A stretch of 59,513 bases of DNA, counting the filler, from Platydemus manokwari (taxonomy: Eukaryota): NCBI GenBank assembly GCA_037951405.1. It is 6 parts of 6 records of this genome, joined end to end, with 100 filler letters (N's around TTAATTAATTAA, not from the genome) between each part and the next. Parts side by side here need not be neighbours in the genome. Positions count along the whole stretch, not along the records: positions 39,745 to 48,802 come from JBBMOY011306206.1; 5 more parts are not named here. The stretch is one strand, 5' to 3'. A program made the translations under genes and the position numbers. Of the stretch, positions 1 through 59,513 are shown one piece after another (within the stretch, counting starts at the first letter, position 1; each line of letters opens with the position of its first letter). Below the pieces are notes generated by a model. It saw nothing but the letters and a program-made list of their open reading frames with translations. It did no database searches and was not told where the DNA came from.

Positions 1-183
1 ATCGTTCTTATCAGCAATACTCTTCAGTGCCATTTTGATTCTGTCTTGGTCGCTGTATTTCTTTCCCACATCCTTGGCATCAATTGATTTTATCCCTGCA
101 AAGAATATCATGATTGCAATTTTGAATTTTAAATTTTGCATATTAAATGATAAATAAAATACCGTAAATTAATAGACTCTTTT
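1..183 (-). CDS. Partial spliced gene of unknown function, head-to-head with OGT (exons 183-163 and 95-<1)
   Basis: The minus strand reads tttcag|21-nt exon|gtattt, then a 67-nt intron ending tgcag|, then an open frame to the window edge: (E)KSLLIYGIKSIDAKDVGKKYSDQDRIKMALKSIADKND. Start codon not located; family not recognised. Confidence 0.45.
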
Positions 184-373
184 CTGAAATAAAATATTAA
201 ATGACTATATATAACTACATTTAATGATATCTTTTCAACAATTTAAAAGAACTTAGTAATTTCGTATTTTAAATTTAAATGAAGATAAAGATGTTCAGTT
301 TTTAAAATTAATTAAAGAAATAATTTTGTTTTAAACTTACAAATAATTTTTATGGTTTCGTATTATTGTAAAT

Positions 374-3300
374 ATGAATGATCGACAAATAAATTCAGGT
401 AATTCCCGTGAAATATTTTATTAGTTTTAAAAATAAATGCAGGAATGATATCCCAAGCATTAAATATTGCTCATCGTGAATATCAGTTAGGTAATTATGA
501 AAGAGCGGAAAAGTATTGTTTAGAAATTTGGAAACTCGATCCAAATAATAGCGCAATTTTATTGTTTTTGAGTTCCGTTTATTTTCAATTAAAAAAGTTA
601 GACAAATCTGCATTCTTTTGTCAATTAGCAATTAAACAAAACCCACAAATGGCTGAAGCTTATTCTAACCTTGGGAATGTTTTTAAAGAGAAAGGTCAGC
701 TAGTTGAAGCGATAAGTTTTTATAAACAAGCATTGCAATTGAAGCCTAATTTTATCGATGCGTATATCAATCTTGCATCAGCGTTTGTTGCTGCAGGAAA
801 TTTAGATAATGCTATTAGTACTTATATTCTCGTGTTAAATCATAATCCGGTTATTTTTTATATTGATAGTTAATGAAATATTTTTCATTATTGGTAGGAA
901 TTATATCATGTGAGAAGTGAGCTAGGGAATTTATTTAAAGCTCTAGGTAAACTAGAAGAGGCAAAGGTATGTTGACATAAAATGCTAAACTAAGCATCGC
1001 AATGCGCTTCTTGAATAAAAATTCCATTAGAGAATGAAAGAAGAAATTAAAAATCTATGACACGCATATATTTTTAATTTCTTTGTGTCGTATAAATTGC
1101 GCAGCTTTTATATATATTATTGGATTATAAAGACTTCAGTTAGCCAAGTAATCTACGAAATCTTGCAAAGATTCGCTATAATTTGGTGAGATCGAGATAA
1201 TAACAATGGTAAAACGGTAAATTATGTTGATTTAACAGCGATTGCAAAGTCCATTTGAAAAAAAGTTAATGCTTCGTATTGCCATTTTGGTTCCTAAACA
1301 AAAATTGTGCATTTTTCCCCACAACGAATCGAATTGATGATTTGAATGATTCAATTCAATTCGTTCATGAACAGAAGCTATAATGGCAATAAAAAAGCAC
1401 AAGCAAAATTATAAAAGTTGTTTTTGCAGACAACGTCTATGCGAAAAGCGCGGCGATATTGTGCTTTATTGATTATTATTTATATTTCGTTTTTCTTTTT
1501 GTTTAGTCGTGTTATCTAAAAGCAATTGAAACATATCCAGCATTTGCTGTTGCTTGGAGTAATGTTGGTTGCATATTCAATGCCCAAGGAGATATTTGGT
1601 TGGCCATTCATCATTTTGAAAAGGTATTTTTTAGAATTGTTTTTTAAGATTTGCATTTTTAAGAATTTATAAATTATATTTGCATTTATTCTTTTACAAA
1701 TAATAATTTTAACTGTTGATAATAATTATGATTCTATAGTGATATGTACTCATTTCAAGTATTCGCGTTTACAAAATGTTATTGATTATACTCAATTTTA
1801 TCTATCCCCATTATACCATAATTAACATTAGCATTTTCTTATTATTATAGCGGCATTTCATTTGATAGATTTCATGGTTGATTTTACATTAAATTTGCAC
1901 TATTATCTTTTCAACTGTATAGCAATGTTGTTTGGAAACTAATTCACTTAATATCTGTGATATATATTTGGATTCATTATATATTAATTATTAAAAATAA
2001 CTTTATCGTTATATGTTTTTCTTTTTTACGTTATTAAACCAGTTTTTACAAATGTGGTCGAACAGGACGTTGAAACTTTTCTTTCTTCAATAAAGGTTAC
2101 TGCTGTGGTGATTTTTCTGAATAATCAAACAATATTTTCATTTTTATATATATTAGACTTTTGTATTTTTTCTGAATCATAAAGTGCTTTCTATCAATTT
2201 AGAGTATATTTTTATCCAATTTATTCTTCTTTTATAATATCAAATAATATTCAATTAAAAATTATTTTTTATTGATATTTTGCGTATTTGATTTGAGATA
2301 ACAAAGCTTGTAATTTTCATCATTTCATTTTATGAATCCATTTATTGTCATGCATTACAAATTAATACATTTTCTATCTATTCATTATTTTACAAATGGT
2401 TTTCTCAAATAATTAGAAGATTTGTTCAGCAACTTTTATATTGAAGCTTTAATAAATTATCTGAAACAAATATATAATTGCCGCTGTTACTCGAAATAAG
2501 CATATTTTTCAATTTTGAAATAAATATGCTCAATGGTTAATCATTTATTCAAAATTGAAAAATATGCTCATTTCAAATACCAACAGCAATTATATATTTA
2601 TTTTTGTAAAATTATTATGAGATGATTATCAATTTTGGTTAAAGTAAATCAATTGTAAAACTAATTTAACATGTTTTTTGAGGAGAATTGTTTCTAATAA
2701 ATTCATAAATTTTATTTGAAATTTAAATTTTCGCTTATTTAGGCTGTTACTTTGGATCCAAACTTTCTTGATGCTCATGTCAATCTTGGACATGTTTTTA
2801 AAGAAGCTAAAATATTTGATAGAGCTGTTGCCGCTTACACTAAAGCTTTGACATTAGATTCTGATAATCCTATATTACACGGAAATCTTGCTTGTGTATA
2901 TTATGAGCAAAGTTTATATGATTTAGCTATTGATAGTTATCGAAAAGCAATTGAATTACAACCTAATTTTCCAGATGCTTATTGTAATCTAGCTAATGCA
3001 CTAAAAGAGAAAGGCAATGTGCCAGAGGCTGAAAAGTGTTATAATACTGCTTTAAGATTGAATCCAAATCATGCAGATTCATTAAACAATTTAGCCAATA
3101 TTAAACGAGAACAAGGATTGAATGAAGAGGCTATGAATCTTTATAAGAAAGCATTGGAAATATATCCTGAGTTTGCAGTTGCTCATTCTAATTTAGCAAG
3201 CATGTTACAATTACAAGGTCACTTACAAAGTGCTCTTAATCATTACAGAGAAGCCATTAAGATTTCACCAAATTTTGCTGATGCATATTCGAATATGGGA

Positions 3301-5430
3301 AATACATTTAAAGAGCTTCAAGATTTACCAAATGCTGTTCAATGTTATCAGCGAGCAATACAAATTAAACCAACATTTGCTGATGCTCATTCTAATTTAG
3401 CTAGTGTATATAAAGATACAGGAAATATCAATGAAGCAATTGCCTCTTATACAACTGCTCTTAAAATTAAACCAAATTATCCAGAAGCATTTTGTAATTT
3501 AACACATTGTTTACAAATTGTTTGTGATTGGACTGATTATGATAGTCGTATGGATAAACTTGTTAATATTATACATGAACAATTAGAATATAAACGATTC
3601 CCATCTGTCCATCCTCATCATACAATGCTTTATCCTCTCACTCCTATGCAACGAAAAGGGATTGCTGAAAGTCATGCCAAATTATGTGTTGATAAAGTGA
3701 TTCCTTTACATAAATCTAAATATAAATTTCCAAAACAACTTTTTCATAATGAAAGATTACGTATTGGTTATGTGAGTTCAGATTTTTGTAATCATCCAAC
3801 AAGTCATTTAATGCAAAGCATTCCTGGAATGCATGATAAATCAAGATTTGAAATATTTTGTTATTCTCTTACATCTGATGATGGTACATCATTTCGACAA
3901 AAAATCGCTTATGAAGCTGAACATTTTATTGATTTAACATCAATACCAAATAATGGTGATGCTGCTGATAGAATATCACAAGATCGCATTCATATACTTG
4001 TTAACATGAATGGATATACAAAAGGTGCTCGAAATGAAATATTTGCTTTAGAACCAGCACCTATTCAAGCGATGTGGTTAGGTTATCCTGGTTCAAGTGG
4101 AGCTACTTATATGAATTATATTATTACTGATAGTATTACATCACCATTGGAATATTGTGATCATTATTCTGAAAAATTAGCATTTATGTTTTATACATAT
4201 TTTATTGGAGATCATAAACAAATGTTTCCACATCATTCTAATAAAGTTATCCTTAAAGTCGTTGGTTATCCAACAAGATTTAATTCAATGACAGCCTGTG
4301 GTATTGATATTGAATCAATTTATCGAATTGGTTCTGTACAAGAATTTCTACAAGATAGTGTTCCAGTGATTGTTATCGATTCATTCAGTGAAATAAATGA
4401 TATGGTAATTATTTATTATTTAACTCTCTGACTGATAGTATGTATGTATGTGTCTGTGTGTATGGGAATGGAGTGTGTGTGTGTGTGTGTGTGAAAATAT
4501 AATTTAGTAGATTATACATGTGTCAATATTTCCATCCGATTTCTTTCATTACTACTTCTTATTGACTTGCCTGGATTTGTTATTATGAAATTTTCAACTT
4601 TCTTTACATAATATTGAAACATATTTATTAATGATTATTCATATTGATAAACAAATAATTTCCAGATTGCCAATAAACGGGAATTCACCACCATCAATGG
4701 AGTAACTGTAGCTAATGGGATGGCTATTACCGATACTGTGAAAAAGTTTTCAGGTGAAAAGATCATCAATCAAATCATTATTACATCTAGAAAACATTAT
4801 AATTTACCAGATAATGCTGTTGTGTTTTGTAATTTTAATCAACTTTATAAAATTGGTCCAGACACTCTTAAAATGTGGGTTAAAATATTACAAAATTGTC
4901 CCAAATCGGTTTTATGGCTTTTGAGATTTCCAGCTGCTGGTGAAAAGAATGTTTATAAAGCCTTTTCAGATTATGGTTTGAAAGATGTACATTCAAGAGT
5001 AATTTTTAGTGATGTCGCTCCTAAAGAAGAACATGTTCGTAGAGGTCAAGTTGCTGACGTATGTCTAGACACTCCATTATGTAATGGACATACAACTGGA
5101 ATGGATGTATTATGGTCTGGTTGTCCTATGGTGACATTACCAGCTGAGACTCTTGCAAGTCGTGTTGCTGCCAGTCAGTTGAATACACTTGGATGTCCTG
5201 AATTAATTGCTAAATCAGAAGAAGATTATGTAAATATTGCTATTAGATTGGGAACAGATTCGAAATACCTGGAAACTATCAGAAACAAAATTTGGAAAAA
5301 TAGAATATCGTCACCATTATTTAATTGTCAGTTATATACACGCAGTTTAGAAAGCTTGTATCAAGAAATGTGGAACAATCACATTAATGATAGACTTGAT
5401 CACATTACAAGATTGAATAGAAATGTTTAA
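374..5430 (+). CDS. OGT: O-GlcNAc transferase, 1014 aa; join(374..398,443..849,898..966,1507..1623,2743..4404,4666..5430)
   Basis: All introns are GT-AG with consistent phases (3045 nt total). TPR array ([62 protein letters not shown]|AVTLDPNF). GT41 catalytic motifs [43 protein letters not shown]. Confidence 0.97.
4472..4493. repeat. (GT)n microsatellite in OGT intron 5
   Basis: Directly visible GT run. Confidence 0.9.
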
Positions 5431-8400
5431 AAATTATCAGTTGATTAATTGTACAGAGAATAACTAATTGTGTCTTGTTAATGATTCAGGTGCTGAATAA
5501 TACCCTACTTTCATTATTATATATATATTATATATATACAACATTGTATCATACGTATATATAATATTATTTGAAATATATTTTTTATGGCAATTTATTG
5601 TATTCTATGTTTTATTTTGTTATCAACACAGTGCAATTGGTGTTATTCTATAACCTCATTGATCGGGATATGCATAGGCCCGTAGTTGACAACGTATATC
5701 TGTACATCTCGAAGTCAACAATATTTTTATAGGATTACTATTATTGAGCTTCGTACAAATAATGAGTGGATTAACTAAATTGTTGAAATATAATATGAAA
5801 GAACACTAATGATGATTTTATTATGGACTAACAATTTCACCCAGTCACAGAAATAATTGATACAAAGTGGTTATTGAAGTCGTTCTGTGTCTCATTCCTA
5901 ACTAGCTCAATGTGGAATGAAATAATCGAAAACGAAATTTCTTAATTGAATACTAATAGCAAATTTGGTTTTTGAATATGTATTTGAAACAATTTCTTTA
6001 TCTGCACTATCGTGTGATTATTTTGATAATTATAATGGTTATTTTGATTGTAAATGTTTTATCATCACCAAAATTTTATTAATTATAAATAAAGGATAAA
6101 TTTTTAGGTTAGGACTATTGATATATTGAAAATAAAATATTTAATAGTAATAATGTTTTAACGTGAAAATAATCTTTTAATATTACACTTTAAATAACAA
6201 CAATTTGGTAGATAGTATTTAATATCATTAATCATCGCCAATCTAACTTCAGATGTATTATTCTTCATAAATGATACCATCTATTTTGATAGAATGACTC
6301 AACCACGGTTGATGTTCAATATTTGGATTTTATTGTCTTGAAATAAATGGTCTTTAAACGGATATATGTTCATGCATTTATTAAAAGTACTTAAAATTCC
6401 TGATTATTTTAATCCGTTGTATTCATTAAAAATAAAAGTTGATTTAACTACAAATCGATGCAAGAATTATATTTGTGCTCATCAGAGTAAAAAATCCCTA
6501 AACGGTATTATAGGTTCATAAGCTTAAATCCAAGAAAATTGAGGTCTGTAAACAAATTATGTTTCGAAAACTATTTCTTGATATGTAATTCATTTGAAAT
6601 TTGAAAATCTAGTTTTATGATAAATATTAAAGTCAAATGAAAAATTATTTGAGAAACTACTTCAAGAGTAACTTAGGTTGATAACTAGTACCAAATATAT
6701 GTTTATGATAGAGATTATTTCTGTTTTTTAGATAATAATTATAAGAAATAACTTCATTCCCTGTTCTAGTAAAGTCTGAATTAGTCACTTTAGCATTTAC
6801 ATGATATTTGAACATTTCATGAAGACTTCATCAGGAATATTATTACTGATAATTTTTTTAAATAATATTTTATATAAATAAAGACGTACATCAAATGGAT
6901 TAATATGTGACTTTCGGGGTATTCAAAAAACAGAGACTGATAATAAAATTAACCAAGCAACCCCTAAACACCAACATTTGTATTGTGTATGTTTATTATT
7001 CATTATTTCTTTTATTATTTCATGTAAACAACTTGGTTGATTTTAAAATGTGATATGTTAGAGTATAAGTGCTACATTTTATTTAAAATTATTCAAAATT
7101 TGGTTACATTTATGAGCTTTTAAATGAGTTTTTAGCTTTCTTTACGTTTTATTTTTCAAAATTTTTTATATTGACTAAAGAAACATAAATTGGCACATTT
7201 TATCAACAAATTGAACTTTAAATATTCAATATCATCAGTGCATCATTAGCAACAGCAACCAATTTAATAACTCCACTGATATTGTTTTCGAGTCTCAGCA
7301 AACTTCAAATCCTGTAGTTAGAATATTGATGAGTTCAAGAATAAGCATAAAGATGAAGCAAATAAGTATGAGAGGTAAAGTAAAGGATAAACAAATAAAT
7401 GTAACTTATTAATAACAATTATATAAACTAAAATTTAAAGATATTTAAACAAAATGAAATTATATTACTATTAATTACGAAATATTAAAAATAAAATATA
7501 TTTTTAAAAAGTTATTAAATATTATTAGAGCAAATATGGAATTCGTAGATAGAAATAGCAATTACTGATTATTGTCCGGTAATTAGAATAAATAAATGGG
7601 GTCATGCTGTAGTAAGCATGAACAACAGGATGCGCATAGAGAAAATAAGTATATGAAGAGCGAGCTAACTTTTTATTTTCACCAATTCAACAAGAAGATT
7701 TCGAAAGTAAGATGCTATTTGTTATTATAGTAGCTTGCCCTGCAACAAGTGTAGTGATACGGGATTAAAAGTATTAGCAGTGCGCTAGTCCGTATAGTAA
7801 ATAATTATTGCATAATATTAGACAGGAGTAGATTCTATGCTAAGCTTTTCAGTAGACGTATCGGGATTTAGTCCTAGTCTTATTAACATAACTTTATAGG
7901 GACATGTGATCGCTCAGTGTTAATTTTGCGGTGGATATTGTTATATAAATATAGCTTATTCACAAAGTTGTTTTTACTTACTGCGCACCGGATTTTGTAT
8001 AGGACTCAGATTAGTAGAATAAGATCAAGCCATTAAGTTAGAGAAGTTCTAAACTTAACAATATAATTCGGAATCGTGACTTTTCAGATGCTCAGTATTT
8101 CTCTGAAACTCAGATAAATTCCAATCCTGCTGAAGCCTTACTGCCCAATCAGTAATTTGGAAAATTTATTCCCGAGCCATACAGCAAATCAAAGATTAAC
8201 TGTTTTATAATCTCCAGCACAGTGATGATAATTGCTTCGAGTCTATAGGCAAAACAAAGAGTAGTGATTCAAAACTAATGAATAATATTTTGGTTCTGGT
8301 CTATGACAACTCAACTGCAACAGAATATAGAAATAGGTTTTAATCCTGTAAGAATCGAATGATATTGACTATCAGTCGACTATGAGCACTTAGATAATTC

Positions 8401-8791
8401 CATTTATGATTTTTAATAATATCCTTTTTTCCATTGCACAAGCATAAATAACAAATAACTAAGCTATAATAATTGACTACTCTATTCTACAGATGCTTAA
8501 AATAGAAAATTATAAATTCGTATTAAACATTAATTTAGTTAACTCTGGCATCAGCATTGATTCATTTATTTTCTGCAGATTTTCCCAGTAATATTTCCAA
8601 GTTAAAATTATAAATTATTATCAACTTTATGCTTTTTTGAAATCAAAGATATTATTATTGTACCTGAAATATCTATTTTCAAATTTTAGAATCAGTTTAG
8701 GTTTTAGCGTCCTTTAATTCAGAATAATTTCATTCACATGTAATCAATAATAGAGCCTATAATACAGCATCTATAGATTATTCTTTTTTCT

Positions 8792-8891
8792 NNNNNNNNN
8801 NNNNNNNNNNNNNNNNNNNNNNNNNNNNNNNNNNNTTAATTAATTAANNNNNNNNNNNNNNNNNNNNNNNNNNNNNNNNNNNNNNNNNNNN
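8792..8891. other. Artificial contig-join spacer N44-TTAATTAATTAA-N44
   Basis: Identical 100-nt unit occurs five times; the palindromic 12-mer gives TAA stops in all six frames. Confidence 0.97.
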
Positions 8892-8894
8892 ATC

Positions 8895-9382
8895 ATGATC
8901 GTAATCTTAATAACTACAAGTAAATCTCTTTACAGCTTACAATGGTAAATCACCCGAAGGTCAAAACAGAATAAAAAATAATCAAAGACTGATTACTAAA
9001 AATCACACAAAGATAAGATCAACACTCAAGTTACCAATCAAAAAGACTGGTAGTTATTCATGGAGTTCAACCTATTTTATAGACCCATCAAGTGTATTTG
9101 CTTGATGTCACAGATCTTCGTTTTCCATTTTCTGAATCTGTTCCTAGATCGGCCTACTTGAAATTTTCTTCACATCTCTCATGCTATTAGCGGATATTTG
9201 AGCTTGCTGCCATCTGTAGATATGTGACGATCAATTCTTAGCTTCTAAATATGGATTGATATAAAAACGAATCTGATTGCGTGACGGCACATGTGCGTAT
9301 CGGGCTTGTGTGTATCGACCATTTTTTGGGTTCTCTCATTGGTTTTTGTAATCATTTTGATTGATTTGTGATCTACCAAACA
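8895..9382 (-). mobile_element. Dispersed repeat family A, copy 1 (probable solo LTR)
   Basis: Colinear with 16692-17131 (e.g. ttactaaaaatcacacaa, cggatatttgagcttgctgcc, ttgatttgtga) and with 31785-32241 in reverse. Ends approximate. Confidence 0.7.
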
Positions 9383-11663
9383 CTAAAATAAATTATCAAA
9401 ATAATATCTTGTGATGAAACATAGATCATCAATAAAATGTTTTCATAGAAATATAAGAAGAGAAATTTTAAATATTCTAAATCCATTTTTACTCCATTCT
9501 ATTTTAATTCTAAACAAAACTAATCCAAAAAACAATTAAATAATAGTAAAACTTATTCTCTCACGAATCGAACTAGTCAGCGCAATGTTATTTAATTATT
9601 TTTTTTTAGTTATTTTTCCGATCAAATGAATTACAAATGTATTAAGCTCTTGAAATTAAAAATAAAATTGTTGAAACCATCAGTTTTTTTTCCAATTAAT
9701 TTTCTTTGAATATTTGTCAAGACTTAATTAAAATATTGATTTTTATTAAACTGGACTATTTTCTTTACTCAGTTTGTTTTGTTTTTCACATCTTTCGTAA
9801 GAAATTCAGCATTGTCCAATTGAAATTATTTGTTTGAATCGATTTAAAAAATCAATGAAACGAAATTAACAATTATATGATTTCAGAAAGAAGTGAAAGA
9901 ATGAAAAATTTATCAAAAATTTTCTGTCATTGGTTCCGAGATTTGGTTATTCTTAGTGACGAGATTTATTCTTTATCGGGTTTCCTTCGATCTGTCTTCT
10001 TCTTATCCAACAATCGGCATATATTGTAGCAAGAGTAAATTTCATTCATATTTTATCCACAGATTTTATCTTAGAGACAAAAATTTTTTATGTCATGTCT
10101 CGTAATAAAATGTTTCTTTTGTTCATTAGAAATTCTTATATTTGATAATTAATTAATTTTTTGATTAAAGTTAAGAAAAGGAGTTCTGAAATGAAATTTT
10201 AAATTTATTGAGTGTATTGCAAAAAAGTTATATAGTTTATTTCTTTCAAAACGTTATGAATTTTTAATTTAAGCACTTAAAAATAATTTTAGGTGTTTTA
10301 AATCAAATATTAAATACACTACAGCCTCAAAATCTATTTGATTATTTGAAAAACGCATCAAATTAGGCCAAATTGCAATTTATTGAAAATTACCGAGGAC
10401 CCCTATTTTGACATTAGATACTTATAATTTTTAAATTATATTATTAAAATAAGCAAATGATATTATTAAACATGTCTGCAGTTAACTAACTCGATTTATA
10501 ATTACAAAATTTAAATTCAAAACCTCAAATAATGATATGGAAGTGTTGAGATTAGAATATTATATTCGTTTTAAAACTTTTTTGTCCCTATTTAACATCT
10601 TAAAAAGTAAGATATTGACTGAATCATACAAATAAATTAAACATCGCAATTATTTATAAAATTATCCAATGCGCGCAAATTCATTATTACGAAATCAGAT
10701 TAAAGGACCATTTTCTTAACTTGAGTCCAAAAATTGAATATCTTATTTACAGAACTCTTCCAAATTCAAATAATGATATTTTAACCTTCACTTATTAGTT
10801 AATTTTCCATAAGATCGATATTATTTTACGAAGAATGGATAATATTATTAATATCTCTGATAAATCTTATTATGAATTTGTTTATCCATGAAAATTTTTA
10901 AATCAATCTTTCGACATTAACAACTTCTTTTCTGATAATTTCAAATAATTGGAGATATAATAATTATTGGATCGATATGTTATCATTTTTCAAATATCAA
11001 ATACGATAACGTGAACAGCATCATAATCTATGGATCATGTTGAAATTTATTCAAAAATCATGATTCTTATACAGTCTCAGACGAATCGTAGACAGAACAA
11101 ATGAAACTATCTCATTATTTGGAGTTTTGATAGAAACAAATTGTCTGCATTTTCCAATGATTCTTGTTGGCTTTGTTTGAGAAAAATGTAAGATAGAAAT
11201 GAAGAGAAATATCTATTCATTTAAAAACTATATTAATATACTTTCTAATAAATGATATTGATTGATTTTTAAAAAAACAATTAATTAATCTTCTTTTTTG
11301 AATTTTAATTAATTTATTTTATTTAATTATTTTATAAGGTAGTTTTTTCATTTTTTCATTTCAATGATTCTAATATTGATTCTAGTGCTTGCCATGGATA
11401 TTATCTCGTGTCTATTTTGGTTAAAATTGCTGTAAATCATTAATAAATTTTTAAAGTTTTTCGCTAACAATGTTTCCTGAGCTTTGAGTTTTAATATAAT
11501 ATTGGATTAATTTAGAAACAATATGAGATATTTTAAATGAATTAAATTTTTAATTCAAATTTAATCCAAATTTAATTATAGTTTAATTCTAATTTTATAT
11601 AAAATCAAATTTATATAAAATTAAATTTAGTTGTTGAAATATTTGCATTTAAATAGGTTTTTG

Positions 11664-11715
11664 GTGTCTTGACTTTTCAGTTCGTTTTCAATGTGTGATT
11701 TTAAAAATAGAAGGA
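11664..11715. repeat. Short dispersed repeat family D (also about 17801-17860 and 26625-26682)
   Basis: Shared degenerate motif tga(c/t)ttt(t)c...ttcaa(t/a)g(t/c)gtg(a/c)ttt(a/t)..aaatag in three different contigs; possibly a MITE fragment. Confidence 0.5.
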
Positions 11716-14700
11716 TTTTAAATTGCAAAAAATTGACTCTCATAATCAAACAACGCAGGGAAACTAAAATGAATGTCATGCATCAAGTAGTGCCATAGAT
11801 CAAGTTATAATAACTTTTTCATAATAATTAATTTTTTGAGTTATTTTCATTCAAGACAGTCACAAGTATTGATTTAACAGTTTATTGAGTTTTTATTTTA
11901 ATATGGGAACAATTTAATGTTAAAAAGACCCAATAAAATCCACAAGCTATACACGTACCTGATAGATATGAAAAAGACTTAAAATTCAAAAATCTTCACC
12001 ATTTTTAAATACTTTCATTGACATATTAAAACAATTAAGCAACTCCTTTTTATTTTAATATCGCTTACAACTATGGACACCTGTTGTAATCAACATATTC
12101 TTCAAATAGTATTACTATCTAACCAATTAATCATCATACATTGAATATCTCATTTATTAATAGATGTAACTAAACAAATCTTCAGCTGAAATTGTATTTT
12201 GAAAATATTGATGTATAAGAATTGCTAGAACGATAGTAATTTAATTTTATTAAGCGCATAAATAATTACTATGTACACGCATATATAGAACAGAGACAGT
12301 TAAGACGAAACAGATGGAATTCTCATAAAAATAAACATTTAAGACACGTTCCTTGTTTACAAGATGGATACCTCATTTATATAATCAATTTGGGTCATAA
12401 TTGATATCGTAGTCATCAATACGTAATCAAAAGCACACTGATGATATTCATTACATATAAAATAGAATCTTATCTCTTATCATTTATTAAAGAGAGGTTA
12501 TTTATTCCATATTCCTCTTAGACCAACATACATCAGAAATCGTAGGAGAAAATAATTTTAAAAGCAGTTTTATGAATTTGTTAGCATAATCTGAAATTAA
12601 AGAATGTATTAAACTGAATATTTATCCTCGTTCCAAGTTATGAAATCAATCGATATATTAAACTAGTTTTCCTTCATAAACTGTTATCTTTGATCGAAGT
12701 CACGAATCTCTTTACCAAACCAGACGAAGTAATATTCTTTTTATCTTTTATCAAGATTTATAATCGCAGTGTATATACGCTAGTCAGGAACTTATTCTTT
12801 GAAAGAATGTTAACTAGTTAAACTCTGAATTCGTGTAAAATATTTTTTTATTATGTTAAATAGAATCAGATTTTAAGGAATCACAGGTCATGAAACGAGA
12901 ATCCACAAAAACGGTGAAATCACCAAGATTTTAAGAATAATTTTGATAAACAATCAAACTCGATTGATATCATATCTGTTTTTACACACAAAGCAAAATG
13001 AATTGACTTGGCTATAAAATTATAAACCAGTTTAGAACACATTGATAAAATACTCCTGAAAATCAAATACAAGGAATAAAATGTCTTAAATTAACTTGTA
13101 ATTATTAAAATTTTCTGCAACGAGCTTGAATTGGTAAATCTACAATCGTCGATACATCTTTATCTTAAAATTTTTTTTAAAATTAATTTTATTTCTACAT
13201 TATGTCAGTTTTGTTTTCCTTCTTAACACATTTGTTAAGGTGATGTTGAAAATGAAAAAAATATGAAATTGAAATTTTCAATAATTTTCTTGAAAGTAAA
13301 TCAAGATGAACCTTGGATGTCATCACCAACTTTTGATATTACAAGTATGACTAAAATAACTAAATTTTTAAAATTTATTTTCAATTAATATCACTGAACT
13401 GATAAATCAAAACATTGATTCGTTGAAAATAAAATCTAGTCTCCTATTTAATGATAAATTAATATTAAATAAAGTATTGATATTAAATATATTGATATTA
13501 ATTATATTAGTGAATGACGAATGGATTTTCGATTAGATTGATATTAAGTGAGTTGATAATATCCGAATTTTTCAGTATTAGCCAATGAAAACAATGTGAA
13601 ACAAACCAAGTGAGATTATCCTATAAGTGATAAAAATATTCATGTATACATAAATCATCACTTAATAGTTGTTTGAAGAAATTATTTATTGTCAATCATG
13701 GATTAAAATCAAATCATGAAATCATTAACAGATTCTAAAATGATATTACTGGAAATAAATTACTAAAATCAATTAAAATTGAATTAAAAAGTAAGAAATC
13801 ATTACTTGATTCCACTAATTCCCTTATTTCTTGTGCACTGCTAACGTAGTTAAAAATATGATGCAATTAAATAATGGAAAATGTATTTGTGATTTTATAT
13901 TTATGATTTTCTTTTGATAATTATCATTTTTAAAAATTAAATTGAGTTTTTGGGAAATTGAATTCCACAATGAATTGAATTAGAGTAAATGTATCTGATA
14001 ACATAAGAAATTATAGAGCAAGTATTCAGATAAAATACAAGCTAGCATTGAGTCATTGCCGCCGGGCATAGGAAAAATAATTTATTAAGAGCAGAAAGTA
14101 GATATTGAGTTCAGATGAGACAAACCAGATTATATAATAGATGGGTAGTTTGAGATGAAATATCGATATCGAAACAAAGCCATATTGGTTTTCTTAATAT
14201 CAAGGAAACAATAAATATACATTAAGGAATTTTGTCAGGGATAACTTTATTAGTATGTGGATTTCAGATAAATTTTTAGATCTATTAATAACTATGCTTA
14301 TTAGTGAATTTCCTGATAATAGTAAATATTTACATTACAACTCATGGAAATAATTCCAAATATTTGCTTATCATTTGACACGGTGCATTATATTCAACAG
14401 GAAAACACACAAGATTTGGCATTTTGATTTTGAACATTATCGAATGATTGCAAATTCCTGATTTACAAGTATTGAATGTTCAAGGGGATCAAATTCCCCA
14501 CGAACATCAAATGTAGCTTGAACAGAGTATCAAATTCCAGATGAGAATGTTTTATCATCTAATTTCCAAAAAATAAATCTTAAGTAAAAATACCCGATAA
14601 CATTTTCCTTAAAGCAACATGTCGAGAAATTTTTGAGAAAGTAATTCAGTAAGAAATATCGTACGGTATTGTTGTGGTGTTATAATATTAAATAATGATA

Positions 14701-15227
14701 AATAGTTTTTGAATAATTTTAATTTAATTCACAATGGTCATGATTATTGGTGACTGATTCATTGATTGTTCTGCTATTCAATAATTAGTGTAAAATATGA
14801 CCTCGAATTCATAATTTCATAATTCTCTCAGTGGTGGATTTGAATCCTTACATTTACTTTACTTACAACTTATTGTGATCTATGATTGGGTTTGGGTTTC
14901 ACTTCAACGCATCATCGGAAATCATACTCTAGATAATAAATAAAATGTTAAAGACTAACAATAATTTATTGGTATGTTATAGATTTTTAGGTTTGTCGTT
15001 TCAACGATATTGGAAATAATTCAAAAATGAGTACTGTCAGGGTCTGTTATCAAAAATCGATTACCAATTAACATTTGTTTGTCGATTTTAAATTTCTTCA
15101 TCATCCCCTTAAGGACTTAAATTAGCAACTCATGAATCATACAGAATTTATTTCCTTAATTAAAAATAAAAAAACGAAAATAAGAGAATGTTTATATTTG
15201 GCTTTGTTTGTTGGAGGTTTTAAATAT

Positions 15228-15707
15228 CATTGGGTGAGTTAAAATTCTGCAAAAGAAAAATGGATTTGCACCTTGGAACCCTTATTTAAGCACTTTAAAC
15301 ACTTGCATGCTTACACAACCATGCAGGCATACTAACCAATCAATCACAGTAGAGTTAGATGGTAAACGACAATTGGAAAAAGGGAAATAGTCACACAACA
15401 GCACACACATAAGGATTATACAAACTCACTCATGCAAAAACTAAAAAACCCAATAAGAACATGGAAATGCAAAGATCGAAACAAAATGTAATACAAAACG
15501 AGTCAAAAATTACACACAGATTTCGATTATAAATATCTATGTAAAGGTGGCCAACTGTCAGTTGGAAGCCAGGTTTTTTATATTTTGAGAACTATGTTGA
15601 GTGTATTTTTTTTATAAGTCGTACTGAGTAGTGTGAAATAGAAAATAAAGTTAGCCTTCTAGTTTTTGAAGTCGTTGATTAGTCAATTGTTTAGAAGTAT
15701 TTTAACA
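15228..15707 (+). mobile_element. Dispersed repeat family B, copy 1 (probable solo LTR)
   Basis: Colinear with 59052-59511 and with 49941-50449 in reverse (ctgcaaaa, ccttggaaccctt, actttaaaca, gttagatggt, ttggaaaaaggg). Ends with ...TAACA. Confidence 0.7.
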
Positions 15708-16691
15708 CATCTCTTGAAAAAAAAATCACACTTTATAGCTCAGTAAGTTTGACCCAATCCAATTTTATTATTCAGCTAACTCATTTTTGCTTAAGTTTTG
15801 AGAACTCGTTTACCCGATCTACGGAAATTTATCGAGACCGTTTTCGAAGTCCTTTTTTAGATTATCAACTCGAATTTATTGACTCGTGTTTGGAGGGTCA
15901 TATGGTGACTAATGATTCCCGGTACCAACCAAGATCACCTTTCCAATTTACAAGTCTCCGAAACTCTTGTTATGTTAAGAAATACTTATTATTATTAGCT
16001 GTTGATTCTTAAAATTACATTAATTATTTTATCTTTTATTTATTTGTTATTAAATTTGTTTAAATTAATCAACTCTTAATTTCATATTATTTATATTTCT
16101 AAAATCATTAACTAAATTTTATTGGGTTATGCGTCGTTAATATGCACTGGGAAACGAGGAATCTCATCGATTTCTACTTCCCAACAAGTAGCATAATGTA
16201 ATATTAAGTAGGAAATAATATTCTTATTGTTTTAATGAACAAATTTCAATTATCTTCAACATTTAGTTGACTTAAGGTTAATTAGTTAATGAAATATTTG
16301 AAAGAAATCCTAAAAGAAAAACATTTCACAGCTTATTTGACATGTGGATTCAGCATCTGATGTGTAGATTTTGACAAATCTAATCTCTACTATAAAATTA
16401 GATGTCCTTCCCACACATTAACTCACAATAATCGTATTTTATCACTCAGTTTGAATATGAAACTCCAGTCATCAACCGGTAACAACACCGATGTTAGTTT
16501 TTCGAATTCCAATCCATTTGATTTGAAAATAAATCTCCTTTTTGATTATTTTCCGAATTTATTTGAGAAAAAACAATATGGTAAAATAATTAAGAAAATA
16601 ATCTGATCATTTCAATCAACGAACTCTAATAATTGAGTTAGGTTATCAATCGACAATTCAGATATGAAAATTGTAATAACCAAAATGTCAC

Positions 16692-17131
16692 TATCAAAGT
16701 CTCAATAACAACAGTAAATCTTTTCACAGTTCACAAAGTAAATCATTCAAGACGGTAAAAACGCACGAAAGTCAAAAACAGAATGGAAAGTAAACAAAAA
16801 TACTGGTTACTAAAAATCACACAACGATATGCTTAACACTCAATTTGCCGACGAAAAAAGCCTGACCTATCAAGTGTGCTTGCTTGATCTCAAGAATCTT
16901 CGTTTTTCATTTGCTAAATTTTTTCGTAGATCCTTCTAATCGAGATTTTCTTCGTATCTCTTTCGCGCAATTATCGGATATTTGAGCTTGCTGCCGTTTG
17001 TAGGTATGTGGCGGTCTGAATCTGATTGGTTAACGGAACGCGTGTTTACCGGGTCTTTGTGTATTGACAGTTTTTAGGGTTCTTTCCTTGGTTCTTGTGA
17101 CACTTTTAATTGATTTGTGAAATCCGCAACA
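16692..17131 (-). mobile_element. Dispersed repeat family A, copy 2 (probable solo LTR)
   Basis: Homologous to 8895-9382; the minus strand begins TGTTGCGG. Confidence 0.7.
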
Positions 17132-19763
17132 ATTATGCAAATGTAATAAATCTAAATCACAAATAAAAATAAGTGCAAATTTCATTTATTATTTGATTGG
17201 TGATCGAAAATGTGAATGAAATGATCGTGAGTCAGAATCCATTCGCTATCGAATCATTAAACCACGGTTTGAAAGTTTTATGTGGTAATGATGAGTATAA
17301 AAGATTAGGAAACCGGTGTATAACGGAGTAAATTTTGGAATTGTCCAGGAATCAATCATAAAGCATTCAAAACTCTAAAACTTGATTAAATTGAAAATAT
17401 CATTTGGACTTTCATTGCTTGCTTATTGGAATCCTAAATTTCGACAGTCATGGGAAAATGCGTCATATAAAGAACAAATTAGGCTTAAATCGTGAACATG
17501 CATTTGGATTCGATTTAAAAAAGGTGAAACGGCATGAAATTGCAGAAAGGAAAAAAGAAAAACAAATGAAAAATGTAAGGAAGATATAGGAAAACTATGA
17601 AGAAGATATAAAGTAGATGAACGAAACAGAAATTATTATATAGATAAATATCTAGAGAATGTGATGTAGAGATATTTAAGGATGACAAGAAAATGAGTAT
17701 TTTAAAATGATGATGGTGATTTTTAAAATATGTATTTAAAAGATTTTATAATATGATCTTTTATATCAATTTCTTTAAATGATTATCATTAAATATGATT
17801 TTGTGTCGTGACTTTTCCAATAGCTTTCAATGTGTGCTTTATGAAATAGTTGCGGATTAGATGAGCCACTTAATCTACCAATGTTATTGATTTGATCGTA
17901 TTATATTTTCTGGTTTAAATTTTAAAATCAAAACTAGACCTTTAAGTCAACTGTTAATTTTAAGTATTTAATTTTAAATTTTATGTTATTTTAATAATTA
18001 TTTGATTAATCATTTGTAAAATCTTCTAATTGATTTTCATATAACTGTGTCAGTTTCGTCTTCGACCTGATTAACACAATATTAACAATAATAATAATAA
18101 TTATTATAATAATTTTTACTATAAATTTATAAGCATTTCTTTTGATTTTGGATGCTGCAATTCAGAGTTGCTTTCAATGATTTAATAAATTAATATTATA
18201 AAAATTAATAGCCTGGAATATGCGAATAGAAATATTACAAGTAGCCATTACAAATGAGCCCCATATTACACAATTGTTTTCTTTTATCAATATAAAACGA
18301 TGAACACAAAGCATTTATCCCATCAATCCAATCTTGATAAACTATCTAATTAAGTTGAATTGTCTTTGTGATTCAAAAAAATAGTTGTCTGATTTTAAAA
18401 ATTTAGAACAAAGCTCTGTTAGAATTTCTTTATCCAATTTTATTGAATGTCGCTATTGGAAACATCTAGATTGATAAATTGTAATTGGTTTATAATTTTC
18501 TATCAAATGTATTTTGCTAAAGATGTAGTTTTAAGTTTAATTTAGTCTGAAAATAGATAAAAATTTCCGCTAGTTAACACTTTACATATAAATGTTTGAA
18601 TGTGTGTCCGTTGAATATTCTATTATTCCAACATTGTTATACTCACACCCTCATCATGATACTTGTTGGTTGCCAAAATTTCTTCATTTTTAATATTCAA
18701 ATCAAAAGTCATGTTAACAACTGAACAAAAATTCTATTCGTCAGTACATCAGTTTTTAAAAAAATATTAAATGCCAAATTTATTTCCATCTGATTTGTCT
18801 TCATTTTTGATGAAAATATGAAATTACCCACATTTCTTATTATATCTTATTGCTTTTTAAAGAATTTAAATTTGAATTTTAGTAATTTTAATAATTTTAA
18901 AACTGAGAGTTTAACAGTTTTTTGTTATCAAAATCCTTTTATAAATATTAATATGCTGTAACAATTTTTAAAATAATTTTTTAAAATTATCTTTTAGTCC
19001 AATTTCTAATAATTCTAATCCGATTGTAATTTTTAATTATTCATCGTATTTTTAAATGAACCTCACAGTACTTTCAACTCATAACGGTTGTATAAAATCT
19101 CGAGTCCAATATTACTTGGTTAACTCATTTGTGAAAGTATCCATTACTATTTATATAAGATTTATTTTGAATATTTTTGAGTTTTTTAAAACATTTTTTT
19201 AATTGTTTTGATTTAAACAAATGACGGAAAATACATTTAAATAATATGTTTGAATAACTTCGTTAAATATTGCACCTCAGATCCCTGGTTTTTAAACTTT
19301 TTATATACAAGTGTACATAACCATAGAAACATAGTAACTAGCCAATTAGAGAAGACTTACATTGAAGATTTTAATTCGAAAAGAGGTATCATTACACAGT
19401 AAAACACACGAAACCAGAGAAATAAAAAATCGGATTAAAATGTAACTCACAAAATCACATAGAAATATCAAATAACGGTGCAAAGCTGGTCCATTGCCGA
19501 TGATAATTGGAATCGACGTTGTTCGTGGGAATACTGCAACCTTCAAATTTTCAGAGAACCAAACAATATACTTTTGTGGGTATTCTTTTGATTTTTAAAT
19601 GGTAGTAGCTAAGATCTATTAGAGTTTATTTTGTATCGTAAAAGGAAATATAACATGTCATGTTATATATATTGAAATATCAGTTCTACATTTTGGTAAT
19701 TATATTTTAACATAGCTGGTACTTCAATGGGATTTAATAGTTAATAATATAAATTGTTAACTG

Positions 19764-19863
19764 NNNNNNNNNNNNNNNNNNNNNNNNNNNNNNNNNNNNN
19801 NNNNNNNTTAATTAATTAANNNNNNNNNNNNNNNNNNNNNNNNNNNNNNNNNNNNNNNNNNNN
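19764..19863. other. Artificial contig-join spacer
   Basis: N44-TTAATTAATTAA-N44. Confidence 0.97.
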
Positions 19864-21297
19864 TATGCAAAATGTACTTTAAATAAATAAATATTTTTCA
19901 AAAAAAACCGAAATTTTAAGGTTATACACCTAATAATATTTACCCATTTCAAGAGCTTTGTTTCTCACACCCTTTAACTTTTTCATCAGATTTTCTTATT
20001 ATTTTAAATAGTTATTCTATAACCATTGACTTTTACTTTGTCTATTTTTAAGTTTGTCTATATTAGATTATTTTTCATATAAAATTATAATCGATTTATT
20101 ATGACAAGCTGTAAGAATATTATGTGTATTGATAAACCTGTTTATTTTTAAGAAATAATTGATCACAATAATTGAGGATCAGTGATTTACTGGACATATT
20201 TTAATATAAATATTAAAAATCAAACTTAATAATTAATTTTAATATTTCTTGTAAATATTTGCACTAAAATAATTGTGTTGAAAGAAATCAATCATGTGAA
20301 TGCCATGAAATCACAGAAAAATCATAAATTAGAAACAAAATTTTGTAATTTTCAGTGATTTGAAATTTCGATTAGCCTTTCAGAAAAATATCGATTTTTC
20401 AAGTGAAATTGTTTCTTACAAACTCATAATTGAATCCCGTTATCATTCATAATAAAGAGCATTTACATGATTTTATAAAGACCTTTGGAAGAATATTCAA
20501 AGCAAATTGTATCTTCGAGAACAATTTACTATTTCGATGATAGGACTGATTTGATGAAAATGAGGCAAAGTTTATTAAGAGATTTACATCCCAAACAAGC
20601 ATATAATATTCATAAATAACTTTATTCAAATATACAGTGGCTCTTAAGACGTCCATGGAAAAATACACTCAATTTGTGGATCTTCACAGACTACATGAAA
20701 TCCTCACGGGAAAAATTAATCGGAAATCAAGTTTTAAGAGGTACTGATAATTCAAATGCTTTAAAGCTTTGCTAGAATATATAATAATTTATATACAACG
20801 TTTTTCATTCCCACATAATGGTTTGCCCCAAATCAATTATCTCAAGAGCTAACCAGTAATTATGGGCTTTAAAAGAAACATTTAGTTTTGCTACATGATG
20901 AGATAGATTGTGATAGAAGAAATATATTCTAAACATTGTGATAATTTTAGAGGCTTCCATCAAAATACGATGCAATGGTTCAAATCTGGGATTTGATTTG
21001 TCGAAAAATGGTAATTTTGTGTTCTTTTAACAAGAATTTTTTATAAAATGAATTTTATTTTTTGGAAAAGTCATACAGTATATAATGATATAATAATTTT
21101 AATGAGAATAAAATTAGAAAGACAACAAATTAAGGAGTTAATAACAAATTTGAAATAGTCATATCGATATATAATTAAAAACTTTATTTTTGACTTAATT
21201 CATTTATATACTTGAGAATTTCTGACTGTTTCGATATTATTGAAAATATTATGTTATTGTAGAGTTTAAATCTAAAAAAAACTAGAACATCACTAAC

Positions 21298-24200
21298 CAT
21301 GCCATATTAGATAAAATGTCACTATTATCTGATAAACAGATTGGCCTAGAATATTTTTAATCATTCGACGACTTATTATAGACTTAGTTCGGCCGTAAGG
21401 TGCACGATCCAATAATTCTTCGGTTGGCAATTCTGTTGCTAATGCTAAGGAAGCCAATGTGTCCATTATAAGATTAACCCAAAGCATTTGAACAGCTTTC
21501 AGAGGACTATCCTATATTATTGAATATTTAAATTTCAAATACATTAAATTTTTAAAACAGATTCGAAAAAGATTTATTTAAACATTAAAATATTAATTAT
21601 TCAACATAAAAACAAAACACTGCTGATTATTCAAAGCTTAAAAACAATCTTCAAGTGATTAGAAATGAAAATATACAGTTGCAATAATGTGTGGAGCATT
21701 GATTGTTATAATCTAGAACACCCTGCACGGTTCACTTTTATGTTTAACACGTGAAGAACAAATAAACTCGAGCACCTGTTTATGTTCTTATGTTATTATA
21801 TCTCAAGAAAACAGACACTAAGGTTTTGCTTTAAAATCCGTTGAAGAAATTTTGTGTTCTGAATATATTCATGTATTGAATATATATATTTTGTGTTCTG
21901 AATATATTCATGTATTGAATATGTATATTTTGTGTTCTGAATATATTCATGTATTGAATATATATATTTTGTGTTTTGAATATATTCATGTATTAGATGT
22001 GTATATTACGCACTGAACATATTCATCAAATTTATAAAGTATAAATTGAAAGGATTTTAGAATAAGAAAACAGTAAAATCAACCTACCTTAATGATGCAA
22101 GCACCAACAAATGCTACAATCACGGCTACGACATTAACAGTTAACTGAAACTGAAGAAATTTTGAAATAGAGTCATAGACATTTCTTCCCCATAAAACAG
22201 CTTTGACAATACTGGTGAAATTATCATCCGTTAAAATAATATCAGATGCCTCTTTAGCCACATCCGTTCCAGCAATTCCCATTGCAAAACCAACATCAGC
22301 CTTCTTCAATGCTGGCCCATCATTGGTACCATCTCCTGTCACAGCAACCACTTCTCTAGCAGTAGATAAATGGCTGTCAATTATACCAGTAACAAGAGTA
22401 TATTTATCTTGCGGTGACGATCGAGCTAAAACTCGAAGCCGTGGCCAAATCTAGAACAACATAATCATAAAGAATTTTAAATACCCATTACAATGTCTAG
22501 TACAATTTATATCTAAGTTGGAATGTATTATTTTAAAACACTGGTAACTTCAAAAACAATTATGCGACCTAGAACATTATATTACATGATGACATAAAAT
22601 CTCAATTACAAATTGGAAAAGATATAACCGAAGAAAATTTCCACATCAGAAAAAATTGGGAATATTGGCTAATTTTATCATATTATGAATTTACGAATCA
22701 CCATCTTGCAATAACACATAGTTTTGATTGAAAAATGATTATTATCATTATAGATTTTGATATCGATGATTCAGTGATTTCAACTAATAGTTCAACTAAA
22801 TCCAACAAGACGTATAAAATAAAGAAGCTCTGATATAAAATATCGCATTAGCTTACTAAGCAGCCCGGTGTCTTAAAACTAATAGAAAATTTAATTTATC
22901 TTGAATTTGATAAGTTTAAACAAGCTTTGTATTGAAATATAAATACGTTTTGATTCAAAACCGATTTCAATGTTCTCAATAATCTAATTCGTTTGATATT
23001 AGCTGACCTTTAGTGTTTAATAATAAAACCGATAAAATTCTTTAAAAATTCATACAGAATAATTTTCAAAATTTGCTCTTTTCCCCGATACTACGGCTTC
23101 TAATGTTTTTAATGTTCATATTGTTTCAGAAAAATGGAATCCAAAATCAATAAAACTTTATCAATTCAATAATTCCTATCATAAAATATGAGCCAAATAT
23201 TATTATGAGATCAAAATGAAATTTCAAAGCGTCACCAAGGCTAAGTGGTATGTCAATGAAATAGACGGCTGGTTTTAAATACATCAATGGTTGAATGGTT
23301 AATTCAAGATTCCGTATTCGATAGCTGTGAGTAGAAAAGGATTTATTGATGAACTAGCTGCTGAAATTAGTGGGAATGGATCAATGAGGAAATCATTACA
23401 ATTCTTTCAATAAAATCAGAATATATTTGATGGACAAATTAATAAATAAATGTATATATTAAAATAATTGATATTCAATTGCACATTGACACAAAAATGG
23501 CTTGATTGGTAATGAAATCAAATATTAATATTATCTAACACACCAAGTTGATGATAAAATGAAAGATAAAATATTACATTTGATAAAAGGCATTCATAAA
23601 TGATAAATAATTGAAAATAATATTTGTGAATAAATTTTGCTTGTCAAAATGAATTTGAGTATAAAATTTGTTTGATAAATCTTCAAACGATCTCAAGCGG
23701 CACAATTCACAGAAAATCAAATTAAAAAATAGTGAAACTAATTGATGATAAAAGAAATTTAATGTCTAATTGTGTTTAAATTAATGTCAAAATAGTTACA
23801 AAATCAAATCACAATTAAATGATATGCAGTACTGAATTTTAAAATGTTAAGAACTAAAAAAAGAAACTATCGATAACTGTAATATTATAATATAAAGATA
23901 AAAAAATTATAAAATAAACATGATGGTGATTGTACTTAACGGATATGTTAAACTTGTGTCATATTCTTTATTCTTTATCTTGGTTGCTTGTTTAAATCAT
24001 TGATAATAATTATACTGCAAAAATAAAAAAAATTTTAAAAAAATTTGTAAAAAAGATAAAAATACTGCCCAAAGATAAACAATCGAAAAAATTTTTTGTA
24101 AATCTTGGCTAAAATTAAGCAAAGGCGATTTCCTCAGACATAATTTAATTATGATGAATGTATCTGGTATAATCTGATTTAATAATTTTATTTTTTGAAA

Positions 24201-25060
24201 ATTCCATATAAAAATTCATTTCAGAGAAAAATTGTTTGAATTCTATGTTCATGTTTTTCATTATTCAGCTTGTAAATGGTATGGTTTCATGGATTGATGC
24301 CGCACATTCAGTGATTAACAGTGTCATGTTGATAACTGACGCTTAAAAGGTAACTGCATGAACTTCAATAAAACATATCAATGATTTATCTGGTCTTGTC
24401 TATCATTTTTCAATTAAATATTAATTAATACATCGAAATTTGACTTTGTATTCATTGGCCTCTAGAAATTTTATTGGCCAAGAAGAATTCATGATGTCAA
24501 AAAATTTTGTATTTTAATAAATTATTTGTTTTTGTCAATTTTTTTACCATTTCCTGAATGTTGATTTATTCTTGGAGTTCATTTGATATCACACTTTTTA
24601 AAATGTTGAATTATTAACTCAAGTATTTATTCTAATCTAAACACTCATTATATTAATTCATGGACTTTGTAAATTTATTTTTTTTAATTATAAATCAATT
24701 TAGTGATCATTATTAATAATATCATACTGCTTGTTCTTGTAAAATAATTGCAACAATTGAGAGTATCTAATTATTTGCATCTAATATTAAAACAAAATGG
24801 ATTCTCGATAATTTTTAATACATTTCAATTCGACCAACTTTGATTTCTGTTAAAGCTTTAGATGATTTAATATTTGATTTCAGAAAGCTAAAAATTCTAC
24901 TTAAATATCTAAATCAAAATGTTTTCAATAAATACAATTAAATAAACTAAAGTGCTTTAGCAATATGCTTAACAAAATAAAAATTTTATTCAAGACCCTT
25001 GTTCAGCTTTAGTCAAAATCATACATACAAATATGTACAAATACATACAAATATATACAA

Positions 25061-25104
<44 letters not shown>

Positions 25105-27992
25105 TTAGCTTAAAATTTGATGAATTTGTAAAAATATAATGAGAGGAAATCGTCAATAAATGTTCATCGCAAATATTACTTGATCAATTTTGCTTTGTTT
25201 GATTTTTCCAGTTTTGGAATCACGGATTTTATTGTTGAAATCTTTGCCTTCCATAACAATGAAATCATCAGTTGGATTTAGAATTCCGCATTTAATTGCA
25301 ATTGATCGTGCCGTATTGACATTATCACCAGTCACCATTCTTACAGTGATGCCAGCTTTTTGACATTTCTTTATTGCCGGAGGAACTTCTGGACGAACTG
25401 GATCTTCAATGCCAACTATTCCAATACATGTCAAATCTTTGATTACTTCGTGTTCGTCTTCTAGATCCATATCCTTTGAAAAATATTCCTGACCTTTTTC
25501 AAGTTCACTCCCTAATTGAATTGTTAAACTGGTTCAAATGATTCACAAATTACCTTCGGTCACAAATTCTTTATACGCTAACCCAATTGTCCTTAGACCA
25601 TCTTGAGCCATTGGTTCAATGACAGATGTTATTAATTCATTCATGTCATTTTTTGTGAAATTTTGTATAGAACCATCTTTGCCAATTATATAAGAGCATC
25701 TAAATAACAAATAAATTTATAAAAACATAAAACTTTTATTTATTTTCATCAAGTCAAATTTTACAGAAATCTCATCAAAAAAGGGCTATATTGTTTTCAA
25801 CGTGCAAGTTATTGGACAATTCCTATTATTTGCATTTTTTTTAATGTTGCATATACAAGGAATCTTTTATACATTTTTAAAATTGTAATGAAACGTTCGC
25901 AAGAAACAACTATCTGGTGTATTTTCTTTCAATGCAAATTAAAAGAATCCCATTAAAAACACCAGTAATATTAAAAACACCTCGTTTAATAACATTTTTG
26001 AATATTTTTGTAATCACTTGAAGAGAAAATTTGAAATTTGATTTGCCAGATTGATTGTGAGAAATTACGTAATCCAGTCCATTAGATTAATATCTACAGT
26101 TTTAGCTCGACTAATTATCATTGGTTATAAAATATTTCTTTGATAAACATGAATCTATGATACCTCTTTCTGTGTATGTAGCTTATAAGTTTTTATTTCT
26201 ATAAGTTTCAAACTAATTTCCATTCAGTTTTTGGTAAACTTGGTCAAGATCATATGACTAGCAGCCAACATATTCATGTTGCTAGATTTTGAAATAATAA
26301 ATATCTGGAATTATGAAATATATGTATAATGATTGTCACTTGATATTGCCAAACACGAAAATAATTGAAATGAGATATGTTGTTCAATAGCCATAATATT
26401 TGTCAATTTTTACCAAAAAATGAATATAAATTCGAAATGTTCTCTCTCTCGTATTAAATTATGTGTGTTGGTGTTTATGACAAGAATTTAAAATTTCATA
26501 ATATGTAAGCGAAAATTTTAATTATTAAAACATATTTTCGTATAAATCTATCAGAATTTATAATGAATTAAAATTTGAAAAATTTTTAAATCAGATTTTT
26601 ATAATAATTTAAATGATAATTTGGTATTTGTGATTTTCCATCTCGTTTTCAAAGCGTGCTTTATGAAATAGTAGCGGCTTACAAAGTCGATTTTTCAACC
26701 GATTTAAACAAGGGAAGCATAAAATTGATTGTGCGTACAAACTTTCTTGTATGGTTTTCATTGAATAATTATATCATTTCTCTTTTCCTTTACAAGATCT
26801 TTTATTCAACATGAGTATTCTTACTGAAAACTTCACAAATCCAGTTATTGATGATACATACTAATAATAATAGCCATTCTTTCCCTCTAGAGTACAAAAC
26901 TACTTATAAGACCACGGGAGATATGTTTTACTTTTATTTTATAATAGTAACAAATTTTTCGAATGAAATTCATCTATTTTTGAAGTTAACAAAAATATCC
27001 CCAACAAACATGTTTGTGTCTGTACATCGTTTGATGTTTGCGATTCGTTGTCAACTTATTCCTAAATCGCTTTGAACATTTCGTACAACTCATATATTCT
27101 TGTATAAACGTTACATTGTCACCGAAGTCTTTCGTTACCATTACTGAGGCAGAAATTTATTTTGCAAACAAAATTTAAAGGAACAGTTTCCCACAACCAA
27201 ACAAGACATTGTAAAAATCTTTTAAAAGCACTTGGTTTTGATAATGACTAGCATTTTTTAACCAATAGAGATATTTACATGAAATTTGACACTGACGACA
27301 TAGAAGTCACGTCCCATACTAAATAATTTATTTGCACAAATCGATAAATCCGCAAATATTAAATTAAAAATTATTGATCATAACTGACCACAATAGCATA
27401 TATATTAATATTTTTTAGCACAAGCACAAACCATTTTAAACATATTATTTACCAAATTAAATATCAATTTCGGCAAAAAATTAGAATCTAATAAAGTGAG
27501 CATGAATGCCACTATAAGATATATTTAATAATTTTAAGAATATTTTAACTGGAAAATATAAATTGCAATAAAAACCAATTTTATTTATTGCTGGTTGAAA
27601 TTATATTGCTGGAATATTTTAAACAACAATTTTTCAATTTAAAAATGGTATTCAGGTTTCATATGTTGACAAAATTTCATATTAAACAATATTTATATAC
27701 ATTATTAATCCATATTAAACATCTGTGAATATCAGATATGAAAATTTTACTTGCTTAAAACCATTTCCGAAGCTCCTTTGGTCAATAACAACACTTTGTT
27801 TCCATCATTTATGATAGTGCTCATTGATTTTCGGACAGAATTAAATGTATAAATCTTCACAAGTTTTTCTTCCGGCCAAATCGATCGTATTCCATAATAA
27901 TCCTTTTTTAAAGATCCTGTCATCAGTCCTAATAAAGCGCATTCCGTTTTATTTCCAATTTGAGATGGCAATTCACCCGGTGATTTTCCTGG
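21298..27992 (-). CDS. ATP2B: Plasma-membrane Ca2+-ATPase (P2B), partial; exons 27992-27751, 25699-25554, 25511-25180, 22450-22088, 21511-21298
   Basis: GT-AG, phase-consistent exons encode [126 protein letters not shown]. The N-terminal half (including DKTGT) and the C-terminal exons were not found in the window. Confidence 0.95.
21851..22005. repeat. 39-bp minisatellite, about 4 copies, in a PMCA intron
   Basis: Unit tttgtgttctgaatatattcatgtattgaatatatatat, period 39. Confidence 0.9.
23080..23400 (+). mobile_element. Possible decayed hAT transposase fragment
   Basis: Frameshifted translation resembling [15 protein letters not shown] matches the hAT WIxxDxRPFSIVExxGF motif by eye only. Confidence 0.3.
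25060..25104. repeat. Compound (AT)n(GT)n microsatellite
   Basis: Directly visible. Confidence 0.9.
26985..27340 (-). mobile_element. Possible decayed THAP-domain DNA transposon 5' end
   Basis: Minus strand gives MSCLVVGNC... and downstream KHVCWGYF, resembling THAP MxxCxxxxC...VCSxHF; broken frame. Confidence 0.25.
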
Positions 27993-28977
27993 CTGCATTC
28001 AATGTTTGAATTAATTTTCCAATACTTTTATTTCAATACTTAATTCGGTTCATTTCAATGAAGAAATCTCATTTTATTTAAATTCAACAAACTGTGAATA
28101 GTTTTAACTCAGAAAATTTAAGTCAATTCTTCGATTTAATTTCATTTTGTCCAGAATATTCACAGATTAAAAATATTTTCCCAAAAAACCCAAAACACTT
28201 TTAATATAATTTCCTAGAGGTATTTTGATGAGATTTTGTTTTAAAAAATATTTTCAATCTCCAAATAGTTTTTATGTTTGATATCTTTATTCATTGAAGC
28301 ACGAATATTTCTATCGATTAATATGTGTTTATTTCACAGATAAATAATCGGATAGCTATATCATAAACGAGTAGCCAATGTCTACTATTATCTTTACTCA
28401 TAGAGTAATGCATCAAAATGAAATAAAATTGTTGTTCAAACATTTCTTTTACTAATTCTATAAATGATTTGTTAACAACTAATTATGAACATGCTTAAAT
28501 TAATAAATTAATCGAGCAATTACCAATATCTAGGATTGAGTAATAACTAACTATTCACGATACAATAATTTATATATAAGTGAAATATTTTTTTGATAAA
28601 AATATTATCGAGATAAAAATTCCAATTAATAACCATTAAATCTTAATTGCTGATCAATAATAAATTAACAAAAAAAACACGAAATATTTTTTGGGCGGAA
28701 ATGTGTTGAACGTAATTAATATAATCGATTCCTTGATATATTTGGAGTATTTTGATATTTATCTTATAATTATTACCGATAACTAAAAATAAAAAGAGAA
28801 AATAACATCTAAACAAGCTTAATAGTTCATTATCTACCTCCATGTAGTTGAAAACAATCATTAATTGATATGCGAAGTAATATCTAGAATAAAATGTATT
28901 ATTAATAACCAAAATTATTCTATTATTATTCTCTTAGTTTGTATGGCATTTTCAGCATCACCAACCCATAAATACAT

Positions 28978-29077
28978 NNNNNNNNNNNNNNNNNNNNNNN
29001 NNNNNNNNNNNNNNNNNNNNNTTAATTAATTAANNNNNNNNNNNNNNNNNNNNNNNNNNNNNNNNNNNNNNNNNNNN
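28978..29077. other. Artificial contig-join spacer
   Basis: N44-TTAATTAATTAA-N44. Confidence 0.97.
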
Positions 29078-29199
29078 CCCTGCCACTATGTGGTGATGGT
29101 GTCGGACACTGTCTGACTTGTATTATAAAAACTGTGTTTTATCAATAAATATTTGTATATTCTTCACAACTTTAAATTCTCTGTGGCCTTTTTTTCGAT

Positions 29200-29600
29200 A
29201 TCTTTAGCTTCCCATCGAGAATTTTTGTGCATTATTTATCTTAATAAGTTCTTGGGTGCATCTATATAGCCTACTTTAGAGAAGAAACTAATCATTAGAC
29301 CAAAACCATCTTTAAAAGTAGAGAATTTTGTTTAAACCAGTTTTCCTAGCTGCATATCTTGTTTTGGCAATCAGTTTGATTGGTGCTGATAAGGTGATCT
29401 AAATTTCTGACGAATATTGAATTGAGCATATTATTTTATCATGAATTGGATTTCAAGCTGTTAACACTTATCAGTCAAAATGGTTTTTACTTTCTCTAAC
29501 CGATAAATCAAGGATTGCCTCAAAAATAGTCTTTTCATTTAGTCTAGACAATGCTATTAGACTTACAAGCCTACTATACATGTATTTGATAAAAAGTAAG
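29200..29600 (-). mobile_element. Possible decayed non-LTR retrotransposon RT fragment
   Basis: Minus-strand LNSIFVRNLDHLISTNQTDC and YIDAPKNLL loosely resemble the N-terminal RT motifs of RLE-type LINEs; heavily degenerate. Confidence 0.25.
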
Positions 29601-31784
29601 GCAATTCATATATCTGGTGATGCACTATTTCTATTTTTAGCGTTGTTTTTCATTTTGTATTTAATCTTAAAAGGCAGTTTACTTTATTTTATAAAAGCAA
29701 ACATCTGAAATTTTGCAAATTTAAAGTCTTATCAGCTAAGTTAATTTCTCTTAAATTGAGGTATTACTAACACTGTAGCAATATTTTTAGTTAGCCGTAT
29801 AATCAATTTAAATTTGAGCTCACAGGCTAGCGATTAGTTAATTACCCGTTTAAATTTTTAGTCTTTTTCAACAACTTGTCTTTATATAAGCTCTTGAAAT
29901 CACTTATGCCATGTTAACTCCTTTATAAAACGAGTGGGATATTTATACAGACTCACAAATATGTAAGAACAATTTATAAAATTGTGATGATAGAAGTAAA
30001 AGGAAAAAGTTTATGGATGCATCTTTACATGTTATTATGAATTAATGCAATTTATCTAACTTCAAAGGATATAAAAACTATTACAAAAGAGGGGGTTTTC
30101 CATATTAAAAATAATTATAGTTTACCAAAAATAATGATTATAAATCAATAAACGAAAAACTATGATGATTAGCAACAATATGCTCAAAACAATAAATGAA
30201 TCCATTAAATAAATAAGAAGTAATACACAAAATTTATATTGTTATCAGATTAATATACTGAATACAAATATTATGACTGATACCACGTTCAGAAGAAAAA
30301 AACCGGTGTCTAATGTCTGTATGTCTGAGCATCAGCTTTCTATCAAAATGAGATGCATTTTTGGATATTTTATCTAATCGCATCTTAACAAACGAATAAA
30401 CCTGTTTGATTTAAAATGATCGATATGTATTTTTTGTGAGTATACAATCAATTTGAGATTTTATAATCGACTTAGTTCTTGAGTGAATAGCAAGTGAACA
30501 CAATTGCAATAAAACGACGAATGTAATTGGCGAAATTTGATAAGTGTCCTCTCGGTGAGAACGTAAGCCAATGGCATGGATAGTCTTCTGATTATAACTT
30601 TGAGTAATTCTAAAGTAACATAGCATGCACTTTATTCGGTATTCTATCGCCAATATTTCCTGTGACAATAACTTTATGATGAAATTCTGAGTGAATAAAT
30701 ATCATTTATATCTGAACTACCTTTGTCTCAAGTGTCTTTATTGGGTCGTATTAAGTTCTTTGATTTATTTTTAGGCTTATCTTTATTCCGCTTGCATGAA
30801 AATAGGGCACTAATATCTCTTTAACAAAGCTATACATATTTTTAAAATTTTTTTAACTTTTCTTAAAATTTTCAGGATCCACAGTCATACTACGGTATGT
30901 ATTAATTAATTACACACAATTACTTTTAAACTAAACTAATAAATAACAGCAACCTTTATGCACTATATAAAAGAGGATTATTATAATATTTTTTATTATA
31001 TTTGTTATATTTTTAATTATTATATTTTTTATCTAATAATTATACTGAGAGAAGATAAACAAGAAATTGGAAACTAGAGAAACTTCAAATCAGACCAATT
31101 AAATCTAAATCCAAACTCAAATTCAAAATAAAAAAAATAAAAAATTACGAAAAATGTTTATATTGAGACTCCTTATGTTATGTAACTTCGAAATTAGAAC
31201 CTAATAGCCGAATGAATATTAAAGAAATTCATGTTTTCAATTTTGAAGTGTGCAATTGCTATTATATTTATCAAAAATATGTAAATCTCAAAGTATTATT
31301 TGAGCAGGTAATCGATAATTGAATATAATAAATAAAATAATCATATACTGGAAATAAAATAACCGCATTTCAAGTTATTAAATTAAATTTAAAACCCTAA
31401 ATAACAATTGAAAGGAAAATATGACTTAACGATCTAATACTTAAATGAACTAACAAAAAATACCTTTGATCACATCTAAAAAGATGCTACAAAGCAACAA
31501 TTGCAGAACCAGAAAAAATTGAATGAACAAAACTAGCGTACCAGATGCATTACTTACAACTGTTTAATAATCACAGACAACGCAAATGTTGAAAAGCTTT
31601 CGTTATTCTCAAAATTGTTCTTTATCACTGCGCTGTTTTAATCTCATAAACAATAACCTCTCACTATTCCTTCAAGGTTGTTTTGTTAAATATGTTTATA
31701 CAACAATCTATTTTGTTATTGATATCTGCTATTCTTATACCCACAATTATCTTTTAATATTTTGTAATTCGATCATGGTAGATT

Positions 31785-32241
31785 TGTTGGGTTTACAGGA
31801 ACCAAAGAAATAATTCCAAAAGAGTAGAAACGCACAGATCCGATGTGCCATCAGCATATCAGACACGTTATAATATTAATCCATATCTAAAAGTTAAGAA
31901 TCGACAAGAACATACCTAAAAATGCAACAAACTGAAATATCTACTAATAGCATAAGATGTACGAGGAAAATTTCAAGCAGACCGATCTACAAACGAATTC
32001 AGCAAATGGAAAACGAATACCCGTGACATCAATCCGACACATTCGATATGTCTATAAAAAGTTTCCTTAGTAAATGCCTGTCTTGTTTGGTCAGTAACTT
32101 GTGTATTGGGTGATTTTCAGCAACCAGTCTATTTGGTTGTTTCGTATTCTGTCTTTGACTTTTGGGTACTGATCCCATCTTGTGTAATAAACTATCGTTG
32201 ATTTGAAAAGATGTTTAACTGCAGTTATTGTGCTTGTAACA
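31785..32241 (+). mobile_element. Dispersed repeat family A, copy 3 (probable solo LTR)
   Basis: TGTT...AACA termini, TATAAAA near 32053, AATAAA near 32185; reverse homolog of 8895-9382 and 16692-17131. No clear target-site duplication. Confidence 0.7.
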
Positions 32242-34075
32242 TTTTAGTTAATATAATATTCAGGCCAAATTGTTGATTATATTATCCAAACAGATTTGAC
32301 ATTAAGTTAGAGGTTATTCAGTCAATCAATCAATGATAATATAAATAGTCTGATAAATTATTTGTCATTACCAAAGAGACAGGAGCATTAAATAATTTGT
32401 TTTTGTTTTGTCATTTGTGGTACTATCGATTATATTCACTTGGATAATTATTGAATGATATATCAGCTTTTAAATGTTGCTTTAATTGTTTTAATGATTG
32501 ATGACTTTCATTAAATTTATATGCGGACGAAAATTTTTGTTGTAACGTAAATGTAAGTTTAATAAAAAATGAGAACCTCAAATTCAGTTAACAAAGATTT
32601 TTTGATCAAAATGAAATAAAGGAAAAAGACAATTGAAGATCTGGTTGTTTGTTTTACCTTTTTTATATGCATATAAGCAACTGAATTGTATAGCAAATGG
32701 AAGTGTATATCTATAAGTAATAAACCTTACAATCACCTACAATATTAATGGCTGATTCGGATCAAATTTTTCAACTCTAGTCATTTTGAAATTTTTAATA
32801 ACAAGGTCAAATACTAAACTGAATTTCAATTTTTTGTCGCAACTGTCGATATGAAAGAGTGCTTTGAACTGTTCAAATGATGATCTTTACACCAGTCGTG
32901 AAAATGTTTCAAATTGATTCGATTTATTAAACTCACATTGATTTAACTATTTAAACTATCAGCTATATTTATTTACTTTCAATTTCTCATCTATCCATAT
33001 TAAAATTACAAAGCTCTATAGCCATTATATTTTATATAGAAAAATATATTATCAAGATTTCCAATATTTTTACAATCACATCCAAACTTAAGATATTTTA
33101 TAAACAACTAAAATTTACATTTAGATTTCAAAATCACGAAAGGAATAAACACTTAATTTAGAAATTTATTATTCTCAAAGTTCAAATAAATCAATAATTC
33201 AAATAATGTTAATCACTCTGACAGTATCTAGGTTTATTTTAAGAATATTGAATTAACAACAAGGATAGTCGAATTGAATAAAATTTGGATTTATTGAAAC
33301 TGAAATTGAACTGATTGAAGATTGAATTTTATTTAACGAAATTTCTTTGCTATTTGAATTGTGAATCGGAAATTTATTTTTAAAAAGAATAAATATTGTG
33401 TTATTTGTAGAGATGGTATTCGAAAAGTTATTCTAGAGAACTCAGTTATGCATGTTATATTGTTAACGTATCTACCAATGATGATTATGATTAATACATC
33501 GTTCCAGTTTGATATCCTCAACGACTTTGAATTTCATCTGATAATGAAGTTCAGTAATCCATTTGTAATTATATTACTGGTATTCTAAAATTCAGAAATG
33601 TTAAAGACTCCTTTAATTCTAAATTAATAATAAAATAAAATTTCATAATATCAGTTACGAAAATATAAAGTACTAATCCAATAGATATTAAAAAAAATAA
33701 AATTGTTGTGTATATTACATTTTCTTAATATGTATTTATCATACAGTATAATTTAAATTTAATATTTTTAATATTATAAATTATTAATTAAATTAATTTT
33801 GTATACGATCTTGAAATAGAACTAATTTTTTTCAATGGAACACTATTTATTCAGAAACATATGATTTTGATATAACACAATGTCTTTTAAAGTATCTAAG
33901 CATAAAATTAAGAGATCATATTTTGAAAATGATTTTCTTTAAATTTGTTTCAATTTGCTTAAAAATTAAATTAATTTTATTTTATACAATATTTTAACAT
34001 AGTTATTTTGATCAGAATATAATATTTATTCCATTTCTTGATATCTAAGCTATAAAGGATTTGTTATATTAGATT

Positions 34076-36941
34076 ATGAGTGATTCAGAGTCTGACGTTG
34101 TCAGTTGGAGGAAAGCAGATATAAATAGAGGTTTGTAATTTACATATTAGTCTTTACTGCTTGATTTTATAGGAACTTCGAGTCCTAAAGCCGTTAGTAA
34201 AAGAGGACATGTAAGTGATTTTTTGTCTGAAGAACCTCCACTTAAAAAGCAAAAGTCCAATCATTCACTCAAAAGTAAAGATGATGAAGAACCTGTAAAT
34301 TTTATAACACAACCACCTATGCTGCTATTTAAACACTTCTTAAATCAACAAGAAGATAATATTCTTGTTGAAGATGCGATGAGAAAATATAATGAATACA
34401 AAGAAGCGTTTGCCTGTGAACAATTACAATCATTTTTTGAAGCTCATAAAGATGAAGAATGGTTATATGCATTCCATTAATGATTTTAATTTTCAACTTT
34501 ATCTATACAGGTTTATGGAAAAGTACCACCCAGATTATGTTGAGAGTCGTGAAACTAAACGATTAGAATCGGTAGAAAGCCGACGAAAAGTTTTTATATG
34601 GTTATATGAACATAAATATATGGAAGATGTTTCCGTTCATATTAATTATCAAGATTTGTTGATAAAGCTTTTTGATTCAGGTATTTTGGTTTTAATTTGT
34701 TTAATCTTTATAATTAAGCAAAATATTCACAACATTAATTACATGTTCATATTTAAATGATATATGTTTATCCTTTATAAATTCGTTTTTAGTTGCAATC
34801 CTTTTGGAAGGTGGCAATGAGAATGACTTGAAAGTCTTGGAAAAGCGAGTTCAGAGACACGAATCACCAGAAAGAACTGAAATAAAAATCGATATGAAGG
34901 TACATATCGAATATTTCTCGTTTTCTATATAAATATTGGGTTTATTGGTTCAGCCTGATACGACGAATGGTTTGAAATGGGATGATTTCCATACATCGAG
35001 CTGTGATGAAGACAGTGATGTTGAAATCACCACTGGACAACCGAATGAAAATCAGGAACCTGTTTCAGAAACTATTAGTAAAGAACAAATTACCGAAGTT
35101 CTTAAGAAAGAACAAACTCCGGAAATTATAACCCCAGAAGAAATGCTTGCGGATGACTTGTTGGTTGAAGCCATTGATCCGAGACCTTTGCATAAAACCT
35201 GTTCGATTTTCTTGAGAAATATTCATCCAAATGCTTTTCGATCTCAAATTGAAGAAGTAATATTTTTTTATGAATAATTTCTTATCTTTAAACAAAACGC
35301 TAATTTCTTTCATTTCTAGTTTTGTTACCATATAATGACTCGATAATAATCAATACACAGATACGATGATAATTTAAATGCTTATCTCTATTTTGTAAAC
35401 TTTGACCTACATTGTAACCATGGGAACTGTTTCCATTCATTAATTAGGGCTTGTAAATTATTAATTTTTTGGTCATCTCTATATAAGCGAATCTAGAGCA
35501 AATCAATAATGTATCGAATATTTGTCTATATGGTAAATGTAATTTTCGTAATGACAAAATGGAATCGATAATATCTGGCGAATAATTTCTCATTTCAGAT
35601 AAGTGCAGGAATAAATAAATCCAATATTGATTAGGACTTGTTTAAATTCTGGTTTTTATTTTAATTTTTCTTGTTTTTTTCCAATATAATGAATTTTATT
35701 GGAATGGAATTATTGAATAATAAATGATTAATATTACTTGTGTGTCATTTTATTTTCAATCTATTTTCTAGATCGTCAAGCCTTTTCCCGGATATTTACG
35801 ATTGGCACTTCAAGACCCGATGCCAGAGAGGAATTTTCTGCGACGTGGTTGGGTAACGTATGAGCGTAGCAGTGATATTGAAAACGTGGCATTTAAATTA
35901 CACAAAGTGCGTTTGCTCGATGTTGATCTCGGTGCTGTGATTAATAAAGAAATCGTCCAACGGATTAGGCCCATGGAACCCGTTACCAATCATCGTGCCG
36001 TGATGCGTCAAGATGTAAAATATGCCGCCAAATTGGTCTCAAGATTCGACAAACGAAGACATCTCTGGGAATCATCAGAGGGTGGTGAAATGAATCCATT
36101 GTTGCGTAACATCACTGAACATTTGGTTGATGAGGGTAGTTATGAAGAAGAGGCGTATTTAGGTGGTGATATCAGCAATAATCTCGTCATTACCGGCGGT
36201 AGCGATCCTTCAAATATCCGTTTGGACGAAGATCTCGATTTGGCTCGAGTTCTGGATAGATTGATTCTATATTTACGAATCGTTCACTCTTTCGACTACT
36301 ATTCCGCTACTGAATATGAAATCGAAGATCAACTACCGAATCGTTGTGGTCTCATTCATGCTAGAGGCAATCTGCTCTATCCCGATCAACGATTGAATCA
36401 AGCTCATTTGGAGAAATATATGAAAAATTTTGAAATCAAAGCTGAACTGGTTCTGGATTCGATCGATAATTTGGATTTCATCATTGCCTCACGATTAGGC
36501 GTCAAGAGTATCGATGAAGCCGTTGAGAAATTCATTTCAGACAACACAAAAGAAATCACCACGGAAAAGTGGCTGTGTCCATTGTCGGGTAAAAAGTTCA
36601 AAGGTCCCGATTATGTGAGGAAACATATTCTCAACAAATATGGTGAACGGATCGATAACGTTAAACAGACTGTACAGTTCTTCAATAATTATATCCTCGA
36701 TCCGAGAAGACCACAATTGCCGGAACATCATTCGAATCGTCCCAATCAAAATAATTTGAAGAATGAAACCGTTTCGAGATATACAGTCGATTATCAATCA
36801 CGAACCAATCAGAATAATCGGGAAGAAAATAGTTACAAAAAAGGTGGTCGATCTGATTTTGGGGGTAGAAATAAAAGCAGTGGAGAGTTATATTATTCAA
36901 GAAAGGTCCTTAATTATAATGACATTAGTGTTGCAGATTGA
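34076..36941 (+). CDS. SRRT: Serrate/Ars2 RNA effector, 697 aa; join(34076..34130,34173..34461,34511..34680,34793..34899,34954..35256,35772..36941)
   Basis: GT-AG, phase-consistent (2094 nt). Motifs FFEAHKDEEW|FMEKYHP, LEGGNENDL, PRPLHKTCSIFLRNIHP, RRGWVTY, LILYLRIVHSFDYY, PNRCGLIHARG, KWLCPLSGKKFKGPDYVRKHI, FFNNYILDPRRPQLPE. Confidence 0.95.
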
Positions 36942-39644
36942 TGTTGTCATGTAATTTGTTTAATAAATATGTTTAGCCAGATTTTTTCATTTTATCAGAA
37001 TCTTTGAATTATGATTGGACGGTAGGAATTAGTTATATAATCTTTAATTTTATCTTAGGTTCATTACATTGATCACATGTTTATTAGATTGTTCACTATT
37101 TTAAAGCCAATTTGATAAACAGACATCAACAAGTGATTAAAGCATAATAGATAAAATGACAATGTAAATTATGAGATTAACAAGTTTCATCATTACTGAA
37201 GCAAAAGACAACATTCAAAATAGTTATTAAATATCTTGGGTTATATTTAATAATTAGATCAGGTTCTAATTTTATATCTCCCAAGGGGCTTTGATAGTAA
37301 GTATAAGGACTGTACTATCGGAAATATGGACTATCTAAAGATTCGTTTTAAACTTTAATTCATAATTTAGCATTGCGTGCAATTGGACTGAATGTAATCT
37401 AGTTTTCGACATTGACTAAATATATTCGATTAATGATAAGAGTTTAAATTAATGTTGTCTAAATGGCAATTAATAATCGATATGATTGTCGAATTAGATT
37501 ATATACAATAACTACCTATTGTCAAGAAACAAAGCTGTTGTAATGTTATATAATTATGTTTCACGAATAATCGAAAAAATTGCACTTTAAAAATAAGAGA
37601 ATTTAACAAGAAATTTCAGAATGCACTACGTGTGTGGACCATTGGAAGTCCAACGCACGAGTAAGATAGTAAGAAAATTAATATTAAAATGTAATGGCAG
37701 TTGAATTATTTACATGAATGTATGAATTGAAATTGCATAAAATTAATTTTTATAAAAATACTACTGTCTTATTTCACTCAAATGGAATCCAACAGCAAGA
37801 ATTAGCTCCTTTGACCATGAATAACAATCAGTAATTATGATAGTCAAAATACTGATCTCTCGCACTCTTCGATATGTTAATGACTTGCAAATAGTTTTGG
37901 TTTAGCAGTTCTGATCTAATCCGATTTGACTTTTCATTCTTTATTGTTATGTGATCATACTATTTTATTAATTACTTTTAATAAATATTTCTCAATATTT
38001 ATATTTTATATTTATTCATTCTGCCATTAGATCGTAAATCAATGCACTATCCTCTTTTACATAAAAAATTAGTGATTAATATTAGTAATTATCAATAATT
38101 AATTAGTAATTATATAATCTATATCTTTCTACTTATTTACATATAAGTTGTTAAATGTCGAATTGAAAGAAGATCAATTAATCAACTTTAACTTACTGGC
38201 TGAAAATCGAATAGAATTACGCTGATATAAGACGTAGTTAGTGTGGATCAATATTATAATAAAATAAAAATCATGCGGGGAACCATCCGGGTCATTTCTG
38301 AGCTAACTGAACAACTGAAGAATTATAATTAATAATGAGAAAAAAATTCAAATAAAATATGATCAAAACCAAATTTTTGATAAAAATCTTTATCAAATTT
38401 CAAAATTTGTTTAATTACATCAAAATTAATCGACATCGAATTCATCAGAAAACATTGCATGAAAACATAAAAATAGAAGTCGCATCATGTCTAAAATTAG
38501 AATAACAACAAAAGTTACCAAATATAACGATTTGTACTAAAAATATTAATTTCTGTATAACATATGCCAAAAATAGCAACACATGCTACTTAGCATAGAA
38601 TGTCGCTATTTATATCGACATATTGATTAAAATATGCAAATATGGCAGGAATTGAAATAATATATAAACAAGCAACAATATATTTGGTGTACAATTTTTC
38701 CTTCTGTTTTACAATTTCAAGTGCACAATTTTTAAAAGCACATTAATAATTAACGAATTTTGGATCAGAATCATCGTTCTTGGCAAATTTCTATATATCT
38801 TCTATTGGATTGGAAAGTTTTTGAAGAAGCTATCAATTAACCATTTTATTTTCGAAGCAGTGAATAAAATTGTATCATTATATTAATTAACTTCAAATCT
38901 TCGTCTAGTACCTGTAGTCTTTTAAAGTTTAATAAGAGATTTATGAGTGGTTCCCAACCTTCTTTTTGTCAGAGGCTTGTCCGAGCACCTAAGCAGCGCG
39001 CCCTTTACATTTATACTTAGGTATTTGTTTTTAAACAATAGTGTTATATAACAAATTCTAGCTTTGTAAATTTTAACTTAATTAATCAAATATACTTTAT
39101 TGCTTACCATTGTGTTATATATAATAATGTTTTTAATTATTATCAATCGACTATTTATCTGTAGCAACAACATTATCTGTTGGAGTCTAGATAAGTTAAA
39201 TGTGATCAAAAACATTTTGATTAGTTAACTCAATAATTTAGAAAAATTTTAAAGTCTAAATTAACCAAAGACCCTCAGAAGACACCATGAATTTCTATTA
39301 TATTAACATAGTTCTGGAGAGAATATTCTACCTTGTGCAAATGTTATTCTAATTATATTTAGTGCAGTAAATTTATAAATGATTTAAATTTTCTTAACCA
39401 CATCTCTTCTTCTATAATTCTCTTATTTTTTGAAAATCAACAACAATGTTATATGCACTAACTGTGGTTATCTATTATAGTGAGCCATATGAGCAGGACC
39501 GGTGCAATCTTAAGAAATTGATTGAAATAGATGATAATTCTAGTAATAGTGCTAACACTACGAACAACTTTAATAGCAACTTTGACTCTTAAAGATCGTA
39601 AAGTCTATCGTGACAATTAATTGCATTTCAAAATCAGTGTATAT

Positions 39645-39744
39645 NNNNNNNNNNNNNNNNNNNNNNNNNNNNNNNNNNNNNNNNNNNNTTAATTAATTAA
39701 NNNNNNNNNNNNNNNNNNNNNNNNNNNNNNNNNNNNNNNNNNNN
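39645..39744. other. Artificial contig-join spacer
   Basis: N44-TTAATTAATTAA-N44. Confidence 0.97.
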
Positions 39745-40343
39745 AATATTAATACTAATAAAGACAGTTATGAAAAAGATTTTATGAACGTATCGTCTCC
39801 ATAATATTGTAAGAATATCTTGGAAACTAATGATCGGGTGTATACCATTTTTAGCCTAATTTTTTATTATAAATCATCAATACAAAACAATGATAGTTAT
39901 AAAATCCGAGATACGCAATAGACGAAAAGTCAGATTTTGGAATATATCGGCTAGCAGCAGTCACACAGAAAATGATGATGAAAAATTTAATTCAGTAAAT
40001 AGTGATAATGAGAAATCACATTCTACAATCTCATTAGTAGATTGGGATAAATACAAAATAAAAACAACACAGAATTACACCAAAAAAACACTGCACCATC
40101 AGATTTATTTATGCCATCAACCTTCACACCACCATCTTTTTACCCGATAAAAAATTTGACGAAATGAAACCTATAATAATAGATAATAAGCAAAAAATTC
40201 CAAATCCAAGAAGTCAGCAGCACTGAGCGGGAAAATGAAAGAGGCAATGAAAATGCTCTGCCAAGTTCTCACATCTTCATGACAATATCACGACCGGGTA
40301 GAACACCAACTTCAAAATAAAATTAAATAAATAAAACGATAAT

Positions 40344-43300
40344 CCCATAATAGATTCCGGATCTATTGTTACAATTATATCAGAAACATTACTAATCAAG
40401 AAAGAGAAAAGTCAAATGGACTTATATGAAGAGTCAAAGTCGTTATCAGGTCATAACTTAACAATAGTAGGTTGCACTACAGTAAAATTAGAAATTTCAG
40501 AAAAAGATACTCTCAATAAGTACTAGTCATGAAAGATATCCTGTTTTATGTCTGTTAGAAATGGATGTTTTGGAACAACTAGAAGGAATAATTATGGATC
40601 TGCGTACAGGTAATATTTTACAATTGGAAACAGGTAAGGTAGCACATAAAGCCAAAGAAGTTTTTATAAATCAAATTGTTACTATTCCAGCTAGATCTGA
40701 AATTGAATGTTATGCCGACACTTGGAACCAATACGGTAGTGACTTATTGTTTGAACCAAATCCAAAATTTGTTGAGCAATATCAAATGCCATTATGCTAT
40801 GGAATTGTTCAATCTGAAAACAATACTGCTCCTTTATGATTGGTAAATTTCAATGAAAAATCGGTCACTTTAAAACATGATACAAAACTAGGGATTCTAA
40901 CCATAATCATAGAATCAGAAAACTAGACGTCACCTGAAATTCAAAATACAAAATATGGTGAAATAATAATAGACAGTAAAATTTTAACCATTCCACTAAA
41001 ACATACTTTATTCAACTTACAGAAGAAATATTCTGGGTTGATAGCCTAATATGAATTCGATGTCGAAAGTACACACGTAGTTGAACACAAAATACCACTA
41101 TTACCAGGATATAGTAGTCCTATTAAATTAAGGCCATATAGAATTCCCTATGCATATCAAAATGAAAGCAAATGTCAGAAGGACGAAATGGAATTATAAG
41201 ATATAGCTTTTTACCCTAGGGTTTCCTTGTGGTCCTGATTAAAAAAAGGAGGGTACTCTGAGATGATGTGTCGACTATAGAAAAATGAACGCTATCACAC
41301 GAAAAGATAATTAGGCTCTTCCTTTTTGCTCAGGCAATTTACGACAAAATGGTAAAATCGGAAATATTTTCGAAATTTTATCTCAATAAAGGGTACTGAC
41401 AGTTTGCAATTAAAGAGTCAGATAAATGTAAAACAGCTTTTACAAATGGAGGAGGACTAAAAGAATTCAACGTATTATCTTTTGGACTCACAGGTGCACC
41501 AGCTTTATTTCAACAAGGTATGGAATTCATTCTTATGGATGTATCTCATGCAATGATGTATATAAACGATATAATTATATTCTCTGAAACTTTTGAACAA
41601 CATTTAAGAGATATTAAAGAAGTATTGAAACGACTGAAAATGGTCAATCTATAATTAAGAACATCCAAATGCAAATGGAGGAAATCGGAAGTAATTTATA
41701 TCGGTCATGTTATTTCAAAAGATAGACTGAGACCAAATCCAGCTAGAGTAGAAAAAGTCATAAATTTCCCAATACCAAATAATGTCGATGATGTTCGAGG
41801 AATTTTAGGATTAGTGGGATATTATAGAAAGTTTATAAAAAATTTCTCACGTGAAGCTCATCCACTGAATGTATTACTGAAGAAAAATAGTAAATTTTAC
41901 TGGAAGTAGCAGCAGCAAGAAGCATTTGAAATTCTGAAAAATAAATTGATTAATAAATCGATATTGAGACACCCAGATAGTAGCATACGCAAGTAGAGCG
42001 CTGAAGAAACACGGGAAGAACTATGCTATTGTATATGCTGTCGAATATTTCAAACACTATTTGATAGAAAGAAAAATAATATTATATACCGATCACAGTC
42101 TATTACAGTGGTTGATGACGAGTAGAGACACTACTAGAAAATTGATATCTACAAGAATATAACATTGAAATCAGGTACCACTAAGGAAATGCAAATGCGG
42201 ATATATTATCTAGAATAAAAAAAATTTCTGAACAAACTTTAAGAAATGAGATAAGAGGAGACAACACAGTGTTTACTCACAAAATCGGAACTATGGCCAA
42301 CATTCAGAAAAATCAAGAAGATCATGATGAAATACGAAAAATACAACAGACACTGGAAGCACAAAAGTTTCTTATCAAACCAACAGAGATAAAAACACAT
42401 GATTATATTTTCCAAGATGGAATATTTAAATACTACAATGGTCAAAAAATTACATTAGTAGTACCTAAGAAGCATCGAGAAACTTTACTAATGCAATATT
42501 ACGATCGCGCATTGGGCGGTCATCTTTCAGGCAGAAAAATATTATCAAGATTGAGAACTAAATATCACTGGGATACAATTGAATTCGATACAAAATACTG
42601 GTGCAGAACTTGCAAAATTTGTATGACGAGAAGAAACACGGGTAAACACATGAAGGTACCTTTAAAGCCAATAACAGCACTACCATCATCAATGGAATTT
42701 ACAGCAATGGAAATAATATGTCCATTTCCAGAAACCTCAAGTGGAAACAAATATATACTTGTCTTCAATGACTATCTAACAAAATGGCCTGAGTCAATTG
42801 CAATTAAAGATCAACAAGCTGAAACAATCGCACAAGTTTTTATAGAAAATATTATTTTCCGGTTTGGAAAACCAAAGAAAACACCCACAGATCAAAGAAG
42901 AAACTTCATGAGTTTAATTTTTAAATCAATTTTCAGAATTATTCGGAATTTTAAAGTTAAATACGTCTCCTTATCATCCACAAATAGGCGGGTTAGTGGA
43001 AAGATTCAATGGGACATTTATAAATATGTTATCATCCTACACTAGAAATCAAAGAGATTGGGATTTGTATATTAGTCCATGTCTATATGCGTATCGTAAC
43101 GCCGTCCATAAAGGTACCGCAGAGGCTCCATTTTATCTTATGCATTTGAGAAGAAACAATATGTCAATTGATCTAAATTTTCAAGCGATGCAATCTCAAT
43201 ATATGAAAGTGACCGATTATAAAACGCTCATGCAAAGAGAGACTTCAATCAGCATGGCATAAAGCAAGATTAACAAATAAAATATCAACAAGAACAATAT

Positions 43301-43500
43301 AAAATGTCATACGATAAAAATGCATTTGAGCAAGGAATAAAAGTAGGAGACCTCGTCTATTTAAATTGACCAGAACCCAAAAATGACATGTCCCCAAAAT
43401 TCCAACGACCATTTAAAGGACCTTATAGGGTTACCGTAACCACTACAACGAATTTAAAATTGAAGCTAAATGCTAGGAAAAACTCTGAAACAATTATGCT
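40344..43500 (+). pseudogene. pol: Gypsy pol (protease, RT, RNase H, integrase), disrupted
   Basis: IIDSGSIVTIISE (DSG at 40353), PIKLRPYRIP, CVDYRKMN, YINDIII (YxDD decayed), GLVGYYRKFI, GGHL..CRTCKIC zinc-binding region, DYLTKWPE, TDQ, VERFNGT, FKGPYRV. Confidence 0.92.
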
Positions 43501-44900
43501 AATAGATATAAAAAGGTTCAAAATCAAGAAAAATTATGTTATGAATTGAGATCAAAAATAAAAGAAAAGGATATAACAAGTGATAACATCAATCACAACA
43601 ATAAATATCACAAAAATAAACTAAATAATATATTTACAGTTTTAAGCATTGTAAGCTTATTTAAAATTGCAGAAATGGTTATGGAACGCGCCCTAATCGA
43701 GTTCAACTTAATTAAAGAGTTGACTATATATTCATCGTACACTACAATAATGCGAATTTGCGACTGTCGAGATTTTAGAACTTCACGTATTTGGAGTATA
43801 GAATCTAACAATCTTACAGAAGAATTTACGTTTGACGATAACAATAATAAAACAATTATAAGAAATTTAAAAACAAACAAGAGATATATGTGGGGAATAG
43901 CATATTGGAATAGCTCTTTATACGACTACAATTGGGCAGACATATTCATAAAATTACACATATGGACAAAAGATATTAAAAATAAAATCGAAATTGAACC
44001 AAAATTTAAGGGGGTTATTCTGAAATGGAAACCTCGATCGAAAATGAAAGCCAACATTTTCATAAAAAGAGATCGGTGGAACTATACGGAAGAAATGGAT
44101 CATCAAAATAGGTTCATAAAATGCGAAAACCTTAAGTTAAACAGGAAATATATAATCAAGATAATATATTACGAACTTAAATTACGAGATGATTGGAAAT
44201 GCGAAGTAGATAAATGGGTAAAAATATTGCTTGGAAGAGCGACATCTAAAACGGAAAATCAAAGACATCAAAATACTAATTACTACAAAATCAAAATACG
44301 AAGACCTGCGGAACCCAAGGAAAAAGCAGTCATCACTCTAAGCTTTATGGATTTAGCAAAAAACTCTACCATTGAATGTATCTACAGGTTTATTTACGAA
44401 CCTGCTGCGAGATGAGCAATATCAATTAAAGGCGGAGTATTGGAAAGAAATAGCGGGAATATAGACACTTATACTTGTGGAATACATTTCAATTCAAATT
44501 AAACCCCAAAACCATACAGAAGAATATTTAACCATTAATAATTACTATTATAAATTTAATAATAATATTTCAGAATCTAGAAGAACAATACCTTCAACTG
44601 GTTTCAATCAATCATGACAACTTAATTCTGAGGAAAATTTCCAATCGATTTCACGGAATTTCGATTACGCTGGTCTAATAATCATAATTTCGCTATATAT
44701 AACATCTTTACTGATCACTGCTTTGACTATCAAATCATCATTTAATCAAACTCGGAAGATCCACATCCCAAATCGGGCATTGATTTTATTAACTTCAGTC
44801 TGAATAAACATTGATGAACTCTGCGCATGCCTTTTAGCTAAAATATATGTGTAATCTATATTTATAACTATAGCTATATCTACATTTTCATTGGTTAATT
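43501..44900 (+). pseudogene. Env-position module: hydrophobic leader, FN3-like repeats, transmembrane segments
   Basis: In frame with the pol-like tail NRYKKV..YELRSK. Contains IFTVLSIVSLF, TIIRNLKTNKRY and VILKWKP...ENLKLNRKYIIKI; after a frameshift, AGLIIIISLYITSLLITALTI at 44669-44731. Confidence 0.5.
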
Positions 44901-45470
44901 TAAACAAAATAATAATTAATCAATCAATTGTAAAACCAAAGGCTAATGGTCAACCAGTATAAAGAAGGGTATAAATTGGTCATCGAAGAGTGAAAAAATT
45001 CTGCCTAAACTGATCCGAAGTCTGAACTGACAAGGATTCAATAAAAGAAGTATATTTCATTCAATCCAAGTCAATCAATTCAATCAAAAGCATGAAAAAA
45101 ATCAGCAGAACAAAACAATTGTGCCGTAATATCAAGAAAATCCCAAGAAAAACAAATCAATTTCCAATAGTAAGCTTTATTTCCAACTCCGAAGTGCCAA
45201 ATTATCTTCGATCGACAGACTGGGAAATGGGATTTTGGATTACAGAGGTTCCTAAAGAAAAGAAAATGTGGTTATACGAATTGAGAGAAGAAGAACCAAT
45301 TGGAATCTGGGAACTATGTGCGGTAGTTGCAGAACTCCAAGTCGAAAATGTGACTGGATAAAAATTATTCGTAATGTCAAGCGAAGCATCGTGGAATACT
45401 TCACAAGAAGATTGGACCAAAACAACGAAACTCCTTCCTCAGAAAACACCACAGTCTAGAGAAAATTAGA

Positions 45471-45970
45471 GAAAATCTCATTTTCATTGATGCCGAATTC
45501 AAGACAAAGAATTTGGATAACAAAATATCCCCAGTGTCCGTTACGATCTTCAATTAAGAAGGAAAGGTCCTGCTTGATACGAAAGTAAACCCACATGGTA
45601 GGGCTTTCGAATTCGGGAATAATATTCACGGAATCACTGAATTCGAAACCTGAGGAAAAATGAACGAATATGAATGTATTAGAAAAATCCAAGAAATAGT
45701 CAGAAACAAAATACCGGTCGGGCATGATCTAAATATGGAAATATTTCATCTCTCAATAAAAGTGAATCAACTCTTAGGCATTCGGGATCTATGCAACGCA
45801 CCAGTATTATTTGATATGGGAATACCGCGTAGGAATTCTAGATCATATTTTTCACTAAAGATAGTCGCAAAAACATTATGCGGAATAGACATACAACAAC
45901 CAAGCCAGGACAATTCATTGAAAGATAGATAGAAAGAAACGGTGCGAAATATATCAAAAAATTGAGAAAA
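45471..45970 (+). pseudogene. REX4/ISG20-like DEDDh 3'-5' exonuclease domain inside the Gypsy element
   Basis: One frame reads LIFIDAEF..PVSVTIFN*EGKVLLDTKVNP..IHGITE..*..IQEIVRNKIPVGHDLNME..IRDL..FSLKIVAKTLCGIDIQQ..NSLKD, with stops at 45555 and 45651. Confidence 0.78.
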
Positions 45971-46701
45971 ACTAGAGAGATCACCACTACATAAAACCAC
46001 AGGAGAAGGCCAAAATCTTTATTGAAGAATATCGAAAAAGGAAGAGTAGCGAAGATCAAATAATAAGATAAAAGAAATAATAAGATAAAAATAGTTTTTG
46101 GCTATTTCAAAATCCGAATTCCGCAGGAGAAAACATCACAAGATCTGCGTCCACAACTATCAAGCAACAGAAGAGATCAAATAGATTTAACGAAGGATCT
46201 TGAAGAGGAACCTACTGAAACTTGGGATTTATCAGCACAGTGCACAATCGAGGAAACTGAAGAAGCCACATATGATTCCAAAATGGAAATATCGAAGGTA
46301 AGTGAAGATAATCGACAATCAAAGAAAAGCTGAGAAAAGCACACATGCAGATCATGTAAAATCATCTTCAAGCAAGAATGTTAGAAAATGTAATTCGAAT
46401 GGAAGATCAAACGTGCAAAATCCTGAAGACTGTCACCAAAATAGCCTTTCAAAAACCAAATGGCGAAATTGGAATTCTAAAGTTTAATAATTGAATAAAT
46501 GTATTAAAAAATCTTTTGAATGTTTAAAATTTATATATCATCATATATAATTATGTAACTTAATAGAATTACGCAATTACAAAAAATGAGAAATAATTCA
46601 AATTCATAAAAATATTTACTAACCAAATTGATAAATTAAATCCAAATAAAAAAAGCATATTGAATAATATTAACATCAAATTTTGAGGACAAAATTTATC
46701 T

Positions 46702-46715
46702 AAAATGGGGAGATA
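46702..46715 (+). other. Polypurine tract
   Basis: aaaatggggagata immediately before TGT, preceded by a gaggac motif typical of Gypsy 3' ends. Confidence 0.7.
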
Positions 46716-47438
46716 TGTTAAGTAGTCAAGATACAATGAATAAATAAACTACCTTTTGTTGAGAATTTGGTCCTATCTCGGTTTAGAGTTATATAGGACA
46801 ATCTCTCGGAGGTTTCAAGAACGATAGCTATAATTATGATGATGGTAGTTTAATTATACGAATAGTGTCCTATTTCGGCTTTCCATGGGCCTCATCAGTG
46901 TCTTAGACCAGAGACAGATAAGACTAAAATAAATCTAGAAAATAACTATCTGCTATATAATAATTTTGAGACCAATTCATCAAGTAACCCAAAACCCAGG
47001 GTTATTGTATTATGGCTAAAAATCCTCGCAGAATCGGACTGAATTTTAAAACGCTGACAGGCAATAAATTTGGACGCATAAATCCCGTCAGAGAATGAAA
47101 ATCCAATTCATATTGGAATCCAGATTGAGCTACGTGTATGATGGATGATCGTAGCTCAATCTGATAATTAATTAAAACATAATTATTATACCAGAATTAA
47201 TTATAATTAATTATATAAAGAACATATTATCAACAAGTATAAATAATCGAAAAATATACAAAATTACACAAAAATAAAATTTCTGTTCAAATTTAAAAAT
47301 TTATGATGAAGTATGTTAACGATATTTTATTGTCATGTTTTAGGGTATTTTAAATAATTTGTTTTAATTGAATAAACATTATTGTTTTCATTTTATTTTA
47401 ATTCTGTATTTCTATTTTAAATATTGGCTTATATAACA
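46716..47438 (+). repeat. Putative 3' LTR (about 723 bp)
   Basis: Starts TGTTA right after the PPT, AATAAA near 47372, ends TAACA. Cannot be confirmed as a direct repeat because the 5' LTR is absent. Confidence 0.6.
46867..46924 (-). ncRNA. Type III hammerhead ribozyme
   Basis: Minus strand GUCUUA-UC^-UGUCU-cuggucua-AGACA-CUGAUGA-GGC-ccauggaaa-GCC-GAAA-UAGGAC. Full conserved core, stems I, II and III all pair, AUC cleavage triplet (cut between 46917 and 46916). Confidence 0.9.
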
Positions 47439-48802
47439 TTAACCGGTGTGTATCGACTCTTTCAAGCTTGTTCTCATCGTTTCTGTAGTTATTTTGGTTG
47501 GTTTTGTCACGTACTCCGCATATCATATTCCCATTGCAATCTTAACTGTTTCGATTGTTTAAAAGATGTTATTTTAAATGGCTAAAACTTTCTAAATGTT
47601 TACATATTGAACTCATTCTATTAGTTATTAGCACTAGTTATTAACAAAAATCTTCACTCATTGTAACTCAACACTTATTAGAATTTTAAAATAATTTTTA
47701 TTTCTCATATTGTATTGGAAACATGTTAGGTTAAATATTAGTCTCCTTAATCACAAATGTACAATGATCTTAATGAAGAAGGATATATTTTATTTAAAAA
47801 ATTTTCATAATCATAGAAATAGTTGAAGAAACCAAAAGATTAATATAATAAAATTAGTAGGATAGAGCTATTAATAAAATTTAAAAATTATAAAAGTACA
47901 ACAAAATCCCAACTTTAATCAGTCAGCATATTCAACAACTACTTGAACTCAAATTACTGAATTACATTATTTTTTAAAAATATATTTTTTAAATAAGCTG
48001 TTGAATGATACCACATCATCATTTATTTTAACAATAATTTTTGTATCAAATTTAAGCAACCATTTTGTACATTTAAAAGAATTCGATTCAATTCCATCAA
48101 TTCTTACAACAAAGAATATTATAGAAATGTAAAACAACCATATTTATCAAAAACTCATTTACATAAATCTCAGAGAATTTACAAATAATGTAGGCGGAAA
48201 TCAGAACTGTAGTTTTATTTAACTTTTAATCAAAATAAATACTATTTAGTGGGTGGAAGAATTTAATTATTTATAATTAAGAAAAATAAAAATAACCGGT
48301 ACTTTATAAGTAAAAACATAATATGATCTTAAATTCACTTATTTATAAATAAAAACAATAAATACGTGTGTGGGTGGTAAAATAAATTTTGTGATTTGTA
48401 TATTTACAATTACGATTTAATATTTCTATACTTAGAACAGAAACAACTGTTTAATTATGCTTGTGTATCCCAAGAAAATTTTGCAGATAAAAGAAATAAC
48501 ATCTTGTTAGTGAGATGAATTTTTGACAATTTAAAAGAAAATTTTTAAATGAAAGTGGTTTTAATCAAAAGAAACTAAATATACTAAATATAAGAGAAGC
48601 AATTTTAATTTTACAATATAATTTATTCATGGAATTCAAATTTACCACATATACTTAAAGTCATAAAAAATATATTTTATTTTATTGAGTATTACGTGAA
48701 ACAAATCATATAAGACTATATATATATACAGTGTAATAAAATTAAAGTTGACTTTGAATTGCAAATCAAAGAGAAAAAATTTTATAATCGGGTATAGCTA
48801 TG

Positions 48803-48902
48803 NNNNNNNNNNNNNNNNNNNNNNNNNNNNNNNNNNNNNNNNNNNNTTAATTAATTAANNNNNNNNNNNNNNNNNNNNNNNNNNNNNNNNNNNNNNNNNN
48901 NN
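48803..48902. other. Artificial contig-join spacer
   Basis: N44-TTAATTAATTAA-N44. Confidence 0.97.
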
Positions 48903-49940
48903 AATTCATTAGATAAATGAACAGTGATTTATTCCTAAACAATATCAACAATAATCTAGTCATATAAATATATAAAAATCCAATAATATAATAATAAACA
49001 AAAATACGTTATTGTGATTGTAGTGTGAAGGATGCCTTATATTATATAAAAACTCCTTAGCATGAAGTCCATTATAAGACTTCGCGTAAAAATTCTAGAA
49101 GGAAGTTCTACGGGACCGAAGAATCAAAGAAGAATAATCATCATATCATGTTACTGAGGAATTAAAATTGTATTCCATGTGTTATCGATTTAGACCACTT
49201 ACAACTCATTTCAACAAATTTAAAATTTGAAATCATGCCAAAATTTATAATAATTTTATTTAAACCTAACAATAATCAAATTATAATCATATATGGAGTG
49301 TATTTTGTTAAAATTAAACTTGTTATTATGTAAAAATCTTTGCCACGAGTTTAAATTTAAATTTTAATATAGAACACCATAAAAATAAATATATCGGGAT
49401 TAAATAATGCATCATACAAATCCATCCACAATAGTCAGACTCATTAGACCAGTTATTGAACTATCAAAGATTAGTTCAATTAAATAAATAAAATAAAGAT
49501 TCACCTGCTGACGATAAAATTCGCCAGTCATAAATTGATTATATTTTTACTTTAACAGCTTGTTTCATTTTTATCTTCCTTGATTCAGTTTAAATTCGCT
49601 CATCGATCTCAAACATAAATAAATACGATAATCATAGCAAAATATGAAACTTAAAGATAACAAGCTTGGCTAAACACAGTTTAATCAAATAAAAATAGTT
49701 TTTAACAATTAAAAAAACATTTTAAAATTTTTTTAAGAAGAGCTTACTTAAAAATTACATAAATATTTGAAAAAAAAACGAAGTAGTCTAAAGGAATATT
49801 CGTGACTTTCGAAAAACCATAACAGAATTTGCAGTAAAAAAATTAAATAATTTTCGAATCTAAGGTGAATTGGGAGTTTAACACAGAATATAAGGAAAGA
49901 TATTTAACTGTAGAAAACATAGAAAAAACGAAAAGATGTC

Positions 49941-50449
49941 TGTGGATAATTAGCAGTTGAATCAAACGAAAATTTTAATTTTGGTTGCTTGACGATTGAT
50001 ACTCAAATTTTAAAAGTGCATTTGATAATTGATAACTTTAAATAGACGCTCCAATTCGAAGGTATATTAATCAATACACGAATTATAAAATCTCAACCCA
50101 AACTTGGGTTTCAGCTGGCAGTTGTCCATCTTTACATAGATTTTTATATTCTCGATCTGTGTGCATTTTTTGTGTCATGCTTCATCATATTTTGATTTGA
50201 TATCTGTTTTTCTGGGGTCTTATTGGGTTTTCAAATTTTTATATGAATGGGATTGATCAATCCCTATGTGTGTGTTGTTTTGAAGCTATGCCTCTTTTTC
50301 CAATTCTAGTTCACCATCTAACTTCACTATGATTGGCTATTTGGTATATCTGTATGGTTGTATAGTAATGCAAATGTTTAAAGTGCCAAAACAAGGGTTC
50401 CATGGTTCAATTTTATCTTTCTTTTTGCAGAATTTCATCTCACTCAACA
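49941..50449 (-). mobile_element. Dispersed repeat family B, copy 2 (probable solo LTR)
   Basis: Minus strand begins TGTTGAGTGAGATGAAATTCTGCAAAA; homologous to 15228-15707. Left boundary approximate. Confidence 0.65.
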
Positions 50450-51809
50450 TTATATATGAAGACAAATGCTTCTTTATTTGATCCTACTTCCATGTCTTCA
50501 AGGTAAGGATAAACTTACTAAATAAATGATTGTAACTGTGTTGAAAAATAAAATCTATCTTGAATAACTGACATATTTTTCTTCTGTACCATTTGAATCT
50601 AATAAAGAAGGATTAAAAGATCTCAACTTCTGATTCTATAGTCTAGAATCTAGACAATCACATAATAATAACTAAGTGCAAATAAACCCAAAATCCAAAT
50701 AGTAAAAACTGCTTCAAAACTTTGTCCTAATCTGATGACCATATAGCTTTGAAATTCAATGGTAAACTGTTTTCGCACATCTACTGCGTTGTTTCAATTT
50801 CAGCATCATTCTTATTTCCTGAATTTTCAAAGACTATTACTTACATTGTTTTGATCATAAAGGACACCATTTTGATTACAGTTATCGACACAACAATAAA
50901 ATAATGTCTGAAAATTAAATTTTTTTTATAATAGTAGGTATTTTTATAAATACAAAGTGTAGAATTATTTAAAGTGCCTGTATATATTTTCCCCAAAAAT
51001 TCACCTTTAAAATTACGCGGCGTATAAATCCAATTTTTAGCTGAAATATTTGATAATATAAATTATCAGTTTATCTACAACGATATTAATTTTCTAATGT
51101 ATATACCAACATCAAATAAACTGAGAAAAAAGAATTATCTTCAAATTTGTCTCAAATTTTAACATCCTAATCAGTTTCTCAGATATCACAGCTCACCTAC
51201 GAAATTTTTTGAATTAACTCTCACAAACCTCTCACTTTGATGTTTTGTCAAAACTGTATGTCTATATAATTATATTTCTTTCATATTTCCTAATTTTAGG
51301 GATCAAAACAACGCATACTTGTTGAAGAAAAACACTAAATTAGACAACTATCCGAACTGAGAATGTCTGAAGGTAATTTTCGAATAACTTTCATTATTTT
51401 CATTTCAATTTCCTGTACCTAGAATCAATTTTTTCCCTCCACTCTAATTTCATACGTGTTCGATTTTATAGATGCTGATTAATTTAATTGCTACAAAGAA
51501 TGTATTATCTATTGTGAATATTTTTCTACATTCTTCTATACTATTGGTTTAAAAAACCAGAGATTTAAGCTATTTATAAGAGTAAATGAAGAGTGATTCT
51601 CACTGGTTTTGAATTTCTCATTGAAAATAATTATTTTTTCATGACGCTAGATTCCTTATAATATTTCCAAACATTTCTGTTAATAAAAATAATTTTATAA
51701 TAATATCAAAAATATCATAAAATTGTCGTAAGAAGTCACGGTGTAGAGAAGAGTCCAATAGATCTATTAAAATACATTTTAAAGATATGCCAATGCAAAT
51801 CATTCTGAA

Positions 51810-52300
51810 TACACCGTGCGATTCATAAGCCTCCGTCCCTAAAACTCAAATAAAACAACAAAACACAATATAATTTATACTCTTCTATTTATACTCATTG
51901 ATATTAATTATTATTTCTTATTTCTTATTATTCAGTTGCATTATTACAATATGGTGGAAGCAGCTGGTGATGTTAAATTTTCACTTGCAGATAGAGTGTT
52001 TATAGTTAACCATGCAATAGCGTAATATAGTATTGCCAAAGCTCTTCAAGAATTTCAGTAACATTTCAATCAAGCACCACCTACTAGGACAACAGTGCAA
52101 TATACTGGAAACACAAGTTTGAAGAAACTGGAAATTTATCCATTAGATTGCGATCAGGAAGATTGTCTGATGAAATCATGAAGGAAAAGGTGGTAAATTT
52201 TTTAAAAATTGAATGATGGCACAATTCAACGAGACACTGCTCGAGTTTGCATGACTTCACAAACTCCTGTTCACACATATCTCAAGGAAGAAAAATAAAA
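51810..52300 (+). mobile_element. Tc1/mariner-type transposon 5' remnant (DUF4817-like helix-turn-helix)
   Basis: From ATG 51951: FSLADRVFIV..ALQEFQ*HFNQAPPTRTTV, frameshift, WKHKFEETGNLSIRLRSGR. A TA-CACCGTG TIR-like start lies near 51810. Confidence 0.6.
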
Positions 52301-54043
52301 GCTTTCAAATATTCTTTTCTTATTTTATTTTTAGAGACAGAGACCTATAAATCGCACAGTATATATAGTTATTTTTAATAAAACGATTATGTAAAACAAT
52401 ATGATATACTGCAGCTAATGGTAATGAGAATAAAGAGTAATAATAATTTTTAATGAACGTCCAATCTCTCTATTTATAATTATTGATACAAGATAATATT
52501 GGTCTAAATTTAAATAAAATTTCTTGATAATAAAATAAATAAAATATTAAACATATTCGAGAAATCCAACTACTGAAATATTTCAATCAAAATATCCATC
52601 GACTTTTGCACTACAATAACTAACAAATTATTCTGATTAGAATTTCCTTAATATAAGTTTCTCGAGATAAGAATGAGGAATAGTTATTATTTCTTCGAAG
52701 CGTTTTCAATTCATAATCTCATAGGACGTTTAATTAATAGAAAAATAAATGGGAAATTTTTCATTTTTTTAGATTATGAAATCAGATTCTATCTGGGATG
52801 ATTTGTTTTGTAATTGTAAAAATAAATAAAGATATTTTGATCATGAATAAAACATAACTGCCTCAACATTTAATAAAATGGGATAAATATAAAAAACGAA
52901 AATTGATAATTTTTTTAAAATTTATTAGATAATTTTCGGCACGGAAGTGATGTTGAGTTTCTATTTTAATGATTTGTTTTAAAAATTGTTCTTTTAAACG
53001 ATTGAGTAACTTTACCTTATTTGGAAACAGTAAACTGAGATAAAATTAGTTGATTGATTTTATCCAAGACCAACACACACATACACACACTAAAAGGTAT
53101 TTTCTGAAAAAATTACCACATAGAACTCGATCAAATGAGTTTGTTATTTGTATCTGACGAGTACCATTACCGAATAGTCTGGTGAGTCTGGTAACATCAC
53201 AGGAACTTGTACTATTCAATTGATATTGTATTCCATCTAGAATTAAAGTTTTATTTTATCTCACTCAAAAAATAATTACTTATTAAGGAATCTCGCAATT
53301 TAATTATAAATCGAACTCACGCAATTTTATGTAAAAAATATTGTACTTTTAGGAAAATTATTGGACGAAACATAGGTACAACATACGTCGGTGATTCCTT
53401 ACATGATTTTATTATTGCTAATACCTGTATGGAAATTTTAAATGACCTATCTTAGAGGAATTTTTCGTCTTGGTAGTAAACTATTACAATAAGACATTTA
53501 CCGATGCATTCAGTCTTAAAATTGTCTTTCCAATTGCTGATTCTATCTTTTAAATCTCAGTAAATAAGCTGCATTTATTATGTCATGTTATTCTCTGTCG
53601 ATGAGGGATATTCATAGCAATTTTAGGATGTAAATATAATCGAGTGATTAAATTCTTGAAAATTTTGTTTATCGAAAATGAAATGATTATTTTTAAAATC
53701 GATGAATTTTATTTGATTCTTCTGATTTTCCCGATGATAAATATCGATTGATTGATTTAAAAATCTGTATTAAAATTTATTCACCTTATTTATAATCGTG
53801 TTTATTTATCTGATTACTGCACGATCGATCATTTCGTGAATATTTAAAATTTAAAGCAATAATCCCGATTATTCAACGTTACACAGACATAAAATAATCG
53901 TGCATTATGAAATATTCGACACGTACAATGTGAATCAGGTTAAAAGATTCGAGATAAACAGTATGTTATTTACAATTGTTTATTCGTCAATTCTACCACA
54001 TCAGTGAAAAATCAACTAAAGATAATTATTATTTACGTGCAGT

Positions 54044-54071
54044 TATATATATATATATATATATATATATA
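54044..54071. repeat. (TA)n microsatellite
   Basis: Directly visible. Confidence 0.9.
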
Positions 54072-56699
54072 ATCTAATATTGAGAATTTCTAATCAGGAA
54101 AAATTTAAAGAGTAAAACGAAAAATTACTTTGTTATAATAACTTTTTGTATGTAACCAATTAGGTAATGGAAAATATTGTTTTTATTGTGTAACATATGT
54201 CATTAAATATGTATTAATAAATCAAATGTATATAAATTTAATACGAGACAAGCTATTTTAAATTAAGAGAAGAGATTAAGTATTTGTTCCTGAAGGCCAG
54301 CAGCAGCCATTCATGAAGAGGATTTTGTCTTAAAATGGAAATACCCAACTTGAACGAAATGAAAATTCGATAGATATTGTGAGACTGCACTCGTTAATTT
54401 CATCAATATTAATTTGATAATAATAATGATAACGAGTCTCAGTCATTTAAAAATATTCTTCATACAAAATAGAATATCGATTGAAAATATCAGGGAAAAA
54501 TTATATCTAATACAATTTAAGATGGATAAAACATGTGTTCTTATCTGTATAAAGCCGCTGATTGGAAAATGAGGATTTGAAATAAATTTTTGTTGATTTT
54601 TATATCTGATTTATGATTTACAACGACAAACATAGTTTTGAGGATTTCTAATGGAAACCCATTTAATTTTCTAAGATTAATCTGCCGTTTTTAGATTCGG
54701 AAGCAATATTTATTGATTGATATTCCTTCTCAAAATATAACATTAATTATTATTTTCGTTTGTTGGCCTTTCAAAAATTTCAGAAACATCAGTGGCTTTA
54801 TATTTTTGTAATTTCAATACATCAGATAACTAGATGACATGAGAACATTTACCATTTTATTATCAGGTTTTTCTTTGTTAATATGAATTGTTTTACCAAA
54901 AAAAATCCCATTCCATTAAACGTATTCATTTATTCTACATATATTTTCAATATATTCTTCATTGTAAATGTCGATATGAAAGGCTTCTAATTGACTGACA
55001 TTATAGTTGATTAATCCGAATCGATTTTCATTCAAATACCGATGTTGAGCATCAAAAGCACGGATTTGTGAATAGAAAATTTTATTGATTAATATCAGTG
55101 CAGATCAGCACTATCACAATTATTCAAACTCGAAAATAAATAAATAAAAATAAAATCGCATCGAAATTTATAACGGAAAATTGTGTGTGCTGTGTCTTCT
55201 CAATTTCTATTCGACGTTCTGATTTTCACGATACTAGTTGGATTTATCGATTTAAGTCAACTTAGATTAGATAATATTTGCATATGTGCAGTTATATAGC
55301 CATGTATTTTGTAAAATTAAAATCCTCGTTATCCACCCTGATTGGTCAGTGATTCCTTTTTGACTAAGTAGGTAGATATGAATGTCGAATTGTTCCAAAA
55401 TGTCAAGGGTCGTTATTAGGATAGGAATCTTTCATAGTTGAAATATTTATATAGTTTTCATCCAGAATCATTATTATTTATAAAAATTAAATTTGATATT
55501 AAATCTGAGAAAATTATCTATAAAATTTAATTATAAAATTTCTCTTGGTTTGGATCATGAGATCCACAGAATGATGGAGTCTTTAGACAAATAGGGTTAG
55601 ATAGTAGGAATTCAAATAAGTTGTCTTCCAATTTTGTTTCTACTTCTACTATAGAAGAATATGGGTTATATAGGTCTCACATAGGGCCAATATGTTTAAC
55701 ATGCAGTAACACACAAAACAAGGGCTTTACATACGTAAAAGAGATAGCCTTACAAGTATTTCTATTATTAGTGTTTATTGTTTTTGTCTGTTATTTATAA
55801 GGTTTATCTGAGAGGCAGTATAGTCTTCTCTACCTTTTTGGTGTGTTTATATAGAGTTTATCTCAAAGGCAATATAGTCTTCTCCACCTGTTTATTTATT
55901 TTTATAGTGCGGTAGAGGGCGTCTATCTGGATTGCTAAGATCATCTTGTCATGGAGAAAACCATGTATACATCTATTATATGATATAGAATAAATTTCGC
56001 CTTACATTTTCATTTTAGATCATAAAAAAAATTCGTCACGAAGATGAGTTTTATTATTGTTTTATAACTAGATTTTGTTTTTTAAATTTTAGACTGATAA
56101 TTGATCCAAAACAGGGTGGTAGCGAAACGAGAAGATTAGATTAAAGAAAAGTACACAGTGAACACATGCATGCCCGTGAAAATTGACTGCGACTCAGAAA
56201 TTTTGACTATGAAAACCTGGATTTCTGACTTTGAGTATCAAACGAGAAATTTTTATGTTTTGAATTAAATATTTGCACCTTAAATAAAAAAGTTGCCTCT
56301 AGAGTTTATTTTCAATGCAACTTGACGATGTGGAAAATAAACCAATGAAACAACAAAATTTACCCCACTATTGCATCGGATAAATCAATTGATCTATGAG
56401 AAGCTTTGATATTTTCAGCTTATGTTGTAACTTTTCTTATTCTTTCAAGGTAAATCTTGAAAGCTCAGAATTTTATAATTAACTATAAAAAATTATTTTC
56501 ATTAAAATCACAGAATTAAAAACAATTAGTAAATAAAACATAAAATAAATGATAAGATTTATTATAAACGAATGGTTATCATTGATTTTTGTCTTATATA
56601 AAGGTGATGATAAAACATATATATGGTTCACATTTAAGAATACATTAGAGATTTATCAAAATTTACCATTTCAACTATAGTATTGATGACAGAAAGGAG

Positions 56700-56960
56700 G
56701 AAAATTATAATTGAATAATAATTTTAAAAAATTAATAATAATTTAATATTTATATTAATTTTAATAATTTAATAATAATTTTTCTAGTTTAATAATAATT
56801 TTAATAATTATTTTAATAATGTTTCAATAATAATTTGATTATAATTTAATTAATTTAATAATAATTTTAATAATTTAATAATAATTATAAATTTATTATT
56901 TGTAAAAAAATATTTTAAATTTTATAATTTTAAATTTTAGTAAATAATTTAAAAATTAAT
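56700..56960. repeat. Low-complexity AT tract (taataattt-like units)
   Basis: Almost pure A/T with degenerate short repeats. Confidence 0.8.
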
Positions 56961-59051
56961 ATGATTTTTTTTAATATTCTTGATCAATATTAGTAATAAT
57001 TGAAGTTCCCTGGAAAAGATTTTAACTGGTTTTGAAAAATAAAATTTCTAAACGAATACTTCTAGCGAATCTCAATTTTTAAGAGACTACCATTTCAAGA
57101 CTACCAATTACAATCCGCATCGTGAATATTTTCCTGGACATTTCGTACGGCTTTTTGCTTTTTTCATGTTCTACAGAGCTAGTTTATCAGTATAATTCTT
57201 ACAAACATGCTTCTTTTCATTTAGTAGACTTGTAACCTTTTACATTTAAATTTACCATTCCACAAATTATAGATGACCGAAAAATTTACCATTAATCAGT
57301 TTATTGATGGATTTTACCAAACCGACCCGACACATTCAAGTTCATTACTTATCTATTGAAAATTTGAAATTACCAGAAAATGAAAAAAATTGAAAAAATA
57401 ACAAGACAATTCTAATTAAAAATCAACTCACAAACAAATCAACTCAAATTACAAAAAAAAATTACAACAACAAACATTTCGAAAATCGATTTTTGTGTTT
57501 TGCAACGAAAGAGCTTAATTGTGATTTGATTGAAAATATTTTTTTCCTTCAATATTTCATGAGTGTCGAGAAAATATAATTTGGTAACCGTTTCAGGTAC
57601 CAATATAATAGATTTTAGATTCAAAAGATTCATTAAATAAATATTATTCCATTAAATATCAAACATTTACAAACACTTACAAATTTTCTCACAATTTATT
57701 CATTTATGTTACTCAAAAGAGAACACAATTAATGAACACTCTGTAAACCAATGAAATTTTTATTTCCATATTATTAATTTACATATCGAAAAAAAATGGT
57801 GTTGGTATTTGAATATGACGAGAATTTAATTGCCTATTTTATTCTCAAATAATTATATTATTAACAATAAATAATTCAGACGCTGAATATTGTTCACTGA
57901 GATTATCGTTCATATCAAATATTGTCATCGTTTCCTTACATTCTCTATTAAATATGAATGATGAAAGGCCTTCTCTTATTGCTATGATTAAATGTGAGCA
58001 AATTTGTAAACAAAAGAATAATTCGTTAAGGGTGCATTTAAATAATAATGAAGAGTTTTCTATGAAAAGATTTGCTGAAAATATTTTGAATATATTTGAG
58101 AGTTTGACCAAAGATTTATAGTTTTTAATAAAATTAAATTTTCACAGTTGGATACCGTGAAAATGTGTTATCCATAAACACCCAATTTGCACCCATTAAA
58201 AAATAAAAAATTAAAATAATTTTAAATAAAAATTAAAAAAAAAATTTTTAAATTACGATTCAAAATAATTTTTGAAATTAAGTATTTTAAAGTATTTTAA
58301 ATATCGATACCTGATTAAGATTGAGAACAAAAAGCTCTCTAGAAATTTGTTTGAAAAATGTTTGATTTGTTATAAAATAAATGTTAAGAAAATCGTAATA
58401 ATGGCTTCTTTTGCTGAAACATCAATTGCAAATCAAGTAGCCGCTACTAACAACACTAATATAATCAAAACCTATCAATCATGAATCTCAAAATCAATGA
58501 TTTCGGTCCTTTAAGATTCTATATATTATCGGATACTGCTTCTGAAATTATAGATGAAATTCATTCCACTCTTATCAACAAGGATTGTCCTTCTAGAATT
58601 GAATCTTACAAATTCAAGCTATTAATAACTTTGTCTTCATATTCAATCGGAATTTAATTTAATTGTTTTGAGATCGCATAATTTCATTAGCATTTCAATG
58701 AACAACGATATACAGGAATGTTTTACAAAATAGCAAATCGCTGACTTGAATCAGATATCCATTGAGAAAGCAAAATCAGTTGGTTTCGTTTTCTAAACCG
58801 TGCCTTGTCCGATGTATTGATGTTTAATATTACCGTTAAAGGATTGTTAATCAAATAAAGGTATCGACAAAGTCAGAATTCAATTTTACAGTAAAATAAA
58901 TATTCCAACAATTCTCACTGATTTTATATTTTGTCAGTAATTATTTACAATTTTATTTCACAAAAATCTTCCATTATCAACGATAACTATTTCAGGCAAA
59001 CATGGATTTGGGTAGTTATATTGTGGAACATGGATTTTGTCAACTGATGTT

Positions 59052-59511
59052 TATGGAGTGACATGAAATACTGCAAAAAGAAAATCGGATTTGCGCCTTG
59101 GAACCCTTGTTTTAGTACTTTAAACATTGGCATGCCTACATAACAATACAGGCATAGCAATCAGCCAATTATAATGAAGTTAGATGGTGAACGAGAATTG
59201 GAAAAAGGGGCAACAACAAACACATAGGAATCGGCTAATTCCACTCATGCAAAAGGTTAAATACCCAAAAAGAACATCGGAAAGTAAATATCGAATCGAA
59301 ATATGATGCAACATCACACAAAAATTACAGATAAATCGCAAATATGAAAATCGATGTAAAGATGACCAACTGACAGTTGAAAGCCATGTTTTAGTTGCTG
59401 TTTTGTGAAGTATAGTTTATGTGTAGGTCCACTTAGTAGTACACAAGCCAATGTTTTATTTACCTTCCAGTTTAGAGTCAGAGCTTAATTAATTGTTTAA
59501 AGAACCAAACA
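59052..59511 (+). mobile_element. Dispersed repeat family B, copy 3 (probable solo LTR)
   Basis: Homologous to 15228-15707 over its full length; ends ...AAACA. Confidence 0.7.
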
Positions 59512-59513
59512 AT

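What the first reader, a model, noticed from the sequence alone, without database searches (positions are those of the whole stretch)
39890..47438. Candidate new retroelement system: Gypsy + FN3/TM surface module + DEDDh exonuclease + ribozyme-bearing LTR
Seen: one strand carries PR-RT-RH-IN, an FN3-like/TM region, an exonuclease, a PPT and a putative LTR with a hammerhead, with no gap between them. Established: canonical Gypsy elements encode gag-pol with optional env, and hammerheads in LTRs are known mainly from non-autonomous plant retrozymes and Penelope pseudo-LTRs. Inference: an autonomous, possibly infectious lineage that processes its own RNA with a ribozyme and a nuclease. I do not know of this combination but cannot search for it.
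Basis: partly seen in the sequence, partly recalled or inferred. Interest (0 to 1): 0.93.

Follow-up and report, generated by a model that had tools for sequence, protein, structure and literature searches.

The report
Dead Gypsy provirus with antisense hammerhead
This is a decayed copy of an envelope-carrying Gypsy-type retroelement whose lineage also carries an RNA-exonuclease gene and a self-cleaving hammerhead RNA motif near its terminal repeat, but the hammerhead lies on the strand opposite the genes, a combination I could not find described.

Summary
Compared with its nearest relatives, the polyprotein region has at least 20 stops and 5 frameshifts. The exonuclease gene has 5 stops and 1 frameshift.

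RT, RNase H and integrase are confirmed by Pfam. The exonuclease is confirmed only through relatives. These are 24 proteins, the best 61% identical, with an ISG20/ISG20L2/SDN1-type DEDDh fold and an N-terminal cupin-like barrel.

A complete type III hammerhead lies at 46867-46924. It is on the minus strand, antisense to all the genes, so it cannot cut the element's own genomic RNA.

One distant relative, contig L003, repeats the layout:
- an envelope-PR-RT-RH-IN polyprotein;
- two exonuclease ORFs;
- a purine tract;
- two antisense type III hammerheads at the start of the presumed LTR.

The exonuclease and the ribozyme are therefore lineage features, not chance insertions.

"FN3-like" could not be tested. 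The LTR is inferred and its end is undetermined. The host was not identified.

GAG-ENV-POL Gypsy elements, exonuclease ORFs in LTR elements (DEDDy type) and hammerheads in LTRs (plant retrozymes) are each known separately. I did not find this combination, or the antisense orientation, in the papers I could search.

The parts
39746..43501 (+). Polyprotein gene (tail of an envelope-like domain, then PR-RT-RH-IN). It is cut by the left edge of the piece and broken by at least 20 in-frame stops and at least 5 frame changes.
   Evidence: tblastn of L003 ORF1 (aa 362-1974 of the part held) gives E 4e-168 and up to 61% identity.
39746..39937 (+). Region homologous to the C-terminal end of the fusion-glycoprotein domain of the L003 polyprotein.
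   Evidence: The leftmost aligned stretch has E 7.8e-11 and starts at the first base of the piece. In L003 that domain matches Pfam Monjiviricetes_fusion with E 3e-66.
40300..40590 (+). Presumed aspartic protease (weak evidence).
   Evidence: A DSG motif and 15 residues aligned to the end of L003's RVP domain. Pfam finds nothing on the pieces.
41243..41711 (+). Reverse transcriptase domain.
   Evidence: Pfam RVT_1 with E 6.9e-11 on a piece. 150 of 158 residues of L003's RT align.
41901..42160 (+). RNase H domain.
   Evidence: Pfam RT_RNaseH with E 5.9e-13; mapping.
42461..42980 (+). Integrase (zinc-binding H2C2 domain plus catalytic core).
   Evidence: Pfam Integrase_H2C2 with E 1.9e-13 and rve with E 9.5e-5; mapping.
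43489..44740 (+). Post-integrase region of unknown family. It has a signal/anchor-like hydrophobic segment near its start and a strong transmembrane-like segment near its end, in another reading frame.
   Evidence: Hydrophobicity scan. No relatives found, no Pfam match above threshold, no similarity to L003. AlphaFold pLDDT is 31.
45092..45983 (+). Exonuclease gene (cupin-like N-terminal domain plus ISG20/REXO/SDN-type DEDDh domain). It has its own ATG and is broken by 5 stops and 1 frame change, with part missing.
   Evidence: tblastn of P0001 aa 1-339 gives E 2e-64.
46702..46713 (+). Polypurine-tract-like run, two bases before TG.
   Evidence: Sequence. It aligns with the purine run before TGTTGAG in L003.
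46716..47673 (+). Candidate 3' LTR. The start is supported. The end is undetermined: 47438, 47646 or 47673 each give a short terminal inverted repeat.
   Evidence: There is no second LTR in the piece, so this is an inference.
46867..46924 (-). Type III hammerhead motif: stem III 7 bp, stem I 5 bp, stem II 3 bp, CUGAUGA and GAAA cores. The predicted cut is after the C at 46917.
   Evidence: Rfam Hammerhead_3 gives 20 bits. My descriptor found an equal motif in 0 of 1000 shuffles. Pair table. It corresponds to HHR2 of L003.
46770..46784 (-). Possible echo of the 3' half of a second, decayed hammerhead (weak evidence).
   Evidence: 13 of 15 nt match; 29 of 500 shuffles do as well.
47121..47163 (+). 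Perfect 14-bp hairpin inside the candidate LTR.
   Evidence: Fold z-score is -6.5.
47674..48802 (.). AT-rich flank (about 21% G+C) with no recognisable gene.

Best explanation
WHAT IT IS. The piece holds the 3' two-thirds of a long-dead copy of an envelope-carrying Ty3/gypsy (errantivirus-like) retroelement. The host is an unidentified AT-rich eukaryote.

SHOWN. Its lineage has the envelope-like fusion glycoprotein upstream of PR-RT-RH-IN in one polyprotein. After integrase come a membrane-protein-like stretch and one or two separate ORFs for a cupin + DEDDh 3'-5' exonuclease of the ISG20/ISG20L2/SDN1 kind. Next come a spacer of about 600-700 nt and a purine tract. Type III hammerhead ribozymes then follow at the inner edge of the presumed LTR, written on the strand antisense to all the genes.

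INFERRED.
- The ribozymes cannot act on the genomic or messenger RNA.
- They would instead cut antisense transcripts that start in the 3' LTR or enter through it. The cut falls just before such transcripts run into the coding region. The same motifs in the 5' LTR would cut antisense transcripts at the outer edge of the element.
- The antisense body would be left uncapped, with a 5'-OH end.
- My preferred reading is that the ribozymes and a small-RNA/RNA-degrading type of exonuclease are accessory equipment that limits antisense RNA and small-RNA silencing of the element.

In this copy nothing is functional except possibly the ribozyme motif.
For: ARCHITECTURE
- Pfam domains on the window.
- Colinear alignment to L003 ORF1, E 4e-168, with domain mapping.
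- L003's gene list and domains.

EXONUCLEASE
- 24 relatives among 1.84 billion representatives, the best 61% identical.
- All ten relatives scanned carry RNase_T.
- Closest solved structures are ISG20L2 at 2.9e-8, SDN1 at 6e-7 and ISG20.
- The structure model has pLDDT 90.5, with TM-scores of 0.81-0.84 to ISG20L2/ISG20 and a cupin-like N-terminal domain.
- Catalytic residues are kept in the 18 aligned relatives: D 17/17, E 17/17, D/E 17/18, H 15/17, D 14/14.

RIBOZYME
- Window motif.
- L003 Hammerhead_3 hit of 33.8 bits, E 5e-4, also on the minus strand and right after the purine tract.
- A second L003 copy lies 158 nt further on.
- The three motifs keep the catalytic core while stems I and III differ at almost every pair and still pair.
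- The window motif sits at the same distance from the purine tract as L003's HHR2.

LITERATURE
- GAG-ENV-POL Ty3/gypsy elements in Platyhelminthes, Nematoda and Bryozoa (PMC13524379).
- Envelope in frame between gag and pol in planarian Burro elements (PMC6431247).
Against: - Only two independent loci (the window and L003) show the full layout.
- The LTR is inferred from a purine tract plus TG. No second LTR is available in either locus.
- Both hammerheads score below Rfam's gathering score of 48.5 bits.
- In the window the hammerhead fold (-9.7 kcal/mol) is less stable than an alternative fold (-14.7 kcal/mol).
- There are no expression data, so antisense transcription is assumed.
- The anti-silencing role is inference from the kind of exonuclease and the strand of the ribozyme.
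- The host is unknown.
Confidence: 0.7

Rival explanations
1. One reading: the hammerhead lies in the element's own transcript and, together with the nuclease, processes the genomic RNA, as in retrozymes or Penelope-like elements.
For: A hammerhead motif really is inside the presumed LTR. Plant retrozymes and Penelope-like elements use sense-strand hammerheads (PMC4918200, PMC7761336).
Against: The motif is on the minus strand in the window and twice in L003. No ribozyme family matches the plus strand. The complement of a hammerhead core is not catalytic.
Confidence: 0.04
2. The tandem hammerheads are a small retrozyme-like passenger living in the LTR. Antisense transcripts would release a unit of about 110-160 nt between two cuts that could be circularised. 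The unit serves itself rather than the element.
For: Two hammerheads lie 158 nt apart in L003. That unit folds far better than shuffles do, z -4.96. Animal retrozyme units are 150-300 nt long (PMC7761336).
Against: It has the same place and orientation in two elements whose exonucleases are only 35% identical. In L003 the first hammerhead's outer strand overlaps the terminal TGTTGAG of the LTR. Animal retrozymes carry type I hammerheads, not type III (PMC7229834).
Confidence: 0.2
3. The exonuclease serves replication rather than counter-defence. It might trim RNA or cDNA 3' ends, or proofread for an unusually long retroelement.
For: The DEDDh fold also matches the DnaQ epsilon proofreading subunits. 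L003 is at least 17 kb long with a 3764-aa ORF. 3'-end processing was proposed for the DEDDy ORFs of rotifer elements (PMC5408684).
Against: The best sequence and structure matches are RNA exonucleases (ISG20L2, SDN1, ISG20, Pan2), not proofreaders. The gene is a separate ORF, not fused to RT.
Confidence: 0.2
4. The exonuclease is a host gene fragment or processed pseudogene that happened to land behind a Gypsy element.
For: It has its own ATG and no introns.
Against: L003 has the same position and orientation, with two paralogous copies. The family has only 24 members among 1.84 billion representatives.
Confidence: 0.03
5. The hammerhead in the window is a chance match.
For: The Rfam score is far below the gathering score (20 against 48.5 bits), and the fold z-score is unremarkable.
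Against: 0 of 1000 shuffles gave an equal motif, and 4 of 1000 gave any weaker one. There is an independent hit at the homologous place in L003.
Confidence: 0.02

Closest known systems
GAG-ENV-POL errantivirus-like Ty3/gypsy elements of Platyhelminthes, Nematoda and Bryozoa (PMC13524379)
   Same: Ty3/gypsy pol with an envelope fusion glycoprotein placed upstream of pol. This is seen in L003, and the tail of that domain lies at the left edge of the window.
   Different: That paper mentions no exonuclease ORF and no hammerhead (0 occurrences of either word). I did not place the RT in a tree.
Burro / GYPSM1 giant Gypsy elements of planarians (PMC6431247)
   Same: Envelope in frame between gag and pol inside a giant polyprotein, with hits to mononegavirus-type fusion glycoproteins.
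   Different: Burro has a dUTPase between PR and RT, and many apoptosis/ubiquitin domains. No dUTPase was found here or in L003. No exonuclease or ribozyme is reported for Burro.
Juno and Vesta LTR retrotransposons of bdelloid rotifers, with an exonuclease ORF3 (PMC5408684)
   Same: A separate 3'-5' exonuclease ORF downstream of pol in a Gypsy-like LTR element.
   Different: Theirs is the RNase D-like DEDDy type. This one is DEDDh (Pfam RNase_T; ISG20/SDN1-like) with a cupin-like N-terminal domain.
Plant LTR retrozymes (PMC4918200, PMC7761336)
   Same: A type III hammerhead embedded in an LTR next to Ty3/gypsy-style ends.
   Different: Retrozymes are small and non-coding, come from plants, and their ribozyme is in the sense of the element's RNA. 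Here the element is coding and the ribozyme is antisense.
Penelope-like elements and Terminons with hammerheads in terminal repeats (PMC6431247)
   Same: Retroelements with hammerheads in terminal repeats. Terminons also carry exonuclease ORFs.
   Different: They have a different RT class, type I or minimal hammerheads on the sense strand, and DEDDy exonucleases.
ISG20, ISG20L2 and SDN1 (PDB 1wlj, 7yw5, 5z9x)
   Same: DEDDh fold and motifs; best sequence and structure matches.
   Different: Sequence identity is only 17-24%. The second acidic motif residue is E in 10 of the 18 relatives. There is an extra cupin-like domain, and the gene is encoded by a retroelement.

Membership tests
Ty3/gypsy (Metaviridae) LTR retroelement | Pol domains in the order PR-RT-RNase H-IN | tested here: met
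   The protease evidence is weak.
Ty3/gypsy (Metaviridae) LTR retroelement | Two LTRs in direct orientation with a target-site duplication, and a primer-binding site | not testable with these tools
   The 5' end lies outside the piece, and there is no repeat pair in the piece.
Ty3/gypsy (Metaviridae) LTR retroelement | Polypurine tract abutting a TG...CA LTR | tested here: inconclusive
   The purine run at 46702-46713 followed by TG aligns with L003's junction. The LTR end is not fixed.
GAG-ENV-POL errantivirus-like elements | Viral fusion glycoprotein encoded upstream of pol | tested here: inconclusive
   It is clear in L003 (Monjiviricetes_fusion, E 3e-66). The window holds only the last ~60 codons of the homologous region (E 7.8e-11).
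Burro giant Gypsy | dUTPase between PR and RT | tested here: not met
   No dUTPase match in the window pieces or in L003 ORF1.
Hammerhead ribozyme, type III | Core CUGANGA...GAAA, a non-G base at the cleavage site, an A-U pair closing stem III, and three helices with stem III open | tested here: met
   window; L003.
Hammerhead ribozyme, type III | Score at or above Rfam's gathering score for RF00008 | tested here: not met
   20 bits (window) and 33.8 bits (L003) against 48.5 bits.
Hammerhead ribozyme, type III | Self-cleavage | not testable with these tools
   No activity or RNA-end data are available.
Plant LTR retrozyme | Non-autonomous (no coding capacity), with the hammerhead in the sense of the element's RNA | tested here: not met
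   The lineage is coding and the ribozyme is antisense.
DEDDh exonuclease (Pfam RNase_T; ISG20/REXO/SDN group) | Match to PF00929 and the DEDDh fold | tested here: met
   This is met for the relatives. The window's own stop-free pieces give no Pfam or PDB match, so membership rests on 61% identity to P0001.
DEDDh exonuclease (Pfam RNase_T; ISG20/REXO/SDN group) | Five catalytic residues kept | tested here: met
   They are kept in the relatives, with D or E at the third position. The window's gene is broken, so the test does not apply to this copy.
Rotifer DEDDy ORF3 (Juno/Vesta) | RNase D-like DEDDy domain | tested here: not met
   Pfam and structure matches assign DEDDh, with a histidine in the last motif.
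Fibronectin type III domain | Significant match to an FN3 profile or fold | tested here: inconclusive
   Only sub-threshold hits (Fn3-I_PB4 E 0.3, DUF5126 E 0.017). The model is unusable and there are no relatives.

The most novel reading that the evidence does not exclude
An envelope-carrying Ty3/gypsy lineage carries a two-part counter-silencing kit. The first part is ribozymes written on its antisense strand at the LTR edge. They sever antisense (small-RNA precursor) transcripts before these enter the coding region. The second part is an SDN/ISG20-type exonuclease that degrades small RNAs. Such an autonomous LTR element with LTR-embedded type III hammerheads would also be a candidate relative of the ancestors of LTR retrozymes.
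Probability: 0.2. Interest if true: 0.9.

Novelty: new variant of a known kind. Interest (0 to 1): 0.72.

Why it matters
Type III hammerheads in LTRs are known from small non-coding plant retrozymes, and animal hammerheads are mostly type I (PMC7761336). A coding, envelope-carrying Gypsy lineage with conserved type III hammerheads at its LTR edge would widen where such ribozymes live. It would also bear on the open question of where LTR retrozymes came from.

The antisense orientation implies a job other than processing the element's own RNA. Together with an ISG20/SDN-type exonuclease whose catalytic residues are kept across the family, it suggests a retroelement that manages antisense or small RNAs. 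That idea can be tested with existing kinds of RNA data.

It also adds a DEDDh case to the DEDDy exonuclease ORFs already known in rotifer LTR elements.

Tried and rejected
- **Exonuclease pieces.** Pfam and PDB searches with the window's own stop-free exonuclease pieces found nothing. Only the all-against-library search reached relatives.
- **308-codon open stretch after integrase.** It has no relatives of 170-539 aa and no similarity to the L003 polyprotein tail or ORF2. The single-sequence AlphaFold model has pLDDT 31, so I ran no fold search on it.
- **Minus-strand ORFs in 43600-47200.** No Pfam match.
- **Whole-piece Rfam search at E<=1.** It missed the hammerhead. The hit appeared only when the search was restricted to 851 bases.
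- **Formal pair counting.** The MAFFT alignments of the three hammerheads (A2, A3) are out of structural register. I therefore did not use the count of structure pairs and read the pairs from a script, from the core outwards.
- **LTR end.** Three candidate ends exist and none is decisive.
- **Host identification.** The integrase piece has no relative above 42% identity. The sample accessions of L001-L003 are not in the paper library.
- **A second hammerhead in the window.** Only a 13/15-nt echo, not significant.
- **Viral structure library.** Only generic DEDDh and cupin hits.


Full report
**Scope and self-check**

I worked only on 39745-48802. Three points of conduct need stating.

- To make query references I listed stop-free pieces and printed raw frame translations. 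These outputs show indirectly where stops lie. I used them only as references and repeat no break positions here.
- I looked up the contigs of two exonuclease relatives before I knew what they were. One of them, L003, turned out to be a retrovirus-like contig with a viral fusion glycoprotein.
- From that point I made no further look-ups or pattern scans for relatives. 

**What is in the piece**

The piece is about 30% G+C with an A-rich plus strand as far as roughly 47200.

Pfam on stop-free plus-strand pieces finds RVT_1, RT_RNaseH, Integrase_H2C2 and rve in that order. It finds nothing on the minus strand.

The polyprotein of L003 aligns colinearly to 39746-43501 with E 4e-168. This gives the following domain bounds:
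- RT 41243-41711
- RNase H 41901-42160
- integrase 42461-42980
- similarity continuing to 43501

Protease is weak: a DSG motif plus 15 aligned residues.

The alignment starts at the first base of the piece. It starts inside the region that is the end of a Monjiviricetes_fusion glycoprotein domain in L003 (E 3e-66 in L003; leftmost stretch E 7.8e-11). So the element is cut by the edge of the piece and does not start at 39890.

The copy is dead. Against L003 the polyprotein region shows at least 20 in-frame stops and at least 5 frame changes.

**The region after integrase**

A 308-codon open stretch (43489-44412) has no relatives and no Pfam match above threshold. The only FN3-flavoured hits have E 0.3 and 0.017. 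Its structure model is unusable (pLDDT 31).

It does have a signal/anchor-like hydrophobic segment near its start. A strong transmembrane-like segment follows about 348 codons later in another frame. The tail of the L003 polyprotein has a similar pair of hydrophobic segments, but there is no sequence similarity.

A membrane protein is therefore plausible. 'FN3' is untested.

**The exonuclease**

The window's own pieces match nothing in Pfam or the PDB.

One 92-residue piece finds 24 proteins among 1.84 billion representatives, the best (P0001, 349 aa) at 61% identity. All ten relatives scanned carry Pfam RNase_T.

P0001 aa 1-339 aligns to 45092-45983 with E 2e-64, starting at an ATG. It is therefore a separate gene on the pol strand, here broken by 5 stops and 1 frame change, with part missing.

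The closest solved relatives of P0001 are ISG20L2 (2.9e-8), SDN1 (6e-7) and ISG20.

A confident model (pLDDT 90.5) superposes on ISG20L2 and ISG20 with TM-scores of 0.81-0.84. It also shows an N-terminal cupin-like barrel.

Across 18 relatives the catalytic positions are kept: D 17/17, E 17/17, D or E 17/18, H 15/17, D 14/14. The family therefore looks like active DEDDh enzymes.

**The ribozyme**

Rfam on the whole piece finds no hammerhead at E<=1. On 46650-47500 it gives a sub-threshold Hammerhead_3 hit on the minus strand (20 bits).

A descriptor of my own finds one complete type III hammerhead at 46867-46924 (-):
- stem III of 7 bp, stem I of 5 bp, stem II of 3 bp
- CUGAUGA and GAAA cores
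- a C at the cleavage site

None of 1000 dinucleotide shuffles gave an equal motif, and 4 gave any weaker one.

Its hammerhead fold (-9.7 kcal/mol) is less stable than an alternative fold (-14.7 kcal/mol).

It is antisense to every gene of the element. No ribozyme family matches the plus strand.

**The relative, L003**

L003 is the part I hold of a 17-kb contig that carries P0013, an exonuclease 35% identical to the window's. In order it has:
- a 3764-aa ORF with fusion glycoprotein, PR, RT, RNase H and IN
- a 472-aa ORF
- a 492-aa RNase_T ORF

The two smaller ORFs are paralogues (E 3e-13).

About 600 nt after the last stop lies a purine run followed by TGTTGAG. Starting two bases into that presumed LTR, Rfam finds a type III hammerhead on the minus strand (33.8 bits, E 5e-4). 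A second copy lies 158 nt further on.

For both L003 motifs the hammerhead fold is the minimum-energy fold or within 0.3 kcal/mol of it.

Read from the core outwards, the three hammerheads keep the catalytic core and nearly the same stem II and loop. Stems I and III differ at almost every pair and still pair.

An alignment of the two junctions puts the window's hammerhead at the place of L003's second copy, 154 and 163 nt from the purine tract respectively. The place of the first copy is decayed in the window.

**What follows from this**

- The exonuclease and the hammerheads are features of the lineage. They are not nested strangers and not chance.
- The LTR itself is inferred. No second copy is available in either locus, and the end in the window could be 47438, 47646 or 47673.

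**Mechanism (inference)**

- The hammerheads lie upstream of TATA-like sequences, seen by eye in both loci. They are therefore outside the 5' part of the sense transcript, and only their complement is present in its 3' end.
- They can act only on antisense RNA.
- In the 3' LTR they would cut antisense transcripts at the border of the coding region. In the 5' LTR they would cut at the outer edge of the element.
- The downstream product would be uncapped with a 5'-OH end.
- Together with an exonuclease whose nearest known kin degrade viral, ribosomal-precursor or small RNAs, I favour an accessory role in limiting antisense RNA and small-RNA silencing.

Alternatives are set out under the rival explanations: a retrozyme-like passenger that makes a ~110-160-nt RNA (the L003 unit folds with z -4.96), and a replication or proofreading role for the exonuclease.

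**Comparison with what is known**

- GAG-ENV-POL Ty3/gypsy elements are described in flatworms, nematodes and bryozoans (PMC13524379). Envelope in frame between gag and pol is described in planarian Burro elements (PMC6431247). Neither text mentions an exonuclease or a ribozyme for these elements. The dUTPase typical of Burro is absent here.
- Rotifer Juno and Vesta elements have an exonuclease ORF3, but of the DEDDy type (PMC5408684).
- Type III hammerheads in LTRs are known from non-coding plant retrozymes, in sense orientation (PMC4918200, PMC7761336).
- I found no paper linking type III hammerheads with flatworms, or hammerheads with planarian LTR elements. The library does not hold Repbase or Dfam, so prior cataloguing cannot be excluded.

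**Host**

The host was not identified. The integrase piece has no relative above 42% identity. The closest exonuclease relative comes from two environmental or unlabelled samples with 29.5% G+C.

**Verdict**

This is a new variant of known kinds. It is of real interest, mainly for the conserved antisense type III hammerheads. The evidence rests on two loci.

Noticed in passing
window 47121-47163 (+): A perfect 14-bp hairpin inside the candidate LTR, with fold z-score -6.5. Rfam gives only weak hits shaped like miRNA precursors (MIR845_1, E 0.26).
   Followed up: partly
window 46058-46090: An exact tandem duplication of a 17-nt unit just 3' of the exonuclease gene.
   Followed up: no
L003 12560-12910: At least five tandem units of about 62 nt run to the end of the contig, downstream of the hammerheads.
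   Followed up: no
L003 8345-9760 and 10001-11476: The two ORFs after the polyprotein are paralogues (26% identity, E 3e-13). The first barely matches RNase_T (E 0.009) and may be an inactive copy. The window shows no trace of a second copy.
   Followed up: partly
L001 1-1841 and L002 1-1599: The same sequence was recovered from two independent samples. It has 29.5% G+C and an intact 349-aa exonuclease ORF 61% identical to the window's broken one. The contigs are too short to show what surrounds the gene.
   Followed up: partly
P0001 aa 1-130 (corresponds to window about 45092-45420): The exonuclease protein family has an N-terminal cupin-like beta-barrel (Foldseek E about 1e-5 to RmlC-like cupins). 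ISG20 and SDN1 lack this domain.
   Followed up: partly
L003 1-1260 (polyprotein aa 46-420): A strong match to Pfam Monjiviricetes_fusion (E 3e-66) inside the same ORF as PR-RT-RH-IN, that is, an envelope fused in frame upstream of pol.
   Followed up: partly
window 46757-46763 and 47667-47673: TGTTGAG and its exact complement CTCAACA lie 917 nt apart. TGTTGAG is also the first seven bases of the presumed LTR in L003. This may mark an alternative LTR boundary or an internal repeat of the terminus.
   Followed up: partly
window 44986-45063 (+): A weak snoR35-like Rfam hit (23 bits, E 0.23), most likely chance.
   Followed up: no

What the first reader, a model, noticed from the sequence alone, without database searches (positions are those of the whole stretch)
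46867..46924. Intact antisense type III hammerhead ribozyme about 150 nt inside the putative LTR
Seen: every core nucleotide (CUGAUGA, G10.1-C11.1, GAAA, UC) is present. Stem I is 5 bp, stem II 3 bp and stem III 7 bp with one G-U; loop 1 UGG can pair with loop 2 CCA, like the tertiary contact of natural hammerheads. It remains perfect although pol is riddled with mutations, and it is antisense to pol. Inference: one copy per LTR would cut antisense transcripts into a unit-length, circularisable RNA, or truncate antisense read-through that feeds dsRNA/piRNA silencing.
Basis: partly seen in the sequence, partly recalled or inferred. Interest (0 to 1): 0.9.

Follow-up and report, generated by a model that had tools for sequence, protein, structure and literature searches.

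The report
Lone antisense hammerhead motif in retrotransposon LTR
A complete hammerhead self-cleaving RNA motif sits on the antisense strand of what looks like the end-repeat of a decayed retrovirus-like element, but it is a single copy, absent from the nearest relatives, so whether it works or matters is unproven.

Summary
The minus strand 46924..46867 spells a full type III hammerhead. It has CUGAUGA, GAAA, G10.1-C11.1, A15.1-U16.1 and C17. The stems are 5, 3 and 7 bp, and the cut site lies between 46917 and 46916. My own descriptor finds only this hit in the piece. It found 3 minimal hits, and none as good, in 255 Mb of composition-matched random sequence, which is about 2e-4 expected per piece.

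There are clear weaknesses:
- Rfam Hammerhead_3 gives only 20 bits, against a gathering score of 48.5.
- Stem II is 3 bp closing a 9-nt loop.
- The cleavage triplet is AUC rather than the usual GUC.
- A competing fold is predicted to be 5 kcal/mol more stable.

The context also holds. The motif lies 151 nt inside a plausible 3' LTR of a frame-broken Ty3/gypsy-like element. That element has an extra exonuclease ORF and belongs to a clade seen in metagenome assemblies; bdelloid-rotifer Vesta/Juno elements carry extra ORFs of this sort.

Twelve relatives (about 44% pol identity, 197 kb) have no hammerhead, and three of them have recognisable LTR pairs. No close copy could be found, so conservation and covariation are untested.

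Verdict: probably a genuine hammerhead sequence (about 0.5-0.6).

The parts
46867..46924 (-). Complete type III hammerhead motif. Stem III 5' strand 46924-46918; C17 46917 (cut between 46917 and 46916); stem I 46916-46912 and 46903-46899; loop 1 46911-46904; CUGAUGA 46898-46892; stem II 46891-46889 and 46879-46877; loop 2 46888-46880; GAA 46876-46874; stem III 3' strand 46873-46867.
   Evidence: sequence and descriptor; RF00008, 20 bits; chance rate.
46702..46713 (+). Purine-rich tract AAAATGGGGAGA, two bases before TGTT. Putative polypurine tract at the start of the 3' LTR.
   Evidence: read directly. Inferred function.
46716..47179 (+). Putative 3' LTR (TGTT...AACA). It has TATATAA at 46954-46960 and AATAAA at 47063-47068 on the + strand, so the hammerhead would lie in U3. 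The end is placed where G+C drops from 0.32 to about 0.22. Boundaries are inferred because the piece has no 5' LTR.
   Evidence: The relative L024 has an LTR of about 430 nt ending ...AACA, followed by a TGG primer-binding site.
47121..47163 (.). Perfect 14-bp hairpin (arms 47121-47134 and 47150-47163) near the putative LTR end.
   Evidence: I9.
40335..43525 (+). Degenerate Ty3/gypsy-type pol (protease, RT, RNase H, integrase), broken by at least 7 frame changes and by in-frame stops.
   Evidence: Integrase_H2C2, rve; (tblastn with relatives' polyproteins).
43489..44412 (+). 308-codon open frame after integrase with no detectable homologue.
45408..45926 (+). Remnant of the clade's extra exonuclease ORF (RNase_T-type in relatives), interrupted by an in-frame stop.
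   Evidence: 38% over 52 aa, E 6e-10; 9 relatives, E 1e-7 to 2e-20; Pfam RNase_T in relatives.

Best explanation
A genuine type III hammerhead sequence lies on the antisense strand in the U3 part of the 3' LTR of a dead Ty3/gypsy-like element; bdelloid-rotifer Vesta/Juno elements carry extra ORFs of the same sort. Shown: the motif is complete, its topology is type III, and it is antisense to pol. Inferred: if an RNA is made from the minus strand across the LTR, by an antisense LTR promoter or by read-through from flanking DNA, the motif would cut it between 46917 and 46916. That would leave a 2',3'-cyclic phosphate on the upstream piece and a 5'-OH on the downstream piece, which would run antisense into the element. 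The most likely origin is a lineage-specific acquisition in U3, the LTR part most tolerant of inserted sequence, and not an ancestral feature of the clade. Whether it ever served the element is open. In this decayed copy it is most likely a relic.
For: All invariant core positions and the three helices are present. The chance expectation is about 2e-4 per piece for any hammerhead type, with none as good in 255 Mb of matched random sequence. Rfam's type III model independently picks the same 50 nt as its only hammerhead hit. Another metagenomic type III hammerhead motif with perfect stems (L009) scores only 26.7 bits on the same model, so missing the gathering score may not be disqualifying. 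U7 and C17 match the positions of the Rfam consensus shown in the alignment. Stem III (7 bp) and stem I (5 bp) exceed the descriptor minimum. The LTR placement is coherent: the exonuclease ORF remnant ends upstream, and a purine tract plus TG, a TATA-like box and AATAAA all lie on the + strand.
Against: The score is 20 bits against a gathering score of 48.5. Stem II is only 3 bp closing a 9-nt loop, worth -1.3 kcal/mol on its own. The 15.2-16.2 pair is U-A (AUC site), where the Rfam consensus has C-G. The hammerhead fold is -9.7 kcal/mol, against -14.7 for a competing fold that pairs the stem III 5' strand with the core. The competing fold also wins in the 71-nt and 464-nt contexts. There is only one copy and no second LTR. 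There is no hammerhead, and no other ribozyme hit where Rfam was run, in 12 relatives totalling 197 kb, three of which have LTR pairs. No close copy exists in any collection searched, so conservation and covariation are untested. The scan's total search space is unknown, so a one-off chance hit across the whole campaign cannot be excluded.
Confidence: 0.5

Rival explanations
1. Fortuitous motif: an AT-rich LTR happens to spell the hammerhead consensus. It was never selected and is probably a poor or inactive ribozyme.
For: It is a single occurrence and is absent from all relatives. It falls below the Rfam gathering score, with E 2.3 for the piece against all families. Stem II is minimal, the triplet is the non-consensus AUC, and a competing fold is more stable. 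The loop-loop UGG/CCA match is at chance level (my arithmetic). Random sequence does give minimal hammerhead hits, at about 1.2e-8 per nt. Over a very large scan, that means a few would turn up.
Against: No random hit had stems this long in 255 Mb. For this piece the expectation is 2e-4 or less. The optional positions U7 and C17 agree with the Rfam consensus.
Confidence: 0.35
2. One reading: the hammerhead is a working part of the element, one per LTR. It either trims antisense transcripts to a unit-length circularisable RNA or cuts antisense read-through to blunt dsRNA/piRNA silencing.
For: The motif is complete and lies in an LTR, so a full element would carry two copies in the same orientation. 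Plant retrozymes show that LTR-borne type III hammerheads can yield circular RNAs (PMC4918200). In the bdelloid rotifer Adineta vaga, transposons are targeted mostly by antisense small RNAs (PMC5408684); that the window's host is comparable is my conjecture.
Against: Nothing here shows antisense transcription, cleavage or circles. The unit would be over 10 kb, against 600-1000 nt for retrozymes. Relatives with intact genes and LTR pairs have no hammerhead, so it is not needed for this kind of element. The survival of the motif in a decayed copy is expected without selection (plus my arithmetic).
Confidence: 0.1
3. The 'LTR' is a solo LTR or fragment of a separate hammerhead-bearing non-autonomous element (retrozyme-like) lying in minus orientation next to the dead gypsy element. 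The hammerhead would then be sense to its own element.
For: Known LTR-borne type III hammerheads are sense to non-autonomous retrozymes. LTR termini (TG...CA) read the same on both strands. The putative LTR folds unusually well on the minus strand, z -4.25.
Against: The purine tract directly before TG, the TATA-like box and AATAAA all fit the + orientation. No TGG-type primer-binding site follows the repeat on the minus strand. There is no second hammerhead within the piece. The spacing after the exonuclease ORF is as in relatives.
Confidence: 0.05

Closest known systems
Plant LTR retrozymes (type III hammerhead inside each LTR; PMC4918200, PMC7761336)
   Same: A type III hammerhead embedded in an LTR of a Ty3/gypsy-related retroelement, so two copies would bracket a unit in a full element.
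   Different: Retrozymes are non-coding, non-autonomous and 600-1000 nt between ribozymes. They are GC-rich (over 55%) and found in plants, and the ribozyme is sense to the element. Here the element codes for pol and extra ORFs, is about 30% G+C and over 10 kb, its closest kin come from metagenome assemblies of unknown eukaryotic hosts, and the ribozyme is antisense.
Hammerhead_3, Rfam RF00008 (viroid, satellite and plant type III hammerheads)
   Same: Same core and same topology. The model aligns to 46920-46871.
   Different: The score is 20 bits, below the gathering score of 48.5. There are an AUC site with a U-A 15.2-16.2 pair, longer loops and a 3-bp stem II.
Minimal type I hammerheads of Penelope-like elements and Terminons (PMC4209133, PMC7761336)
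   Same: Hammerheads carried in the terminal repeats of autonomous retroelements of invertebrates, including rotifers. Their role is also unknown.
   Different: Those are type I with a vestigial helix III, occur in tandem, and sit in a different retroelement class. This one is type III with a 7-bp helix III, in an LTR element.
Bdelloid-rotifer Vesta/Juno LTR retrotransposons with extra ORF3 (env-like, DEDDy exonuclease; PMC5408684)
   Same: A gypsy-like pol followed by additional ORFs, including a 3'-5' exonuclease. Relatives also carry a fusion glycoprotein domain of negative-strand RNA viruses.
   Different: Membership was not tested by phylogeny. Pfam calls the relatives' domain RNase_T, where the paper describes an RNase D-like DEDDy type. 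The paper's text does not mention hammerheads or ribozymes.

Membership tests
Hammerhead ribozyme, type III | Invariant core: C3 U4 G5 A6 N7 G8 A9, G12 A13 A14, A15.1-U16.1, H17, and a 10.1-11.1 pair | tested here: met
   CUGAUGA, GAA, A-U, C17 and G-C are all present.
Hammerhead ribozyme, type III | Three helices around the core, with helices I and II closed by loops and helix III open | tested here: met
   5, 3 and 7 bp, with loops of 8 and 9 nt.
Hammerhead ribozyme, type III | Reaches the Rfam RF00008 gathering score | tested here: not met
   20 bits against 48.5. Another type III motif from a metagenome also scores only 26.7 bits.
Hammerhead ribozyme, type III | The hammerhead fold is thermodynamically accessible | tested here: inconclusive
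   hammerhead fold -9.7 kcal/mol against -14.7 for a competing fold. Tertiary contacts are not modelled.
Hammerhead ribozyme, type III | Conservation and covariation of the stems among homologous copies | not testable with these tools
   No alignable copy was found. Distant relatives lack the motif.
Hammerhead ribozyme, type III | Site-specific self-cleavage | not testable with these tools
   Needs in vitro transcription.
LTR retrozyme | Type III hammerhead inside an LTR | tested here: inconclusive
   The LTR is inferred from the purine tract, TG...CA ends and the composition break. There is no second LTR in the piece.
LTR retrozyme | Ribozyme sense to the element (PBS to PPT direction) | tested here: not met
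   The motif is on the minus strand. Pol, the purine tract, TATA and AATAAA are on the plus strand.
LTR retrozyme | Non-coding, non-autonomous, a few hundred nt between LTRs | tested here: not met
   The element carries pol, an extra ORF and an exonuclease ORF remnant.
Penelope-like-element hammerhead | Type I topology with a minimal helix III, in tandem | tested here: not met
   type III, helix III of 7 bp, single copy.
Ty3/gypsy-like LTR retrotransposon with extra exonuclease ORF | PR-RT-RH-IN order, followed by an exonuclease ORF before the 3' LTR | tested here: met
.

The most novel reading that the evidence does not exclude
An autonomous, envelope-bearing LTR retroelement lineage of a microscopic eukaryote carries a working type III hammerhead on the antisense strand of U3. 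Every antisense or read-through transcript entering the element would then be severed from its cap at the LTR. This would be a ribozyme used by a retroelement against antisense-RNA-based silencing, or as an insulator, and it would be the first type III hammerhead tied to an autonomous LTR element outside plants.
Probability: 0.1. Interest if true: 0.8.

Novelty: new variant of a known kind. Interest (0 to 1): 0.45.

Why it matters
The papers I read place hammerheads in non-autonomous plant retrozymes (sense, type III), animal tandem retrozymes and Penelope-like elements (type I). None of them reports one in the LTR of a protein-coding gypsy-like element, or in antisense orientation, though that reading was not exhaustive. 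If the motif is active and kept among copies, it would extend ribozyme use to autonomous LTR elements. It would also give a directly testable link between self-cleaving RNA and the control of antisense transcripts. If it is a one-off, it is a useful calibration point. A perfect consensus hammerhead can stand alone in a dead element, and the Rfam gathering score would have missed it either way.

Tried and rejected
- **Rfam at gathering threshold:** no hit. Only the permissive mode shows the motif.
- **Second hammerhead or other ribozyme in the piece:** none.
- **Second LTR in the piece:** none.
- **Copies by protein:**
  - the 308-aa ORF has no homologue;
  - integrase hits were at most 42% identical among proteins of similar length, and 47-59% over the matched stretch for the closest representatives;
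  - ranking 269 fetched proteins against the window gave at most about 44% mean identity.
- **Copies by DNA:**
  - the purine-tract/LTR-start 22-mer gave 0 hits in JGI metagenomes;
  - a hammerhead pattern in metagenomes gave 8 unrelated loci;
  - in IMG/VR it gave 4 phage type I hammerheads;
  - the exact 26-mer gave 0 hits in GTDB genomes;
  - protein-seeded scans of IMG/VR and GTDB genomes gave 0 hits.
- **LTR similarity to relatives:** blastn found none. Only RT and IN align, at about 66%.
- **Core-box pair on the minus strand of L018 (9630-9681):** it lies inside the exonuclease ORF and has no stems, so I rejected it as chance.
- **22-nt direct repeat 46763-46784 / 46860-46881 (77%):** this hinted at a duplicated, deleted second ribozyme. 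The alignment shows nothing beyond the short match, and about 3 such matches are expected in 1 kb (my arithmetic), so I rejected it.
- **Weak MIR845_1 hit on the 47121-47163 hairpin** (19.8 bits against 81): noise.
- **Bacterial promoter/terminator scan:** at shuffle level and not relevant to a eukaryotic element.

Full report
**1. The observation**

Read on the minus strand, 46924..46867 is GUCUUAU C UGUCU CUGGUCUA AGACA CUGAUGA GGC CCAUGGAAA GCC GAA AUAGGAC. This is a type III hammerhead layout.
- Helix III is open and 7 bp long, counting A15.1-U16.1 and one U-G pair.
- C17 is at 46917, so the cut falls between 46917 and 46916.
- Helix I is 5 bp closed by an 8-nt loop.
- The CUGAUGA box is intact.
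- Helix II is 3 bp, starting with G10.1-C11.1, and is closed by a 9-nt loop.
- GAA is present.

**2. Is it more than chance?**

I wrote a descriptor for the three hammerhead topologies. It requires the core as above, H17, helix I of at least 4 bp, helix II of at least 3 bp, helix III of at least 3-4 bp, and loops of 3-20 nt.
- On both strands of 39745-48802 it returns this one hit only.
- It also recovers phage type I and type II hammerheads in fetched IMG/VR loci, which serves as a positive control.
- In 255 Mb of first-order Markov sequence trained on the piece it found 3 minimal hits, none with stems this long. That is about 2e-4 expected per piece for any hammerhead, and fewer for one this good.
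- Rfam finds nothing at the gathering threshold.
- In permissive mode Hammerhead_3 (RF00008) aligns to 46920-46871 at 20 bits, against a gathering score of 48.5. The E-value is 0.1 for 401 nt and 2.3 for the piece against all 4227 families. Dividing by the number of families gives about 5e-4 for this one family in the piece, which is close to my descriptor's estimate.
- A different type III motif from a metagenome contig (L009), with perfect stems, scores only 26.7 bits on the same model. Missing the curated threshold is therefore a weakness, not a disqualification.

**3. Weak points of the motif itself**

- Helix II is only GGC/GCC closing 9 nt, worth -1.3 kcal/mol alone.
- The 15.2-16.2 pair is U-A, giving an AUC site where the Rfam consensus has C-G and GUC.
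- The hammerhead secondary structure is worth -9.7 kcal/mol. A competing fold pairs GUCUUAUC, which is the helix III 5' strand plus C17, with GAUGAGGC, which is part of the core plus the helix II 5' strand. It is worth -14.7 kcal/mol.
- That competing fold is the predicted structure for the 58-mer, the 71-mer and the 464-nt putative LTR.
- Nearest-neighbour energies ignore the tertiary core, so this lowers the odds of efficient cleavage but does not exclude it.
- The UGG/CCA loop match is not evidence. About one complementary 3-mer is expected between loops of these sizes and this composition (my arithmetic).

**4. Context**

The plus strand carries a degenerate Ty3/gypsy-type pol.
- Pfam finds Integrase_H2C2 and rve.
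- Protease, RT, RNase H and integrase pieces lie between about 40335 and 43525.
- tblastn with relatives' polyproteins shows at least 7 frame changes plus in-frame stops.
- Downstream comes a 308-codon open frame with no homologue.
- At 45408-45926 there is the remnant of an exonuclease ORF. It matches the ORF downstream of pol in nine relatives (E 1e-7 to 2e-20; 38% over 52 aa to L005). Three of those ORFs carry Pfam RNase_T.

The element therefore runs at least to about 46480. Beyond that point:
- A purine tract lies at 46702-46713, followed by TGTT at 46716.
- TATATAA at 46954 and AATAAA at 47063 lie on the plus strand.
- ...AACA ends at 47179, where G+C falls from 0.32 to about 0.22.

These features make 46716-47179 a plausible 3' LTR. 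The hammerhead would lie in U3, 151 nt from the LTR start, and antisense.

In the relative L024 the LTR is about 430 nt. It ends ...AACA and is followed by a TGG primer-binding site, which is consistent with this reading.

The piece has no second LTR, so the LTR is inferred.

**5. Relatives**

- The integrase's best matches are 47-59% identical over the matched stretch.
- Almost all come from ENA metagenome assemblies. One comes from a MAG labelled Flavobacteriaceae.
- After a further search, the best mean identity to the window's pol among 269 fetched proteins is about 44%.
- I fetched 12 relatives' contigs, L005-L008 and L017-L024, totalling 197 kb.
- Several encode a Monjiviricetes_fusion glycoprotein domain in the polyprotein, and several encode the extra exonuclease ORF.
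- This recalls the bdelloid-rotifer Vesta/Juno LTR elements, which have env-like and DEDDy exonuclease ORF3s (PMC5408684).
- Three relatives show LTR pairs: L022, L023 and L024.
- None of the 12 has a hammerhead of any type on either strand, even with relaxed settings. Rfam's permissive mode on five of them shows no ribozyme.
- One core-box pair in L018 lies inside the exonuclease ORF without stems and is chance.
- The non-coding parts do not align with the window.

The motif is therefore not a feature of the clade. At most it is lineage-specific.

**6. Search for close copies**

None was found. I tried:
- protein searches;
- protein-seeded scans of IMG/VR and GTDB genomes;
- a purine-tract/LTR-start 22-mer in JGI metagenomes;
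- hammerhead patterns in IMG/VR, JGI metagenomes and GTDB genomes.

The pattern hits were unrelated hammerheads or non-hammerhead sequence.

**7. The 'perfect while pol decays' argument**

Seven frame changes in about 3 kb imply, at usual indel-to-substitution ratios, roughly 1-2.5% substitutions. The frame changes may also be long-read homopolymer errors. At that level, about 45 constrained positions stay intact in roughly a third to two thirds of cases (my arithmetic). This is not evidence of selection.

**8. Interpretation**

The most likely reading (about 0.5) is a genuine hammerhead sequence acquired in U3 of this lineage's LTR. It would be able to cut minus-strand transcripts at 46917/46916, and in this dead copy it is a relic.

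The main rival (about 0.35) is a fortuitous, probably feeble motif.

These models are unit-length circles and the truncation of antisense RNA to blunt silencing. The unit would be over 10 kb, unlike retrozyme circles of 600-1000 nt (PMC4918200, PMC7761336).

A retrozyme-like solo LTR in minus orientation is unlikely, given the plus-strand purine tract, TATA and AATAAA, and the lack of a TGG site on the minus strand.

**9. Comparison with what is known**

The papers read here place type III hammerheads in plant non-autonomous LTR retrozymes, sense to the element. They place type I hammerheads in animal tandem retrozymes and in Penelope-like elements and Terminons. None of them reports a hammerhead in the LTR of a coding gypsy-like element or in antisense orientation. 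If it is real, this is a new variant of a known kind.

**10. Handling**

I took nothing here for human sequence.

Noticed in passing
window 45408-45926 (+); L005 8000-9331; L018 9547-11622; L024 19559-21613: The element and at least nine relatives carry an extra ORF downstream of pol. In three relatives it has a Pfam RNase_T (DEDD-type 3'-5' exonuclease) domain. The window's copy is interrupted by an in-frame stop. It recalls the exonuclease ORF3 of bdelloid-rotifer Vesta/Juno elements (PMC5408684).
   Followed up: partly
L007, L017, L018, L020-L024 (polyprotein genes): Relatives' giant polyproteins (up to 3108 aa) contain a Monjiviricetes_fusion (PF24664) glycoprotein domain upstream of protease and RT. 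This is an envelope-like gene of negative-strand RNA virus type inside gypsy-like elements.
   Followed up: no
L021 17034-24564; L024 2334-5753; L020 (GCA_003506685.1): Some relatives are flanked by bacterial-looking genes (Bac_luciferase, MnhB, ABC_tran/MacB, TetR). One sits in a MAG labelled Flavobacteriaceae. The causes could be chimeric assembly, mis-binning, or a host rich in horizontally acquired genes.
   Followed up: no
window 47121-47163: A perfect 14-bp hairpin with a 15-nt loop lies near the putative LTR end. The whole putative LTR folds better than shuffles on both strands (z -4.25 on the minus strand, -2.9 on the plus strand).
   Followed up: partly
window 40552-43525: Pol switches reading frame at least 7 times. 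Real decay and homopolymer errors of a long-read assembly cannot be told apart here.
   Followed up: partly
L001 883-936, L002 8133-8184, L003 343-396 and 1158-1211, L004 3898-3951: IMG/VR phage contigs hold clean type I hammerheads, and L003 also holds a type II. They were picked up only because they share GACA-CUGAUGAG-GC with the window's motif, and they are unrelated to it.
   Followed up: no
L009 174-232 (-), contig JAAOEH010011025.1: A type III hammerhead with an AUA site, a 7-bp helix III and the same GAAAUAGGA segment as the window's motif. The contig is 47% G+C and otherwise dissimilar. It scores 26.7 bits on RF00008.
   Followed up: partly
L023 16872-18689: A DNA_pol_B_2 (protein-primed type B polymerase) ORF lies just past the relative's 3' LTR. 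It is possibly a neighbouring Polinton-like or linear-plasmid-like element.
   Followed up: no
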